A DNA stretch of 64,000 nucleotides from contig CAXXOA010000001.1 in assembly GCA_963666275.2 (NCBI GenBank), positions 2,464,001 to 2,528,000 of the forward strand, read 5' to 3'. Position 1 is the first letter of the stretch, and the number at the start of each line of letters is the position of its first letter. The translations under genes and the position numbers were made by a program. Source of the stretch: Oceanispirochaeta sp. (lineage in GTDB: Bacteria; Spirochaetota; Spirochaetia; DSM-2461). Under the pieces are notes generated by a model that saw only the letters and a list, made by a program, of their open reading frames with translations, was not told the origin of the DNA and ran no database searches. This document shows positions 1-64,000 of this stretch, in pieces.

Positions 1-570
1 GGTCGGGTTTACCTGGTCAGGCAATGGGAAGAGATCTCCCCCTGAGGTAGTAAATCCCAGAACCGTAACAGAACTATCGAGAAAAAAGAGATATTCCGGC
101 AATTCTTCCTTCTCTATAATAACAGCCAGTCGATCACCTTCCAGTTTATCTGAATGAAATCCCACCCTGTCGGTCCATTCAAAATAGATACTGCCTTCCT
201 GTGCGGGATAGAAAACCAGCTGTCCCAGATGCTGCTCGGAGGAGGAACGGATATCCCCAATGGGAATCTGCCAGAACACAGAGACTCCCAGAGCGGCTGC
301 AGGTACAAGAAGGAGCAGAGGAGAATACAGAGCTGCCAGCCCCCCCGGGATACATGCACTCAAAAGAAAAATCCAGAGATTCACAGAGCTTGAAAATGAA
401 AGATCCTTTAAAAGAAGCCAGAAAATGGAAAGGGATGCAAGCGCCAGAACGGCATAAACCAGAGCTCCTCTGAGCCCCCTCTTCCTGAAAAAGGAAAGAA
501 CCCCTCTGACAAGAAAGGCAGTAGAAAAGAGAATTGTGAAATAGAGCCAGAAAAAGGCATTATCAAGCAT
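1..570 (-). CDS. Hypothetical membrane protein, 3'-truncated by the window edge
   Basis: Not in the ORF track because it has no stop inside the window. Manual translation from ATG 570 (overlapping the carboxypeptidase stop) stays open to base 1: MLDNAFFWLYFTILFSTAFLVRGVLSFF..., with about 4 hydrophobic segments followed by a soluble region. Confidence 0.75.
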   Translation of the reverse strand, partial: MLDNAFFWLYFTILFSTAFLVRGVLSFFRKRGLRGALVYAVLALASLSIFWLLLKDLSFSSSVNLWIFLLSACIPGGLAALYSPLLLLVPAAALGVSVFWQIPIGDIRSSSEQHLGQLVFYPAQEGSIYFEWTDRVGFHSDKLEGDRLAVIIEKEELPEYLFFLDSSVTVLGFTTSGGDLFPLPDQVNPT

Positions 571-2035
571 AGAGATCCCTGGTTTTGGTTCTGAGATATT
601 CAATAAAATACCTGGAGTTCAATCCTTCACCGGAAATATCCCTGACAAGCTCCCCGGGACTTACCATGGCCCCTTTCGCATGGATATGATCTTTCAACCA
701 GAAAAGCAGGGGCGTGAAATTCCCCTTTGCCACATCTTCATTCATGCGGGGAAACTCCTCAAACAGGGTTTTTCTGAACTGGGCGGCATAGAGATTCCCC
801 AAAGCGTAGGTGGGAAAGTATCCCCAGTCTCCCAGAGACCAGTGAATATCCTGAAGAACCCCCTGATTTAAAGTTTTTGGAACCACAGAAAGAAGGGCTT
901 TTGACTCGCTCTTCCATAGTTCGGGCAGGTCCTTAACCCGGGCATCCCCGTTGATGATCATCCTTTCCAGCCGAAATCTCAGAATCACATGCATATTGTA
1001 GGTATATTCATCCGCATCGATCCGGATGAATCCCCGGGAGACTCTATTGGCTTTTCTGTAGAGAGAATCGACGTCCTCCCCGGAAGACTGGTCGGGAAAA
1101 AGAGATTTCACCTGAGGAAGCATATACTCCCAGAAGGCCCTGGATCTTCCTATGCAATTTTCCCAGAACCGGGACTGGGACTCATGAATCCCCAGAGAAC
1201 AGGCCTGTCCGTTGACACTCCTCTTCCATAAATGAGGAAGATTCTGCTCATAAAGCCCATGACCGGCTTCATGAATGGTACTGAATAGTCCATTGAGAAA
1301 ATCCCGGGGATCAAGATGGGTAGTAATCCGTATATCCCGGGGCCCCAGTGTGGTCGTAAAGGGATGGACGGAAAAATCCAACCGCCCTTTTTTCAGATCA
1401 TACCCCATGGCCTCAAGGAGTCGCATATGAAGTTCTTTCTGCCTGGTGGTATCAAACTCAGAAACCTGAGAACCCTCGTCTCCCTGTTTTTCAAGGATAT
1501 CATCTATAAGGGGATTCAGCTCTTTCTGAAGGGGATTGAAAATCCCCTCCAGTGTTTCTGCATTCATACCGGGTTCATAAAGATCCAGGAGGGCATCATA
1601 GGGCTCCTTTTCATACCCCAGAAACTCTGCCCTTTCACGGGATAAAGCGACAACCTTTTCAAGATGGGGAAGGAACAGGGAAAAATCCTCATCCCTCCGG
1701 GCTTTCTGCCAGGCATCCCGGGAGAGAGATGCAGCCCTGACGAACTCGGACATGAACTCCCGGGGGAGGCAGCTGTTAATGCGGTATCTTCTGTAAAGAT
1801 TCTTTTTCCAGACCTTTTGATCCCCGCTGCTGCCGAGTTTATCGATCAGATCCTCCCACCGGGGATCAGAGAGCCGATCGGACAGCTCCTGCTGCACCCA
1901 GGCCATCTGATCAGAACGGTCTTCCAGAGCCTCTTCAGGCATCCCGGTCTCCTGGTCCCAGCTGAGCAGTGCCAGGATTTCTTCAAGACGGTATATGTCT
2001 TCTTCTTTTCTGCGGATATCTTCCAGTAAAGCCAT
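563..2035 (-). CDS. Carboxypeptidase M32 (Taq-like metallocarboxypeptidase)
   Basis: Motifs LSWDQET, HPF, DIRITT, HEAGH (HEXXH), HESQSRFWEN, IRIDADE, GVLQDIHW and GYFPTYALG. Start moved to ATG 2035, which follows an AAGGAG SD. Confidence 0.95.
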   Translation of the reverse strand: MALLEDIRRKEEDIYRLEEILALLSWDQETGMPEEALEDRSDQMAWVQQELSDRLSDPRWEDLIDKLGSSGDQKVWKKNLYRRYRINSCLPREFMSEFVRAASLSRDAWQKARRDEDFSLFLPHLEKVVALSRERAEFLGYEKEPYDALLDLYEPGMNAETLEGIFNPLQKELNPLIDDILEKQGDEGSQVSEFDTTRQKELHMRLLEAMGYDLKKGRLDFSVHPFTTTLGPRDIRITTHLDPRDFLNGLFSTIHEAGHGLYEQNLPHLWKRSVNGQACSLGIHESQSRFWENCIGRSRAFWEYMLPQVKSLFPDQSSGEDVDSLYRKANRVSRGFIRIDADEYTYNMHVILRFRLERMIINGDARVKDLPELWKSESKALLSVVPKTLNQGVLQDIHWSLGDWGYFPTYALGNLYAAQFRKTLFEEFPRMNEDVAKGNFTPLLFWLKDHIHAKGAMVSPGELVRDISGEGLNSRYFIEYLRTKTRDLYA

Positions 2036-2107
2036 TTTCAGAACTCCTTCGTATTTTTCGGGGAAGGGAACAGTTTTATTATCGAACAAAACAGGTGGTC
2101 CCGGAAG

Positions 2108-2135
2108 AAAAAAAAGGACCCCGCAGGGTCCTTTC
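2108..2135 (-). terminator. Intrinsic terminator after thrS
   Basis: Minus strand reads AAAGGACCC-TGCG-GGGTCCTTT followed by a T-run. Confidence 0.8.
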
Positions 2136-2155
2136 ATAATAGACAATGTCCTGTA

Positions 2156-3910
2156 TCAGGGCATTTCCTTCTTTTCAATTTTCTCCTGAATCATGGAAAC
2201 AGCATCAGCCAGGGCGACACCATTTTTCTGTTCACCTGTCCTCACTCTGATGCTGACGGCTTTTTCGTTCATCTCTTTTTCACCGACAACAAGCATGTAG
2301 GGGATCTTCTGATTCTGGGCATTCCGGATTTTGGCGTTCATCCTGTCGTCGGAATAGTCTCCTTCCACAAGGATATCAGCCATACGCAGAGATTTTTCCA
2401 CCTCTTTGGCATATTCATCGAATTTATTGCTCACAGGAATCACTTTCACCTGTACAGGCGAGAGCCATACAGGGAAAGCTCCACCGTAGTTTTCAATAAG
2501 AACACCGAAAAAGCGCTCAATAGATCCCAGCAGAGCCCTGTGGATCACATAGGGTTTCTTCTCCACCCCGTCCTTGTCCACAAAGGTCATATTGAATCTG
2601 TCGGGAAGGTTAAAGTCGAACTGTACAGTGGAGAGCTGCCACTCCCGTCCCATGGTATCTTTCACTTTCAGGTCGATTTTGGGACCGTAGAAAGCGCCGC
2701 CGCCCTCGTCAATTTTATATTCCAGCCCTTCCGCTTCAATCGCCTTCCGGAGGGACTCGGTTGCCGCATCCCAGCGGTCTTTCTCTCCCACGCTCTTTTC
2801 GGGCATGGTGGAAAGGTAGGCGGAAATGTTTTCAAAACCGAAGGATCTGAGCATAAACAGGGAGAATCTGAGAACTTCCAGAATTTCATCCTGCATCTGA
2901 TCGGGAGTACAGATAAGGTGGGCATCATCCTGGGTAAAACCTCTCACCCGGAGAAGTCCGTGAAGGGTTCCGGACCGTTCGTAGCGGTAAACGGTTCCCA
3001 GTTCGGCCCATCTGAAGGGAAGGTCCCTGTAGGAGTGTTTGCCGTTGTTATAGATCATAATATGGAAGGGGCAGTTCATAGGTTTGGTATAATAGTCTGC
3101 ATTATCCATCACCATATTAGGATACATACCCTCTTTGTAGAAATCCAGATGGCCTGAAGTTTCCCAGAGCCAGGATTTTCCCACATGGGGAGTAAAGACC
3201 ATATCGTAACCGTTTTTATAGTGCTGTTTTCTCCAGAAATCCTCTATGGTGACACGGATTCTGGCGCCTTTGGGATGCCAGTAAACCAGACCGGGACCGG
3301 CTTCTTCATGCAGGGAGAAGAGATCCAGCTCTTTCCCGACCCTTCTATGGTCCCTTTTTTCCATCTCTTCCAGATGTTCCAGATGGGCTTTCAGGGCTTT
3401 TCCGTCACCGAAAGCAGTGGCATAGATCCTCTGCAGCATGGGACGTTTTTCATCGCCCCTCCAGTAGGCGCCCGCAATAGAAAGGAGCTTGAAGCCCTGG
3501 GCATTGAGCCGGCTTGTATCTTCCACATGGGGTCCCCGGCAGAGGTCTACAAAAAGGTCTCCCATTTTAAAAATAGAGATTTCCTCATTCTCGGACAGCT
3601 CTTTGATAAGCTCAACCTTATAGGGCTGATCTTTAAACATCTCAAGAGCCTGGTCTCGGGTGAGGACCTCTTTTTCAAAGGGGACATTCTCTTTGATGAT
3701 CTCTTTCATTCCCTCTTCAATGGTTTCCAGGTCCTCATTGGTCAGCTTCCGGGGAAGATCAAAATCGTAATAAAAACCGTTTTCAATGGCCGGTCCAATG
3801 GCGAATTTGGCTTCAGGCATCAGTTTCAGGACTGCTCCGGCCATAACATGAGCCATGGAGTGTCTCATCCGGTTCAGTTTTTCCTGTTTTTTCTGTTCTT
3901 TACTGATCAT
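2156..3910 (-). CDS. thrS: Threonine--tRNA ligase (no N-terminal TGS domain)
   Basis: Editing-domain motifs RHSMAH and DLCRGPH, then GAYWRGD, RDHRRVG, KPMNCP, RVRGFTQDDAH, FYGPKID and HRALLGSIERF. ATG 3910 follows GGAGG. Confidence 0.98.
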   Translation of the reverse strand: MISKEQKKQEKLNRMRHSMAHVMAGAVLKLMPEAKFAIGPAIENGFYYDFDLPRKLTNEDLETIEEGMKEIIKENVPFEKEVLTRDQALEMFKDQPYKVELIKELSENEEISIFKMGDLFVDLCRGPHVEDTSRLNAQGFKLLSIAGAYWRGDEKRPMLQRIYATAFGDGKALKAHLEHLEEMEKRDHRRVGKELDLFSLHEEAGPGLVYWHPKGARIRVTIEDFWRKQHYKNGYDMVFTPHVGKSWLWETSGHLDFYKEGMYPNMVMDNADYYTKPMNCPFHIMIYNNGKHSYRDLPFRWAELGTVYRYERSGTLHGLLRVRGFTQDDAHLICTPDQMQDEILEVLRFSLFMLRSFGFENISAYLSTMPEKSVGEKDRWDAATESLRKAIEAEGLEYKIDEGGGAFYGPKIDLKVKDTMGREWQLSTVQFDFNLPDRFNMTFVDKDGVEKKPYVIHRALLGSIERFFGVLIENYGGAFPVWLSPVQVKVIPVSNKFDEYAKEVEKSLRMADILVEGDYSDDRMNAKIRNAQNQKIPYMLVVGEKEMNEKAVSIRVRTGEQKNGVALADAVSMIQEKIEKKEMP

Positions 3911-3937
3911 TATTGTACCTCCAGACAGGGACGGCAT

Positions 3938-4240
3938 AAAAAAACCCTTTTATTCGCCGTCCTGCTACTAAAAATTTCTTTCAGCATAAGGACGAAGAAC
4001 AAAAGGGTTCTCCGCGGTACCACCTTACTTCACCGCCGCCAGTTTATGGTGCAGGCAGTGCGCTCAGCTCTCCATTAACGCAGGATATCGTCTCCGTCTA
4101 CCGGGCTTTTTCCTTGAAAAACGCCTTTCGGGGAGCAGCTCGGGAGGGGTTTTCCCTGTTCTTACGCCGGCAGCCTTCCAGCCAGTGGACCGCCTCTCTG
4201 GTGACGCAGGGGACAGATACTCGTCTCCGTTATCGCTTTG
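3938..4240 (-). promoter_or_regulatory. T-box riboswitch leader, Thr specifier ACC
   Basis: Minus strand: stem I with GA motif, AGTA S-turn, AGAGA AG-box, GGCTGGAAG distal loop and GAAA-ACC-C specifier (ACC at 4150-4148). A stem IIA/B-like GCGTTA follows, then the T-box AAGGTGGTACCGCGG (4027-4013) and a terminator stem ending in a T-run before the thrS SD. Confidence 0.92.
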
Positions 4241-4246
4241 TTAGTA

Positions 4247-4275
4247 AATATGATAAAACGATTGGGAAATGTCAA
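4247..4275 (-). promoter_or_regulatory. Sigma70-type promoter of the T-box/thrS transcript
   Basis: TTGACA-N17-CATATT immediately upstream of stem I. Confidence 0.6.
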
Positions 4276-4307
4276 CTGTCATACAGCCGACAATACCCAT
4301 TCCCAGG

Positions 4308-4934
4308 TCAGCCACTCAATAATTTTCCAGCTAACTCGGAAATCCGGTCTCGAACATGATGCCAGGTCCAGCCATTGAGATATTGCGGATCCGGTTCCTG
4401 TTCGGCATCATCAAACCAGTTCAGACTCCGTATGGCCAGGAATCTACCGGCATCGCCGTATTTTTGACAGAAATACTCCAGGCTTTTTTCCAGCGAGAGA
4501 CCCTGTTCATACAAAAGGAGGAGATCACTAAAATCTTTTTTTGAACCTCTATTTGTTACTGCATTTACCTTCATGGCAGCCATATCGGGAATAGAAACAC
4601 AGGGAAAACTGATCTTCTTTTCTGATTCTGCCAAAATTGGATAGGCATGAAATAGAATATCAATTTTGACCCCGTCTATAACAAAACAGAGAGAACCTGA
4701 AGTTCTGTTCAGAAGTTGAGCTTCAGTAAAAACCGTAGAAATTTCGTTCTGAATTATTAAAGAATCAAATGGCTGATGAGAGAATAGGTCTATATCTATT
4801 GATTTTCGGTGGCCGAATTGCAGTGCCAGCGATGTGCCGTCTCCGAGAGAGAAAGCGGAAAGGGATTCAATTTCTGATAATTCCTCAAGGAGATTCAGCA
4901 ATACCTGTGATACTGTTTTGGTGTATACTTTCAT
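4308..4934 (-). CDS. AbiEii/AbiGii-family nucleotidyltransferase (type IV TA toxin-like)
   Basis: LGDGTSLAL-QFGHRKSIDIDLF, IAAMK-like MAAMKVNA, RGSKKDFSD. Has an ATGA overlap with the upstream small gene. Confidence 0.85.
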   Translation of the reverse strand: MKVYTKTVSQVLLNLLEELSEIESLSAFSLGDGTSLALQFGHRKSIDIDLFSHQPFDSLIIQNEISTVFTEAQLLNRTSGSLCFVIDGVKIDILFHAYPILAESEKKISFPCVSIPDMAAMKVNAVTNRGSKKDFSDLLLLYEQGLSLEKSLEYFCQKYGDAGRFLAIRSLNWFDDAEQEPDPQYLNGWTWHHVRDRISELAGKLLSG

Positions 4935-5167
4935 GAGTTACAGTATAGAGACAGAAAATTTGCAGCCTTTTTATCAAGTTTTAAAGCAGGCCTGATAGAA
5001 TTCAGCTGATTCTTTCCGTAATAGTCACGAATAAGCAGCCAGTCCTCCCAACGCCCCCTTTGCAAAACACGTTCAATTATCCATCGAGAATGGTCTTTCA
5101 TATTTATTTGTTCTCTATCAACATCCCAGAACAGGTCCGGCGATAGATGCAAAATAATCTCGTTCAT
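4931..5167 (-). CDS. DUF6922-like small protein, putative antitoxin partner
   Basis: LFWDVD...WIIERVLQRGRWEDW signature, translationally coupled to the AbiEii-like gene. Confidence 0.75.
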   Translation of the reverse strand: MNEIILHLSPDLFWDVDREQINMKDHSRWIIERVLQRGRWEDWLLIRDYYGKNQLNSIRPALKLDKKAANFLSLYCNS

Positions 5168-5174
5168 AAAATTA

Positions 5175-5203
5175 ATTATATATTGGTGTCGCCGATATCA
5201 CAA
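5175..5203 (-). promoter_or_regulatory. Promoter (leaderless geometry) overlapped by an imperfect palindrome
   Basis: TTGTGA-N17-TATAAT-N7-ATG with no SD. The imperfect palindrome ATTGTGATATCGGCGACACCAAT covers the -35 box and spacer. Confidence 0.6.
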
Positions 5204-5254
5204 TAGACTAAAACCAGAGAAGCTGTGACGGGATTCAGACCTCATACCTAGACC

Positions 5255-5326
5255 TCAGTCCCTAAATGAACAAAGAATCAGAACTCCTGCGACAACAAGT
5301 ACTAACAGAACCGATTTTTGTTTCAT
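5255..5326 (-). pseudogene. Remnant 5' end (signal peptide only) of a third lipoprotein paralogue
   Basis: MKQKSVLLVLVVAGVLILCSFRD* resembles the signal peptides of 5366-5881 and 5902-6421 (shared DNA TGTTAGTACTTG...CGCAGGAGTT) and has a similar AAGGAT SD. Confidence 0.6.
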
Positions 5327-5365
5327 ATTATTTTACATCCTTATATTTAATTTAATAAAATGGTT

Positions 5366-5881
5366 TCAATAATATGTGACTTCTATTGATTCAGTTGCGA
5401 ATCGGACCTTTGCCCAAATGTATGGATCTATATCTGATCCCATGACTTCCTCTATCTCATCTGATTTCCAGTAAAAGATCGTGCTTGTATCAATAGAAAT
5501 AGATGGTAAAATATTTGAATCGATAGGCGTAGAGACTGTTAACGAGACCTCCCCCCCTCCGTCAAAATACATATGTTCCTCAATAATCTGATACGACTGA
5601 TTTAAAGGCTTACCATCTACAAATATCAGATCTGATAACTTGACTGGTTGAGTCATATCAAAATCATAAAAATATTCATCAGAAGAATCTTTTTTTAAAT
5701 CAGTTGTATCAATATAATTTACATAAACAGATAAATCATATCCAACGGAAGTAACACTAGTAACATTCCACTCAATAATCTCCAATTCGTCCTCACTGGG
5801 ATAATCAAACTGTTGACAACTCAGAGTTAAAACTCCTGCGATAGCAAGTACTAACAGGTATCGGACCTTTTTACAGATCAT
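5366..5881 (-). CDS. Hypothetical lipoprotein (paralogue B, intact)
   Basis: Signal peptide with lipobox LTLSC; highly similar to 5902-6421. Confidence 0.8.
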   Translation of the reverse strand: MICKKVRYLLVLAIAGVLTLSCQQFDYPSEDELEIIEWNVTSVTSVGYDLSVYVNYIDTTDLKKDSSDEYFYDFDMTQPVKLSDLIFVDGKPLNQSYQIIEEHMYFDGGGEVSLTVSTPIDSNILPSISIDTSTIFYWKSDEIEEVMGSDIDPYIWAKVRFATESIEVTYY

Positions 5882-5901
5882 TTTTTATCCTTATTTTTTA
5901 T

Positions 5902-6421
5902 TTAATATGTGATTTCAAGTGATTCTGTTACAATTCGGACTTTTGCCCAGATATATGGATCTATATCGGGACTCCCAAATTCAGAGATTGCATATGATTT
6001 CCAATAGAAAATTGTATTTGTATCAAAATAAATAGATGTTACTGTAGCGGAATCCAAAGGAGTTGATGCATTGAGCGCCATCCACCCCCCCCCCGCTTGA
6101 TTGCATATATTCTTCATCAATCTGATAGGATTGGTTTAGAGGTTTGCCATCTACCAATACAAGATCCGACAACTTGACCGGTTGAGTCATTTCAAAATCA
6201 TAAAAATATTCATCTGATGCGTCTTTTTTAAGATCAGTCGTATTAGTATAATGAACAGTTACAACCAGACCGAGATGATCCGATGTCGTGTAAGCTTCAG
6301 TAACATTCCACTCAATAAGCTCCAATTCATCCTCACTGGGATAATCAAACTGTTGACAACTAAGAGTTAAAACTCCAGCGATAACAAGTACTAACAGGTA
6401 TCGGACCTTTCTGAATATCAT
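5902..6421 (-). pseudogene. Hypothetical lipoprotein (paralogue A), frameshifted at a G10 tract
   Basis: ORFs 6023-6421 and 5902-6120 match the N- and C-terminal parts of paralogue B. Removing one base from the C10 run at 6085-6094 gives one 172-aa ORF. Confidence 0.85.
6085..6094 (-). repeat. Homopolymer G10 (possible phase-variation tract)
   Basis: C10 on the + strand, exactly at the frameshift position. Confidence 0.85.
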
Positions 6422-6901
6422 AGTTTTCCCCTTTTCAATCTATTCTTAATTATATCCCATTAAAACAAAAACAGAATTTTCTGACACAATCTCCGGAAGT
6501 GATTTATTTTCAAAACCACGACAAAACGAGTAACCGCTATTGCTCAGGCCAAATGGTAAAGCAAGAATTCCAGATTGCTTTCAAACAATCACTTCGGCTT
6601 GCCATACAGAGAGACCTCTGACAGGATAATATAAATATCTAAACTAAAACAAATGTGACTTTTTTGAATGGAAGATTATTTTTAATTTTAAACATGATTG
6701 CAAGTTTAATTATTATTGTCAATAAAAATCCAGATAATGAAGGTATTTCAGAAATCTTCGTATCCTTTGGGGCCTTAATCATAAGAAATTCTTATTCTGT
6801 TACTTAAGTATTGACTGTTAGTAAGCAGTAGAAGAGATCAATCAAGTATCTGAGTGAACTCCCCTCCACCAAGATAAGTGTGTGAGCAGAATCATCCAAG
6901 T

Positions 6902-7159
6902 TTAGTAATGATCTTTACAGGATGCAATATAAATGCAGTTTTCATCCACTTTGTAGATAATGTGATGTTCGTCGTTTATGCGTCGACTCCAATATCCGCT
7001 CAAATTATATTTAAGAGCTTCAGGTTTACCGATACCATCTGCATATCCATCCCGTTCTATGCTTTTAATAAGGTTATTGATGCGTTTTATTTTCGTTTTA
7101 TCGTTATGCTGCCAATATAAGTAGTCGTTCCAGGCATCATCAGAGAAGAATTTATTCAC
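6902..7159 (-). CDS. yoeB: Txe/YoeB family toxin
   Basis: AWNDYLYWQ, GIGKPEALKYNLSGYWSRRINDEH and C-terminal HY. GTG start overlaps the antitoxin stop. Confidence 0.93.
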   Translation of the reverse strand: MNKFFSDDAWNDYLYWQHNDKTKIKRINNLIKSIERDGYADGIGKPEALKYNLSGYWSRRINDEHHIIYKVDENCIYIASCKDHY

Positions 7160-7406
7160 CCAGCAGTTCTCTATCAGTAGATTTCCCCTGCTCGATCAGA
7201 TCAATACCGGTTTTAATTTTACTGTAGATTTCGGGATTACTGAATATGCGGAAATTTTCCATCATGTTGTTATATTCTTCTTCAGACATGAGAACAACAT
7301 TTTCACCCCGTGTTCGAGTAATGATAACTGATTCCACATCGTTAATCACTTTATCGCAGACTTCTTTGAAGTGACTCCGTACCTGAGAACTTGAAATGGC
7401 TATCAT
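7152..7406 (-). CDS. yefM: Phd/YefM family antitoxin
   Basis: SQVRSHFKEVCDKV..VIITR..ENVVLMSEEEYN. ATG 7406 follows AGGAGG. Confidence 0.9.
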   Translation of the reverse strand: MIAISSSQVRSHFKEVCDKVINDVESVIITRTRGENVVLMSEEEYNNMMENFRIFSNPEIYSKIKTGIDLIEQGKSTDRELLGE

Positions 7407-7430
7407 ATATATCACCTCCTGACACTTAAG

Positions 7431-7450
7431 ATTGTACAATATATCGTACT
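7431..7450. promoter_or_regulatory. YefM-type operator
   Basis: Perfect palindrome ATTGTACAAT plus a second core CGTACT 12 bp away, just upstream of the yefM SD. Confidence 0.7.
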
Positions 7451-7507
7451 AATAATAAAGATAATCTATTATCTACTACAACAATTTCTTACATTCTGCT
7501 TCAAAAC

Positions 7508-7760
7508 TTACTCAAAATCCCGGATTTCCAGGAGCTGAATTTTCAGACCCCGGATCTCCTTCTCTCAGAACGTGTCGGAACCCCAGTCGGGAAAGTTGTG
7601 GCAGAATTTGAATTCCTTTTTCTGACGGCCGCACCAGGCCTGGTAGTAAACCATCCTCATGGCTCGGAGAGGTTCAATCTGTCTCATACCATCGGGAGAG
7701 ATAAAACGAAGCGTCAGATAGCCATTAGGAAACAGACAGAACTCTTGGCGATACTGGTAT
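7508..7760 (-). pseudogene. Degenerate duplicate of the 3' end of the srkA-like kinase
   Basis: Encodes IEPLRAMRMVYYQAWCGRQKKEFKFCHNFPDWGSDTF*EKEIRGLKIQLLEIRDFE* versus the kinase's IEPLRAMRMVYYLAWCGRQKEDFKFRHNFPDWGSDAFWEKEIRDLENQLQEIRDSE*. Contains a TGG>TGA nonsense change. Confidence 0.92.
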
Positions 7761-7770
7761 CTGACAGAAA

Positions 7771-7799
7771 TTGATAATTTATTGCCGTGATGATATAAT
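7771..7799 (+). promoter_or_regulatory. Sigma70 promoter with extended -10
   Basis: TTGATA-N17-TATAAT with TGn before the -10 box. Confidence 0.7.
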
Positions 7800-7830
7800 A
7801 TTACGTACAATAAAGGATGGGAGCAGTAAA

Positions 7831-8004
7831 ATGGATTTTTCTATAAAAGTTGAAAAACTGCATCACGAAAGCGATAAGTCAGATTTTGTAGCAGATCCTC
7901 AGCAGGCTCTTGATACCGTTGAGATCCTACGCCTTCAAGCAGGAAAGTTTTTATATGAATACCCAACCAGATTTCGAAGAGTTATTGAGGTTATTAGAAA
8001 ATAA
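7831..8004 (+). CDS. Small hypothetical protein coupled to a nucleotidyltransferase
   Basis: 57 aa from ATG 7831 (GGGAG SD), ending VEILRLQ...PTRFRRVIEVIRK; overlaps the next gene. Confidence 0.65.
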   Translation: MDFSIKVEKLHHESDKSDFVADPQQALDTVEILRLQAGKFLYEYPTRFRRVIEVIRK

Positions 8005-8413
8005 TAAAGTAGCTTATATGATCGTCGGTGGGTATGCTGTAGCATTTTATGGATATCCCCGTTTTACAAAAGACATTGATATCTTTTTTCAATATGATCT
8101 GGATAATATCAAAAAGCTGAAAGATGCTTTATGCTCATTTGGTTTTAATCGTCAACAACTACCAGATTCTCTTTTTACAGAAAAAGGCAATATTATCAAA
8201 TTCGGAATTGAACCAATCAGAATTGATCTTCTGAATGAAATCGACGGTGTTCTATTTGATGATGTTAAAAATAGAACAAAACGAGGTAAATACGGTTCTG
8301 TAGAAGTTTCTTTTATTGGAAAAGATGATCTTATCAGGAATAAAAGAGCCTCTGCCCGATCACAGGATATTGCGGATATAGAGAAACTGGAACAGGATAA
8401 CTCAGTAAAATGA
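7955..8413 (+). CDS. Pol-beta superfamily nucleotidyltransferase (DUF6036-like)
   Basis: YMIVGGYAVAFYGYPRFTKDIDIF (GG...DxD), RIDLL, DLIRNKRASARSQDIADIEKL. Confidence 0.85.
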   Translation: MNTQPDFEELLRLLENNKVAYMIVGGYAVAFYGYPRFTKDIDIFFQYDLDNIKKLKDALCSFGFNRQQLPDSLFTEKGNIIKFGIEPIRIDLLNEIDGVLFDDVKNRTKRGKYGSVEVSFIGKDDLIRNKRASARSQDIADIEKLEQDNSVK

Positions 8414-8432
8414 GAATGAGAGACTTCTCTTT

Positions 8433-9416
8433 TTACTCAGAATCCCGGATCTCCTGGAGCTGATTCTCCAGATCCCGGATCTCCTTCTCCCAGAACGCGT
8501 CGGAACCCCAGTCGGGAAAGTTGTGGCGGAATTTGAAGTCCTCTTTCTGACGGCCGCACCAGGCCAGGTAGTAGACCATCCGCATGGCCCGCAGCGGTTC
8601 AATAAGACGGATTGAAGAGGGAGACAGATGCCGGAACTCCTGATACCCGTCCAGGAGGAGAAAAAACTCTCTCCGGCACTCGGAAGCATGTCCCGGCATC
8701 AGAAGCCAGATATCCTGTACGGCCGGGCCCATGGCCATATCATCAAAATCGATAACCATCAGGCCCTCTTCCATGCGGTCGAGAATATTGCCGCAGTGAA
8801 AATCGCCGTGAATCCGCAGAAGCGGCTCCTCTGTAAACAGGGGGGTAATCAGATCCAAAATGGAAGTCGTGACGGATTCGAAGGCTCTCCTATAGGAGGG
8901 GGTGACCCAGTCCTTTTGAAGTATATCCCCCACATCCTTCAGAAAAGCTCCCTCAGGGGAAATAACAGGGCGGTGAAAAGCCTTCTCCTTAGCCCCTGCC
9001 GTATGAAGTCTGCCCAGCAGCTGGCCCAAACGGTACCACTGATCATCCTCTTCGCGGAACTCCCAGAGGCGTCCTCCCATTTTTGGAAAGAGAGCGAAGT
9101 AGATCCCCTCTTCTGTCCTCCCCAGGGTTTCATCGGATTTCAGAAATTCCGGCACAGCCACAGGGATATCCGCCTCGTAGCAGTCTTCCATAAAATCATG
9201 CTCTTCCATAAGTGCCCGGGCACTCCAGCGGCCGGGACGGTAGAATTTGACAACATAACGCTCTCCCTCATCGCTCTCCATTTCATACACCCTGTTAATA
9301 TAGCTGGGGAGAGGATTCGTGAATCCTGTAAATCTGAGATCTGTATGGGATTCCACGGCCTGAAGGATCCTGTCGGGAGTCAGGCTCTCGAAGTCGGGAG
9401 TGCTGTTTTCATTCAT
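8433..9416 (-). CDS. srkA: Ser/Thr protein kinase, SrkA/RdoA (YihE) family
   Basis: SYINRVY, VVKFYRPGRWS, EEHDF, RIHGDFHCGNI, DFDD, GPAVQDIW, IEPLRAMR. Confidence 0.92.
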   Translation of the reverse strand: MNENSTPDFESLTPDRILQAVESHTDLRFTGFTNPLPSYINRVYEMESDEGERYVVKFYRPGRWSARALMEEHDFMEDCYEADIPVAVPEFLKSDETLGRTEEGIYFALFPKMGGRLWEFREEDDQWYRLGQLLGRLHTAGAKEKAFHRPVISPEGAFLKDVGDILQKDWVTPSYRRAFESVTTSILDLITPLFTEEPLLRIHGDFHCGNILDRMEEGLMVIDFDDMAMGPAVQDIWLLMPGHASECRREFFLLLDGYQEFRHLSPSSIRLIEPLRAMRMVYYLAWCGRQKEDFKFRHNFPDWGSDAFWEKEIRDLENQLQEIRDSE

Positions 9417-9483
9417 GCTTCCCAGAATACCCGGACTGTCAGGAAAAATGAAGTCTTAGAGGAAAAAACCCGACAATGGTAGG

Positions 9484-10473
9484 ATGAAAAGAGAAATCAA
9501 ATGCGCCATTATCGGCCTGGGAAGGATAGCCTCCACTCTGGAGGATGATAAATACAGAGAAAAACCGGCCACCCACGCGGGCGCGGTCAACGCCAATGCC
9601 AGAACTGTGCTGGCAGGGGGCTTTGATATTGACCCGGAAGCACGGAAAACTTTTGCTCAGAGATGGAATCTGAACCCGGAAACAGACCTCTTCACCTCCT
9701 CAGAGGAACTGATAGAAACCAAAAAGCCGGATATTCTCCACATAGCCACCCACGAGGACTCCCATCTGACCTACCTTGCTCAGGCTGTAGCGTTATCCGT
9801 CCCGGTGGTGATTCTTGAAAAACCAGTGAGCAACAGTTTAAGAAAAGCTGTGAACGCCGGGAAAAATCCTGGCAGAACCCGGGTCCTGGTGAACCATGAA
9901 AGGCGCTATTCCAGGGACTATCAGATGGTGAAAGAGCACATCAGAAAGGAAACCTACGGATCACTCGAGTCTATAAGCGGAAGGCTCTATATGGGGATGA
10001 AAAGGCCTGTCAGGAGCATACTGCTTCACGACGGAACCCATATGATGGACATTATTTCCTTTCTGACAGGAGAGCCTCTGAAAAAACTGAAGATTCACAG
10101 GGTGGGAAAAGGAGATCAGACAGTCTACGCTTCCGCCCGATGCGGCAAAACAGCCGTTATGTGCGAGTTCGGCAACAGCCGGGATCATCTTATCTTTGAG
10201 CTGGAACTGTCCTTTTCGAAGGGAAGAATCAGGATCGGCAACGGGATATACGAAGAGTATGAGAGCCGGGAGTCCACTTTCTACGAAAAGATACGCTCCC
10301 TCTATCCGGCGGATTACAGCAGCCCGGGTAAAACAGGGTATTTTGAAAGGATGCTGGAAGATGCGGTGAAGGTTTTTGACAATCCCGAATTACGTCCCGT
10401 CTCATCCTATCAGGATGGTCTGGAGTCTTTAAAACTGATTGAGCAGATAAGAAAAAAATTACCCCGCTCTTAA
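9484..10473 (+). CDS. Gfo/Idh/MocA family oxidoreductase
   Basis: IIGLGRIA Rossmann motif, ILEKPV, NHERRY, LLHDGTHMMD. Confidence 0.9.
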   Translation: MKREIKCAIIGLGRIASTLEDDKYREKPATHAGAVNANARTVLAGGFDIDPEARKTFAQRWNLNPETDLFTSSEELIETKKPDILHIATHEDSHLTYLAQAVALSVPVVILEKPVSNSLRKAVNAGKNPGRTRVLVNHERRYSRDYQMVKEHIRKETYGSLESISGRLYMGMKRPVRSILLHDGTHMMDIISFLTGEPLKKLKIHRVGKGDQTVYASARCGKTAVMCEFGNSRDHLIFELELSFSKGRIRIGNGIYEEYESRESTFYEKIRSLYPADYSSPGKTGYFERMLEDAVKVFDNPELRPVSSYQDGLESLKLIEQIRKKLPRS

Positions 10474-10505
10474 GCAGAAAATCCTGCCGGCAAACGGGGT
10501 ATTTA

Positions 10506-11474
10506 TCAGATGCTTCTGGATTCGAGCATGGAAAACAGTGTCCTGAAAGCATCTGAAGAAGAGCTTTCGGGAAGATTATCCAGCAGTTCCAGAGCCTGCT
10601 TTTTAAAATCTTTGGCCGCATCATCGGCACTTGCGGCATACCCTCTGTTCACAATCCTTTTCCGGACTCCCGGAATAAAGGGACGTAAAAAAGGATGGGC
10701 GTCATAAAAAGTGACAACAGGATCTTTCTCTTCCAGTGCAAGGATCAGAGGGAGAGTGGGAATACCTTCCTTGAGATCCTTTCCTGTTTTCTTCCCGAGT
10801 TTCCCCGGTTTGCCGATATAGTCGAGAATATCATCCTCTACCTGAAAAGCCATTCCGAAGAGTGTACCCAGCTGGTAGAGTTTTTCCCTTATATCCTGTT
10901 CAGATCCAGTAGCTTGCGCTCCGGCCATACAGGCCAGACCGAAAAGTTCAGCTGTTTTTCCTTTGATTCGTTTTAAATAGGCTTCCCGGCCTATATTCAG
11001 CTGACTTCCATGAAAATCCTGATCAATCTCTCCCAGGCAGATGGTACTGATGCCATCGAGAAAGAGAGGGATCATTTCGGTATCACATTCAGGTGCGGCC
11101 ATTTTCATGGCCACAGACATAAGATAATCCCCTGCCAGAACCGCCCTTTTGATCCCCATAGTTTTATGGAGGGTCGGGACTCCTCTTCTGGTGGAAGCCT
11201 TATCAATAACATCATCGTGAATCAATGTGGCTATATGAAGGAGCTCCACCGAAGCGGCAACGGAAGCAATGTTTTCGTTCTCTTTTGTTCCCCACTGCGC
11301 TGAGAGGAGAACAAAAGCGGGACGGAGCATCTTTCCGTTGCTGAGCAGAAGCCGGGCCAGATCATCTCTGATCCCGGAAGGACTTTCATCCACTATCCCC
11401 CGGATATGTTTTTCCACATTTTCCAGGGGTGAGGCTAATGCCGGGAAGTCATTCCATAATGGATGCAGTGACAA
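10506..11474 (-). CDS. Long-chain polyprenyl diphosphate synthase (HepT/DmkB-like)
   Basis: GKMLRP, LIHDDVID (first Asp-rich motif), RRG, FQVEDDILD (second Asp-rich motif), GKDLKEG. Starts 1 bp after the ndh stop. Confidence 0.92.
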   Translation of the reverse strand: MSLHPLWNDFPALASPLENVEKHIRGIVDESPSGIRDDLARLLLSNGKMLRPAFVLLSAQWGTKENENIASVAASVELLHIATLIHDDVIDKASTRRGVPTLHKTMGIKRAVLAGDYLMSVAMKMAAPECDTEMIPLFLDGISTICLGEIDQDFHGSQLNIGREAYLKRIKGKTAELFGLACMAGAQATGSEQDIREKLYQLGTLFGMAFQVEDDILDYIGKPGKLGKKTGKDLKEGIPTLPLILALEEKDPVVTFYDAHPFLRPFIPGVRKRIVNRGYAASADDAAKDFKKQALELLDNLPESSSSDAFRTLFSMLESRSI

Positions 11475-11475
11475 A

Positions 11476-13473
11476 TTACCGGCTCCGTTTCTTACCCTTC
11501 AGTCTGGGTTCTCCAAAGTAAAGGTAGGTTTTATGAGCCAGAGATGTTCCGTTCCACCATTTTTTCAGCCAGGGCATTACCCAGTAGTCGAGACCGCAGT
11601 TTCTTCCGGCTCCACCGAGCATAATGACGGCGGCGAAAATAAACCACAGCTGAGCCCAGGTAAACATACCGGAAAGGATGAATACAAGACACATGATAAT
11701 GGACACACCCGCAGCGGGGAATGTGAACAGTCCGCCGATAAGAGCCAGACCGATAAGCATTTCCACAGAAACGATCATGACCTGGAAGAACTGGAAGGGC
11801 AGATAAGCCATCATGCCATCCATAAAAGTCTGACGGAACCAGGTTGAAACAACACCGTTGAAAGAGAAGATACTATTGGCAGTATCCCATACAGGTCCCC
11901 AGGTGTGAGCGGCTGCTGTTGTTACAGCTTCACCGGCACCGGATGCGGCACTGACAGTTTCTACAACAGCTTCAGCAGCACCTGATGCGGCACTTACGGT
12001 TTCAGCCGCGTACTCAACTACTGCTTCTGCGGCTTCAGACGCGGCGGAACCGGCATCAGCAGCTTTTTCAAGCCCTGCCTGAACAACGCCCTGAGAGAAC
12101 ATCCATGCGGAACTGGAACCTTTGTCAAAGTTAAACCAGCCTTCGCCGATTTTATTGATTCCTTCAAAGAGCCACATCAGACCAAGCCACAGCCTCAAGG
12201 GAAGGGCAAAAAGACCGTTGATTTTACCGGCTACCAGCCCCCCCAGGAAAGACCTGTTGTTTTTGATATCGAAGATTTCATGTTTGAGATATTTCCACCA
12301 GGCGTTCACACCGGCGACAGTACTCAGGTAATAAACATTCACAAGATGTTTCAGTGCCATGGCGGGCATACCGGACAGAGCGATGCCTCCGGTATAGGAC
12401 ACGGCGTAGCGTCCACCGATAGAAACCATGAATCCATGGAAGCTGGATTTGAAATGTTTCACTTCACCCTTTCCGGTAATGGCGTGAATAATATTCTTGG
12501 CCGCTACTGCAGCAGTCTGCTCCGCCGCCTCAACGATCTGGGGAAGGGGTCTTTCATTTTCAAGCAGCCACACCGCATCTCCTGCCAGATAGACGTTATC
12601 GTTATCCGGAGATTTCATTGTGTCGTCAACTCTCAGCCTGTCAACGTGACCGATGGTCATGCCGGTTTCGGCGGCAAAGGAACTTCCTTTGATACCGCAG
12701 GTCCAGATCAGGGTACCGCATTCGATAACGGTTCCGTCTTTCAGGGTAAGAGACCCTTCTTCGGCTTTGCTGATAAAGGAGTTCAGGACAAACTTGACGC
12801 CCTTCTTTTCCATGTATTTATGAGCTTTTGCACGGGGACCTTCGGGAATCATATTCAGGATATGGCCCAGACCCTCTACATTGATCAGCTCAACCTCATC
12901 CTCATCGATATCGTACTCTTTACAAAGGAGAGGAAGATTTTCGATCAGTTCTCCGATCATCTCTATACCTGTAAAACCGGCACCGGCCACAACAAAGGTC
13001 AGCAGTTTTTTTCTTTTTACAGGATCTTTCTCGTGGGTCGCCTTCTGAATCACATCAATGATGTGTTCCTGAATCTTGATGGCGTCTTCGTAGCTCCACA
13101 GAGACAGAGAGTTTTCTTTAACACCGGGAATACCGAAATCGGTAGCTTCCGCCCCTGTACCCATCAGAAGATAGTCGTACTCATAGGTTGCGGTATCAGA
13201 AACAAGCACCTGCTTCTCTCTGTCTATTGTTTTAATGGTGTCACGGACAATGTTTACTTTTTTACCGGCGAAGATTCTGTCAAAAGAGATCTTTACACAG
13301 CCGCGTCCTACTCTTTCACCAGCAATCTCGTGAAGTTCTGTCATCAGAGTATGATAATTGTTCTTATCAATAAGAGTGATCTCTACTCCGGAATCTTTTT
13401 TAAAGGCCTTGTGGAAGATTTTACCGGCATGAACACCGGCGTATCCACCACCCAGGATAACTATTTTTGTCAT
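11476..13473 (-). CDS. ndh: Type II NADH dehydrogenase with C-terminal DoxX-like membrane domain (Ndh2-like)
   Basis: GGGYAG and GAGFTGIE dinucleotide motifs, LAGD, PQIVEAAEQTA, then PLRLWLGLMWLFEGINK and EMLIGLALIGGLFT...GAGRNCGLDYWVMPWL membrane domain. ATG 13473 follows AAGGGG. Confidence 0.9.
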   Translation of the reverse strand: MTKIVILGGGYAGVHAGKIFHKAFKKDSGVEITLIDKNNYHTLMTELHEIAGERVGRGCVKISFDRIFAGKKVNIVRDTIKTIDREKQVLVSDTATYEYDYLLMGTGAEATDFGIPGVKENSLSLWSYEDAIKIQEHIIDVIQKATHEKDPVKRKKLLTFVVAGAGFTGIEMIGELIENLPLLCKEYDIDEDEVELINVEGLGHILNMIPEGPRAKAHKYMEKKGVKFVLNSFISKAEEGSLTLKDGTVIECGTLIWTCGIKGSSFAAETGMTIGHVDRLRVDDTMKSPDNDNVYLAGDAVWLLENERPLPQIVEAAEQTAAVAAKNIIHAITGKGEVKHFKSSFHGFMVSIGGRYAVSYTGGIALSGMPAMALKHLVNVYYLSTVAGVNAWWKYLKHEIFDIKNNRSFLGGLVAGKINGLFALPLRLWLGLMWLFEGINKIGEGWFNFDKGSSSAWMFSQGVVQAGLEKAADAGSAASEAAEAVVEYAAETVSAASGAAEAVVETVSAASGAGEAVTTAAAHTWGPVWDTANSIFSFNGVVSTWFRQTFMDGMMAYLPFQFFQVMIVSVEMLIGLALIGGLFTFPAAGVSIIMCLVFILSGMFTWAQLWFIFAAVIMLGGAGRNCGLDYWVMPWLKKWWNGTSLAHKTYLYFGEPRLKGKKRSR
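11909..12066 (-). repeat. Intragenic Ala/Ser-rich repeats in ndh (DAGSAAS, ETVSAAS x2)
   Basis: AADAGSAASEAAEAVVEYAAETVSAASGAAEAVVETVSAASGAGEAVTTAA; two near-identical DNA units 42 nt apart. Confidence 0.85.
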
Positions 13474-13680
13474 GAGTTTCCCCTTCATGGAATGAATATT
13501 TTTATATCGCTCTAATCTTATCGAATACTATAATATTTTGTGTCAATGAATCAATCAAGTAATAGTCACTCTTATTCAAAAAAAATCGTACTTTTTTAGT
13601 ATCCTTCCTGCTGAATTCTAAAAATCAGACCTTTCAGCAGCTATGCTGTTCGGGGTTTTTTTGCCGATCCTCCATTTCTG

Positions 13681-13749
13681 AGACCAATAAAACCAAAAAG
13701 CCCAATATAGCAAGAAAGATTGCCTATCTGTCAGAGATCGGGCTAAGTT
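13681..13749 (+). promoter_or_regulatory. Three 9-bp-period direct repeats upstream of a weak sigma70 promoter (candidate response-regulator sites)
   Basis: AGACCAAT-A-AAACCAAA-A-AGCCCAAT (13681-13706), then TTGCCT-N18-TAAGTT. Confidence 0.55.
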
Positions 13750-13796
13750 TTATTCGATATTTTTTTAACCATTATTTTCATACAAGGAGGGTCTTA

Positions 13797-15518
13797 ATGA
13801 TCCGTTTTAAAAGATTTACAGGCATTGTTCTGTTAATGATGCTCTTTTTTATCGGGTGCTCAGGCAAAGCAGTATACAATGCCGGCACCTACACTGGCGA
13901 AGGAGAAGGTCACGGAGGAACTATTGCTGTTTCGGTAACTGTAGATGACAAAGCTATCAAGTCTATTGAAGTGATCGAAAACCATGAGTCCGATTTCAGC
14001 CTCGGCCCCATTCAGACACTGATTAAAAAGGCCATCGACGCCAACAGCGGCGATATCGATGCCGTCAGCGGTGCCTCAGAAACTTCTGCAGGCATGATTG
14101 CCGCCATACAGGCAGCCCTGGCAAAGGCAGCTACCGGAAACGCTTCAACAGCTGCCGTATCAGCTTCTGAAGCTGTCACACTGAAAGATGAAACCACTGA
14201 TATTGTTGTCATCGGTGCCGGCGGTGCCGGTCTCTCCGCAGCCAAAGCGGCGGCGGACAAAGGGGCTGATGTCATTGTGCTTGAAAAAATGGCTTTTGTC
14301 GGTGGTAACACCAACTATGCCACCGGCGGTCTCAATGCGGCGGAAACAAAACAGCAGGCGGAAAAAGGAATCGAAGATTCGATCGAACAGTTTTTCAATG
14401 ACACTATGAAAGGCGGAAAAAATCTGAACAACCCCGACCTGGTTCGTGTACTGACATCCCGGTCCCGGGAGTCCGTGGAATGGCTGACTTCCCTGGGTGC
14501 GGATCTGAGCGATGTGGGAAGAATGGGCGGATCTACAAACAACAGAACCCACCGCCCCACCGGCGGTGCCGGCGTGGGTGCCCATGTTGTGAGCGTTCTG
14601 GATGCTGCGGCTTCCCAGGTTGCCGATATCAGAACTGAAAGCAGAGTGATTGCCATTACAGCTGATGCCAATGGTGTCAACGGTGTGGATGTGGAAACTC
14701 CCGAAGGAACCTACCATATCAGCGCCGGGGCTGTTATCATCGCAACCGGAGGATTCGGCGCCAGCCAGGAGAAAGTTGTTAAATACAAACCCGAACTGAA
14801 AGGCTTCGGCACAACCAACCAGCCCGGAGCCACCGGTGATGCCCTGGATCTAGTAGCCCCTCTGAACGTGGCTCTGGTCGATATTGAGCAGATCCAGACC
14901 CATCCCACTGTTGTTCCCGTTAAAAACAAGATGATTACCGAAGCGGTCAGAGGAAACGGTGCTATTCTTGTCAACAGAGACGCCAGAAGATTTGTATCGG
15001 AACTGCAGACAAGGGATGTGGTTTCTGAAGCGGAACTGGAACAGGAAGGACAGACCGCATTCCTCCTTTTCGACCAGGGAATCAGAGAGTCCCTCTCTGC
15101 CATTGAAAAATACGCCAAAGCCGGTCTGCTCACAGAAGCGGCGTCTCTGGAAGAGCTGGCGGAAACCATGGGGCTGAATGGGGAGACTCTGGTTGAAACA
15201 GTCAATACCTACAACAGCTATGTGGATCAGGGAAGCGATCCTGACTTTGATCGCCCCGACATGCCCAGAAAAGTGGCAACCGGCCCCTTCTATATGGTGG
15301 AAGTCGGTCCTGCGGTTCACCATACCATGGGCGGTCTGAAAATCGACACGGAAACAAGAGTGATCGATACGGACGGCAACTGGGTTACCGGACTCTATGC
15401 GGCCGGTGAAGTGACCGGCGGTGTTCACGGAGCCAACAGGCTCGGTGGAAATGCCGTGGCCGATATCACGACTTTTGGAAGGATCGCCGGAGAACAGGCG
15501 GCATCTTTTATCCAATAA
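13797..15518 (+). CDS. Lipoprotein flavocytochrome-c-type fumarate reductase with N-terminal FMN-binding domain
   Basis: Lipobox FIGC; FMN-bind domain (GTYTGEGEGHGG...DIDAVSGAS); FAD motif VIGAGGAG; Fcc3-type catalytic set QTHPT, TEAVRG, ELQTRD, VHHTMGG, GANRLGG. Confidence 0.9.
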   Translation: MIRFKRFTGIVLLMMLFFIGCSGKAVYNAGTYTGEGEGHGGTIAVSVTVDDKAIKSIEVIENHESDFSLGPIQTLIKKAIDANSGDIDAVSGASETSAGMIAAIQAALAKAATGNASTAAVSASEAVTLKDETTDIVVIGAGGAGLSAAKAAADKGADVIVLEKMAFVGGNTNYATGGLNAAETKQQAEKGIEDSIEQFFNDTMKGGKNLNNPDLVRVLTSRSRESVEWLTSLGADLSDVGRMGGSTNNRTHRPTGGAGVGAHVVSVLDAAASQVADIRTESRVIAITADANGVNGVDVETPEGTYHISAGAVIIATGGFGASQEKVVKYKPELKGFGTTNQPGATGDALDLVAPLNVALVDIEQIQTHPTVVPVKNKMITEAVRGNGAILVNRDARRFVSELQTRDVVSEAELEQEGQTAFLLFDQGIRESLSAIEKYAKAGLLTEAASLEELAETMGLNGETLVETVNTYNSYVDQGSDPDFDRPDMPRKVATGPFYMVEVGPAVHHTMGGLKIDTETRVIDTDGNWVTGLYAAGEVTGGVHGANRLGGNAVADITTFGRIAGEQAASFIQ

Positions 15519-15548
15519 TCCCGAATACAGGGAATAAATACTGATTTT

Positions 15549-15590
15549 TCAGCGGATTCTCCACAGGGGAATCCGCTGATTTTTTCTTTT
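15549..15590 (+). terminator. Intrinsic terminator
   Basis: TCAGCGGATTC...GAATCCGCTGA followed by a T-run. Confidence 0.85.
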
Positions 15591-15613
15591 CCCCGTATTA
15601 TACTCTATGACTC

Positions 15614-17188
15614 ATGAAACTGAACCGTAAGATCTCTCTTACAGCCGGAATCTTCACAACCTCAATCCTTCTGCTGCTGGGATTCCTTGTCATTCAGCAG
15701 TGGTTCAGTACACTTCTCCATCAACTGGAACTCACAGCACGGGATACGGCTTATGCCATATCGGAAATGGAAGTTGTCAGAGAAAACCTTGTAAAATCCA
15801 ACGGTAGCATCCCCATCCAGAGGCGCATGGAGGAGATCCGCCTCTCCACCCGGATTCAGTACATCTATGTACTGGACAGACAGGGCGTTTTCTATGCCCA
15901 CACCATACCGGGAAGTATCGGAACAAAAGGGAGCGATCCCTTTTACCTGAAACTGCTTCAGAGCGACGCCCCCCGGACTCTTGTCAGAAGAGTCGGCAGA
16001 GCCCGGCTGACCTCGGTTGAAGCGGCCGCTCCGGTTTATTATCAGGGAGAACTGGCGGGACTCGTTGTGACGGGAGTTCTCAATGGCAGGGTGTACCAGG
16101 AGATCAGTCTGAATATTCAGACATTCGCCCTGATTATGATCCTGGCTGTTTTCATAAGCCTCTACTCCTCCCAATACCTCTCATCCAGTATAAAAAGATC
16201 CATGCAGGGGCTGGAGCCGGAAGAGATCTCGCGCCTTCTCGGTCAGAGGGCCATGACCCTGGACAACCTGAAAGAAGCTATTGTCACCGTCGATCAGTCC
16301 GCCGGGATCATCTATTTCAATACATCCGCGAAAAAACTGATCGGGCTGGGTGAACAGGACCTGGACAGACCTGTTGAGTATTTCTTTTTCGGGGAATCCT
16401 TTATTAAATGCCTTTCCGAGAAGAGAACCCTGGAAAGGGAGTTGAAAACTCCCGGAGGGATGACCCTTCAGTGCCGCATAGAACCCATATGGGATCCCCA
16501 GAGCCAGGATGTTCTCGGGGCCACAGCAGTTATGGAGGACATGACTACGGTCAGACTGAAAGCAGAGGAACTGACGGGAATAAAGCAGATCAACGAAGGC
16601 CTGCGGGCCCAGAATCATGAGTTCCTGAACAAGCTCCATACTATAGCCGGACTGATCCAGCTGGAAGAGTATGACCAGGCGGTCCATTACATCACAGGAA
16701 TCAGCCGGAACCGCCGGGAAATTACCGCTCAACTGAGCGACAGGATCAAAGATCCCGCCGTCGCAGGACTTCTTCTGGGAAAATACAACAAAGCCCAGGA
16801 ACAGAAAACGGCTTTTCTGCTGGATGAAAAATCTTTCCTTTCTGCAGGAACAGAGGAGTCCGAAACGATTAATCTGATTCTGGGGAATCTTATAGAGAAC
16901 GCCCTGGAAGAGCTCCGGGGAAAGGATCAGGGAGAGATAAGGATCAGCCTCTACGAAAAACCGGGATGCCTTATGATCCAGGTGGGAGATAATGGCGGCG
17001 GCATAGCCGAACCGGACTATGTATTTATCAGAGGGAACAGCACAAGAGGGGAGAACAGAGGCCTGGGACTCTTCCTTGTGAGGCAGAAAACCCAAAGCCT
17101 CGGGGGAGAGATAAAACTGCAGTCCCGCCCGGGAGAAACAGTTTTCACCGTGACTCTGCCTGTGCGGCCCGGAAGGGAGGAATCATGA
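15614..17188 (+). CDS. CitA/DcuS/DctS-family sensor histidine kinase
   Basis: Two TM helices around an sCache domain, GLEPEEI, PAS domain, LRAQNHEFLNKLHTIAGL H-box, ILGNLIENA, DNGGGI, RGLGL. Confidence 0.93.
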   Translation: MKLNRKISLTAGIFTTSILLLLGFLVIQQWFSTLLHQLELTARDTAYAISEMEVVRENLVKSNGSIPIQRRMEEIRLSTRIQYIYVLDRQGVFYAHTIPGSIGTKGSDPFYLKLLQSDAPRTLVRRVGRARLTSVEAAAPVYYQGELAGLVVTGVLNGRVYQEISLNIQTFALIMILAVFISLYSSQYLSSSIKRSMQGLEPEEISRLLGQRAMTLDNLKEAIVTVDQSAGIIYFNTSAKKLIGLGEQDLDRPVEYFFFGESFIKCLSEKRTLERELKTPGGMTLQCRIEPIWDPQSQDVLGATAVMEDMTTVRLKAEELTGIKQINEGLRAQNHEFLNKLHTIAGLIQLEEYDQAVHYITGISRNRREITAQLSDRIKDPAVAGLLLGKYNKAQEQKTAFLLDEKSFLSAGTEESETINLILGNLIENALEELRGKDQGEIRISLYEKPGCLMIQVGDNGGGIAEPDYVFIRGNSTRGENRGLGLFLVRQKTQSLGGEIKLQSRPGETVFTVTLPVRPGREES

Positions 17189-17874
17189 GGATACTGATTG
17201 TAGAAGACGACCCTATGGTAGGTCAGATCAACAGCCGTTTTGCCGGTAAAATTCCCTTTGTCACTCAGGTGGATGTAGTGACAAGCCCCGCTGAGGCAGA
17301 GACATTCCTGGAGGAGAACTCCTGTGATCTGCTGCTCCTTGATGTGTACTTCCCCGACGGGAGAGGACCGGAGCTGCTGAAGTGGATCCGTAACAGGGAG
17401 ATCCCGGTACAGGTCATTTTCATTACCGCAGACAACAGCCAGGAGACTGTGGAAAAGGCTTTTCACCTGGGCGCACTGGACTACCTTGTGAAACCCTTCA
17501 CTTTCGACAGATTCAGAAAAGCCATTGAAGAAGCAAGAGACAGGATTGCCAAACTGAGCGGCACGGGAAAGTTTGACCAGGACAGACTGGATCATTTCAT
17601 TTACGGCGAAGTTCCGGAGGAGAGAGCCCTGGAGGAACCCTTTGTCCTGGACAAGGGCATGAGCTACAAAACCTATGAAATGGTACGGCGGAAAATAGAG
17701 CAGACAAAAGGGGCTTTTACGGCAGATGAAATGGGAGAGGCCCTGGGAATTGCCAGAGTCACCATACGGCGCTATCTGGACTTTATGGAAAAACAGGAGA
17801 TACTGGAAGTGAATCTCCAGTATGGAAAAATCGGCAGACCCCAGCACTATTACAGACTGAAAGGATCGGAATGA
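17185..17874 (+). CDS. CitB/DcuR/DctR-family response regulator
   Basis: VEDDPMV, LLLDVYFPD, ITA, DYLVKPF, ARVTIRRYLDF, YGKIGRP. Confidence 0.93.
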   Translation: MRILIVEDDPMVGQINSRFAGKIPFVTQVDVVTSPAEAETFLEENSCDLLLLDVYFPDGRGPELLKWIRNREIPVQVIFITADNSQETVEKAFHLGALDYLVKPFTFDRFRKAIEEARDRIAKLSGTGKFDQDRLDHFIYGEVPEERALEEPFVLDKGMSYKTYEMVRRKIEQTKGAFTADEMGEALGIARVTIRRYLDFMEKQEILEVNLQYGKIGRPQHYYRLKGSE

Positions 17875-19259
17875 AAATACTGACAGGCCTTTTTACAGCT
17901 GTGATTCTTCTCTTTGCTCTGATTGTCTCTCCCATGTATATTTCCGAAAAAACAGATGTGGTGATCATCGGAGCCGGCGCCGCGGGGATGCGGGCGGCCC
18001 TGGAGAGCAGAGAACACACACAGAAGGTGATTCTCCTTGAAAAAATGCCCTACCCCGGCGGAAACAGCAACAGAGCGACGGCCGGACTGAATGCCCTCCC
18101 CTTTCCTGATGACAGGGACGCCTTCTTCCGGGATACCAGAGAGGCCGGCCTGAATCACGGCGATCCGGATCTTGTCAGGATACTGGTAGACAGAAGCGGA
18201 GAGGAACTGGGCTGGCTCCGCAGCATTGGGGCGGACCTTTCGGATCTCGGGCTTCTGGCCGGCCACAGCAGAAACCGGACCTACAGGCCCTCGGGAGGCC
18301 TGCCTGTCGGCCGGGAGATCAGCTCTGTTCTTTTTGACAATATCCGGAAAAGAGGCATGGACCTGAGACTGGAAAACCGAGCCCTCTCTCTGGAATACAA
18401 GGGGAAGAATATCCTTGTGACTGTTGAGAACAGGAGCGGCCGGGAGTACCGTATCAAAGCCCGGTCGGTTGTGATTGCCACAGGCGGTTTCGGTGGAAAT
18501 CCCAGGCTTGTCACAAGGGTAAACCCCGCTCTAAAGGGGTTTAACACAACCAACAGCGCCGGCGCCACGGGAGATTTCCTGGAATTAACAGAAAAACTGG
18601 ACCCTCTGCTGGTGGATCTCGGCGAAATCCAGACCCATCCGACTGTGGAACCTGATTTCAGCATCCTCATCACCGAAGCCCTCCGGGGAAACGGCGGGAT
18701 ACTGATCAACAGCAAAGGGCAGCGCTTTACCAATGAAATGGCCTTCCGGGAGGCCCTGAGCCGGAGCATCCTCTCCCAGAAAGGGGGAACGGCCTGGCTG
18801 ATTTTTGATCAGGAGATCCGAAACAGTCTCAAGTCTTCGGAGTACTATTTTCAGAGAGAACTGGTGCGTTCAGGCAGTTCCCTGGCGGAACTGACGGAAA
18901 CACTCTCCCTGCCTCCTCTGATGCTGGAAAAGGAAATAGCCCTCTGGAACCGGATTGTCCTTCAGGGAGAAGAGGATCCCTACGGCAGACAAGACCTTTT
19001 CCGCCCCCTGAACAGCCCACCCTACTATGCGATAAAAGTGACTCCCGGCATCCATTACTGCATGGGAGGACTGGGAATAGACACGAAATCGCGGGTTCTG
19101 GACCGGACAGGAACTCCTCTCCCCGGTCTCTTCGCAGCAGGCGAGGCCACAGGGGGCATACACGGCCGGGACAGGCTGGGAGGCAATTCTCTGACAGATA
19201 CCATGGTATTCGGCAGGATCGCCGGTTACGAAGCGGCTCTTTACAGTCAAAGCCGCTAG
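17871..19259 (+). CDS. Second flavocytochrome-c/fumarate-reductase-like flavoprotein, N-terminal membrane anchor, no FMN-binding domain
   Basis: Hydrophobic N-terminus without a lipobox Cys; IIGAGAAG, QTHPT, TEALRG, EMAFRE, IHYCMGG, GRDRLGG. ATGA overlap with the response regulator. Confidence 0.88.
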   Translation: MKILTGLFTAVILLFALIVSPMYISEKTDVVIIGAGAAGMRAALESREHTQKVILLEKMPYPGGNSNRATAGLNALPFPDDRDAFFRDTREAGLNHGDPDLVRILVDRSGEELGWLRSIGADLSDLGLLAGHSRNRTYRPSGGLPVGREISSVLFDNIRKRGMDLRLENRALSLEYKGKNILVTVENRSGREYRIKARSVVIATGGFGGNPRLVTRVNPALKGFNTTNSAGATGDFLELTEKLDPLLVDLGEIQTHPTVEPDFSILITEALRGNGGILINSKGQRFTNEMAFREALSRSILSQKGGTAWLIFDQEIRNSLKSSEYYFQRELVRSGSSLAELTETLSLPPLMLEKEIALWNRIVLQGEEDPYGRQDLFRPLNSPPYYAIKVTPGIHYCMGGLGIDTKSRVLDRTGTPLPGLFAAGEATGGIHGRDRLGGNSLTDTMVFGRIAGYEAALYSQSR

Positions 19260-19262
19260 GTT

Positions 19263-20981
19263 CTACCGGGACCTGAGGAGATCCACAATATCCGGATGCC
19301 CCTGAGCTGCGGCAAAATCTTCCGCCCGGTTTCCCCTCTGATCCTTCAATCTCGCATCAGCGCCCGCCTCCAGAAGAATCCCGACGGTTCCTGCAAATCC
19401 CCTGGCAGCGGCTTTCATCAGGGGAGTGATCCCCTGAAAGTCCGCTCGATCGGGATCAGAGAGAGATCCCAGAACCAGCGAAAGGCTCCGGGGATCCGGC
19501 TCCTCCCACCCTGATGCCATAAGATAGAGGGGGGACTCCCCTTTTCCGTTCAGAGCGTCCACATCAGCACCCGTGGCGATCAGAAGCTCCAGTGCTTCCA
19601 GAGGGGCTCTGTTCCTCGCTGCCCAGTGAAAGGCGGTCCATCCGTCCTGATCCGCCAGATTCGGGTCGGATCCGGCGGCCAGGAGCTGCCGGAATATGGA
19701 GCTGGATCCGGACCAGGCCGCCACATGAAGGGCGGTCCATCCTTCGGGAGTCCTGTAAAAAGGATCCGCTCCGCCGACCAGAAGAGCCCCTACCATATCT
19801 GGAAAACTGCAGGCGGCAGCCTTCATCAGGGGGGACCAGGAGTTTTCATCCTCTGCGTTTATATCTGCTCCTGCCTCCACAAGTCGGGTGATCATCACCG
19901 TATCCTCTCCCCACCGGGCTGTTTCATGAAGACTGAGATTCAGATCCGAATGAGGAACCGCGTCGGCAGGATACACCCGGCGGGACAGGGCACGGAGGCC
20001 CGCCGGGTCCAGGGGCAGATCCCGGGAGGCGAGATATTCCCTGAAATAGGAATCCAGGGGGCGTCCCAGACCGTCCCGGACCCTTCCGTCCTCCAGAAAT
20101 CGGCTCAGGTATTCCACAACCTTCGGGGTATTGTTCCAGTGAAGGGCCGCCATGAGGGGTATCCAGCCATCCTTGTCAGGCCCCGAAGGAGACGCCCCTC
20201 TGTCAATGAGAAAGCGGATCATTGACAGATCCTGTCTGTAGGCGGCGCTCCACAGAAGCAGGGAGGAGCCGTAACTGTCCCGGCTGTTAATACCCATCCC
20301 CTGATCCAGAAGAACCTGCACGGCGTCCGCTCCTCCTCCGAAAAGGACCGTATAGAACAGGGCATTCCACCCGTCAAAATCCCGGGCTTCCGGATCGGCC
20401 CCATAGGCCAGGAGGAGCTTCATTTTCCGCGGGCCCTCTTCCAGAGAGCCCGCCCTCATAAGGGGAGTGATCCCGTAGGGTTCGGTAAGTTCCGTCTCCG
20501 CCCCTCTGGAAAGGAGCAGTTCCGTGGCTCCGGGAGAGTGGTAGACACACCTTGTCAGGAGAGGCACCCCTTCCGGATCGATCATATCGGGGGAGTATCC
20601 CTGATCCAGGAGGATTTCAAGGAGAGGAAGGGCCTTCTCCTCCTGATGGGTCAGAGCAAAAAAAGGCATATAGCGGTTAAACTGCTCCAGCCCCTGCTGA
20701 AAGGCTTGCCCTTCGGGAACATATCCCAGCAGAAGCTCCAGAATCTGAGGATGCCCCCCGATCACTGCCAGATGGCAGGACGAGAGGCCCTCATCATTGA
20801 GAAGAAGAGGGTCTGCTCCCTCCTCAAGCGCCTCCCGGAGGATATCCATCCGGGGAGTACGGCCTGTAAACAGAGCCAGTTCCCCGAACAGAACAGACTG
20901 GGGATCTTCTGTTACCGAAGCGGGTTCTGCCTGAAGGGGCAGCAGGGGCAGTAAAAAGAGGAGATAAAAAAAACCTTTCAT
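19263..20981 (-). CDS. Exported ankyrin-repeat protein
   Basis: Signal peptide (LPLQA-E) and many G-x-T/P-L-x-x-A...LL..GAD.N repeats. Confidence 0.9.
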   Translation of the reverse strand: MKGFFYLLFLLPLLPLQAEPASVTEDPQSVLFGELALFTGRTPRMDILREALEEGADPLLLNDEGLSSCHLAVIGGHPQILELLLGYVPEGQAFQQGLEQFNRYMPFFALTHQEEKALPLLEILLDQGYSPDMIDPEGVPLLTRCVYHSPGATELLLSRGAETELTEPYGITPLMRAGSLEEGPRKMKLLLAYGADPEARDFDGWNALFYTVLFGGGADAVQVLLDQGMGINSRDSYGSSLLLWSAAYRQDLSMIRFLIDRGASPSGPDKDGWIPLMAALHWNNTPKVVEYLSRFLEDGRVRDGLGRPLDSYFREYLASRDLPLDPAGLRALSRRVYPADAVPHSDLNLSLHETARWGEDTVMITRLVEAGADINAEDENSWSPLMKAAACSFPDMVGALLVGGADPFYRTPEGWTALHVAAWSGSSSIFRQLLAAGSDPNLADQDGWTAFHWAARNRAPLEALELLIATGADVDALNGKGESPLYLMASGWEEPDPRSLSLVLGSLSDPDRADFQGITPLMKAAARGFAGTVGILLEAGADARLKDQRGNRAEDFAAAQGHPDIVDLLRSR

Positions 20982-21029
20982 GAATATAATTATCCATAAA
21001 AGGTTTTCAAATGGGAAATGAATTTTTCC

Positions 21030-21055
21030 CTTCTTTCCGGATTACCGGAAAGAAG
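21030..21055. other. Perfect inverted repeat (stem-loop) downstream of trxA
   Basis: CTTCTTTCCGG-ATTA-CCGGAAAGAAG. Confidence 0.6.
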
Positions 21056-21069
21056 AAGGGGCCCCGGGA

Positions 21070-21426
21070 TTATTCCACGCCCAGAACGTCTTTCATGGCC
21101 GATACAAAAGCATCTTTGGGAAGGGCTCCCTGAGCCATCTGAGGTTTGCCTTCTTTGGGAACAAACAGAATGGAGGGAATACTCTGGATACCGAACGCTC
21201 CGGCCAGTTCCTGCTCCGCTTCCGTGTCGATCTTGTAGACATTCATTTTGCCCTTATACTCTTCTCCCAGTTCCTCCAGGATGGGTGCAACCATTTTGCA
21301 TGGTCCGCACCAGTCAGCATAAAAGTCTATGATACAGGGAAGTTCACCTTTGAAATTCCACTCTTTTTCATTTTCGAAATCAAACACTTTATCCAGAAAG
21401 TCCTGTTTTGTAAGATGTGCCGCCAT
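21070..21426 (-). CDS. trxA: Thioredoxin
   Basis: DFYADWCGPCK and IQSIP; AGGAGG SD. Confidence 0.95.
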   Translation of the reverse strand: MAAHLTKQDFLDKVFDFENEKEWNFKGELPCIIDFYADWCGPCKMVAPILEELGEEYKGKMNVYKIDTEAEQELAGAFGIQSIPSILFVPKEGKPQMAQGALPKDAFVSAMKDVLGVE

Positions 21427-21661
21427 TGTGGCCTCCTTGTTAATCTCTGTTCCTGTAATTTTCCTTGGATAAAATTACATATCATTTTTTATATATAAAC
21501 AAAATAACAATATTTTGCCCTTCGGTCAAAGGAAAATCTATAAAAAGTGTAAAACTTCAAAGGTCAGAATGCAAAAAACCTTTGAAAAAAATGAACAATC
21601 CCGGGGTGAGAAGTCTGTTTGATCGGTTGATTTTACCTCGGGATTTCGGCAGGATGTTTCT

Positions 21662-22099
21662 ATGGAAAGTCCTGTGATTCATGTTGCGGCGGGAGTCTGC
21701 CTCAGAGAGAGAAGAATCCTCATTACCCGCCGGTCTCCAAAGATGTCCGCTCCGGGTTTATGGGAGTTTCCAGGAGGCAAGGTGGAGCCGGGAGAGTCAC
21801 CCCGGGAGGCACTGATCCGCGAACTGAAAGAAGAGCTTTGCCTTGCCGCCGCGCCGGGAGTGAAACTGGGAGAGTCACGGATCCCTTTTAGATCGGGACA
21901 TCTCCGGATGGAGTGCTTCCATGTGGCACTTGAAAAAACAGAGGAACCAGTTCTTCTGGAGCATGACGGGATGAGCTGGATCACAACAGAGGATTTCGGG
22001 GCCTATCACTGGGGTCCTGCGGACGTACCTCTGGTAGAGGATCCTGCTTTTATTGAGAGAGTTAAAAGACTTTTACTGGAGGAAGGGAAAAAAATATGA
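21662..22099 (+). CDS. MutT/NudG-like NUDIX hydrolase
   Basis: WEFPGGKVEPGESPREALIRELKEEL Nudix box. Confidence 0.92.
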   Translation: MESPVIHVAAGVCLRERRILITRRSPKMSAPGLWEFPGGKVEPGESPREALIRELKEELCLAAAPGVKLGESRIPFRSGHLRMECFHVALEKTEEPVLLEHDGMSWITTEDFGAYHWGPADVPLVEDPAFIERVKRLLLEEGKKI

Positions 22100-23859
22100 G
22101 TAAAGAACTGCCCCGCTGGGAACTGTCCATGTATGAAAGTTATCAGGACAATGCCTACCTGAAAGACAGGGAGGAACTGAAAACCACCATTGAGAGCCTG
22201 AATGATCTGCTCACCGGAAGCCCCCTCTGGAAGACAGCGCCTCTGGAAGCCATAGAAAAGGCTCTGCCTCTGATCAACAGAAGCTTTGATCTCTACGAAA
22301 ACCTGGAATCCTATACCTACTGCCGGTATTCAACGGATACAAAAGACCAGAAAACCATGAATCAGCTGAACCAGCTGGAAGAGATAACCCTCCCCCTGAA
22401 AAATGCCATGGTGGAATTCAACAACAGACTGGCCGAATCCGGCACCTGCAAAGAGGACTGGAACCGGTCTGAAAATCTGAAGGGTTTTATATTTTTTCTC
22501 AATGAATCCCTGAAGGACCAGAAATTTCAGATGACCCCAGAGGAAGAGAACCTGGCGGCGGACCTTTCCCGCTCGGGCGGTTCCGCCTGGGGACGGCTGC
22601 AGGAGACCCTTTCATCCACCCTGAAAACCGAGTGGAAGCCCGGTGACTGGAAAACGGTTACCCAGCTCAGGCTGATGGCCAGCAATCCCAACAGGGAGAT
22701 CCGCCGGCAGGCCTGGGAAAAGGAACTCCGTTGCTGGGAGTCCGCGGAAACGGCCTTTGCTGCCTCTCTGAACGGTGTAAAAGGTTTTTCCGAGACCCTG
22801 AATAAACGCAGAGGATACAGCTCCACTCAGGAACGATCGGTCAGACAGGCCCGGATGGCTCCGGAAACTCTGGAAGCCATGATTGAAAGCATGAAGGAAA
22901 GCCTCCCCGACTTCAGAAGCTATATGAAGAAGAAAGCGGCTTTTATGAAACTGGACCGTCTCTCCTGGTTTGATATCATCGCTCCTCTGGAGGGAGAGAG
23001 CAGGCAGTGGAGCTGGGAGGAAACCCGTGAGTTTATTGAGCGGAATTTTGCCACCCTCAGCCCCGAGTATGCCGACTTTGCCCGGAAAGCCTTTGCCGAG
23101 AAGTGGATAGATGCCCCGCCGGCGGAAGGAAAAGTAGGAGGCGCCTACTGCATAAGCTTCCCCCTGCAGGAAGAGAGCCGCATCATGACCAACTTCGACG
23201 GCGCTTTCACTGATGTATCCACCATTGCCCATGAACTGGGTCACGGATGGCACCATGAGGTCCTGAAAAATGCTCCGGCACTTCACAGGGACTATCCAAT
23301 GACCCTGGCGGAAACAGCCTCTATCTTTTCGGAGATCCTTGTTTTTCAGGGATACTACAGAAATGCCGATGAAAACGAGAGAAAGGGACTCCTGGAAAGC
23401 AGCCTGAGCGATTCCAATCAGGTCATTACGGATATCCTCTCCCGCTTCCTCTTCGAAAAGGAACTGATGGAACGGAGAGCCGGCGGAGAACTTTCGGCGG
23501 AAGAACTGAAGGAGATGATGCTCCGGGCTCAGGAGGCAACCTACGGGGATGCCCTGCACCCGGAAGAGCGCCATCCCTGGATGTGGGCGGTCAAGGGTCA
23601 CTACTACAGTCAGGATCTTGGATTCTACAACTTCCCCTATGCCTTCGGCCTGCTCTTCGGTTGGGGTCTCTACAGCCTCTACGAGGAAATGGGCAGCGAG
23701 TTCGCCCCTCTGTACAGAAAAGTCCTTCAGATGACAGGCCGGGCCACCGCGGAGGAGTGCGCGGCGGCCGCAGGAATCGATATCACAGAAAAAGCCTTCT
23801 GGCAGCGGAGTCTGGGAATGATTAGCCGCCAGATTGAGGATTTTAAAAAGTTCAATTAA
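22096..23859 (+). CDS. pepF: M3 family oligoendopeptidase F
   Basis: GKVGGAYC, TIAHELGHGWH, LAETAS, FYNFPYAFG. Confidence 0.92.
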   Translation: MSKELPRWELSMYESYQDNAYLKDREELKTTIESLNDLLTGSPLWKTAPLEAIEKALPLINRSFDLYENLESYTYCRYSTDTKDQKTMNQLNQLEEITLPLKNAMVEFNNRLAESGTCKEDWNRSENLKGFIFFLNESLKDQKFQMTPEEENLAADLSRSGGSAWGRLQETLSSTLKTEWKPGDWKTVTQLRLMASNPNREIRRQAWEKELRCWESAETAFAASLNGVKGFSETLNKRRGYSSTQERSVRQARMAPETLEAMIESMKESLPDFRSYMKKKAAFMKLDRLSWFDIIAPLEGESRQWSWEETREFIERNFATLSPEYADFARKAFAEKWIDAPPAEGKVGGAYCISFPLQEESRIMTNFDGAFTDVSTIAHELGHGWHHEVLKNAPALHRDYPMTLAETASIFSEILVFQGYYRNADENERKGLLESSLSDSNQVITDILSRFLFEKELMERRAGGELSAEELKEMMLRAQEATYGDALHPEERHPWMWAVKGHYYSQDLGFYNFPYAFGLLFGWGLYSLYEEMGSEFAPLYRKVLQMTGRATAEECAAAAGIDITEKAFWQRSLGMISRQIEDFKKFN

Positions 23860-23876
23860 AAGGATTTAAAAAAGAC

Positions 23877-24584
23877 ATGTTAGTCATTGCCCATCGGGGA
23901 GCTTCCGCCTTTGCACCGGAAAACACGATCCCCGCATTCAAGAAAGCCCTGGAAATGGGAGCCTCTTCCATAGAGCTGGACGTGCACCTCAGCGCCGACG
24001 GGATCCCCGTGGTGATACACGATTTTTTTCTGGATAAAACAACAGACGGAACCGGTCTGGTCCGTTCGATGAACTGGCAGGACCTCCGCCGTCTTGATGC
24101 GGGCAGGAGCTTCCCTGCTCTCCCTGTGTGCCGGATCCCCTCCCTGGAAGAGGTACTCGCCCTGATTCCTCCTGAAATCACTCTGAATATAGAACTGAAG
24201 AGTATCTCTCTTTTCAGGGAGAACACAGCGGATAGGGTATTGAACATGCTGGAACAGGAGAAATCCTCCCGGCAGGTAGTCATATCCTCCTTCAACCACC
24301 GCTGCCTGCAGGAGGTGAGAGAAAGAGACAAAGAGATCAGACTGGGCATCCTGACAGCCTCGGACATGATCAATTTTACAGACTATACCGAATCCACAGG
24401 TCTGAATCCCTGGAGCCTCCACCCCGAAGCCTCGTATCTGACAAAAGAGTATGTGGACAGGGCGCATCAGATGGGATGGAAGGTGTTCTGCTGGACTGTG
24501 AATACAAAAGAGGCGGCCGCCCTTGTGGGGTCCACAGGAGCCGACGGATTCTTCTCGGATAATCCGGGACTGCTGGATCAGTAG
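23877..24584 (+). CDS. Glycerophosphodiester phosphodiesterase
   Basis: IAHRGAS..PENT, ELDVHLSADG, IHD, NIELK, ISSF, WTVN. Confidence 0.93.
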   Translation: MLVIAHRGASAFAPENTIPAFKKALEMGASSIELDVHLSADGIPVVIHDFFLDKTTDGTGLVRSMNWQDLRRLDAGRSFPALPVCRIPSLEEVLALIPPEITLNIELKSISLFRENTADRVLNMLEQEKSSRQVVISSFNHRCLQEVRERDKEIRLGILTASDMINFTDYTESTGLNPWSLHPEASYLTKEYVDRAHQMGWKVFCWTVNTKEAAALVGSTGADGFFSDNPGLLDQ

Positions 24585-25549
24585 CTGAATTCCAGAGCCG
24601 CTGAAACGGTGGATGCCGTGTAGCGGATTCCGGCTCCGCCGATATCCGGAGCATAGCGGATAAATCCGGAATCCGTCTCCCTCAGGATATAGACGTCCCC
24701 CACCGTTTCAAAAACCTCCTCCCATTCATAGGAGAGGGATAGGGAGAAATGCCGGGATGTTCTGTACCGGATTCCCGCGGTGAGGCCGAAAAAGCGGCCG
24801 TTTTCAAAAAAATCATAAAAGTGAAGATCCCGGAACAGATGGTGATCATAATCATCTGCGCTGACCATGGAGCTGTAAATCATGGTGAGGCTCCCCTGTA
24901 TAGCGTCTTTTTCCGCAGACAAACGCAGCCCTGTGTAGGGGATTCTGTAATTCACTTCATAATCAATTCCGTTCTCACCGGTGAGATAGGAGGGATCGTA
25001 GGAGCTGTAGGGGTAATCTATATCCTGCAGAATATCTGTCCAGGCCCAGTGTATCAATTTGAATCCGGCCAGGCCATCCAGAGAGAATCTGTAATTCCGG
25101 AAGACTCGGAGGGATGTGTTATAGTCGATCTGATAGGAATCTTTCAGATAAATATCGCTTAAAGACCAGTTTGTCCAGGTGGTAGTATCCGCATCGGGAT
25201 AGGAGTCGTAGAGCCAGTCATAATCATTCATCTCCCCGGTCTTATAGGTAAGACTTTTGGCAGCTGCCAGATTAAAAAACAGGAGATTCCCCATATTGAC
25301 TGAAACAGCGGCTCCCAGATTGACTGTATTGTTCAGCTCCCAGACCAGTTTACTCAGATAGGGGGTGTCGGATCCTGCGGAAGCCATAACAAGCTCATAA
25401 CTCCTGCCGTTCACCAGGGAAAAGACTGGGGAAGCTGTGAAACCGACACTCCTTCCCGGAGGCAGGAGTTCTCCCGCAGAGGCCTGCAGGGCGAAAGCAG
25501 AGGCTGAAAAAGCCAGGAGAAAGCACAGTATGGAAAGAAGCCTACGCAT
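24578..25549 (-). CDS. Omptin-family outer-membrane protease
   Basis: Signal peptide; SYELV, LSKLVW, GEMNDYDW (Asp pair), IDY...IPYTGL, DYDHHLFR (Asp/His dyad), GAGI; beta-barrel C-terminus ending in an aromatic residue (LEFSY). Confidence 0.8.
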   Translation of the reverse strand: MRRLLSILCFLLAFSASAFALQASAGELLPPGRSVGFTASPVFSLVNGRSYELVMASAGSDTPYLSKLVWELNNTVNLGAAVSVNMGNLLFFNLAAAKSLTYKTGEMNDYDWLYDSYPDADTTTWTNWSLSDIYLKDSYQIDYNTSLRVFRNYRFSLDGLAGFKLIHWAWTDILQDIDYPYSSYDPSYLTGENGIDYEVNYRIPYTGLRLSAEKDAIQGSLTMIYSSMVSADDYDHHLFRDLHFYDFFENGRFFGLTAGIRYRTSRHFSLSLSYEWEEVFETVGDVYILRETDSGFIRYAPDIGGAGIRYTASTVSAALEFSY

Positions 25550-25664
25550 AATCTAAGAATATATCTTTATTACCCGGAAAATACCAGTAACAGCCATTAT
25601 AACGCAAAGAGGCTGCCCCTATCGGAGCAGCCTGCTGTTATCTATTCAGGATTCAATAGATGGA

Positions 25665-26552
25665 TTATTCCATCCAGCTTTCCCAAACGTCCCGGTTGGC
25701 ATCTTTCCATTCCCGGGCGGCTTCAAGGGTATCTTTGTTTGAATCCGCAATATATACCATCAGAGGACCGATGGTTTCATTTGTCCAGTATACGTTGGAG
25801 AACAGTTTGGATACTTCAGGCAGATCTTCTTCCACACCTGCACGACCCAGGATAAAGATATCATTGGGTTCGAAAACAACGGGTCCGTCCTGCTCAAGGA
25901 TAACCAGGTCATAACGGCCGAACATGGAGTGGGGCTGCCATCCCATACCGACGATATACTCTCCGTCTTCAATAGCACCGTCAAGGGCTGCCATCATAGC
26001 GGGACCGGAAGAAGCCACAAGTTCAATTCCAGCTTCATCCAGACCGTAACCGGGGATCAGCTCCTCTGCGGTTTTGATCATCATTCCCGCACCGGCATCG
26101 ATACCTGTAATTTTTCCATCCAGTTTTTCAACAACTTCGGGCTTTGCCAGATCCGAAAGCTTGGTTACACCGTCATCAGCCATGTACTTGGGAATGATCA
26201 GACCGGTAATACCTTTGTCATAGATTTTTGCGATTTTAACTATATCAGTTCCTTCGGTGTATACACCGTGAAGGGTTGGAAGCCATCCTTCCATGAAAAA
26301 GTCCTGATCACCTTCAGCAACAGAAGAGATAGCGGGAGCCACATCAGCAGCTGTCAGATTGACTTCGTAACCGTATTCATCTTCCAGAACGGCGGCAAGA
26401 AAATGGGTCCAGGCAACGCCCTCTTCCCAGTTGGCATAGACAAGATTTACGGTCTTCTTTTCAGAACCGTCTTTCTGACCGTTAGCGAAGGCAAAAGTTG
26501 AAACAGCAGCCATCAAAAATACAAAAATTGAAGCTTTAAAAAAAGTTTTCAT
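25665..26552 (-). CDS. proX: Glycine betaine ABC transporter substrate-binding protein (ProX/OpuAC)
   Basis: YANWEEG, MEGWLP, ITGIDAGAG, GWQPH. ATG 26552 follows AAGGAG. Confidence 0.9.
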   Translation of the reverse strand: MKTFFKASIFVFLMAAVSTFAFANGQKDGSEKKTVNLVYANWEEGVAWTHFLAAVLEDEYGYEVNLTAADVAPAISSVAEGDQDFFMEGWLPTLHGVYTEGTDIVKIAKIYDKGITGLIIPKYMADDGVTKLSDLAKPEVVEKLDGKITGIDAGAGMMIKTAEELIPGYGLDEAGIELVASSGPAMMAALDGAIEDGEYIVGMGWQPHSMFGRYDLVILEQDGPVVFEPNDIFILGRAGVEEDLPEVSKLFSNVYWTNETIGPLMVYIADSNKDTLEAAREWKDANRDVWESWME

Positions 26553-26642
26553 TATATTTCTCCTTAAGAAATTATTTTTTACCGGATCTGGAGAACAACT
26601 CAACAGATCCGGGTTTATGTGCGAAATTATCTATCCCCTGAC

Positions 26643-27488
26643 TTAATTCTGTCTCTGAGAAGCATCGCTGAGAGCCTGAGTGACCCTATCCAGAAAAATA
26701 GCCAGGATAACAATGGAAATTCCCCCTTCAAAACCCATATCGATTTTCAGCTGGGTGATTCCTTTCAGAACAACGTTACCAAGACCACCGGCACCGATCA
26801 TTCCGGAGATAACAACCATGGAAAGGGCCAGCATAATGGTCTGGTTCACTCCGGCCATTATTGTCGGGAGGGCCACCGGCAGCTCCGCTTTGAGCAGCAT
26901 CTGCCTTGGGGTGGCTCCGAAAGCCAGGGAAGCTTCCTTGATTTCCGTGGGAACCTGTCTGATTCCCAGGTTGGTCAGTCTTACCGCAGGGGGAAGACTG
27001 AATATCAGCGTAGCGATAACACCGGGAACAGGTCCCAGTTTAAACAGTAGGACAGCGGGTATCAGGTAAACAAAGGCCGGCAGGGTCTGCATAAAATCCA
27101 GAATAGGCCTTATTGTATTCCAGGCTTTGTCGGATTTGGATGTCCAGATCCCCACGGGAAGACCGATAAGAAGACCGAAAAATACAGCTGCCACCACAAG
27201 GGACAGGGTATCCATGGTCTGTTCCCAGTAGCCCATATACAGAATCAGCAGAAAACCGATCACTGTAAATGCCGCCACCCCGCGGGATGCCACTTTCCAG
27301 GCCAGAGCTGTAAAAACAGTAATAATCACAAGGGACGGGGGAAAGTTGAAAATCCAGTTGACTCCCGCCAGAAGCCCTTCTACAAGGACTGCTATAAAAT
27401 CAAAAAACCAGTCTGCATTGGAAGTGAGCCAGTCTATGATGGCCTCAAAACCTCCGCCAATATTTATTATTTCTCTAATGGTATCCAT
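26643..27488 (-). CDS. proW: Glycine betaine/proline ABC transporter permease (ProW/OpuAB)
   Basis: RPILDFMQTLPAFVYLIP, EAA loop, AGVNQTIMLALSMVV. Confidence 0.93.
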   Translation of the reverse strand: MDTIREIINIGGGFEAIIDWLTSNADWFFDFIAVLVEGLLAGVNWIFNFPPSLVIITVFTALAWKVASRGVAAFTVIGFLLILYMGYWEQTMDTLSLVVAAVFFGLLIGLPVGIWTSKSDKAWNTIRPILDFMQTLPAFVYLIPAVLLFKLGPVPGVIATLIFSLPPAVRLTNLGIRQVPTEIKEASLAFGATPRQMLLKAELPVALPTIMAGVNQTIMLALSMVVISGMIGAGGLGNVVLKGITQLKIDMGFEGGISIVILAIFLDRVTQALSDASQRQN

Positions 27489-27493
27489 ATTAT

Positions 27494-28747
27494 TTATGCA
27501 TCCTCCCGTTCACTCAGCTCTTCATGAACTTCACTCAGGGCTGTAGGAGTGATTGATTCTTCCTCCATACCTTCATTCACTTCTCTGATAATAGCGGCTC
27601 TGTCGACAATCCCGTGAAAAACACCGTTTTCATCAATGACGGCAATGGGATATTTTGTATCAAGAGCTGTGGACAACAGATCCGAGATAGCGGTTTCCGG
27701 CAGTGTTGTATAGATATCCGTATTGATGATTTCGCTCAGATCCTTTTTCTTCTCTTTTTTCAGTCTCACCGCATCATCAATGGAAATGATTCCCTGAAGA
27801 ACCCTTTCTCCGTTTACCACATACATATGGGACCGGCCGTTTTTCTCCATGATCCTCATGGCAGCCTCGGGACCGTCTTTTGCCAGATTGACTGTGGGGG
27901 AATTCCTTTTGACAAGACCGGCCGTAATGACTTTCGTCCTGTCCACGTTCTGTACAAATTTTTTCACGTATTCATCTGCCGGTTCTGCCAGAATCTCTTC
28001 GGGGGTTCCCACCTGACGGACTCTGCCGTCGGGTCCCAGAATAACTATCCTGTCTCCCAGCTTCAGAGCTTCATCCAGGTCATGGGTGATAAAGATGATG
28101 GTTTTATGCATCTTTGTCTGAAGTTCCAGCAGTTCATCCTGCATCTGGGTACGGATAAGAGGGTCCAGAGCACTGAAGGCTTCATCCATCAGCAGAATCT
28201 CGGGATCATTGGCCAGAGCCCTGGCCAAACCGACCCTCTGCTGCATACCGCCTGAGAGTTCACTGGGCATACTCTGTTCAAAACCTTCCAGCCCGACCAG
28301 TTTGATAGCATCAAGAGCTTTCTGCCGTCTCTCCTCTTTTTCCATTCCCCCTACTTCCAGACCGAACTCTACATTGTTGACAATGTTTCTGTGGGGAAGC
28401 AGTCCGAAATGCTGAAATACCATGGACATTTTATAGCGCCGGACCTCTCTCAAAGTCTCTTTGTCCATTTTCATAATATCTTCACCGTCAATCAGGATCT
28501 CTCCCGTGGTGGGCTCAATAAGTCTGTTCAGACAGCGGATAAATGTGGATTTACCGCTTCCGGAAAGACCCATTACAACAAAAGTTTCTCTTTTCTCGAT
28601 AGAAAAAGTGGCACCGTTGATGGCAACGGTACATCCTGTTTTTTTTAGGATTTCCTGTTTTGTTAAACCTTTTTTAATTAACGGAATTGCTTTCTTCGGA
28701 TTAGGCCCGAAGATCTTGTGCAAATTCTTAACCTCTACGAGGGCCAT
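27494..28747 (-). CDS. proV: Glycine betaine/proline ABC transporter ATPase with CBS pair (ProV/OpuAA)
   Basis: MGLSGSGKST, LSGGMQQRVGLARAL, DEAFSALDPLIR and C-terminal CBS domains. Confidence 0.95.
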   Translation of the reverse strand: MALVEVKNLHKIFGPNPKKAIPLIKKGLTKQEILKKTGCTVAINGATFSIEKRETFVVMGLSGSGKSTFIRCLNRLIEPTTGEILIDGEDIMKMDKETLREVRRYKMSMVFQHFGLLPHRNIVNNVEFGLEVGGMEKEERRQKALDAIKLVGLEGFEQSMPSELSGGMQQRVGLARALANDPEILLMDEAFSALDPLIRTQMQDELLELQTKMHKTIIFITHDLDEALKLGDRIVILGPDGRVRQVGTPEEILAEPADEYVKKFVQNVDRTKVITAGLVKRNSPTVNLAKDGPEAAMRIMEKNGRSHMYVVNGERVLQGIISIDDAVRLKKEKKKDLSEIINTDIYTTLPETAISDLLSTALDTKYPIAVIDENGVFHGIVDRAAIIREVNEGMEEESITPTALSEVHEELSEREDA

Positions 28748-29139
28748 GCAATTCTCCTTCTGAAAAATATCCCTTTGCCAGGGAAATTATATATTTATTT
28801 GTTATCAAGATATTACAACACTAACAATTTAATTCTATATAGTCAAGCCCCTATCCCAAATCGGCAAGATCTTCAAGATTTATATTGTTTCATTATATAT
28901 ACTTATAAATATTTCGCATACTAAGCATTATATTTAGTATTGTAATATATAAAAGGGATATGCGATCGTAATTTCTGCGGGTATTTTAGTGCTGTAAGCA
29001 CTTATTTTGTGAATTAAAATTCGGTGAATTTCCTCTCTGAATTATTCGTTCCCAACCTCTCCGGAAGACCATGCTTTTCCGACTTTAAGAGGCTTTCCTG
29101 TTTCATGATTTCTCTCTTCCTGATAAAATGTCCGGGACT

Positions 29140-30567
29140 ATGAAAAAGATCCTTCTTAAACTTGAAAACGAAAAGATAATGACCGAAAAAGGGAAACCTT
29201 CGGAACATAATATTCACTGGACCTGGACCACCGGGGAAAGCTGGGTCATCCTGGGAAGTAACGGATCCGGAAAAACCCGGTTCCTTGAACTCCTCGAACA
29301 CCGGGCGGGAAAGGGGGCGAAAACAGTCTCCTTTGAAAACCTCGAACGGATCCTGGAAGAGGAGATCCGTCAGGATGACTCGGAATTTCTGGGAAAAATA
29401 GACACAGGGACCCCCCTTTACCGATTCCTGGGTCTAGCCTCAGCAGATCCGGAACTGATCCCCTTTAAAACAGGAGACAATTACAGAACTCTTCTGAACC
29501 ACGGGATCCGTACCCTTTCCACTGGAGAAATGCGACGTTCCCTCATATACAGAGCCGTACTGTCTCAACCCTCCCTGCTGCTCCTGGATGAACCTTTCGA
29601 CGGACTGGATGTCACAGCAGCAGAAGAGATGCGCCAGCTCATTACCCATCTGATAGAAGAGGAACACCCGGTACTCCTGATTCTCAACAGGAAGAGTGAG
29701 ATCCTTCCTGTGAATACTCATATAGGAGTCTTCCGGGATCATCACCTCTTGTTTACGGGATCCAAGGAAGAATGGGAGAAATTCGAAGCTTCCCGGCAGG
29801 ATCGCCGGATGACAGAAATCCCCATCCCCCCTCCCCCGGCGGATGCCTACCGTTACGACGGAGGCTCCTCTCTTGTGAAAATGCGGGATGTCACAGTGAA
29901 ATACGGTGAAAAAGTCGTTCTGAACAGGCTGTCCTGGGAGGTCAGAAAGGGTGAACACTGGAAAATTACAGGCCCCAACGGAGCGGGAAAAACAACCCTT
30001 CTGAACCTGATCTGTGGTGAGAACCAGCAGGCCTACTGTAATGATATAAAACTCTTCGGGAGACAGAGAGGTTCGGGCGAGACAGTCTGGGAAATAAAGG
30101 AAAAAGTGGGGATAATATCTCCCGCCCTTCAGTTAAGCTACAGAGTCTCCGCCAGCGCCAGAATGTGTATTATTTCAGGTCTATTCGACTCCATCGGTGT
30201 CTACGAGAAAGTCTCCCCCCTGCAGAGGAATCTTGCCGACCGCTGGCTTGCCTATCTGGGACTCACAGAAAAGGCGGATACCCCGATGAGGCGCCTTTCC
30301 TATGGGGAACAGCGACTCCTCCTGATTGCAAGAGGCCTGATAAAGCACCCTCCCCTGCTGATCCTTGACGAACCATGCCAGGGGCTGGATGACAGCAACA
30401 GAGAGAAAGTACTGAACCTGCTGGGACAATTTGCCTGCCAGTCAGAATCCACACTTCTCTATGTCACCCATCACCAGGAGGACAGAATCAGAGGAATAGA
30501 GAGGCACATTCAGTTTGTTCCGGCAGAAGCGGGCTTCACTATCCGAGAAGTGTCTGTTCAACCATAG
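29140..30567 (+). CDS. modF: ModF-like tandem ABC ATPase
   Basis: Two NBDs (GSNGSGKT / LSTGEMR / LDEPFDGLD and GPNGAGKT / LSYGEQR / LDEPCQGLD) and GSGETVWEIK. Start is 29140 or 29128. Confidence 0.8.
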   Translation: MKKILLKLENEKIMTEKGKPSEHNIHWTWTTGESWVILGSNGSGKTRFLELLEHRAGKGAKTVSFENLERILEEEIRQDDSEFLGKIDTGTPLYRFLGLASADPELIPFKTGDNYRTLLNHGIRTLSTGEMRRSLIYRAVLSQPSLLLLDEPFDGLDVTAAEEMRQLITHLIEEEHPVLLILNRKSEILPVNTHIGVFRDHHLLFTGSKEEWEKFEASRQDRRMTEIPIPPPPADAYRYDGGSSLVKMRDVTVKYGEKVVLNRLSWEVRKGEHWKITGPNGAGKTTLLNLICGENQQAYCNDIKLFGRQRGSGETVWEIKEKVGIISPALQLSYRVSASARMCIISGLFDSIGVYEKVSPLQRNLADRWLAYLGLTEKADTPMRRLSYGEQRLLLIARGLIKHPPLLILDEPCQGLDDSNREKVLNLLGQFACQSESTLLYVTHHQEDRIRGIERHIQFVPAEAGFTIREVSVQP

Positions 30568-31378
30568 CGATGACCGAGTCGGGAGTGGAAGCTCCCGCAC
30601 TGATCCCTATGGTTTCATACTCCCCTATTTCAGAGGGGATTTCATCCACACTCTCAATATGCCAGGTGGGAACTCCTGTCTCCCTGGCTGTCATATATAG
30701 CCTTTTGGTATTGGCGCTGTTTCTGCCCCCTATGATCAGACAGGCATCCACCTTACTGCAGAGCTCAAGAAGAGACTCCTGCCTGTCCTTGGTAGCGCTG
30801 CAGATATTGTTGATAATTTTCAGGAAATCTGTATTCTCTTTCAGAATATCACAGATACGATCAAACTCTTCCTGCTTAATCGTTGTCTGACTGATGACCA
30901 GAGTCTTCCCTTTCAGGGATATTTTCCGGGCATCTTCGGGAGTACTCACAAGATAGGGAGAGCTGGCATACCCTGCCAGCCCTTTGATCTCTCCATGGTT
31001 GGCATCTCCCACGATGATAATATGATATCCCAACTGATTATACTTTCTGATGGTTTTATGGGAGGATATGACTTTGGGACAGGTTCCGTTTTTCACAACC
31101 GCATCACGGGCTTTAAGCTCATCCATGATTTTGGCGGGAACTCCGTGGGCCCGGATAACAACGGTGGCTCCCCGGGGAATATCCTGAGGGTCCTCAGCAA
31201 TGATAACTCCCCTGTCGGAGAAGTCCCTGATGACCTGAGGATTATGAATGATAGGGCCCAGGGTATAGACACTGTCTTCCTGACAGGCCACGGCTTCTTC
31301 CAGAGATCCTACCGCTCTGCGGACTCCCAGACAGAAACCCATCTCCCGGGCTTTCAATACACGACGAATATTTTTCAT
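30539..31378 (-). CDS. ispH: 4-hydroxy-3-methylbut-2-enyl diphosphate reductase
   Basis: GFCLGVRRA, IIHN, RAHG, TCPKV, SQTT, ICSAT..RQ, SANT, SAGASTP. Confidence 0.96.
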   Translation of the reverse strand: MKNIRRVLKAREMGFCLGVRRAVGSLEEAVACQEDSVYTLGPIIHNPQVIRDFSDRGVIIAEDPQDIPRGATVVIRAHGVPAKIMDELKARDAVVKNGTCPKVISSHKTIRKYNQLGYHIIIVGDANHGEIKGLAGYASSPYLVSTPEDARKISLKGKTLVISQTTIKQEEFDRICDILKENTDFLKIINNICSATKDRQESLLELCSKVDACLIIGGRNSANTKRLYMTARETGVPTWHIESVDEIPSEIGEYETIGISAGASTPDSVIAMVEQTLLG

Positions 31379-31386
31379 GGGACCTA

Positions 31387-32556
31387 TTATGGAATATAGA
31401 CATAAATTACGTCATCCCCTCCGATGGTCAAATCGTAACTATTCAGGTCAAGATTTTTGCTCCCCGCATAGAGAAGAACAGTCCGGCGGGCCCTGTAGAT
31501 ATCCCGTCGTTCCAGCAATTCCAGGAGCTGTTCAAAAGACTGATTCTCCACAGAAAGCCGGGAGATCCTGAAGGGCTGAAAATCCCGGTCCCAGGGAAGG
31601 GCCGCAAGCTCGCCGTCCAGATCAAACGCATAATCGGGAAAGAGACCCTTTTCACTGGCTCTGGAAAAGACGATCTCCTGCTGCGGTTCCAGGTTTTTCA
31701 GCCCATAGGGATAGGCCATGGTCCTCAGATGGGGGGGGAAAACAAGATACTCTTCCAATATACTTTCCGCTTCGCCTATTTCAGCCACAAGGCTTTCCGC
31801 AGTCTGATCCCCCAGAAAGGTATGGGTCACCGTATGGTGCCCCAGATAAAAGTCCCTCTGAAGGATCTTCAGTTTTTCGCCCACCACAGGCATATTCCTG
31901 TAGGGAAATCCTCTGTGGGGAATATCACCGGTCTGCCTGAAGGGAACCGCATCAAAGGAGACATAAAATGTAAAATTGAAGTGACCGTTCACAGGAGGAA
32001 AGTACCGGGAGAAAATCGCAGCCAGGCAATTGGGATCCAGTGCGGCCGGCTCGGTGTAAATCCCGTCCCTCATATCCTGAAGAACCTCCTCGCTGAAAAG
32101 GACCTGTCCTGAGGTAGCGTCATCGGCTCCTATAACAAAGGGTTTCATCCCCGAGGGAACTGTAGAGAAATCACCTGAGGCAAAAGCTGAATCACTGAGA
32201 GGGAAAAATCCATCCCGTACCATAACAGCAAAAAGATGATGGGTTCTGTTCAGGGAGAGTTCATATCGGGGATCATCGCCGAGCCTGTGAAAACAGAGGA
32301 CCGGGACTTTTCCCCTATCCCTTTTTTCATAAAAAATAGTCTTTTCCCTGTCCCGTGAAATGCCTATGCCCCGATAGCCCAGTTCATCCGCCAGAAAAGC
32401 TTCAGGATTAACCTCTCTCAGAGAACGGACAAAAACAAGACGAACCGGGTCATTATCCCGGTCCATCATGATCCGATAGAGATTGCCCCCGGTCAGGGCC
32501 TGCACATCCTGCAGAAAAAAAAGAAATAAAAGAGATACTGTTAAATACCTGATCAA
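31387..32556 (-). CDS. Exported polysaccharide deacetylase-like protein
   Basis: Signal peptide; PVLCFHRL, GADD, GHHTVTH, MAYPYG (CE4/NodB-like motifs). Confidence 0.7.
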   Translation of the reverse strand: MIRYLTVSLLFLFFLQDVQALTGGNLYRIMMDRDNDPVRLVFVRSLREVNPEAFLADELGYRGIGISRDREKTIFYEKRDRGKVPVLCFHRLGDDPRYELSLNRTHHLFAVMVRDGFFPLSDSAFASGDFSTVPSGMKPFVIGADDATSGQVLFSEEVLQDMRDGIYTEPAALDPNCLAAIFSRYFPPVNGHFNFTFYVSFDAVPFRQTGDIPHRGFPYRNMPVVGEKLKILQRDFYLGHHTVTHTFLGDQTAESLVAEIGEAESILEEYLVFPPHLRTMAYPYGLKNLEPQQEIVFSRASEKGLFPDYAFDLDGELAALPWDRDFQPFRISRLSVENQSFEQLLELLERRDIYRARRTVLLYAGSKNLDLNSYDLTIGGDDVIYVYIP

Positions 32557-32569
32557 GGATCTGTCTCTA

Positions 32570-33445
32570 TCAGAGAGCGTTCAGAGCCTCTCCTGCCATT
32601 CGACCCGTATCCGAAGAGGGATCAATACTTCTGGATGCTTCAAATGCTTTCTTTGCCTGGCCTTTATTGCCTGCCCCCGCATACCCCTGCCCCATCAGGT
32701 ACTGGATCTTCTGCAGATCTTCCGATGAAGCGGAAGGACTCTTCACAGCTTCAGCAAGAAGCCCGAGAGCCTCATCGTAGGCCAGGGATCTTATAAGAAG
32801 CTCCCCTTTCCTGATTCCGTAGGTTGCCAGGAATTCCTCATCGATATTATCCCCGCTAATCTGCCTGAGACTCCTGGCATAGTCGCCTTTCTTTCCCAGA
32901 GCATCGTAGCAGACAGCCGCAAAAAGCAGGCAGTTTTCATCTTCGAAAAAATCCCAACCTTCTGAAAAATTGACAAGGGCATCTTCATACTGCTCTTCCG
33001 CCAGAAGTTCCAGACCCGCATTCAGATAGGTAAAGGCATCTTCCATTCCCGTACTCATATCGAAGGTACTCTGCTCGGCACCACGGACTCCCATGGTCGC
33101 TTCCTGCTGCCATTTTTCGTATTCCGTATTGAGGGTCAGTTTTTTCTTCAGATCCAGGCTTGTTCCCGACAGACCTGAAACGCTGCCTGTGAGTTCTCTC
33201 ATATTATAGTTTCCATCATCAATCAGAGTGATCATGGCGTCGTCTACCAGGATTTCCGCATAACCGTCGTAAGACAGGCGTATCACAGCATTGGCCGGGA
33301 TTTCATCCCCTATATAGAGCTCAACCCAGGATGAGCCCTCTTTCATCTCCAGCACCCCTTCCAGATAATCCAGACTGGATTCACCAGTCAGAAAGAGAGT
33401 TGCCGAGACGATATATAACAGACCTATAGTTAAAATCTTTTTCAT
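32570..33445 (-). CDS. Exported FecR-like/TPR protein
   Basis: Signal peptide, beta-rich N-terminal domain ending TMGVRG, and C-terminal TPR helices. Confidence 0.7.
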   Translation of the reverse strand: MKKILTIGLLYIVSATLFLTGESSLDYLEGVLEMKEGSSWVELYIGDEIPANAVIRLSYDGYAEILVDDAMITLIDDGNYNMRELTGSVSGLSGTSLDLKKKLTLNTEYEKWQQEATMGVRGAEQSTFDMSTGMEDAFTYLNAGLELLAEEQYEDALVNFSEGWDFFEDENCLLFAAVCYDALGKKGDYARSLRQISGDNIDEEFLATYGIRKGELLIRSLAYDEALGLLAEAVKSPSASSEDLQKIQYLMGQGYAGAGNKGQAKKAFEASRSIDPSSDTGRMAGEALNAL

Positions 33446-33633
33446 AGTTACTTCCTCCAGAGGAATTCGCTTATTAATAGTATACTCCGCATATTTTTAT
33501 TTTTACAGGGATAGGCCCCAAAAAAAGGAAAAAACCCCGCAGGAGAGAACTTATTCATCCCCGGAGGGATCTGGAGGATTTCAAAAATACTCTGTATAAT
33601 ACCAGTTCAAAATCATTCTAAAAGGATAGAAAA

Positions 33634-35316
33634 GTGGCAGACGATAAAAAAGTCATCTACTCCATGGTGGGAGTCAGCAAAAAGCACAATCAGAAAGTGA
33701 TTCTGAATAACATATACCTTTCCTACTTTTACGGAGCCAAGATCGGAGTCCTGGGTCTTAACGGAGCCGGTAAAAGTACCCTCCTCAGAATTCTGGCGGG
33801 AGTGGATACCGACATAACAGGTGAAACCGTCCTTTCCGACGGGTTCACCATCGGCTACCTGGAACAGGAACCTCAGCTGGATGAGACAAAGACAGTAAGG
33901 CAGATCGTGGAGGAAGGCGTCCAGGAAACAGTAGACCTCCTGAACGAGTTTGATGAGATCAATGCCAAATTCGGCGAAGAGATGAGCGATGAGGAGATGG
34001 ATAAGCTCCTTGCAAAGCAGGGACGGGTCCAGGAACGCCTGGAAGCCCTGGACGGATGGGATCTGGATTCCAGACTGGAACTGGCCATGGACGCCCTGCG
34101 CTGCCCCCCCGAGGACTCTCCTGTAAACGTCCTCTCGGGAGGTGAAAAAAGACGGGTGGCCCTGTGCCGGCTGCTCCTCAAGAAACCGGATATCCTCCTG
34201 CTGGACGAACCCACCAACCATCTGGACGCGGAATCCGTCGCCTGGCTGGAACACCATCTTCAGAAATATGAAGGAACCATTATTGCCGTCACCCATGACC
34301 GGTACTTTCTGGACAACGTTGCCGGCTGGATACTGGAGCTGGACCGGGGAGAGGGAATCCCCTGGAAGGGGAACTATTCGTCCTGGCTGGAACAGAAGCA
34401 GAAGCGCCTGGCCCAGGAGGAGAAGCAGGAATCGGACCGACAGAAAACCCTCAAACAGGAGATGGAATGGATCAGAATGTCTCCCAAGGGCCGTCATGCC
34501 AAATCCAAAGCCAGAATCAGTTCCTATGAGAACCTTCTGAACCAGGATACCAGAGAACATGCCAAAGATCTGCAGATCTATATACCCGCGGGTCCCCGCC
34601 TCGGGAACGTGGTTATAGAAGCTGACAGCATCAGCAAGGGATTCGGCGAGAGACTGCTTTATGAAAACCTCTCTTTCAAGCTTCCTCCCGGAGGGATTGT
34701 AGGTATCATCGGTGCCAACGGAGCGGGTAAAACCACCCTTTTTAAAATGATCACCGGCCAGGACAGTCCCGATTCAGGTTCCATCCGGCTGGGTGAAACA
34801 GTCAAACTGGCCTATGTGGACCAGACCAGAGAGAAACTGGATCCTGAAAAAACCGTATGGGAGCAGATCTCCGACGGTCTGGACATTGTGAAACTGGGAC
34901 AGAAAGAGATGAACTCCCGGGCCTTTGTGGCCCAGTTCAACTTTCTCGGAGCGGATCAGCAGAAAAAAGTGGGAGTCCTCTCGGGAGGAGAGAGGAACAG
35001 GATCAACCTGGCCATGATGCTCAAGGAAGAGGCCAATGTGCTTCTTCTGGACGAACCCACCAATGACCTGGACGTCAATACGATCCGGGCTCTGGAAGAG
35101 GGTCTTCTGAGCTTTGCGGGCTGTGCCGTCGTCATCAGCCATGACAGATGGTTCCTGGATAGAGTGGCCACCCATATCCTGGCCTTTGAAGGGGACAGTT
35201 CTGCCTTCTGGTTCGAAGGGAATTTCAGTGAATACGAAGAGAACAAGAGAAAGCGCCTGGGCATTGATGCCGATCAGCCCCACAGGATCAAATACAGAAA
35301 CCTGACAAGAGATTAA
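33634..35316 (+). CDS. ettA: Energy-dependent translational throttle protein (ABC-F)
   Basis: GAKIGVLGLNGAGKST, GIPWKGNYSSWLEQK, RHAKSKAR, IPAGPRLG, PHRIKY. Confidence 0.96.
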   Translation: MADDKKVIYSMVGVSKKHNQKVILNNIYLSYFYGAKIGVLGLNGAGKSTLLRILAGVDTDITGETVLSDGFTIGYLEQEPQLDETKTVRQIVEEGVQETVDLLNEFDEINAKFGEEMSDEEMDKLLAKQGRVQERLEALDGWDLDSRLELAMDALRCPPEDSPVNVLSGGEKRRVALCRLLLKKPDILLLDEPTNHLDAESVAWLEHHLQKYEGTIIAVTHDRYFLDNVAGWILELDRGEGIPWKGNYSSWLEQKQKRLAQEEKQESDRQKTLKQEMEWIRMSPKGRHAKSKARISSYENLLNQDTREHAKDLQIYIPAGPRLGNVVIEADSISKGFGERLLYENLSFKLPPGGIVGIIGANGAGKTTLFKMITGQDSPDSGSIRLGETVKLAYVDQTREKLDPEKTVWEQISDGLDIVKLGQKEMNSRAFVAQFNFLGADQQKKVGVLSGGERNRINLAMMLKEEANVLLLDEPTNDLDVNTIRALEEGLLSFAGCAVVISHDRWFLDRVATHILAFEGDSSAFWFEGNFSEYEENKRKRLGIDADQPHRIKYRNLTRD

Positions 35317-35338
35317 AACTCCTTCAGCAGACTATAGT

Positions 35339-35370
35339 AGCCGGCTTCCTTCTGGAAGCCGGCTTTTTTT
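35339..35370 (+). terminator. Intrinsic terminator after ettA
   Basis: AGCCGGCTTCC-TTCT-GGAAGCCGGCT followed by a T-run. Confidence 0.88.
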
Positions 35371-35463
35371 ATAAGTCCTTTTTTTTCGCTCTTGCCTTGG
35401 GGAGGAATGGAGTATAGAATCATCACAATCAAAAGCATTACTATCATAGGAGTAACAATAAAA

Positions 35464-37083
35464 ATGGAAGAAATAACCTACGGGGCTCTGGCTATCCTTC
35501 CCCCTCTGGTTGCCATTGTCTTTGCCATGTGGAAAAAGCAGGTAATCATCTCCCTTCTGGCGGGAATATGGGGAGGGGCCACGATCATCAATCACTGGAA
35601 CCCCCTCAAAGGACTGCTTGAAACTTTTTCAAACTATATCGTCGGCCAGTCTCTGGCTGACTCCTGGAATATTGGTATCATCGTTTTCCTCCTGGCCGTG
35701 GGAGGAATGATCGGCATGATCAGCAAAATGGGAGGAACCAAAGCCATTGCCAGGAAGATTTCCGAAAAGGCTCTGGATGTCCGGTCCACCCAGCTCTCTG
35801 CGGCTCTTATGGGAGTGGCGATTTTCTTTGACGACTACGCCAACTCCATCATCGTGGGCAACACCATGCGCCCCATTACGGATGAACAGAAGATATCCAG
35901 GGAGAAACTCTCCTATATCGTTGATTCCTCCGCTGCGCCTGTCTCCTCGATGGCACCCATATCCACATGGATAGCCATGGAACTGGGACTGATTGCTGCT
36001 GGCCTTCAGGCTCTGGATATCTCAGGCAACTCCATGCTTGTGTTCTTTCAGACCATCCCGTTCCGGTTCTATTCGCTCTTTTCTCTGGTACTCCTTTTTA
36101 CCCTGATCCTCCGGAAAAGGGACTTCGGCTCCATGCTCAAAGCGGAGATCCGGGCCAGGTCTACCGGCCAGGTCTACCGGCCCGGCTCCAACCCCATGAT
36201 CACCGAAGACAAGGATCTTATGCCCGGTGATGAAATCAAAGGGTCTATCTGGGAAGTCCTCATTCCCATTGGTATCTTCATGGCCATCACCTTCTTCGGC
36301 CTCTGGTACAACGGCTACGAAGAGGGCTCCACCTTCAGGGATGCCATGGGAAATGCCGATGCCTCTGTGGTTCTGACCTGGGCAGCTTTCATAAGCTCCA
36401 TGGCTGCGGGCCTTCAGGGAATGATCAATAAAAAGTTCTCCCTCTCCGGTGCCGTTGACGCCTGGATGGGCGGTGTGAAAACCATGATGACCGCAGTGGT
36501 CATCCTGGCCCTGGCGTTTGCCCTGAAAGCCGTGATATCAGAGATGCAGCTGGCGGAATGGCTGGTGGAAGTCATTCCCTTCCAGGAGGGAGGCATGGCT
36601 GTTGTGCTGCTGCCCACTCTTGTTTTTGTGACCGCCATGTTTGTTGCCTTTTCCACAGGGACCTCCTGGGGAACCAATTCCATTCTTATGCCTATTGTCA
36701 TCCCTGTAGCCGCCAATGTATCGGCAGCATCCGGTGTGGTGACTCCTCTGATCCTGGCCTGTATCGGAAGCGTACTGACCGGAGCGGTTTTCGGAGATCA
36801 CTGCTCCCCCATTTCGGACACAACCATCCTCTCCTCCTCCGCATCAGGAGCCGACCATATCGATCATGTGAAAACACAGGCCCCCTATGCTCTTACCGCA
36901 GCCGGAGTGGCCATTCTTCTGGGAACCCTGCCGGCCGGCCTGGGCATCCCCTCCTGGATAAGCCTGGCAGCTGGAACAGCCGCAATTATCCTGATTGTTT
37001 CTCTGGCAGGAAAAGAAATTGATAATGAGGGAAATATTCTGAACAGCAGAAAGGTTTCCGCAGAAAAGGTTCAGACCAACTAA
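35464..37083 (+). CDS. NhaC-family Na+/H+ antiporter-like transporter
   Basis: IFFDDYAN, SREKLSYIVDS, FSTGTSWGT, GAVFGDHCSPISDTT, HVKTQ. Upstream promoter TTGCCT-N17-TAGAAT and AGGAG SD. Confidence 0.9.
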   Translation: MEEITYGALAILPPLVAIVFAMWKKQVIISLLAGIWGGATIINHWNPLKGLLETFSNYIVGQSLADSWNIGIIVFLLAVGGMIGMISKMGGTKAIARKISEKALDVRSTQLSAALMGVAIFFDDYANSIIVGNTMRPITDEQKISREKLSYIVDSSAAPVSSMAPISTWIAMELGLIAAGLQALDISGNSMLVFFQTIPFRFYSLFSLVLLFTLILRKRDFGSMLKAEIRARSTGQVYRPGSNPMITEDKDLMPGDEIKGSIWEVLIPIGIFMAITFFGLWYNGYEEGSTFRDAMGNADASVVLTWAAFISSMAAGLQGMINKKFSLSGAVDAWMGGVKTMMTAVVILALAFALKAVISEMQLAEWLVEVIPFQEGGMAVVLLPTLVFVTAMFVAFSTGTSWGTNSILMPIVIPVAANVSAASGVVTPLILACIGSVLTGAVFGDHCSPISDTTILSSSASGADHIDHVKTQAPYALTAAGVAILLGTLPAGLGIPSWISLAAGTAAIILIVSLAGKEIDNEGNILNSRKVSAEKVQTN

Positions 37084-37101
37084 AGAGCCTGGAACGTTCA
37101 T

Positions 37102-37130
37102 GGCCTCCGGAATATCCGGGGGCTTTTTTT
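37102..37130 (+). terminator. Intrinsic terminator
   Basis: GCCTCCGGA-ATA-TCCGGGGGC followed by T7. Confidence 0.8.
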
Positions 37131-37238
37131 AAGTCCTTCCGTGCAGGAAGCGAGTCTGATCTGTATGGGTGAAAAAATTAATGCATAAAAGGGCAAACAG
37201 TGAGATTGAGAGAATAGATTGATTAAGGAAGATGAACC

Positions 37239-38465
37239 CTACTGCTTTCCGGCTTTACGGGAGCGGTTCAGTTTTTCCATAGTCTTGTAGTAGTCGGCAT
37301 TCTTTTTCACTTCTCTGACATCGTCAATAAAAAATTTGTTGTCCACTACCTTGAACTTCTTGTTGTCCATCAGCTTTCTGAGCGCCACAGCCCCCACCTC
37401 TTTGGTAAGCCCCACAATATTGATAAGCTCTTTGGGACCGTAGGGATAGGAGTAGGACCGCTTCTGATTCATATCGATTCTGTTTTTTTCCAGTTCAAGA
37501 ACCAGGCTGTCCCACATCCGGCCCACAGGATCTCCCAGCATTGTATTTTCAAGCTGCTTGTAGATGGACCAGATTCTCTCTGCCAGAAGGATTGTCAGAC
37601 GGGAAATGATCTTGGGCTGTTCCACGACCATACTTTTAAAGTTGCTACGGTTTACAGCCATCAGAACTGAATCTTCATGGGCAATAGCCGAAGCACTGCG
37701 GGGTTTATTTTCAAGAAGAGCCATCTCGCCGAAAATATCGCCCGGTTTGAGCAGAGCCAGCATCACTTCATTGTTATCAACGATTTTGGTAATCCTGATA
37801 CTCCCCTTCTGGATGATGTAGAGTTCGGGGCCGTACTCGCCCTCACTGAAGACCATGGTATCTTTGGGATACTGCCGGATAAACTCCTGGGACTTTTCTA
37901 CATCCAGATAGGCTACTTTGGCATAGGGTTTTATTTTTTCTGCTTTTAACTGCGCCTCTTTGACATGTTCCCCGTCGGGACAGTGTTTGAGGTACTGATA
38001 ATAGGAGTAATAGGCCTGATTGTACTGATTCTGTTTAATATAGTACTCAGCCACCTGAAAAAGATGGGGAGGCTCGATTTCAGCGGCATTTTTAAAGGTC
38101 ATCCGGGTCAGGGCCTGGTCGAGCATTCTGACTTTACGGGAGAACACATTGATGATCTTCATGGCCACAGGAGTATTCCTCTCGATCAGAAGAGGATACT
38201 GTTCACGGCTGACGGAGATCAGGGTGACATCAGAAACGGCCCGGGCTGTTTCCAGGTGATTATGGGAAGCCATGGTTGATACAACACCGAAAAAATCCCC
38301 CGGCTTGAAAATCTCACCGCCGGACTCTTCTTCAATTTCAAACTCTTTTCCGCAATGGACGTTGCCGCTGCGGATTATGTAGAACTGATCTGCCCGTTTG
38401 CCTTCAACCGTAATGTAAGAGCCTTTATTAAAATTGACAAGTCCAAGCTGCAGTGGATTATTCAT
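37239..38465 (-). CDS. Tandem cyclic-nucleotide-binding protein (cNMP-TPR-cNMP-Crp-like)
   Basis: First cNMP domain is degenerate (FFGVVS...HLETA), TPR-like middle region, second cNMP domain canonical (IFGEMALLENKPRSASA). Confidence 0.85.
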   Translation of the reverse strand: MNNPLQLGLVNFNKGSYITVEGKRADQFYIIRSGNVHCGKEFEIEEESGGEIFKPGDFFGVVSTMASHNHLETARAVSDVTLISVSREQYPLLIERNTPVAMKIINVFSRKVRMLDQALTRMTFKNAAEIEPPHLFQVAEYYIKQNQYNQAYYSYYQYLKHCPDGEHVKEAQLKAEKIKPYAKVAYLDVEKSQEFIRQYPKDTMVFSEGEYGPELYIIQKGSIRITKIVDNNEVMLALLKPGDIFGEMALLENKPRSASAIAHEDSVLMAVNRSNFKSMVVEQPKIISRLTILLAERIWSIYKQLENTMLGDPVGRMWDSLVLELEKNRIDMNQKRSYSYPYGPKELINIVGLTKEVGAVALRKLMDNKKFKVVDNKFFIDDVREVKKNADYYKTMEKLNRSRKAGKQ

Positions 38466-38539
38466 CCTTTCTCCCATTTTTATGATACTCAATTCGGGCG
38501 AAGATTTTCCCCTCTTCACCCGAATAATGACATCCGGAT

Positions 38540-39826
38540 TTAGTTATATATCGGGAAATCCTCACATAAAGATTGAACCTTTTTCTGGATTTCGTCAATT
38601 TTATTTTTTTCTCCGCCGCTTTTTAATACCTCAGTAACGTACTGGGCAATGAGTTTCATCTCATTTTCCTTCATTCCTCTGGAAGTAACAGCGGGGGTTC
38701 CGATCCGGACACCGGATGTAACGAATGGACTCTTTTTGTCGAAGGGGATGGCATTCTTGTTCACTGTGATACTCGCTTCATCCAGCCAGGATTCCGCATC
38801 CTTTCCTGTGACATCCATATTGGTCAGATCCACCAGCATGAGATGGTTGTCTGTACCGCCCGAAACGATTCTCACGCCCCCGGCTTCCAGTTCCGCCGCC
38901 AGAACTGCGGCATTTTTAACAACCTGGGACTGATAGGTTTTGAAATCCGGCTGCAGCGCTTCTTTGAATGCTACGGCTTTTGCCGCAATGATATGCATCA
39001 GGGGACCGCCCTGACAGCCGGGGAATATGGATCCGTTGACAAGTTCGGACCAGTTTTTCACCCTGCCGCTTTTAGGGGCAATGGCCCCGATCGTATTTTC
39101 GCCGTCTTTTCCCATAAGGATCATACCGCCCCGGGGTCCCCGGAGTGTTTTATGGGTTGTGGTCGTTGTAAAATGAGAGTCCATCAGAGGAGAGGGATGC
39201 TCACCGGCAGCGACCAGACCGGCAATATGAGCCATATCGGTCATGAGGAAAGCCCCTACTTCATCGGCGATCTCTCTGAATTTTTTGAAATCCAGGGTTC
39301 TGGGATAGGCGGACGCCCCGGCAATGATCATTTTGGGTTTTGTTTCTTTTGCTGTTTTGAGAAGAGCATCGAAATCGATCCTCTCAGTTTCGGGGTCCAC
39401 TCCGTAGCTGACAATATTATAGAGCTGACCGGAGAAGTTAACGGGAGATCCATGGGTCAGATGCCCTCCGTGTGCCAGGCTCATACCAAGAACGGTATCG
39501 CCGGGTTTACAGACTGTCAGGTACACTCCCATGTTTGCCTGACTTCCCGAGTGGGGCTGAACATTGGCGTATTCACAGCCGAAGAGCTCTTTTGCCCTTG
39601 CTATGGCCAGATCTTCCGCCTCATCGACAAATTCGCATCCGCCATAATATCTTTTGGAAGGATAGCCTTCGGCATATTTGTTGGTTAAAACAGATCCGGC
39701 CGCTTCCAGTACGTTGGAAGAGACAATATTCTCAGAAGCGATAAGCTCCAGATTTCCTTTCTGCCGTTTCAGCTCCCGCTGCATTGCCTCAAAAAGCTCG
39801 GGATCATAACTCTTCAATCCGCTCAT
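38540..39826 (-). CDS. glyA: Serine hydroxymethyltransferase
   Basis: [42 protein letters not shown]. Confidence 0.98.
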
Positions 39827-39884
39827 TCAAATCTCCTTACCAACCGGGCCTCTGACCGGCTGATGCATTATATTCTTATCTTTC

Positions 39885-41504
39885 CTATTCAGAAATATCT
39901 ATAGAACTCCATTGTACCGAACAGCTTTCCAGATGTCCAATCCACTCTTCAAATATATTCTGCTGACTGTATGACTGAAAGTCAATCCTCCGGGAGTTTC
40001 CCCTGAAAGGGATTCCCCTGAGATTTCCCCGGGAAAAAGCGATATACCGGTTATCCAGATACCCCCATCCGCCGGGAGACGGGGCATCATCCGGAAGATA
40101 GGAAGCCAGCATGCCGTCGGGAGCCGAGGGATCAACGGGAAACCATCCGACACCGGGAAGAGAGATTTCCGCCCAGTAATGGGGAATACCCTGTGATCCG
40201 TTGTGAGGCACGAAGATCCCTGAAACCATCCTGGCGGGGACTCCCGAAGCCCGGCAGAGGGCTGTAAAAAAAGAGGCATACCCCAGTGAGTCGGCTACCC
40301 TCTCGGTCATCCACTGGGTATGATCGATGTTCCTGCCTTCCAGATCCGGATCCAGCTTCCACTGAATGTATTCATAGATGAGAAGCCCCTTGGCATAGGG
40401 ATTCCTCTCCCTCAGGACCACCGCAGCGGCTGTTCTTGTAAAATAGTCAACAGGAATGTCTTCGCTGTCTTTCAGCCATCGGCTCATGACGTCCTGATTT
40501 TCATAATGATCGGGAATATCCTCCGGATTGACAGAAAACTCCACATTCTGAGTGGAAACACGGTACTGCCGGGAGATTTCATAGCTGTGGCCGCTTGTGA
40601 GCTCGGAGATACGGAACACCTGAAGATTCCCGTCAAAACGGAATGGTTCCAGGTTCCCCTCCGTATCCAGAAGCTCCTGGCCCGGACGGAAATCAGGCCT
40701 GGGAATCCAGAGGTTCAGAGAATTGCCCGGAAGACTTCCCACCCTGTCAATCATCACCTTCTGGGAGAGAGTCCACTCCCGGGAATCTGAGAGGGTTATT
40801 TCACCGGTTTTTTCCACTTCGATGGTGACAGGATTACTGTAACCCGCTGCGGTACGCACATAAAGGGGGCCCGAAACGGCCTCTTCGGGAAGGAAAAAAG
40901 CGATCTCATTATCGGTCCAGTTATAGTAGTATTCATCGGGAACCGGCAGATAGTCCTCTTCGTCGGGAGCATCCAGAACATCTTCGGGCAGCTCTCCAGT
41001 CAGATTGATAAGAACGGAACTGTTTTTGCGCCTGGCTCCCAGCTTGTCGCCGCTCAGGACCACCAGACCTCCCGGTTTGAAACTGCTGCGGTTGATTGTG
41101 GCAAGATAGGGTTTTCCCGGCAGAAAGGCTCCGATGGACCGGTCCGGCAGGCGCTCGGAAAGGATATACAGGGCCCCTTTGCTCCTGCCGCCGGGGGTTT
41201 CCACATAAACTAGCCCGGACCCTGTCAGTGGGGGGATCCTGACTTTGATTGTATCATCCGACCAGTACTCAATGGCCGAAGCGGGAAGGAATACATCATC
41301 TAGCCAGACCCGGGATTTACTCCTGATGTCGCGAAAGTTGTTTCCCTCGATGATCATAAGATCTCCCGAACGGACCTCTTCCGGTGTGAGAGAGAGAATT
41401 TCAGGAAGCCGCTTGGAAACGGAGAGACTCAGTAGGAACAGAAGGATAAGGCAGACATAGACTGCCGCGGGAACTATATGATAGAGGAAATTCTTTTTAC
41501 TCAT
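39885..41504 (-). CDS. IPT/TIG + transglutaminase-like domain protein, membrane-anchored
   Basis: N-terminal TM, two IPT-like repeats (WSDDTI.V.IP and WTDNEI.F.LP), TGase core ADSLGYA..F.ALCRASGVPAR..SG, HYWAE, GWFPVDP. Confidence 0.82.
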   Translation of the reverse strand: MSKKNFLYHIVPAAVYVCLILLFLLSLSVSKRLPEILSLTPEEVRSGDLMIIEGNNFRDIRSKSRVWLDDVFLPASAIEYWSDDTIKVRIPPLTGSGLVYVETPGGRSKGALYILSERLPDRSIGAFLPGKPYLATINRSSFKPGGLVVLSGDKLGARRKNSSVLINLTGELPEDVLDAPDEEDYLPVPDEYYYNWTDNEIAFFLPEEAVSGPLYVRTAAGYSNPVTIEVEKTGEITLSDSREWTLSQKVMIDRVGSLPGNSLNLWIPRPDFRPGQELLDTEGNLEPFRFDGNLQVFRISELTSGHSYEISRQYRVSTQNVEFSVNPEDIPDHYENQDVMSRWLKDSEDIPVDYFTRTAAAVVLRERNPYAKGLLIYEYIQWKLDPDLEGRNIDHTQWMTERVADSLGYASFFTALCRASGVPARMVSGIFVPHNGSQGIPHYWAEISLPGVGWFPVDPSAPDGMLASYLPDDAPSPGGWGYLDNRYIAFSRGNLRGIPFRGNSRRIDFQSYSQQNIFEEWIGHLESCSVQWSSIDISE

Positions 41505-41531
41505 GAAACATCAGACCTTCCGGAAAAGGGA

Positions 41532-42092
41532 TCAGTTAACAGACTTCTCCAGTGGATTTGCTCCGCTCTCAGGAGCGGTCCCCGCGGAAGCTTCATCGCT
41601 GTTAAGCAGATAAGGACTGATCAGTACAGCCATTTCGACATGAAGCTTTTCAGGATTGTTTAGATTATCCATTTTTCCGAGAGGAAAGAAAAGTACCTGT
41701 TCACCATAATTCAGAGGAATACTCTTCATACTGGTGTAGTAGCGGATGCCGTTTTCTTCTGCGGATCCCGCAGTCTGAACCAGCCATATTTCACTCTGGG
41801 CAACCAGGATCAGTCCCCCTTCGGCTTTTCTATAGGGAGTAAAGTGCACAGAAAGTCTGGCCCTGTCATTTTTCAGATGGATCGTCACAGGCCTTCCGGG
41901 GATTGTGAGCTTCACAACCTCCGATTCCCACAGGACATTTCTGGTATCCTGGGACAGGCTGGCATGGATATGAATGGACAGAGCCTCTTTGAGAAGCTCC
42001 TCCAGAGATTTTTCATTGACCTCCTCAGAGAGCAGAAGAGCTCCGGGGAGGAGAGTCATAATGAGGGCAAACCAGATGAGACGTTTTGTCAA
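41532..42092 (-). CDS. Hypothetical exported protein in the ECF operon
   Basis: Signal peptide; overlaps the anti-sigma stop codon. Confidence 0.7.
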   Translation of the reverse strand: MTKRLIWFALIMTLLPGALLLSEEVNEKSLEELLKEALSIHIHASLSQDTRNVLWESEVVKLTIPGRPVTIHLKNDRARLSVHFTPYRKAEGGLILVAQSEIWLVQTAGSAEENGIRYYTSMKSIPLNYGEQVLFFPLGKMDNLNNPEKLHVEMAVLISPYLLNSDEASAGTAPESGANPLEKSVN

Positions 42093-42661
42093 CGTAGTCC
42101 ACTCCCATCCAGGCTGGCTGTTTTCAGCAGCTGGGAATCGCCGTAAATATCAAAATTCATATCCACGGGAAGTTCCATGCTGGTTTCCTGGGTAAAAAGC
42201 TGACTGTCCGAAGGTTCAAGGAAGGAAAGGAGCTGGTTGATATCCTCTCCCGGTACTGTCAGATCACCCGCCGGTATAGACCAGCCCTCGGAAACAGCAA
42301 TGGGAGGAGCCATATAGCTGGCAGACGGAGTGACATTGCCCGCCGTAAGAAATCCGAAAAAGAAGGCGAGAACCGCAGCGGCTGCGGCGGCAACGGGGAT
42401 TCCCGACCATCCTGAAAAACTCCAGGAGGGAGTGGAATCCTGGACTGTATGCCTCTGACGGATCATCCGCTGAATATCAGAAAACTCCGATGTGAGAACC
42501 GGTTCCGGCAGGGACTGGAGCTGCTCGCTCTGGGAGGCAAACCCTTTTACCAGGGCACTGCATGTTGAACACTCTTCCAGATGATCCCGGATCTGTTCCA
42601 TCCAGGGACTGGAGACCTCACCGTCATAATAGGCGGACAACAGAGTTTTGTCAGGGCACAT
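42089..42661 (-). CDS. Zinc-binding anti-sigma factor (zf-HC2)
   Basis: MCPDKTLLSAYYDGE...HLEECSTC (HxxxCxxC) and one TM helix; overlaps the sigma gene. Confidence 0.88.
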   Translation of the reverse strand: MCPDKTLLSAYYDGEVSSPWMEQIRDHLEECSTCSALVKGFASQSEQLQSLPEPVLTSEFSDIQRMIRQRHTVQDSTPSWSFSGWSGIPVAAAAAAVLAFFFGFLTAGNVTPSASYMAPPIAVSEGWSIPAGDLTVPGEDINQLLSFLEPSDSQLFTQETSMELPVDMNFDIYGDSQLLKTASLDGSGLR

Positions 42662-43163
42662 AGACTTCCCCCTTCTTGAGAATTTCACTGATTTTCTGTC
42701 TGGCTCTGAAAACCCGGATTTTGACATTTCCCTCCGAGATTTTCAGTATTTCACCGATCTGTTTATAATTCAGACCGCCGTACTCTTTCAGGGTCAGAAC
42801 AACCCGCATTTTGTAAGGCAGCTGCATCAACGCATCCTGGACCATCCTTTTGGATTCGTCCTCCATCATACCCTTCTCTCCCTGATTTGTAATTTCAGGT
42901 TTGGGCTCGTGATAGTATTTCTGATAAGCGTTCCTCTCCCGGCCTTTGCGCTTTTCATGATTCAGCGCCAGATTTTTTACAACCCTGATCAGCCAGTATT
43001 TTGACTGGTCTCCGGGGGGTATCTTATCCATTCTTTCAAAATACCGGATAAATGCTTCCTGGCAAAGATCTTCGCTCACGGCATTAGACCCGGTAATCCT
43101 ATAGGCTACACGCATCAAAAGGGGGTATAGCTCGTTGTATGTCCTCTCAAATTCTTCTGACAC
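42651..43163 (-). CDS. rpoE: ECF RNA polymerase sigma factor
   Basis: Region 2 (SEDLCQEAF, WLIRVVKN) and region 4 (LPYKMRVV...NYKQIGEIL...VKIRVFRAR). Confidence 0.9.
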   Translation of the reverse strand: MSEEFERTYNELYPLLMRVAYRITGSNAVSEDLCQEAFIRYFERMDKIPPGDQSKYWLIRVVKNLALNHEKRKGRERNAYQKYYHEPKPEITNQGEKGMMEDESKRMVQDALMQLPYKMRVVLTLKEYGGLNYKQIGEILKISEGNVKIRVFRARQKISEILKKGEVYVP

Positions 43164-43179
43164 GTATCTTACCCTTTAC

Positions 43180-43211
43180 CATAGAAACAGGAGAAACACT
43201 GTAATGTTACA
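43180..43211 (-). promoter_or_regulatory. Possible autoregulatory ECF promoter
   Basis: TGTAAC-N16-TGTTTCTAT between cysS and the sigma gene (AAC-containing -35). Confidence 0.4.
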
Positions 43212-43218
43212 GGATTTT

Positions 43219-44637
43219 TCAGATTTTTTTCCATTGGACCCCGTCGGGTGAATCTATGATCTGAATTCCCCTGGCAAGCAGATCATCCCTGATTTTATCG
43301 GCGGCGGCAAAGTCCCTGTTTTTCCTGGCTTCCTGCCTCTGTCCTATCAGGTCTTCGATCTCTTTATCGAGAGGCTCTTCCGGGCTCTCCTCCGTCTCTT
43401 CGGCTTCGGCCAGGCGGAATCCCATGATCTTGTCCATTTCAAGAAGAAGCCCCAGTTTCTCCCCATCCTGAAGCTCACTGTTTTTCAGGGTGCTCCACAT
43501 ATCCGCAAGACAGCGGGGTGTATTCAGATCCTGGGAGATATGGGAGATAAAGTCATCCATAACTTTCCGGGCTTCCGGTGAGAAGGATTCCACAGCGGCG
43601 GGAGTGCTGCTCTTTTTCAGCTGGATTGTTTTTCTGATTAAACTTTCCCGGGCGCTTCTTGCCGCATCCAGAGATTCCCAGGAGAAAACAAGCTGGGAGC
43701 GGTAGTGCCCTCCCAGGAGGAAATAGCGGTAGTCCATGGCGTCGTAGCCCTTGTCCACCAGATCCTGCAGGGTGAGGAATCCCCCTTTGGATTTGGACAT
43801 TTTACCGTTTTTCATGATGATAAACTCATTATGCAGCCAGTAGTTGACCCATTTACAGCCGTTGGCGGCCTCGGACTGGGCGATTTCGTTGGTATGATGC
43901 ACAGGAACATGATCGATTCCACCGCAGTGGATATCAAAATGAGGTCCCAGATATTTCGAGCTCATGGCACTGCATTCCAGATGCCAGCCGGGATAGCCCA
44001 CTCCCCAGGGGGAGTCCCAGGTCATGGCCTGCTTTTCGAATTTGCTGTTGGTAAACCACAGAACAAAGTCCTGGGCGTTTTTCTTGTTTTCATCCACAGC
44101 CGTACGGGCCCCGTGCTGGAGATCCTGTTTATCCAGCCCGGCCATTTTGCCGTAGGAGGGAAACCGGGATGTATCAAAATAGACATTGCCCCCGGCGGTA
44201 TAGGTATAGCCTTTCTCTTCCAGAGTCCTGACCAGATCGATCATCTCCTGAATGTGCTCTGTGGCTTTGCACACCTGATGGGGAATCCGGATATTCAGAC
44301 GGTCCGTATCCCTGAAAAAAGCTTCTGTGAAAAACTCGGCGATGTCCCATACGGACATTCCCTTTTCCCGGGAGGCTTTGATCATCTTGTCCTCGCCCTC
44401 ATCTCCGTCATCGGTCAGATGGCCCACATCGGTCACATTCATAACATGGGTGACATCGTACCCGGCGTATTCCAGAGTCCGTCTGAGGACATCTTCGAAG
44501 GTATAGGGGCGCATATTGCCTATGTGAGCATAGTTGTAGACGGTAGGTCCGCAGCAGTAGATTCCGACTTTCCCCTCTGTAATGGGTTTAAACTCCTGCA
44601 TTTCTCTTCCGTCGGAATTAAAAAAATGAACCTTCAC
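43219..44637 (-). CDS. cysS: Cysteine--tRNA ligase
   Basis: YCCGPTVY..AHIGN, GYPGWHLECSAMS, HHTNEIAQS, KMSKS. Confidence 0.98.
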   Translation of the reverse strand: MKVHFFNSDGREMQEFKPITEGKVGIYCCGPTVYNYAHIGNMRPYTFEDVLRRTLEYAGYDVTHVMNVTDVGHLTDDGDEGEDKMIKASREKGMSVWDIAEFFTEAFFRDTDRLNIRIPHQVCKATEHIQEMIDLVRTLEEKGYTYTAGGNVYFDTSRFPSYGKMAGLDKQDLQHGARTAVDENKKNAQDFVLWFTNSKFEKQAMTWDSPWGVGYPGWHLECSAMSSKYLGPHFDIHCGGIDHVPVHHTNEIAQSEAANGCKWVNYWLHNEFIIMKNGKMSKSKGGFLTLQDLVDKGYDAMDYRYFLLGGHYRSQLVFSWESLDAARSARESLIRKTIQLKKSSTPAAVESFSPEARKVMDDFISHISQDLNTPRCLADMWSTLKNSELQDGEKLGLLLEMDKIMGFRLAEAEETEESPEEPLDKEIEDLIGQRQEARKNRDFAAADKIRDDLLARGIQIIDSPDGVQWKKI

Positions 44638-44692
44638 AATTTCTCCTCAGCCCAGGTTGTCACGCCCAAAGCGTACAATTATCATAAGTATT

Positions 44693-45613
44693 GTGTACAA
44701 AGTAGAAAAAATCCGCAAAAAAATCAATATAAAGGGACCTGTGAGAGAACAGGAACCCCTGAACAGCCATACAACCTTTCAGACCGGCGGTCCCGCTGAC
44801 ATATATATGGAACCGGAGGATACGGAAGAGCTGATCAGAATTGTCAGAGCCCTGAAGGAGCTGGAGATCCCCTGTTTTATTCTGGGGGGAGGAGCCAATA
44901 TCCTTGTCTCCGACAAAGGCGTGAGGGGCGTCGTGATTTCTACAAGCAGGCTGAACAGAATCGGCCTGACCGGTGAGGTACTGACCCTGGAATCGGGCCT
45001 GGATATCTCTCTGGCTGCCCTGAAAGCAGGCCGATGGGGTCTGGCGGGCCTTGAGTTTATCTACGGCATGCCCGGTTCTGTCGGGGGAGCCCTCTGGATG
45101 AACGCCCGCTGCTACGGGGGAGAGATTTCCCGGAGTCTGATCTGGACGGAAATCCTGAATGAAAAGCTTGAACGGGAGAGAATACCCTTCCGGGAAAGCG
45201 ACTGGGACTACAAAGTTTCCCCCTTTCAGAATAGAGAGTGTGTTATACTTTCCGCAGCGTTCCGGATGCAGCGGAAAAAGGCGTCGGATCTGATATCCCG
45301 TATGGATGATATAAAGAACGACAGGGAGCAGAAAGGACACTACCGGGCCCCCTGCGGAGGGTCCACGTTCAAGAATAACCGCAGTTTCGGCGCTCCCTCG
45401 GGTGTACTGATAGAACGGGCGGGCCTGAAGGGAACCAGAATCGGCGGAGCGGCGGTCTCGTCCTGGCATGGGAATATCCTGATCAACGAAAACCATGCCA
45501 CTTCGACAGAAATTGCCAGCCTGATAGAACTGGTTCAGCAGAAGGTGCAGGCAGAGACCGGTTACCTTCTGGAACCTGAAGTTCTGAAAGTGGGTGAGTG
45601 GTCAGACAGCTGA
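44693..45613 (+). CDS. murB: UDP-N-acetylmuramate dehydrogenase
   Basis: HTTFQTGGPAD, LGGGANILVSD, PGSVGGALWMNA, GSTFKN, HGNILIN, LEPEV. Start refined to GTG 44693 from TTGTCA-N17-TATCAT-N7-GTG. Confidence 0.93.
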   Translation: MYKVEKIRKKINIKGPVREQEPLNSHTTFQTGGPADIYMEPEDTEELIRIVRALKELEIPCFILGGGANILVSDKGVRGVVISTSRLNRIGLTGEVLTLESGLDISLAALKAGRWGLAGLEFIYGMPGSVGGALWMNARCYGGEISRSLIWTEILNEKLERERIPFRESDWDYKVSPFQNRECVILSAAFRMQRKKASDLISRMDDIKNDREQKGHYRAPCGGSTFKNNRSFGAPSGVLIERAGLKGTRIGGAAVSSWHGNILINENHATSTEIASLIELVQQKVQAETGYLLEPEVLKVGEWSDS

Positions 45614-45672
45614 CAGGTCGGTTTAAAAAATACAGACTCCCTGATATGATAACACAATGAGGAGGCAGCAGA

Positions 45673-47019
45673 TTGGAAAACCTGATAGAGAATCTTAAAC
45701 AGTACATGGACCCTCTTCATGACGAATTCCTCAAAGATCTGATGCGCTCTCTCAGTGCAGCGGAGCTGGCGGAAATATGGGATAAATTCACCCCCGAGGA
45801 AAAACTGAAACTCTTTCTTGTGATTGAGCCTGAAAACAGGGGCGATCTTCTCCATGAACTGCCCCTGTATGAACAGGAGCACCTTATAAGCGAACTTTCG
45901 GAAAAGGGCGCCAGGGATCTCCTGGACCAGATGGAACCGGATGACCTGGTAGACCTTATTCAGGATCTGAGTCCTGAACTGCGTTCGTCCGTCTGGGAGA
46001 ATATGAGCTCCAAGGCCCGGGATGAAATGACCTTTCTCCTTCGCTTTGACGAAGATGATGCGGCAGGACTGATGACAACCCGTTACGCCGCCATCCTGGC
46101 GGATATTTCGGTGGTACATGCGCTGAACTTTATCCGATCCAATATGGACAAACTGGAAACAGTCTATTACGTCTACGTGGTGGATCACCTGAAAAGGCTG
46201 ATCGGCGTAGTCTCTCTGAAGGATATCCTGAGGGCCAGGGATGCGGATAAAATTTCCGATATTATGCAGGATGATGTGATTTTCGTTCATGACGATACGG
46301 ACCAGGAGGAGTCTGCCCGGGTTCTGGAAAACCACGACCTGCTGGCTCTCCCCGTAGTGGACCGGTTCAACAGACTCCTGGGTATTATCACCTTCGATGA
46401 CGTGATCGATGTTATCAGGGAGGAACAGACCGAGGATATTTATAAGATGGGTGCCATGGTGGGCGACACCATGAGCTATATGGAAACCTCCATCTGGGGT
46501 CTTGTGAAGAAAAGGCTTCCCTGGCTGATTATCCTGCTGGCAGCGGGAACCATCACCACCAACGTGCTCCACTCCTATGAATCCTTCTATCTGACGGCAG
46601 CATTCCTGACGCTGTTTATTCCTGTCATAACCCAGACAGGGGGTAATTCGGGAACCCAGTCGTCGACCCTGATGATCCGGGGGCTTGCCACGGGGGAACT
46701 CCATTTCCGGGATCTGTGGAAGGTCATGGTCAAAGAGATGCTAGTGGGGCTTCTGATCGGAGCTGTCACAGGACTGGTGATCCTGACCAGAGCCTATTTT
46801 ACTCCTCCCGGGATCAATTTTCTTCCCGCAGTAGCCATTGCCATCTCCCTGTGCTGCGTTGTGATTTTCGCCACCGTTCTGGGAGCCCTGGTTCCCATGC
46901 TGATACACAGACTGGGATTTGACCCCACCGTTGCGGCCGGGCCTCTCATGTCGACTGTGATTGATGTGTGCGGACTGACCATTTTCTTTGAAGTCTCCCG
47001 GCGCGTTCTTCATCTATGA
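45673..47019 (+). CDS. mgtE: Magnesium transporter MgtE
   Basis: MgtE_N domain, CBS pair, RLPWL, GGNSGTQS, DPTVAAGP..ST..D. Confidence 0.95.
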   Translation: MENLIENLKQYMDPLHDEFLKDLMRSLSAAELAEIWDKFTPEEKLKLFLVIEPENRGDLLHELPLYEQEHLISELSEKGARDLLDQMEPDDLVDLIQDLSPELRSSVWENMSSKARDEMTFLLRFDEDDAAGLMTTRYAAILADISVVHALNFIRSNMDKLETVYYVYVVDHLKRLIGVVSLKDILRARDADKISDIMQDDVIFVHDDTDQEESARVLENHDLLALPVVDRFNRLLGIITFDDVIDVIREEQTEDIYKMGAMVGDTMSYMETSIWGLVKKRLPWLIILLAAGTITTNVLHSYESFYLTAAFLTLFIPVITQTGGNSGTQSSTLMIRGLATGELHFRDLWKVMVKEMLVGLLIGAVTGLVILTRAYFTPPGINFLPAVAIAISLCCVVIFATVLGALVPMLIHRLGFDPTVAAGPLMSTVIDVCGLTIFFEVSRRVLHL

Positions 47020-48008
47020 GCCGGATCTCAGACAGTTTTCATACCCGCACTTCCACGGTTGTCAGCATCTCCCCTCCCCTCCGCAGGATGGGCCCTGAAG
47101 GGAGAATCTATTTTGCCGGCTCCTGCTTTGCCTCCCACCTGGCGGGCTTCTGGGAGGATCATTTCCTTCAGGGCAGGAACACTCTGTTCGGCAATATCTA
47201 CAACCCCGGAAGCCTGGCGCAAACGATGGGGCTTCTCTGTTCGGACGCTCTGATTCAGAAGGAAGACCTGTTTTTCCATGCCGACCTGTGGCGGCACTCC
47301 CTTTTTGATACAGCAAAGACCTCTCTCAGCAGGGATGAGCTCCTGGAAGAGCTCAACAGGGATCTGGAGGTACACAGGAGTTTTCTGAAAACCTGTACCA
47401 CCCTGGTTGTGACCCTGGGAACAGCCTGGGTATACAGGGAGAACGAAACGGGAAAGATTGTGAACAACTGCCATAAAAGGCCGGGAAGCGATTTTTCCAG
47501 GGAGTCCCTTTCCCCTGCAGAGGTCAGAGAGAGCCTGCTGAGTGTGAAAAAAGAGATAGCCCGTTTTAACAGCAATCTCCATATCATATGGACTCTGAGC
47601 CCGGTGAGGCACCTGAGGGATTCGGCAGTGGAAAACTCCCTGAGCAAAGCCCTTCTCCGCTGCGGGATCGATGAAATCTGCCGGGGTTCAGAGGATGACG
47701 ACTACTTTCCCGCCTATGAAATCATGATGGATGAGCTGCGGGACTACCGCTGGTATGCCCCGGATCTGAGTCATCCCTCATCACAGGCTGTGGAATATAT
47801 TATGAAAAGGTTCTGCGAAGCCGCCGGGACCCGGGAACTGGAAGAGTACCTAGGAAAAGCGGAGAAAATCCTGAATTTACTGAACCATCGGATCCAGCTT
47901 CCCGATTCGCCCCGGGGACAGGAATTTCTGACAAAAAGGCGTTCCGCCATTGAAGAGTTCCGGCAGAAATACCCTTTTGCCTCCCTCAGATCTCAGGATA
48001 CCCTGTAA
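47016..48008 (+). CDS. GSCFA-domain protein
   Basis: GSCFA motif, FGNIYNP, TLGTAWVY, NCHK, TLSPVRH, FPAYEIMMDELRDYRWY..D..HP. Confidence 0.9.
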   Translation: MSRISDSFHTRTSTVVSISPPLRRMGPEGRIYFAGSCFASHLAGFWEDHFLQGRNTLFGNIYNPGSLAQTMGLLCSDALIQKEDLFFHADLWRHSLFDTAKTSLSRDELLEELNRDLEVHRSFLKTCTTLVVTLGTAWVYRENETGKIVNNCHKRPGSDFSRESLSPAEVRESLLSVKKEIARFNSNLHIIWTLSPVRHLRDSAVENSLSKALLRCGIDEICRGSEDDDYFPAYEIMMDELRDYRWYAPDLSHPSSQAVEYIMKRFCEAAGTRELEEYLGKAEKILNLLNHRIQLPDSPRGQEFLTKRRSAIEEFRQKYPFASLRSQDTL

Positions 48009-49533
48009 TGTCCTGAATCTCCCTGTAGAGCTTCTGCATCCGGGGATAGATCTTTTTATAGACTCTGAACAGTTTCTGATAGAGCCGGGCATTCTCTTTC
48101 TGGGGATAGAAGGTCTTTTCCCGGCTTGTCATAGCCTGGACAGCCCTGTCCACATCCGGATGATTCCCGAGCCCCACATGCACCAGTACGGCCGCTCCCA
48201 GGGCAGAGGTCTCATAGGTATGGGGCCTGTAGAGAGGCCGGTTCAGGATATCTGAAGTGATCTGACAGATAAGATCGCTCCGGCTGGCTCCCCCCGAGGC
48301 GGCCACTTCGGGACATCTGAATCGTCCCCGGCGCTCCAGGGTTTCAAGGCCCTCACGGAGTTCATACCCCAGACCTTCGATGGTAGCCCGGTAGATGGAG
48401 CTGCGGGTATGGACATCGCCGAATCCGATAAGTGCCCCCTTGGCCAGGGGATCCTTCAGGCCCGGCCCCCAGTAGGGCTGCATCATAAGACCCCGGCAGC
48501 CGGGAGGATCCGCATGAAGGAGTTTTTCAAGGAGCTCTTCGGTCAGGACGCCCCGGCGTTCCGCTTCCTCCTGTTCCATCTGTCCCATCTGATCCCGGAA
48601 CCAGCTGATCATCCAGTACCCCCTGTAGATCTCAATTTCAGGGGTCCACGCACCGGGATAGGCTGAGCAGTAGGAGGGCAGAAAAGGGAGGGGTTCGAAG
48701 TACCGGCGGGAGACGACTCCCACGGTGGCCATGGTTCCGAAGCTCAGGGAGGCCCTGGACGTGTCAAGACAGCCGGCTCCCAGGGTTTCGCAGCTTTTAT
48801 CACTGCCGCAGGCAATCACAGGCAGCCCCCGGGGCAGACCTGTCTGTTCCGCCGCCTCAGCCGTAAGCCCCCCGATGATCTCGCCGGGCTCCTTGAGGAT
48901 GCAGAGTTTTTCAGATTCCACGGGGAAGAGTTTTCTTTTGAGAGAGAACCGGCCTCCCCAGTCCCTCTTTCTGTAATCCATGGGGATATGCCCCACCATG
49001 GAAGCCACCGAGTCTGCGGGGATCCCTGTGAGGCGGTAGTTCAGAAAGCCCGAAACCTGCAGGTATTTCCAGGTATTCTCCCAGACAGTCTTTTCATTTT
49101 CCTGCAGCCAGTTGCCCTTGCCGTCCCTCATGGCTTTCAGGACAACCTTGTCCTTCCGGATAATCCAGTACAGCAGGTTCAGAGGGAACCGGGGTTTAAA
49201 GGATCCTCCGGCCTTTCTTGTATCCAGCCAGGTAATGGCGGGGCGCAGAACCTCCCCCCGGGAGCCCAGATTGATCATGGTATCCCTCAGAGCGGTGACT
49301 CCCAGCCCGGAAATCCCGCTGAAGATTTCAGGAGACCGCTCTTTTATCCTTCCGCAGGAGGAAACAAGAGCCTGCCAGAAAATATCAGGATCCTGTTCGG
49401 CCCATCCCGGCCGGGAGGATTCGTAGGGGGCATACTCGATTTTTTCCTGCTCCCGGATGGTGCCGTCTGAGGAAAAGACAAGGGCCTTCAGGCTCTGGGT
49501 ACCGCAGTCTACGGCCAGAACAAGGTTTTTCAT
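47986..49533 (-). CDS. FGGY-family carbohydrate kinase
   Basis: AVDCGTQSLK, GWAEQDP, ITWLDTR, GSDK, SFGT, EGLGY, SGGASRS, SALGAA. Confidence 0.9.
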   Translation of the reverse strand: MKNLVLAVDCGTQSLKALVFSSDGTIREQEKIEYAPYESSRPGWAEQDPDIFWQALVSSCGRIKERSPEIFSGISGLGVTALRDTMINLGSRGEVLRPAITWLDTRKAGGSFKPRFPLNLLYWIIRKDKVVLKAMRDGKGNWLQENEKTVWENTWKYLQVSGFLNYRLTGIPADSVASMVGHIPMDYRKRDWGGRFSLKRKLFPVESEKLCILKEPGEIIGGLTAEAAEQTGLPRGLPVIACGSDKSCETLGAGCLDTSRASLSFGTMATVGVVSRRYFEPLPFLPSYCSAYPGAWTPEIEIYRGYWMISWFRDQMGQMEQEEAERRGVLTEELLEKLLHADPPGCRGLMMQPYWGPGLKDPLAKGALIGFGDVHTRSSIYRATIEGLGYELREGLETLERRGRFRCPEVAASGGASRSDLICQITSDILNRPLYRPHTYETSALGAAVLVHVGLGNHPDVDRAVQAMTSREKTFYPQKENARLYQKLFRVYKKIYPRMQKLYREIQDITGYPEI

Positions 49534-50558
49534 GAGGGATCGGAATCCGGAAGAGCCAGCTCTTTCATCAGAGCCCACTCGAGAAACTGCGTGTGAATCT
49601 CCCAGGAGGATTCCCCGTATCCCCCTGCGGCCACCCAGGCCTGGGGAATATTCCGTTCTTTCAGGAATTCATAAACCTTTGTGTCCCGTTCAAACATCTG
49701 CTGCTTTGTCAGCTTTATGGGTTCCGAGGAAGGGAGTTCATCCTTTTCGTAGGGATCCACACCTCCCACAACAAATGCCAGATCGGGTTTACCCTTCCCC
49801 GCCATCCACTCAAGGGCTTCCATCATCCGGGGAATGTAGAATTTCTCCTCACCCGAAGGGATACCGATATCGATATCCCCGGGAATCCAGGAGGGATTCA
49901 TTGTGCCGTCGCTGCGGTACTCCGGTTCATCCAGGGGCCAGCCCGATGCCATATGGATACTCATGGTAAGGATATCCTTCACATCCGCCAGGGCTTCGGC
50001 GGTACCGTCTCCTCTGTGAGCATCCAGGTCAATGACCCAGGCCGTTCTGATCTGCCCCTCCGCCCGGGCTTTGAGCAGGGCGGTGGTAATATCATTGAGA
50101 ACACAGAAACCGTGACCGAACCCCGGATGGGCATGATGCATCCCCCCGCCCAGGTAATAGCTGAAACCTTTCTGCAGGGCATGGCCGATGAGAAGGTAAC
50201 TTCCCGATATAATCCGCAGGACATCATTGAGCAGTTCCGTCAGAGGCTGCTGTGCCCTTGAGGGATCATAGCGGTTGTAGTTTCCCGCGCTGTCCATCAG
50301 CTCGTAGGCCTGGATCAGCCGGCTTTCCAGCTCGGGGCCGTAGAGGGATTTGATATACTCCTTTGTATGGGCGCGTTCCAGATCCTTCCTGTCGATCACC
50401 CGGGGAATATCCCCTACAAGCCATTTATCTTTCAGATCTCCCAGAATGGGATGCGCCAGCAGAGCATCGACTGTATTGGATTTGCGGGTATCCAGAGAAG
50501 GGATCCCGATCCCGTAGCGGGGAAAGGAAATGATTGCATTTCTGTTGTAGAGAACCAT
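49530..50558 (-). CDS. Zn-dependent histone-deacetylase-family amidohydrolase
   Basis: GGMHHA, GFCVLND, DLDAHRGDGT, SIH, GVDP...D, GGY. Confidence 0.92.
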   Translation of the reverse strand: MVLYNRNAIISFPRYGIGIPSLDTRKSNTVDALLAHPILGDLKDKWLVGDIPRVIDRKDLERAHTKEYIKSLYGPELESRLIQAYELMDSAGNYNRYDPSRAQQPLTELLNDVLRIISGSYLLIGHALQKGFSYYLGGGMHHAHPGFGHGFCVLNDITTALLKARAEGQIRTAWVIDLDAHRGDGTAEALADVKDILTMSIHMASGWPLDEPEYRSDGTMNPSWIPGDIDIGIPSGEEKFYIPRMMEALEWMAGKGKPDLAFVVGGVDPYEKDELPSSEPIKLTKQQMFERDTKVYEFLKERNIPQAWVAAGGYGESSWEIHTQFLEWALMKELALPDSDPS

Positions 50559-50565
50559 AGTTATT

Positions 50566-51408
50566 TTACTCCTTGAGGACCCATTTTTCCGGTGTATTCA
50601 CATAGGCTCTGAAAGCCTGCATCAGTTTTTCTGTTTCCGGACCGGGGGTGTCGGGAAACTCATGATCATTCACAAATCTGACAGGCAGAATTTCCCGGGA
50701 GGAGGATGTGATAAACATCTCCTGGGCTCCGCTGATATCCTGAAGAGTGATATCCCTGCAGCTCAACCGCTCCTCCCCTATCAGGCTCATGACAACCTGA
50801 CGGGTGACCCCTTTGAGGATATCCCGGCAGGGGGTAAACCAGCGGCCATCCCGGAAAAGAAAGAGATTTGACGTGGTCCCCTCCAGAACCCTGCCGTCCT
50901 TATCCGTATACAGGGCTTCTTCAGCCCCCTGCTCCCTGGCCCTGGCAGAGGCTTCCATGGCGGCAATGTAATTGACACTCTTGGCTTCCGGGTGATTTCG
51001 CACCTGGGAACAGGTGATCACCTTGACGCCCCTTTCGTACCATTCGGGGGGAAATGTCCGCAGGGGATCGGCCAGGATAAAAAGGTTGACCCCGTCTCTC
51101 CGGGTCATTTTTTCAAGACTGGAACCGACGGTGCAGACAATCCTGAGACCGGCCTCTTCGCCTTCCCAGTGTTTCAGGACCTGAAACATGGCCTGCTCAA
51201 TCTCATCGACGCTGTAGGGAATTTTCATTCCGATCCGGTCGGCTGAAAACTGCAGCCGTTTTATATGATCTTCCAGATGGAAGGGTTTTTTATTGTAGGT
51301 CCTAATAAAATCAAAGACTCCCAGTCCTCTGAGAATCCCCAGGTCCCTGACGGACAGGAGCATCTCCCTGTCATCCATCAGAGAGCCGTTCATCCAACCC
51401 AAACTCAA
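50566..51408 (-). CDS. Class IV PLP aminotransferase (D-amino-acid/branched-chain type)
   Basis: RGLGVFD, H..RL..SA, AKSVNY, EGTTSNLF, ILKGVTR, FITSS. Confidence 0.9.
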   Translation of the reverse strand: MSLGWMNGSLMDDREMLLSVRDLGILRGLGVFDFIRTYNKKPFHLEDHIKRLQFSADRIGMKIPYSVDEIEQAMFQVLKHWEGEEAGLRIVCTVGSSLEKMTRRDGVNLFILADPLRTFPPEWYERGVKVITCSQVRNHPEAKSVNYIAAMEASARAREQGAEEALYTDKDGRVLEGTTSNLFLFRDGRWFTPCRDILKGVTRQVVMSLIGEERLSCRDITLQDISGAQEMFITSSSREILPVRFVNDHEFPDTPGPETEKLMQAFRAYVNTPEKWVLKE

Positions 51409-51440
51409 GTGGGTACCTCCCTGTCAAACAGTGTATTTTT

Positions 51441-52052
51441 TTAAAATAGGATCAGTTCCCTAAACCCTCCGGACCAGTACTCCTCACCGTAATCCACGGT
51501 CAGCTGAGTCCCCGGGGGAATCAGATGTTCCGCCACAAAAAAAATAACCCAGCGGTTATCCTGCTTTGTGTGTTCCACCGCCAGATTGGGTTCAAAACTG
51601 TGATTCACATAGCGCAGTTCATTTCCCTTTTTCAGGGCATTGATTTCAAGCAGAATATCTTCATACCAGGCATCGGGATAGTCCCAGGTATAATCCGTCT
51701 CATATCCCCCGGTTTTTCCCGGAATATCCCGCACATCCAGTCCGGGGCCCACCACACCGGTGTACTCACCGATGAGAGCGCCCGGAGCCAGCTCGGACTC
51801 GGCAAAGAGGCCGTATCCCACGCCCTCTCCGGCCGGCCGGATCGAGACATCCGCCATGTGTCCGGCTTCCAGCAGAGAACCGTAGTCTGCCCATAACTGA
51901 TCAAACTCCTGTTTGTTCTCCCTGTAGTAGGGAGAGAGACTCAGATCTTTCCGGAATGAGGGGAAATCGAGGACTTCCGCTTTATCGAGATAGAGAAGCC
52001 CCTGCTGTTCCATAAAGGAGCGGCGCTCTTCGGGGGTATGCCATATTTTCAT
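51441..52052 (-). CDS. SET-domain protein-lysine methyltransferase
   Basis: GYGLFA, IGEYTG, RYVNHSFEPN, QLTVDYG..YW. Confidence 0.92.
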   Translation of the reverse strand: MKIWHTPEERRSFMEQQGLLYLDKAEVLDFPSFRKDLSLSPYYRENKQEFDQLWADYGSLLEAGHMADVSIRPAGEGVGYGLFAESELAPGALIGEYTGVVGPGLDVRDIPGKTGGYETDYTWDYPDAWYEDILLEINALKKGNELRYVNHSFEPNLAVEHTKQDNRWVIFFVAEHLIPPGTQLTVDYGEEYWSGGFRELILF

Positions 52053-52092
52053 GCCTCTATTATAGTCTGAATTTCAAAGGGAGCAAGTCGCT

Positions 52093-52395
52093 CTACTCAT
52101 CAGAGTCGGATTTATTTCTCAGCCAGCGGAGGGCGGAAAAAACAAGCCCGCCCAGAAGGACAATACGGAAAAAATAATCCAGACGGAGCACAAGCCAGTC
52201 ACCCCGGCAGGCGGTCCAGTCGGGCAGTTCCCTCCCGTCCAGCAGGGCCTTGATATGGGGCTCCCTGCTTATATAGTCGCTGTGTATGCTGTTGGATGCG
52301 GAAAAACTCAGAAAGGTCAGAACAAGAGAAACAAGAACCCATCCTGTCAGAAAGATCCAAAAAAGCTGTTTCCGGGTAATTTTTTTCTTTGCCAT
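52093..52395 (-). CDS. Hypothetical 2-TM membrane protein
   Basis: Two hydrophobic helices; GGAGG upstream. Confidence 0.65.
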   Translation of the reverse strand: MAKKKITRKQLFWIFLTGWVLVSLVLTFLSFSASNSIHSDYISREPHIKALLDGRELPDWTACRGDWLVLRLDYFFRIVLLGGLVFSALRWLRNKSDSDE

Positions 52396-52458
52396 AAAAC
52401 TGTAAGCCTCCAGGTATAATTATGAAACAGGCCTGCCCAGGGAAGATTCCCGGTCCTG

Positions 52459-54555
52459 CTATGAGAGCCGGAAGTGTTCAATCTGCGTTTTCAGGGAATC
52501 CAGGCCCTTTTCGTTTTTGCGGCTCTCATCATCCAGAACCACCACGGACTGCTGAATCTGACGGACCCCCTGAGCGATCTCTTCCACTCCCTGCTTTGTA
52601 AGGTCCACCATCTCACGGCTTTTTTCAACCCCTGATGTGATGGCGCCGGTGCTGTTCACAATCATAGCGGTCTGTTCGGAAACCCCGGTCACGCTCTGGG
52701 TCAGAGCTCCCGAGGCGGAAAGGACCTGAGTGGCTCCTGAGGACATCTCTGTCATGGAAGTGGCAATCTCAGACAGGGAGTTCACCATGATACTCACTTC
52801 GGACTGAATCAGTTTAAAAGAGTTAAGGCTCTCGCCGGATGAGTCAGAAGCATTTTTGATCGCCAGGCTGATGGCATCGAGGAGTTCCGTAATGGCCCGG
52901 GAGTTCTGTCCCGAGGACTCTGCGAGCTTGCGGATCTCGTCTGCCACAACGGCAAAACCCTTTCCGGCCTCTCCCGCATGGGCGGCTTCGATGGCGGCAT
53001 TCATGGCCAGCAGGTTGGTCTGGGAAGCTATATTGTCAATCACGGCGGTGATTTCAAGAATACTGTCTGTCTGTTTTGCCACATTCAGGATCTGCTGATT
53101 GGCCTTCTCTATCTGATGGGCTCCGTCCCGGGTGTATCCCACCAGTTTTTCCGATCCTTCCGAACGCTGGGAGGTGATATGGGAGACGCTGTTGATAGAG
53201 GACATCATCTGCTCCACCGACGCAGAGGACTGAACAACCGCCGAAGACTGATCCTCCACCAGAGAATCCAGGGTTTTTACGGCATCTGAAATATCCACGG
53301 AAGACCGGTAGTTCCCGTCCACTTCCCGGCTCAGATGCTCTATTTGCCTGGTGATGGACTCCAGATTGGCCAGGATCTCCGTAACAGCCGATGAGGTTTC
53401 CGCACTGGCGCCGCTGATATTCCGGCTTAAACTCATACTATCGTCAAAGGACTCCCTGATGGAAAGGAGAAGAGCTCTGGTGGATTCTACAGCTTTATAG
53501 AGACCTGTGCTGATCTCCCCAAGTTCATCATTTTTCACATAGTCAGGCTGCCAGGTCATATCCCCCAGGGCAACCTTTTCCACCCCTTCCATCACAATCC
53601 CCAGAGGACGGGAGATCTGGCGGAATAAACGGAATGCCATAAAAAACGAAAGGATCAGAACAAAACAGACTGCTATCAGCCCCAGTCTGAAGTACTGGTT
53701 CACAACCTGATCCAGCTCCCCTCTTTTCACGACAAGGAGCTGGTTGCTGTTTTCCTGTTCCTGTATAAGCAGGGGGATAAGTTCATCATAAGCATCCTGA
53801 ATCGCCTCCTCCTGCTGGCTGATGCGATTGTTAACAGTAATGATTCTTGCGATTCCACGGGCATAGGTATCCAGGGCCTGAAACATCATATTTTTCACTT
53901 CCGGCGAAAAGCTCTCATCTCCGATCATTTCACGGATTAAATCGATGGAATCACGGTTCCTTCCTGCATACTTTTCGGTCAGTCTGAGAAGATAATCTTT
54001 TTCATGCCTCCTCATCATCAGATATTCGATCATAAGGGAGTTCCTATGATTGTCGGAAATAATGGCCTCCAGTTCATGGGCCGCCGTTCTGAACTCTCCC
54101 CGCAGGCCCTCCTCTTCACTGAGACCTTTTTCTGTAAGCATATCAAAGAGGGAGAGTGTTTCTGATTCATACCTGGTTACAATGCCGTCTATCTGTGTCA
54201 GCATATCCAGTGCGCCCTGATCGGTTCCCACCTGTTCCTGAATGGATTTTTCCAGATCCTCCAGCTCCCAGAGATCATCCCTGGCGTCATTAATACTTTC
54301 ATAATAACGTTCTTTATCTTCGGAACGTTTGTGGAGGAGATAGGATTTCTCGGCCTCCGCACTTCCCAGAACCGTATATCCCAGATTCTGAATAGCCTCA
54401 TTCTTGACGGCAAAAAGGTCAAGAAAAAAGCTGTATTCCCTCTGAGCCATGAGCAGACTGTTCATAAGCATTCCGGACGTGGCAATAAAGAGGAGTAAAA
54501 TGAGGGCTATAAAAAACAGGATTTTAAACCTTATACTCGATGCGGATTTAACCAT
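52459..54555 (-). CDS. Methyl-accepting chemotaxis protein
   Basis: TM-helical periplasmic domain-TM-HAMP, then [35 protein letters not shown]. Confidence 0.96.
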
Positions 54556-54721
54556 TGAAATCTCCCGGAGACTATTTTCATTTCTTTTACAGTTAAGATC
54601 TGTTTGCCATAATTGTAATCAATAAAAGAGTAGAAAAGCAAAAAGTATTGACTTTCCCCTCTTTTCATCACTACTTTTTACAGATTATCCCGTTATATCC
54701 GGGAGAAAAGGAGTGAGAGAT

Positions 54722-54937
54722 ATGAACTGTCCCGATTGTCAGGGAGAACTGAAAGGAAACGGTAACAAGTACCAGTGCCAGGAGTGCGAAACCCTCTGGC
54801 AGATAGATTTTACCTGCGATGTCTGCGGCAGCACACCTTCCCTTCTGTCCAGCTGCGGATCGGTGAGTTTTTTCTGCGATTCCTGCAAATCCATGAAATC
54901 CCGGAGTTCCATGGAGAAAAAATATACAAAGCTCTGA
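54722..54937 (+). CDS. YfgJ-like double zinc-ribbon protein
   Basis: CPDC, CQEC, CDVC, SCGSVSFFCDSC; AGGAG SD. Confidence 0.8.
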   Translation: MNCPDCQGELKGNGNKYQCQECETLWQIDFTCDVCGSTPSLLSSCGSVSFFCDSCKSMKSRSSMEKKYTKL

Positions 54938-55007
54938 TACCGCCCCATTCGTTCCCGGCAGACCATATTGTACAGTCCTCCGGGGAAGAGTATAATTCCC
55001 GACAGGT

Positions 55008-55493
55008 ATGTCCCAATCAAGAAACAAGACGAAAACCAATGCGGTAAGGCTCCTCGAAAACAGAAAGGTCCCCTTTCATCTTGTGGAATATGAAGTGGAT
55101 GAAGCGGACCTGAGTGCTGTGAATGCCGCGGCGAAAGCCGGTCTGGATGCGGACCAGGTCTTCAAAACCCTAGTACTGAGGGGAAACACGGGAGAGGTAT
55201 TTGTCTGCGTGGTCCCCGGCGCCTGTGAAGTCAATCTTAAAAAAGCCTCCCGGGCGGGGGGATTCAAAAAAGCGGATCTGATCCCCGTGAAAGAGATCCT
55301 CTCTCTGACCGGTTATATCCGCGGGGGCTGTTCTCCTCTGGGAATGAAAAAATCCTATCCCACCTACATTGACGAAACCTGCCTTCTCTATGAGAACATA
55401 TATGTCAGCGCAGGAATGCGGGGACTTCAGCTTGAAATATCTCCTGCTCGGCTTTGTGAGGCCTCAGGAGCCGTTCTCTCTGATCTTGTGTGA
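55008..55493 (+). CDS. ybaK: Cys-tRNA(Pro) deacylase
   Basis: KTNAVRLL, VFKTLV, TGYIRGGCSPLG, VSAGMRG. Confidence 0.93.
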   Translation: MSQSRNKTKTNAVRLLENRKVPFHLVEYEVDEADLSAVNAAAKAGLDADQVFKTLVLRGNTGEVFVCVVPGACEVNLKKASRAGGFKKADLIPVKEILSLTGYIRGGCSPLGMKKSYPTYIDETCLLYENIYVSAGMRGLQLEISPARLCEASGAVLSDLV

Positions 55494-55542
55494 TCCGGGT
55501 TTTCCGTGCTATAAGAAATATAATCTGAACAGAAATACCTTT

Positions 55543-56085
55543 ATGAATGAACAGGAAAACTGCCGGGAACTGCTCTTTGATGCACTACAGGACCTGGTAT
55601 TCGAGTCGCCCATTGATAAAATCTCAGTCAGGAACATTGTTGAGGCTGCCGGTGTCAGCCGTTCCACCTTCTACAGGCACTGTTATGATAAATACGATCT
55701 TCTGAACAGTTATTACAATTCTGTTCTGAACAGAACACTCTACCGTTACCGGAAAGATCTTGACTGGACTGGCGCTCTGGATGCGATCTATTCGGAAATA
55801 CAATACAACCTGCCTTTCTATCAGAATGCTCTGAAATCCAGAGATATAAACTGCCTTAAAAACCATATTCTCAACATCAGCAATACCTTCCATTTTTCTA
55901 TTCTGGAAGCCAACGGCGTGGATATGAATGACTGGCGGAATATCCGGTCCATCCAGTCCAGTATCTACGGGAATCTTGAAATTATGATGATCTGGATCAT
56001 GGAGGGAATGAAAGAGCCCATCCCGGAAATGATCGAGATTATGAACGAACATATTCCCCGGAGATTCGCTCCCTTCTTTTTATAG
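55543..56085 (+). CDS. TetR/AcrR regulator (DhaS-like)
   Basis: HTH DKISVRNIVEAAGVSRSTFYRH..DKYDL and C-terminal WIMEGM. Confidence 0.88.
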   Translation: MNEQENCRELLFDALQDLVFESPIDKISVRNIVEAAGVSRSTFYRHCYDKYDLLNSYYNSVLNRTLYRYRKDLDWTGALDAIYSEIQYNLPFYQNALKSRDINCLKNHILNISNTFHFSILEANGVDMNDWRNIRSIQSSIYGNLEIMMIWIMEGMKEPIPEMIEIMNEHIPRRFAPFFL

Positions 56086-56120
56086 GATCCTCCCGGAACC
56101 ATCAGAAAACTCTCCTCTCA

Positions 56121-56174
56121 TGAGACATCCGGATCAAAATGTTTCTTGGTAATCGCTATTTTTTTATAGATAAT
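56121..56174 (+). promoter_or_regulatory. Palindromic operator abutting a sigma70 promoter
   Basis: GAGACAT-N10-ATGTTTC (56122-56145) directly followed by TTGGTA-N17-GATAAT. Confidence 0.6.
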
Positions 56175-56207
56175 AGTTTAATTGAATACATAAAACAGGA
56201 GATTACA

Positions 56208-57725
56208 ATGATATCCAGAAGAGAATTTATCAAGGCTGCGGCTGCCGGAGCGGTAGGTGCCACAGCTCTGGGGGTTCTGGGCGGATGTTCCAGAAAATCA
56301 ACAGAAGTCAATTTTGACAGAGAAACGGAAGTTCTGGTTGTGGGAGCCGGTGGAGCCGGTATGGCCGCGGCAGCACAGGCGGCAGCTGATGGAGCACAAG
56401 TTCTTGTACTTGAAAAGGCCGGTCTTGTGGGTGGAACAACAAACTACTCGGGCGGCGTTATGCAGGCTGCGGGAACTTCGGTCCAGAAAGAGTTCTCCTC
56501 CTACCAGAATGACACCCCCGAAAACCACTATAAACTCTGGACAGCCTCGGGTGAGGGATATATTGACGAAGAGCTCGTCAAAGACCTGGCCTACGGGGCC
56601 CCCGAACATATCGACTGGCTCACAGATCTGGGTCTAAAATGGACCAGCGTCTACGGTCACTGTCATGTCCCCTACATAGATGATGCGCTTTATGCCGACA
56701 GGATCCATGTATACGAAGGAGGCGGCGGCGAAGGCGGCGGAGTCATTCTGGTTCAAGCTCTTCTGAAAGCGGCAGAAGCGTCCGGTGCGGTTGTGGAAGT
56801 TGACAGCGAAGCCACCGAACTGGTCCTCAATGAACAGCAGGAAGTTGTGGGAATCATCGCTCTGCAGGAGGGTAAAGAGGTGGCTATCAAAGCCTCCAGG
56901 GGTGTGATCCTGGCAGCCGGATCCATCGATAAAAACGTGAAAATGGCCAAACAGCTGAGCCCCCAGCAGTACTGGGATCTGACCTCTCAGATCTGCCTTT
57001 GCGCCGAAACTGATACAGGAGACGGTATTAAAATGGCATCCGCCGCAGGCGCTGCCATTGGCGGATTCGGCGGAACCATCGACTTCTGCGGAAAAACCGG
57101 AGCGGCCACTAGCAACAAATTCCCCATGTTCCCCTATTTTATAGTCAATACAAAAGGGCTGCGCTTTGTCTGTGAAGATGCCACCTATGCCTATCATTAC
57201 CGTGCGATCTTCCAGCAGGAAACTCAGCTGCAGGGCCCCACCTACATGATATTCGGTCAGTCCAGCCTGAGCAGTCCCGTTACGAGATGGACCCCTGAGT
57301 CGCTGAAAAAAGACATTGCCGACGGGGTTGTCATTGCCGGAGATTCCATTGAGGAACTGGCGAGTAAGATCGGTGTACCCGCGGAAAATCTGTCCCGCAC
57401 ACTGTCCGTCTGGAATGAAAATGCCCGGAAAGGGACAGACCCCGAGTACGATCGAAATACGGGAATCGAACCTTTGAGCGGCCCCTTCTATGCCTATAAA
57501 AATGTCTCCTTCAACCTGGGAGCCATTGGCGGTGTCACCATAAACACCAACTGCCAGGTACTGAAGCCCAACGGAGAGGTTCTGCCCCGGCTCTATGCGA
57601 GCGGCCTGAATGCAGGGGGCTGGATAGGCCCCTACTACCCCGGTTCGGGAACAGCCATTATGGGTCTGATTCACTGGGGTAGAAAAGCCGGTTCCCATGC
57701 GGCGGCTCTGGAAAGCCTTAGCTGA
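56208..57725 (+). CDS. Tat-exported lipoprotein FAD-dependent oxidoreductase (FAD_binding_2, non-fumarate subtype)
   Basis: SRREFIK twin-arginine motif, lipobox LGGC, VVGAGGAG, GGTTNYSGG, RFVCED, LGAIGG, GPYYPGSG. Lacks the HPT/HHTMGG/NRLGG fumarate set. Confidence 0.88.
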   Translation: MISRREFIKAAAAGAVGATALGVLGGCSRKSTEVNFDRETEVLVVGAGGAGMAAAAQAAADGAQVLVLEKAGLVGGTTNYSGGVMQAAGTSVQKEFSSYQNDTPENHYKLWTASGEGYIDEELVKDLAYGAPEHIDWLTDLGLKWTSVYGHCHVPYIDDALYADRIHVYEGGGGEGGGVILVQALLKAAEASGAVVEVDSEATELVLNEQQEVVGIIALQEGKEVAIKASRGVILAAGSIDKNVKMAKQLSPQQYWDLTSQICLCAETDTGDGIKMASAAGAAIGGFGGTIDFCGKTGAATSNKFPMFPYFIVNTKGLRFVCEDATYAYHYRAIFQQETQLQGPTYMIFGQSSLSSPVTRWTPESLKKDIADGVVIAGDSIEELASKIGVPAENLSRTLSVWNENARKGTDPEYDRNTGIEPLSGPFYAYKNVSFNLGAIGGVTINTNCQVLKPNGEVLPRLYASGLNAGGWIGPYYPGSGTAIMGLIHWGRKAGSHAAALESLS

Positions 57726-57746
57726 TAATCAGGGAATTGATTTAAC

Positions 57747-57785
57747 ATCCGGTCTTTCGTCTATCACGAAGTCCGGATTTTTTTT
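57747..57785 (+). terminator. Intrinsic terminator
   Basis: ATCCGG..TTCGT-CTATC-ACGAA..CCGGAT followed by a T-run. Confidence 0.7.
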
Positions 57786-57917
57786 GCCTGAAGGGCTGTT
57801 TCACTCTTTCTGCCCCCCATAGGTAATCCCTCTTTCTCTTATTCAAATTTGATTAATGAACGCGGGAGCATTAGGCTTTAATTAAATAGCAATATAATAA
57901 TATTTAAGGAGGGCATA

Positions 57918-58307
57918 ATGCCGCTACTACATTGGGATGAGAAGTACAGCACCGGCATCCGTGAAATGGATGAGCAGCACAAGAAATGGATGGAATTGAT
58001 CAACAGATTCTATGACAGGATCAATGACGTTAAACTTCAGGACAATATGAAAGACACCCTGAAAGAAGCCATTGACTACACGGTTTACCATTTTGATCAG
58101 GAAGAGAAATTCATGGCCGACAAGGGGTACAGCAAACTGTCGGAACAGAAAAAGGAGCATGAAAGGATCAAAAACAAACTGTTTGAATTTCAGGATCTGC
58201 TGGACCACGATAAACTTGTTGTTTCCAGCCCCCTGACCAGAGAGATGAAAAGCTGGTTTAACGAACATATCACCAATATGGACAAGGAGTACGGGGATCT
58301 GTCCTGA
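57918..58307 (+). CDS. Single-domain bacteriohemerythrin-like protein
   Basis: W...YSTGI..MDEQH, HFDQEE..M...GY, QKKEH, WFNEHI...D. Confidence 0.88.
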   Translation: MPLLHWDEKYSTGIREMDEQHKKWMELINRFYDRINDVKLQDNMKDTLKEAIDYTVYHFDQEEKFMADKGYSKLSEQKKEHERIKNKLFEFQDLLDHDKLVVSSPLTREMKSWFNEHITNMDKEYGDLS

Positions 58308-58595
58308 TATTTGTAATCTCACCGCTACGGAGTGTCTGAAAGGATCCGAATAAACCTGAGACACTCAAGCCCGGCAACAACTCCCCGTTCTGCCGGGCCT
58401 TTATCTTTATGACGGACTGAAATCCCACCGCATCCATTAGTTCCTGAAAGTGAATTCCCGTTTAAATAATACTCCTGAGTATAAAAATACCCTGTACAGG
58501 AATCCTCTGTTGCCTATTTAACGGAAAGAGCTCTTATAAAATAAGTATGGCATTGTAATTGCATATTGATCTCTAAACAATTTACGGAGGCAAAT

Positions 58596-58841
58596 ATGCT
58601 GAAACAGACATGGGAAAAAGTATTTGAATACGCCAGCTCCCCCCTGCATGGAACCTTATCCAGAAAACAGAGGAACGGAGTGAAGATTCAGGTCAACGAG
58701 GGAGACATCTATGAAAAAGCTGTCTTTTTTCTGGGAGAGGAGTTTGTGAGAATTACCGAAACCAGGGAAAATGAAACTGTCAATGTGTACTATGACTGGG
58801 AAAAGCTTTCATCCATAAAGACCATCAGTAACAAAGAGTAA
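58596..58841 (+). CDS. Small hypothetical protein
   Basis: GGAGG SD before ATG 58596, 81 aa, followed by a stem-loop at 58854-58885. Confidence 0.75.
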   Translation: MLKQTWEKVFEYASSPLHGTLSRKQRNGVKIQVNEGDIYEKAVFFLGEEFVRITETRENETVNVYYDWEKLSSIKTISNKE

Positions 58842-58963
58842 ACCCGATTCTATGAACAGATGATGCCTCAGGGCATTGTCTGTTCCCGTCGAACTGAAGA
58901 ACTGTTTATCAGATTTTCCGGACTTTGATTGAAGCCGGTCCCTGTTCTGCTTAGAATTGTAGG

Positions 58964-59995
58964 ATGGAAGGCTCAAAAATCCTGAATACAGATATCCGGT
59001 ATGTGATATTCCGGTCTTTTATCATTTTCACGGGAACAATCTCTTTGATATTCACAGTTGTCCATATCCTGCTGCAGCGGCCCCTGGTCAACATCCTGAC
59101 TAGCCTGGTGTCTCTGGGGCTCTGTCTCTTCTGGTTCTTTTTTTCAGGGAACAGAGCCAAATATACTCTTTCCCGGATCAGCTTTCTGGCTGTATTTTCT
59201 CTTGTCTGGCTTCCATTGGGATACCTGACCTCTCCCGGTTCCTACAGTGCCATGCCCTACCTGGTGATCATGGCGGCATTTATGCTGACGGTTATAGTGA
59301 AAAATCCATGGGAATATGTGTTTCCCCTTTCCATGGTGATTCAGATGCCTTTTCTTTTCCGCATGGAGATCTGGTATGCCCATCTTTTCGAGCGCTACAC
59401 CAGCGAAGAATACAGAATCAACGATCTGACCATGAACTTCACCGTTGTCATTCTCACAGTGATCCTGACAGCCATGTTCCTGATGCGGAAGTACCGGGAC
59501 TTTAACAGCCTTATGTACGATCTGAGCATACAGGATGATCTGACAGGCCTTTACAACAAACGCTATCTGATGAAAGCCCTGGAACAGGAAAAAAACAGGG
59601 CCGAAAGGACAGGCCGGGAGTTTACTCTCTTTTTCCTGGACCTGGATAATTTCAAAAAGGTCAATGACAATCTGGGTCATATGGAGGGAGACAGGATTCT
59701 GCAGGAGCTCTCTGAAATACTGCGGAACGGAATCAGAAACTATGACCTGGCGGCCAGATACGGGGGGGATGAGTTTATTCTTCTCTTTCCCGGAACTCTT
59801 CCCGAAGACGGAAAGGTCTATATGCAGAGACTGGAGATAGAACTGAAAGAGTTCTGCCGGAAATACAGCGAATTCAATCTGGCGGTCTGCTGGGGGATGA
59901 GCCACAGCCGGGGGAAAACTCCCGAAGAGATCCTGAGCGAAGCCGACAGAAATCTGTATCTGTGCAAAGCCGAAAACAGGTCTTCCTCCCGATAG
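58964..59995 (+). CDS. Membrane-bound diguanylate cyclase
   Basis: Multi-TM N-terminus; DDLTGLYNK, DLDNFKKVND, RNYD I-site, RYGGDEF. Confidence 0.93.
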   Translation: MEGSKILNTDIRYVIFRSFIIFTGTISLIFTVVHILLQRPLVNILTSLVSLGLCLFWFFFSGNRAKYTLSRISFLAVFSLVWLPLGYLTSPGSYSAMPYLVIMAAFMLTVIVKNPWEYVFPLSMVIQMPFLFRMEIWYAHLFERYTSEEYRINDLTMNFTVVILTVILTAMFLMRKYRDFNSLMYDLSIQDDLTGLYNKRYLMKALEQEKNRAERTGREFTLFFLDLDNFKKVNDNLGHMEGDRILQELSEILRNGIRNYDLAARYGGDEFILLFPGTLPEDGKVYMQRLEIELKEFCRKYSEFNLAVCWGMSHSRGKTPEEILSEADRNLYLCKAENRSSSR

Positions 59996-60021
59996 AGGTC
60001 CCGGGAGCTCTTCCGCCCTTA

Positions 60022-62712
60022 TTAAACCCTGTTTGCCCTGCTGAGCTGCTTTTTCAGCTCCTCCAGACAGACAGGCCGGGAAGACAGGTAACCCTGAAAT
60101 TCCTCGCAGCCAAGGGCCCTGATAAAATGGAGCTGATCATAGGTTTCCACCCCTTCCACAATAACTTTGATTCCCATCTCCTGAGCCAGACTGGAAATGG
60201 CTTTCAGGATAGTCCCGTCATCGGTGGGAAAATCCTTAATAAACATCCTGTCTACTTTGAGCTTGTCGGACTGAAGTTTTTTAAGATAGCTCAGGGAGGA
60301 ATAACCGGTTCCGAAGTCATCAATGGCCACGGATATATCATTCTGATGGAGCAGCTGTATGATCCTGTTTGTATGTTCAAGATCCTCTATCAGTGTGGTT
60401 TCGGTAATTTCAAAACAGATATTCCGGGTTTTGATAGGGCTTGTTCCGATCAGTTCGATCAGGTTCATAACCAGAGAGTAGTCATTGAACTCCTCCGAAG
60501 AGAGGTTGATGGAAATCCTGGCATCCCCGGGGAGCAGGGGCATAATGGATGAGATCTCCCTGAGGACTTTTCCGAGGATGCAGATCCCGAGCCTTTTGAT
60601 CTGTTTTGTCTCCTCCATGATCGGGATAAACAGGTTGGGTGACAGGGCTCCCAGTCTGGCATTATCCCAGCGTACCAGAGCTTCCGCTCCCGTAATTCCC
60701 ATGGTGCTCACATCCATCTGCAGCTGATAGACCACATGAAATTCATCCCTCAGAAAGGCATTTTCTATCTCATCCTTGATGATCCGGGTCTGCTTGACCC
60801 CTTCGTAAATGTCATGATTATAGATCAGATACTTGGCCCTTTTCATGGAGCTCAGAGCTTCAAGGGCAATAAAAGCATTATTGACAAGGTCCCTTCTGGA
60901 CTCGCCGTGATCAGTAGAAACAGCTATACCCGAGAGATACCTGAGGGGAGTGTCCATCTGCTGAAGAAACCGCATGGAGGAAATAGCCTTATCCAGGTTC
61001 TCCATAAGATCAATAATATCCCCTTCCCTTTCTATGGGAACTGACAGAAGGAGGAGTTCCGATGTGGGGACCAGAATGACCCCTTCACTGATCACAAGAT
61101 CATAGAGCCGGCTTGTAAGATTCGATATGAAATCCTTCTCTTCCCTGTCTGTGAGCCGATAGCGCAGAGAGCTCACTCCCTGGAGCTTGAGCACAATAAC
61201 GGCCTGTTTTCCGCCTGCGCTGCCGGAGGCCGCAAAGTTGGAAGTGAGCATTTCCACTGTCTGCTCAGTCATGAGATAGTAGGGCTGCATCTCATTCTCT
61301 ATGGTGATTTCACCCAGCAGAGATTTGGGTTCCGAATAGATACCGATCCAGTAGGAAACCTTTCCGGGGCGGGTCTGAACTGTATAGATTCTCAGATATT
61401 TCTGGATATAGACATTATTGGCTGCCAGGTCCCAGATATTTCCCTCCCAGGCAATATCCTTTGTCAGATCCAGTTGGAGCGAATTGATGGAACCGCTCCT
61501 CAGGAATTTATGGGGCTGTTTTCCCCGTATCTCATGAAAAGAGTATCCGTAGAGAGTTTCAAATACGCTGTTACAGTAAATGAGGCTTTTATTCCTGTCG
61601 AGAATGATGATTCCCTCATGAGAGTTGTCCGAAATATACCCGGAAGCCATAAGAAGGAGATGTTCGTTTTCCTTGAGAGAGAAAAGGAAGAGGATGACCA
61701 GAATAAAAAAGGCTAACACAGCCAGCAGAAGCGGCTGTATCCAGGGATGCTTCAGATAGAAGTTGGATTCATTCTCTATAAGCTGATTCAGATTGAAACT
61801 GCTGAGGATAAACCATGTGCCGCTGATGGAATCAAAAACCAGCGGAATATCGTCATTGGTAATGATTTCACTGAAATAGATAAGGCCGTTCTGATTAATC
61901 CGGTTTGTTTGATTTGCAACAAGGTCAGTGTAGAGTTCCGATGAGAGATTAAGCTGAAAGACAGCACCCAGATCCCTCCCGGTTTCAAAATCCTTCATGC
62001 TTATAAAATGATTCTTGTCGATAAGACCGATATCAATAGAGGACACACGGTTGGATTCATAGGATTCCAGGATTTCAAGCAGGGAAAATCCGTCAAAGTT
62101 CATAATGAGGAAGCCTTCCCGGCTTCCCTGGTGAATAATGGGAAGAGCAAAGCGGATTGTCGGCTCATAGGGAAAGACAATCTCCCCGTTTTCAATATTC
62201 AGATCAAAATCAGAAACATACATTTGTTCTGTCTGAATGGTATTCAGACTCCTGAAATAGTACCTGTCCGACTTATCCTGGAGCTCCCCGGACGGGACAA
62301 CTTCGATGGTCCCCTGATTTTTATGAACCCTGGCAATCTCTATTCCCTGATTATTCAGGTAGCGGATCTGGGAGTATTTTATCTTGCTGTTGAGAAACCG
62401 GGAAAACATGCTGACAAGCTCATCATAGAACCCGGGAGATCCCGGTTCAGCAGCAAAGTCCTGGAACTCATTGGAGTAGCGGATCAGTTTGAGATCGTCA
62501 TAGACCTCTTTGAGAAGATTCTGTATCTGATAGCTGTTAATGGCCGTCAGGAGTTCCTGTTTCTTTTCAATTTCATTGACCACCACCTCATACTGGTTGG
62601 TGTAAATGGAATGGAGGAAAAACCCCACCAGCAGGAGCGCCGGGAAACCGATCAGAATAAACCTTCTGATCAGCGGCTGAATAAAGGACGAAAGAGTCAG
62701 GTTGAATTTCAT
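60022..62712 (-). CDS. Cache-PAS-degenerate GGDEF-EAL c-di-GMP phosphodiesterase
   Basis: Periplasmic Cache domain (LQDKSDRYYF, PYEPTIRF), PAS, no intact GGDEF motif, and AEALVRW, EITE, DDFGTGYSSL, LKVDR, EGVET. Confidence 0.92.
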   Translation of the reverse strand: MKFNLTLSSFIQPLIRRFILIGFPALLLVGFFLHSIYTNQYEVVVNEIEKKQELLTAINSYQIQNLLKEVYDDLKLIRYSNEFQDFAAEPGSPGFYDELVSMFSRFLNSKIKYSQIRYLNNQGIEIARVHKNQGTIEVVPSGELQDKSDRYYFRSLNTIQTEQMYVSDFDLNIENGEIVFPYEPTIRFALPIIHQGSREGFLIMNFDGFSLLEILESYESNRVSSIDIGLIDKNHFISMKDFETGRDLGAVFQLNLSSELYTDLVANQTNRINQNGLIYFSEIITNDDIPLVFDSISGTWFILSSFNLNQLIENESNFYLKHPWIQPLLLAVLAFFILVILFLFSLKENEHLLLMASGYISDNSHEGIIILDRNKSLIYCNSVFETLYGYSFHEIRGKQPHKFLRSGSINSLQLDLTKDIAWEGNIWDLAANNVYIQKYLRIYTVQTRPGKVSYWIGIYSEPKSLLGEITIENEMQPYYLMTEQTVEMLTSNFAASGSAGGKQAVIVLKLQGVSSLRYRLTDREEKDFISNLTSRLYDLVISEGVILVPTSELLLLSVPIEREGDIIDLMENLDKAISSMRFLQQMDTPLRYLSGIAVSTDHGESRRDLVNNAFIALEALSSMKRAKYLIYNHDIYEGVKQTRIIKDEIENAFLRDEFHVVYQLQMDVSTMGITGAEALVRWDNARLGALSPNLFIPIMEETKQIKRLGICILGKVLREISSIMPLLPGDARISINLSSEEFNDYSLVMNLIELIGTSPIKTRNICFEITETTLIEDLEHTNRIIQLLHQNDISVAIDDFGTGYSSLSYLKKLQSDKLKVDRMFIKDFPTDDGTILKAISSLAQEMGIKVIVEGVETYDQLHFIRALGCEEFQGYLSSRPVCLEELKKQLSRANRV

Positions 62713-62838
62713 ATACCATTCCGGATGAAAATATTTTGCTTCAGAATCCTGAATAAGACAGATTTCACAATTTTTAAATTATAATAAATTCAGGTTTTGT
62801 TTTCAAGGAGTGCTCCCGGAGGGAGACAAGGGGAGATT

Positions 62839-62858
62839 AAAAAACGGGATTAATCCCG
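62839..62858 (-). terminator. Short intrinsic terminator
   Basis: CGGGATTAATCCCG followed by T6 on the minus strand, just after the cyclase stop. Confidence 0.55.
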
Positions 62859-62867
62859 GCGCCTCAG

Positions 62868-64000
62868 TTAAAGGGAAACCCTGTTACGGCCGCTGTTCTT
62901 TGCCCGGTAGAGAGCTTTATCCGCCTTTCTGTAGAGAACCTCTTCGCTCTGATCTTCCAAACAGTCGCATTGGGCGGCTCCCAGACTGATAGTCACATGG
63001 TCGGAAACCCGGGAAGATTCATGATCTATGGCCAGATCTTCAATACACCGTCTTATCTCTTCGGCAACTTTGGCGGCTCCTTCCAGATCTGTCTGGGGCA
63101 GGATAAGGCCGAACTCTTCGCCTCCTATCCTGCACAGACAGTCGGAATCCCTTTTTTCAAAGGCCTGAACCGAACGGGCTATGGCCTGCAGACAGCTATC
63201 CCCCATCTGATGTCCGTAGGTATCATTATAGCCCTTGAAAAAATCCACATCGAAGATGATAAGGCTCAGGGGCAGCCCCGACCGGCGGCTCCGTTTCCAT
63301 TCCGAAGTGAGCCTTTCGTTGAAGAGCCTTCTGTTGCCGATTCTGGTCAGCCCGTCCCTGTTGGCCAGCTCTTCCAGAGCCTCGTTGGCTCTCTCCAGTT
63401 CCCTGCTCACTTTGATCTGTTCTGTCACATCCGTCAGCATCAGAAGGACTTCACTATCGGGTTTTCCCGGTTCCAGCGGGGAGCTGTGGGTAATACAGTA
63501 TAGAGGAGAATTCCCCTTCTTTCTGACAGTCAGAACCTTGTCATTCAACTTACCCCGGACCAGTTTCTCCTGAATATCCCCGTAGCACCAGGTGTTATCC
63601 CCCAGGGCGAATTCAAGATCATCCAGGCTCAGGGTCTCTCTATTGTCCAGATTCAGAATGTTCTTCATTCCCTCATTGAACCAGACGATACGGCCGTTTC
63701 GGATGCGGATCAGTCCGTTATGGGAGAGTTTCACCATGGTTTCGAAAAGCTGGGTACTCGAAAGGACCCGGCTGTACCGGCTCAGGGCGATAAAGCCCGC
63801 CAGGTTGACCGTCAGAGTAAAGGCATTGGCAAACCAGGGTGCGTCCGGCCAGATTCTTTTGATGACAAACTGGGAAACAAGAATCCCCGCCATAAACAGG
63901 ATACCGCCGATTCCCATAATAAGCTGGCCCTTTCTGATCACCCGATCCGGATTCCTCAGAGCACTGAGAAACAGTTTCCACAGAAAGAAAAGCGGCAGCA
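62868..64000 (-). CDS. Membrane PAS-GGDEF diguanylate cyclase, 5'-truncated by the window edge
   Basis: DGLTRIGNRR, DVDFFKGYND, RDSD I-site, RIGGEEF. The frame stays open upstream of 63941 to the window end (LPLFFLWKLFLSALRNPDR), so the true start is probably outside the window. Confidence 0.92.
   Translation of the reverse strand, partial: LPLFFLWKLFLSALRNPDRVIRKGQLIMGIGGILFMAGILVSQFVIKRIWPDAPWFANAFTLTVNLAGFIALSRYSRVLSSTQLFETMVKLSHNGLIRIRNGRIVWFNEGMKNILNLDNRETLSLDDLEFALGDNTWCYGDIQEKLVRGKLNDKVLTVRKKGNSPLYCITHSSPLEPGKPDSEVLLMLTDVTEQIKVSRELERANEALEELANRDGLTRIGNRRLFNERLTSEWKRSRRSGLPLSLIIFDVDFFKGYNDTYGHQMGDSCLQAIARSVQAFEKRDSDCLCRIGGEEFGLILPQTDLEGAAKVAEEIRRCIEDLAIDHESSRVSDHVTISLGAAQCDCLEDQSEEVLYRKADKALYRAKNSGRNRVSL

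Follow-up and report, generated by a model that had tools for sequence, protein, structure and literature searches.

Organization of the locus

The window, which is the whole stretch of 64,000 nucleotides that we analyzed, carries a fumarate-reductase gene (frdA) followed by genes for a sensor kinase, a response regulator and a second flavoprotein, referred to here as p3. The genes and sites considered are as follows.

10506..11474, minus strand: polyprenyl synthetase (PF00348, E 2e-61), quinone side chain for the electron-export chain; context gene
11476..13488, minus strand: type II NADH dehydrogenase with a C-terminal membrane DoxX-like domain (Pyr_redox_2, DoxX); context gene
13682..13708, plus strand: three tandem 9-bp repeats, GA(C/A)CAAWAA, predicted response-regulator site; pattern found in 21/23 cassette upstream regions
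13720..13748, plus strand: candidate -35/-10 of frdA (TTGCCT, 17 nt, TAAGTT); weak, placed by its position beside the repeats and not listed by a consensus scan
13754..13771, plus strand: 18-bp palindrome TYGATA-W6-TATCRA, predicted operator of a global redox repressor; conserved in cassettes
13797..15518, plus strand: frdA, lipoprotein with an FMN domain carrying the flavinylation motif DAVSGAS and a fumarate-reductase domain (FMN_bind, FAD_binding_2)
15549..15579, plus strand: intrinsic terminator between frdA and the regulatory operon (14 pairs, 8 G-C, T-run)
15599..15604, plus strand: TATACT, putative -10 of the kinase-regulator-p3 operon; TATACT or TATAAT precedes the kinase gene in 9/9 close spirochaete relatives
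15614..17188, plus strand: CitA/DcuS-family kinase, 524 aa (TM1, sCache_3_2 with F93, H96 and E136, TM2, PAS, SpoOB-type DHp with H335, HATPase)
17185..17874, plus strand: DcuR/CitB-type response regulator, 229 aa, D53 (Response_reg, HTH_64)
17871..19259, plus strand: p3, membrane-anchored FAD fumarate-reductase-domain protein without an electron-entry domain, 462 aa; proposed co-sensor

The kinase, regulator and p3 genes form a chain in which both junctions are ATGA overlaps, and the coordinates and the hairpin bear out the earlier description of such a chain behind the terminator of the main reductase. The product of frdA scores above the TIGR01813 cut-off, ApbE is encoded in the same genome, and the protein fully fits the flavinylated extracytosolic fumarate reductases of the Listeria FrdA type. 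The type II NADH dehydrogenase adjoins the cassette in 3/9 relatives and is the likely electron source for the reductase, judging by the definition of EET in the accessible text of PMC8238504.

The kinase lacks both carboxylate-binding arginines

By Pfam, the kinase (TM-sCache_3_2-TM-PAS-SpoOB-type DHp-HATPase) and its DcuR/CitB-type regulator have the CitA/DcuS-family architecture, and in our tree the kinase falls among members that keep the pocket arginines. Domain order, DHp and regulator type are those of E. coli DcuS/DcuR, which controls fumarate respiration. The best NCBIfam model for the kinase is the DcuS/MalK family, under the model cut-off; NCBIfam cut-offs were missed at 328 vs 520 and 143 vs 262 bits. 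A fold search with the kinase returned generic kinases only, and the Atlas only sCache_3_2 clusters. The H, N, D and G catalytic boxes of the kinase and the regulator residues D8, D9, D53, T81 and K103 are invariant in 23/23 cassettes.

The kinase segments VFYAHT and TSVEAAAPV align with RYAHP and AIRG of Geobacillus CitA (8BGB). We confirmed the LRYSHP and QALRVFTPI segments of E. coli DcuS from 3BY8 by way of an Arg-keeping relative; the two arginines lie 40 residues apart, as do R107 and R147. From these alignments F93 corresponds to R107, H96 to H110, which is kept, and E136 to R147, so that the replacement of both arginines by F and E, read earlier from the same segments, was upheld. The direct C4-dicarboxylate pocket of DcuS (R107, H110, R147), in which R107 and R147 are the pocket arginines (PMC12772337), is thus not found here. 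Another structure of Geobacillus CitA, 8BIY, has an alanine at the first position.

Both arginines are absent from all 26 kinases linked to p3, a set that includes locus L013, whose third gene is p3. Position 93 is aromatic in 24/26, H96 is kept in 24/26 and position 136 is E or Q in 26/26. The conserved ligand-cage loops of a direct C4-dicarboxylate sensor are likewise missing: residues 100-134 show 20% identity where the kinase is linked to p3, 44% where it keeps the arginines and 68% in a sister clade, while the flanking segments show 41-58%. The loops of the p3-linked kinases therefore appear to have decayed. The fold of the sensor domain is intact in the predicted model. Kinases that lack the whole sensor domain are present in three spirochaete genomes.

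p3 retains a complete fumarate-reductase active site

p3 scored 406 bits against TIGR01813 (cut-off 285), which places it in the flavocytochrome c/soluble fumarate reductase catalytic domain family. It aligned with Shewanella flavocytochrome c3 (Fcc3) without gaps over the active-site half at an offset of 109, so that H256, T268, E269, R272, R293, H395 and R435 of p3 correspond to H365, T377, E378, R381, R402, H504 and R544 of Fcc3. These seven are catalytic residues of Fcc3, and the titles of PDB entries record their mutation. All seven are kept in 26/26 p3 proteins, which rules out a pseudoenzyme; no feature of p3 marks slow turnover. The predicted fold matched the Fcc3 structure 1KSU with a TM-score of 0.91.

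Pfam found FAD_binding_2 alone in p3, compared with an additional FMN_bind in FrdA, and no electron-entry module (haem or FMN domain) is fused to p3 or encoded beside it; in the 24/24 loci with room, no FMN-domain gene lies within 1.5 kb downstream. The alignment and the Pfam result agree with the earlier note that p3 keeps the FAD site and the dicarboxylate-binding residues without an FMN or haem domain. On its own the absence is not diagnostic, since many reductases are split and have their FMN domain encoded by another gene. A donor for p3 encoded elsewhere, for example the FMN domain of FrdA, is possible. Besides the missing electron-entry domain and partner FMN gene, p3 differs from the Listeria FrdA type and from flavocytochrome c3 in having a transmembrane anchor rather than a lipobox and in lying inside a regulator operon. 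Residues 1-26 are hydrophobic, with a helix at 2-23 in the model; hydropathy and charge distribution suggest an N-in/C-out orientation. Arg68 and Ala71 were considered as marks specific to p3 and rejected, as both also occur in ordinary split reductases.

Conservation of the kinase-p3 linkage

The frdA-kinase-regulator-p3 cassette is conserved in Spirochaetota and Bacillota. In a search of 40 relatives it recurred in 9/9 that hold an orthologous kinase, and the arrangement is therefore not due to chance. We surveyed three larger genome sets. In the order of genome G041 (301 genomes, several of which also gave rows to the search alignments), 10 genomes carried both this kinase type and p3, neither of which was found in any other, and contig ends cut one of these loci; 50 other genomes hold other family kinases and 31 others hold ordinary reductases without p3; loci were classified from the best 30 of 65 matches. 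Among 401 Spirochaetota genomes both genes were found in G000 alone, and among the 189/201 Clostridiaceae genomes scored both were found in G043 alone (best 30 of 60 matches). Ordinary reductases without p3 occur in 31, 23 and 23 genomes of the three sets. The linkage, whose conservation the earlier note had made a test of its reading, thus holds in both directions in every set searched.

We compared 151 distinct family kinases, leaving out those in which one of the two Arg positions fell in a gap or whose length was outside 460-640 aa. All 26 kinases beside p3 lack both arginines, whereas all 12 that have an ordinary FrdA after them retain the pair, so that the proposed co-occurrence of Arg-less kinases with a trailing flavoprotein is borne out within one clade. 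The p3-linked kinases form a single clade (support 99) and the p3 proteins a clade of their own (99-100% support); loss of the arginines and gain of p3 may therefore be one event, and the counts are not independent. Among the 151 kinases and the matches listed, we saw no intact clade kinase that had lost p3. Fifteen family kinases that are distant matches (at most 299 bits) also lack both arginines with no p3 seen, three of them with too little flanking sequence to judge, indicating that Arg loss has other solutions.

Over 23 matched loci, mean identity was 54% for p3 vs 69% for FrdA, and the kinase sensor domain also evolves faster than FrdA. Mirror-tree partial correlations over 23 loci, in which pairs are not independent and which we do not count as evidence, were 0.37 for p3 and sensor, 0.07 for p3 and cytoplasmic kinase, and 0.24 for FrdA and sensor.

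p3 lies outside the predicted operators of the working reductases

The repeat site at 13682..13708 is the only one scoring at least 17 in the 5.27-Mb genome. The same operator precedes FrdA in 12/12 Arg-keeping control loci (scores 22-36), which were kept out of the training of the pattern. These data strongly suggest that frdA is the regulated target of the kinase/regulator pair, and that the Arg-keeping relatives drive FrdA through the same operator without p3, with the same output and a different input. No such box was found in the 300 nt that precede p3 (best score 12.4, 25 loci) or the kinase gene (best 5.6, 24 loci). The palindrome, with at most two mismatches, occurs in 21/23 cassette upstream regions compared with 34/2200 shuffles and upstream of 9/12 flavin-reductase genes in the genome, and is absent before p3; its predicted repressor is presumably Rex-like. 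Read by eye, p3 overlaps the regulator stop or lies within about 10 nt of it in 24/25 loci, as against a regulator-to-FrdA gap of 92-291 nt in the Arg-keeping controls (11 measured). p3 would thus be expressed with the regulators, without the operator sites of the working reductases.

In the Arg-keeping control loci the gene position of p3 is occupied by a split-type FrdA. A recent duplication of the adjoining frdA was rejected as the origin of p3, given 46% identity and a position outside the clade of FMN-fused enzymes (support 99). Descent from split-type subunits is suggested (47.7% vs 46.1% identity), with the fork not settled in a quick tree. Probably, p3 is a former regulated split-type target that parted with its promoter gap, its lipobox and its FMN partner and came to lie in the regulator operon. 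In the sister clade, the 36 kinases have lost the first Arg too, and their genes directly follow that of another outer flavoprotein, a small FMN-binding lipoprotein, in NADH-dehydrogenase and menaquinone loci of Clostridia.

A putative three-component system

We propose, with a probability of about 0.6, that the kinase senses fumarate or redox state through p3, its extracytoplasmic receptor, in a three-component system. The sequence shows the kinase, regulator and p3 genes as one operon that follows the frdA terminator; with a promoter of its own, it is presumably expressed at a basal level, and p3 would be anchored beside the outer domain of the kinase. Fumarate would enter the intact active site of p3, and the signal, either the capping domain closing or the FAD becoming oxidized, could be passed to the outer domain of the kinase, which, its own pocket lost, may act as a docking and transmission surface. 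The kinase would phosphorylate the regulator, which would bind the triple repeat and induce the flavinylated frdA to carry bulk respiration; a separate global repressor would act at the palindrome. Within this model we lean towards substrate-driven sensing and give pure redox sensing a somewhat smaller share, because global redox control seems to have its own operator.

It is conceivable, though we think it unlikely, that p3 is instead a basal second reductase, a retained split-type subunit fed by the FMN domain of FrdA or by free flavin, and that the kinase signal comes from elsewhere (for example, a transporter, the quinone pool or FrdA through its flavinylated domain). The full catalytic set, the Fcc3 fold and the gene position shared with the split FrdA of the control loci all suit such an enzyme; FMN-less reductases are described as common (PMC8238504), E. 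coli DcuS has transporters as co-regulators (PMC8307970), and the sister kinases pair with FMN-domain proteins. A basal reductase does not explain why, in the three genome sets, p3 never occurs without a kinase of the clade when so many genomes hold ordinary reductases. Nor does it explain why p3 left operator control, why its FMN partner was lost, or why its sequence changes faster than that of FrdA.

Still less probable is direct binding of another small ligand, cationic or neutral, by the aromatic/His/Glu set of the kinase, with p3 making that ligand or merely accompanying the cassette. The modelled sensor fold is intact, and the conservation of H96 and E136 (or Q) counts against the three-component model and would fit another ligand too. 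The loops that would close the pocket are nevertheless the least conserved part of the sensor domain, the gene predicted to be regulated encodes a fumarate-type reductase and has the operator of the carboxylate-binding controls, and succinate from fumarate reduction should not bind a pocket bearing Glu. The faster evolution of p3 and sensor domain and the existence of sensor-domain-less kinases would also be compatible with p3 as a slowly decaying passenger of the operon beside a signal-blind, constitutive kinase; this is very improbable for a protein that is intact, has active-site residues invariant across two phyla at about 50% identity, and has not been lost beside an intact clade kinase among the matches listed.

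Comparison with known systems

The earlier note read the paralogue as a co-receptor, with B. subtilis DctB as its precedent. Conserved linkage, Arg loss tracking p3 and Arg-keepers without p3 support the reading in part; HoxBC-HoxJ is a closer analogue than DctB. DctS is a CitA-family kinase that needs the membrane-attached C4-dicarboxylate accessory receptor DctB (PMC6978683, citing Graf 2014). DctB is a solute-binding protein and the transporter DctA is also needed, whereas the accessory candidate here is an oxidoreductase, and neither this cassette nor that of 9 relatives has a solute-binding protein or dicarboxylate transporter. In the HoxBC/HoxJ/HoxA system of Ralstonia eutropha, the regulatory [NiFe] hydrogenase, a paralogue of the working enzymes that is active but slow, is bound to a histidine kinase and acts as its substrate sensor. 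The kinase switches on the working, energy-converting enzymes, whose synthesis is thereby confined to times when substrate is available (PMC5665086, PMC6978683). By analogy, this is how the locus would most likely work. There is no homology: HoxBC/HoxJ is cytoplasmic, metal-based and gas-sensing, with an unrelated kinase and regulator, unlike the outer FAD enzyme and membrane kinase here. The genetic tie between accessory protein and kinase that marks both systems is present, and the residues suggest that the kinase cannot sense alone.

We tentatively suggest, at slightly less than even odds, that an undescribed branch of the CitA family has handed sensing to outer flavoproteins of the flavin-based electron-export chain, with 26 kinases in two phyla reading a fumarate reductase and 36 sisters a small flavinylated protein. 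These would be the first sensors to report across the membrane on the substrate or redox state of that chain, and would show, in a case that can be traced, a regulated enzyme turned into the receptor of its own regulator. In anaerobes whose respiration runs through flavinylated outer reductases, little is known of how electron acceptors are detected. The locus is a compact unit with kinase, regulator, candidate receptor, unique operator and natural Arg-keeping controls. If our proposal is correct, the principle of the regulatory hydrogenase would have a second case, unrelated to the first and outside the membrane. Should the active sites of enzymes be able to act as plug-in receptors, the large family of flavin reductases would offer a pool of sensor specificities.

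We found no description of the kinase-p3 arrangement in the literature searched, which comprised main texts and few subscription papers, and the accessible text of two flavinylation surveys (PMC8238504, PMC10979944) gave no such system under kinase, two-component or regulator terms. Reductase genes beside two-component systems have been reported (bioRxiv 10.1101/2022.12.26.521950), and Supplementary Table 6 of that report, on regulators beside reductases, could list such loci. Database entries label p3 as 'flavocytochrome c' or 'fumarate reductase flavoprotein subunit', and the pattern is thereby hidden.

Organization of the locus

The cassette joins a flavinylated FMN-domain reductase gene (frdA) to a kinase, a regulator and p3, which encodes a membrane-anchored protein with an FAD fumarate-reductase domain:

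13797-15518, frdA, first gene of the order
15549-15579, terminator between frdA and the kinase gene
15614-17188, kinase with the CitA/DcuS domain order
17185-17874, DcuR-like regulator
17871-19259, p3, last gene of the order

As the earlier note described, the kinase, regulator and p3 genes are chained by ATGA overlaps behind the frdA terminator. By tblastn, the kinase is the sole CitA/DcuS-family member found in this genome, whose named close relatives are Oceanispirochaeta. An NADH dehydrogenase with a membrane tail and a polyprenyl synthetase are encoded divergently from frdA, and ApbE is encoded in the genome; the cassette sits in a locus for flavin-based electron export.

The NADH dehydrogenase (11476-13488, minus strand) carries three flavinylation-like motifs (DAGSAAS once, ETVSAAS twice) in an outer loop of low complexity, and one to three such motifs occurred in 10/10 long copies fetched (two of the ten being the same gene); it may be an ApbE target. 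An ankyrin-repeat protein with a signal-like N-terminus (19263-20981, minus strand) converges on p3 with a 3-nt gap; we rejected it as a cassette member because it adjoins in just one of nine relatives. Two tandem, near-duplicate lipoprotein-like ORFs lie at 5366-5881 and 6023-6421 (minus strand), the second apparently shortened.

Linkage of the kinase and p3

The co-occurrence survey proposed in the earlier note recovered the cassette in all nine relatives with an orthologous kinase, among 40 relatives. A scan with a p3 alignment returned 79 loci, 14 of them with the p3 signature. Kinase and regulator lay directly upstream in 12; the other two were one locus with the regulator at the contig edge and one starting inside the p3 gene. 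The signature loci include Fusibacter, Acidaminobacteraceae, Eubacteriales and Proteiniclasticum, and the cassette therefore spans two phyla. We ran paired whole-genome searches both ways on sets of genomes that are samples, some of which also gave rows to the search alignments. Among 301 genomes from the order of genome G041, 10 carried the kinase type, and p3 was present in exactly those genomes (one cut by contig ends); both turned up only in the genome of the window among 401 Spirochaetota genomes, and only in G043 among 189 scored Clostridiaceae genomes. The frdA-kinase-regulator-p3 order is a real, conserved cassette.

We found no description of the kinase-regulator-p3 arrangement in the main texts searched, which included few subscription papers, and the cassette is apparently undescribed. 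The parts consulted of six sources report that reductase genes often adjoin two-component systems and hold nothing more on this arrangement (PMC8238504, PMC10979944, PMC8534201, PMC5457438, PMC8307970, bioRxiv 10.1101/2022.12.26.521950).

The sensor pocket

Alignment to solved CitA and DcuS domains placed F93, H96 and E136 of the kinase on R107, H110 and R147, upholding the claim that both arginines are lost; the latter three residues form the C4-dicarboxylate pocket of DcuS, according to the part of PMC12772337 consulted. The kinase is CitA-family by architecture but departs from DcuS at the pocket.

We compared arginine state with gene context in 151 distinct kinases. Neither arginine was present in any kinase beside p3 (group A, n=26). 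Kinases encoded immediately downstream of a small FMN-binding protein that bears a flavinylation motif (group B, n=36), often in NADH-dehydrogenase or menaquinone loci, had lost the first arginine, exchanged His for Tyr and retained the second arginine, while those followed by an ordinary split FrdA (group C, n=12) retained both. The remaining 77 kept both in 58 cases, one in 4 and neither in 15 distant kinases. In a 98-row tree, A and B each formed one clade (99* and 99*) and were sisters (98*), nested among arginine-keeping kinases; group A is a single clade and therefore one event, so its counts are not independent trials. Cage-loop identity was 20% in group A versus 68% in group B and 44% in arginine-keeping kinases. 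The adjoining framework stood at 41-58% identity, and both kinase and regulator had invariant catalytic boxes in 23/23 cassettes. The group A pocket has decayed while selection on the kinase persisted.

Nature of p3

p3 matches Shewanella Fcc3 at seven active-site residues, has neither an FMN nor a haem domain for electron entry, and begins with a hydrophobic helix as its membrane anchor. Its fold resembles that of Fcc3 (TM 0.91), and the seven catalytic residues are intact in 26/26 p3 proteins. These form one clade, outside the FMN-fused enzyme clade that holds the neighboring frdA, and drift faster than FrdA (54% versus 69% identity); they have fixed residues of their own, among them H132, G209, L296, Y396 and S440. 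Their N-termini run from basic to hydrophobic to mostly acidic, and visual inspection showed no lipobox, which points to a probable N-in/C-out orientation; FrdA and the split subunits, unlike p3, are lipoproteins. No FMN-domain gene was found after p3, and one follows each group C subunit wherever the flank is visible. Its gene position, the same as that of the group C subunits, hints that p3 may be the former regulated subunit, taken up into the regulator operon; the fork in the tree does not favor one origin over another.

Predicted operators and promoters

A triple 9-bp repeat lies upstream of frdA in 21/23 cassettes, the other two comprising a contig start and a partial site. A weight matrix built on the repeat found one site in this genome (13682-13708), and placed the repeat before FrdA in 12/12 group C loci, none used in training. 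Regulator output and target type are therefore common to groups A and C; what separates them is the input, which would come through the two arginines in group C and through p3 in group A.

An 18-bp palindrome, a putative Rex site, lies downstream of the triple repeat in 21/23 cassettes. It also precedes 9/12 flavin-reductase genes and 1/3 Rex-type genes of this genome (contig C1: 30012, 671026, 2179560, 2477754; contig C2: 55634, 768582, 1067018, 1280376, 2119596, 283881), and these sites probably define a global reductase regulon. Genome-wide, we counted 78 sites with ≤2 mismatches. The 12 genes exclude another flavoprotein paralogue, a 528-aa ORF (56139-57725, plus strand) with a twin-arginine-like N-terminus (SRREFIK) and a weak reductase-family match.

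Neither element was found upstream of p3, which is translationally coupled to the regulator; the kinase-regulator-p3 operon carries a conserved -10 element of its own, located after the terminator. Such a layout (coupled, operator-less, in its own operon) would be expected of a sensing component and not of an inducible enzyme.

Proposed mechanism and alternatives

We propose that p3 is the fumarate or redox receptor of the kinase (probability about 0.6). The regulator would act on frdA, a step in which we have strong confidence; confidence is fair that p3 would sit outside the membrane and moderate that it would contact the kinase and pass on the signal. Several findings count against p3 as receptor: p3-linked kinases have one origin, the p3 active site is intact with no sign of slowness, His and Glu are conserved in the kinase pocket, and the 15 distant arginine-less kinases lack p3. 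It is unlikely that p3 is a basal second reductase and the kinase reads another partner; the operator-less layout favors the receptor. A different direct ligand, bound by the kinase itself, is less probable still. That p3 is a passenger seems very improbable for a gene found with the kinase in every paired search.

The receptor proposal has parallels. In the parts of PMC5665086 and PMC6978683 consulted, the regulatory hydrogenase HoxBC is a slow enzyme paralogue bound to the kinase HoxJ, which switches on the working enzymes; the cassette would resemble this system in its working and is not a member of it. The same holds for B. subtilis DctS with DctB, as described in part of PMC6978683. The cassette would be an accessory-protein sensing variant, and the sister variant would use a flavinylated protein.

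Sister clade and sensor-less kinases

The 36 sister-clade kinases (loci L232-L242, L299-L309, L311, L055, L057, L062, L101, L102, L108, L110) have directly upstream a small protein with FMN_bind, a flavinylation motif and mostly a lipobox. Their pocket is altered yet strongly conserved (Q/K/T, Tyr, Arg), and in L232, L236 and L242 the NADH dehydrogenase is preceded by weak repeat-box scores (12-17). The clade may sense the redox state of the electron-export chain. Three further family kinases of 359-364 aa (L243:2034-3113, L244:5033-6127 and L189, in genomes G272, G180 and G441) lack TM1 and the whole sensor domain. Their hosts are spirochaetes with small genomes, in which no close match to the reductase was found, and in the two loci fetched wide the kinase gene directly follows groEL.
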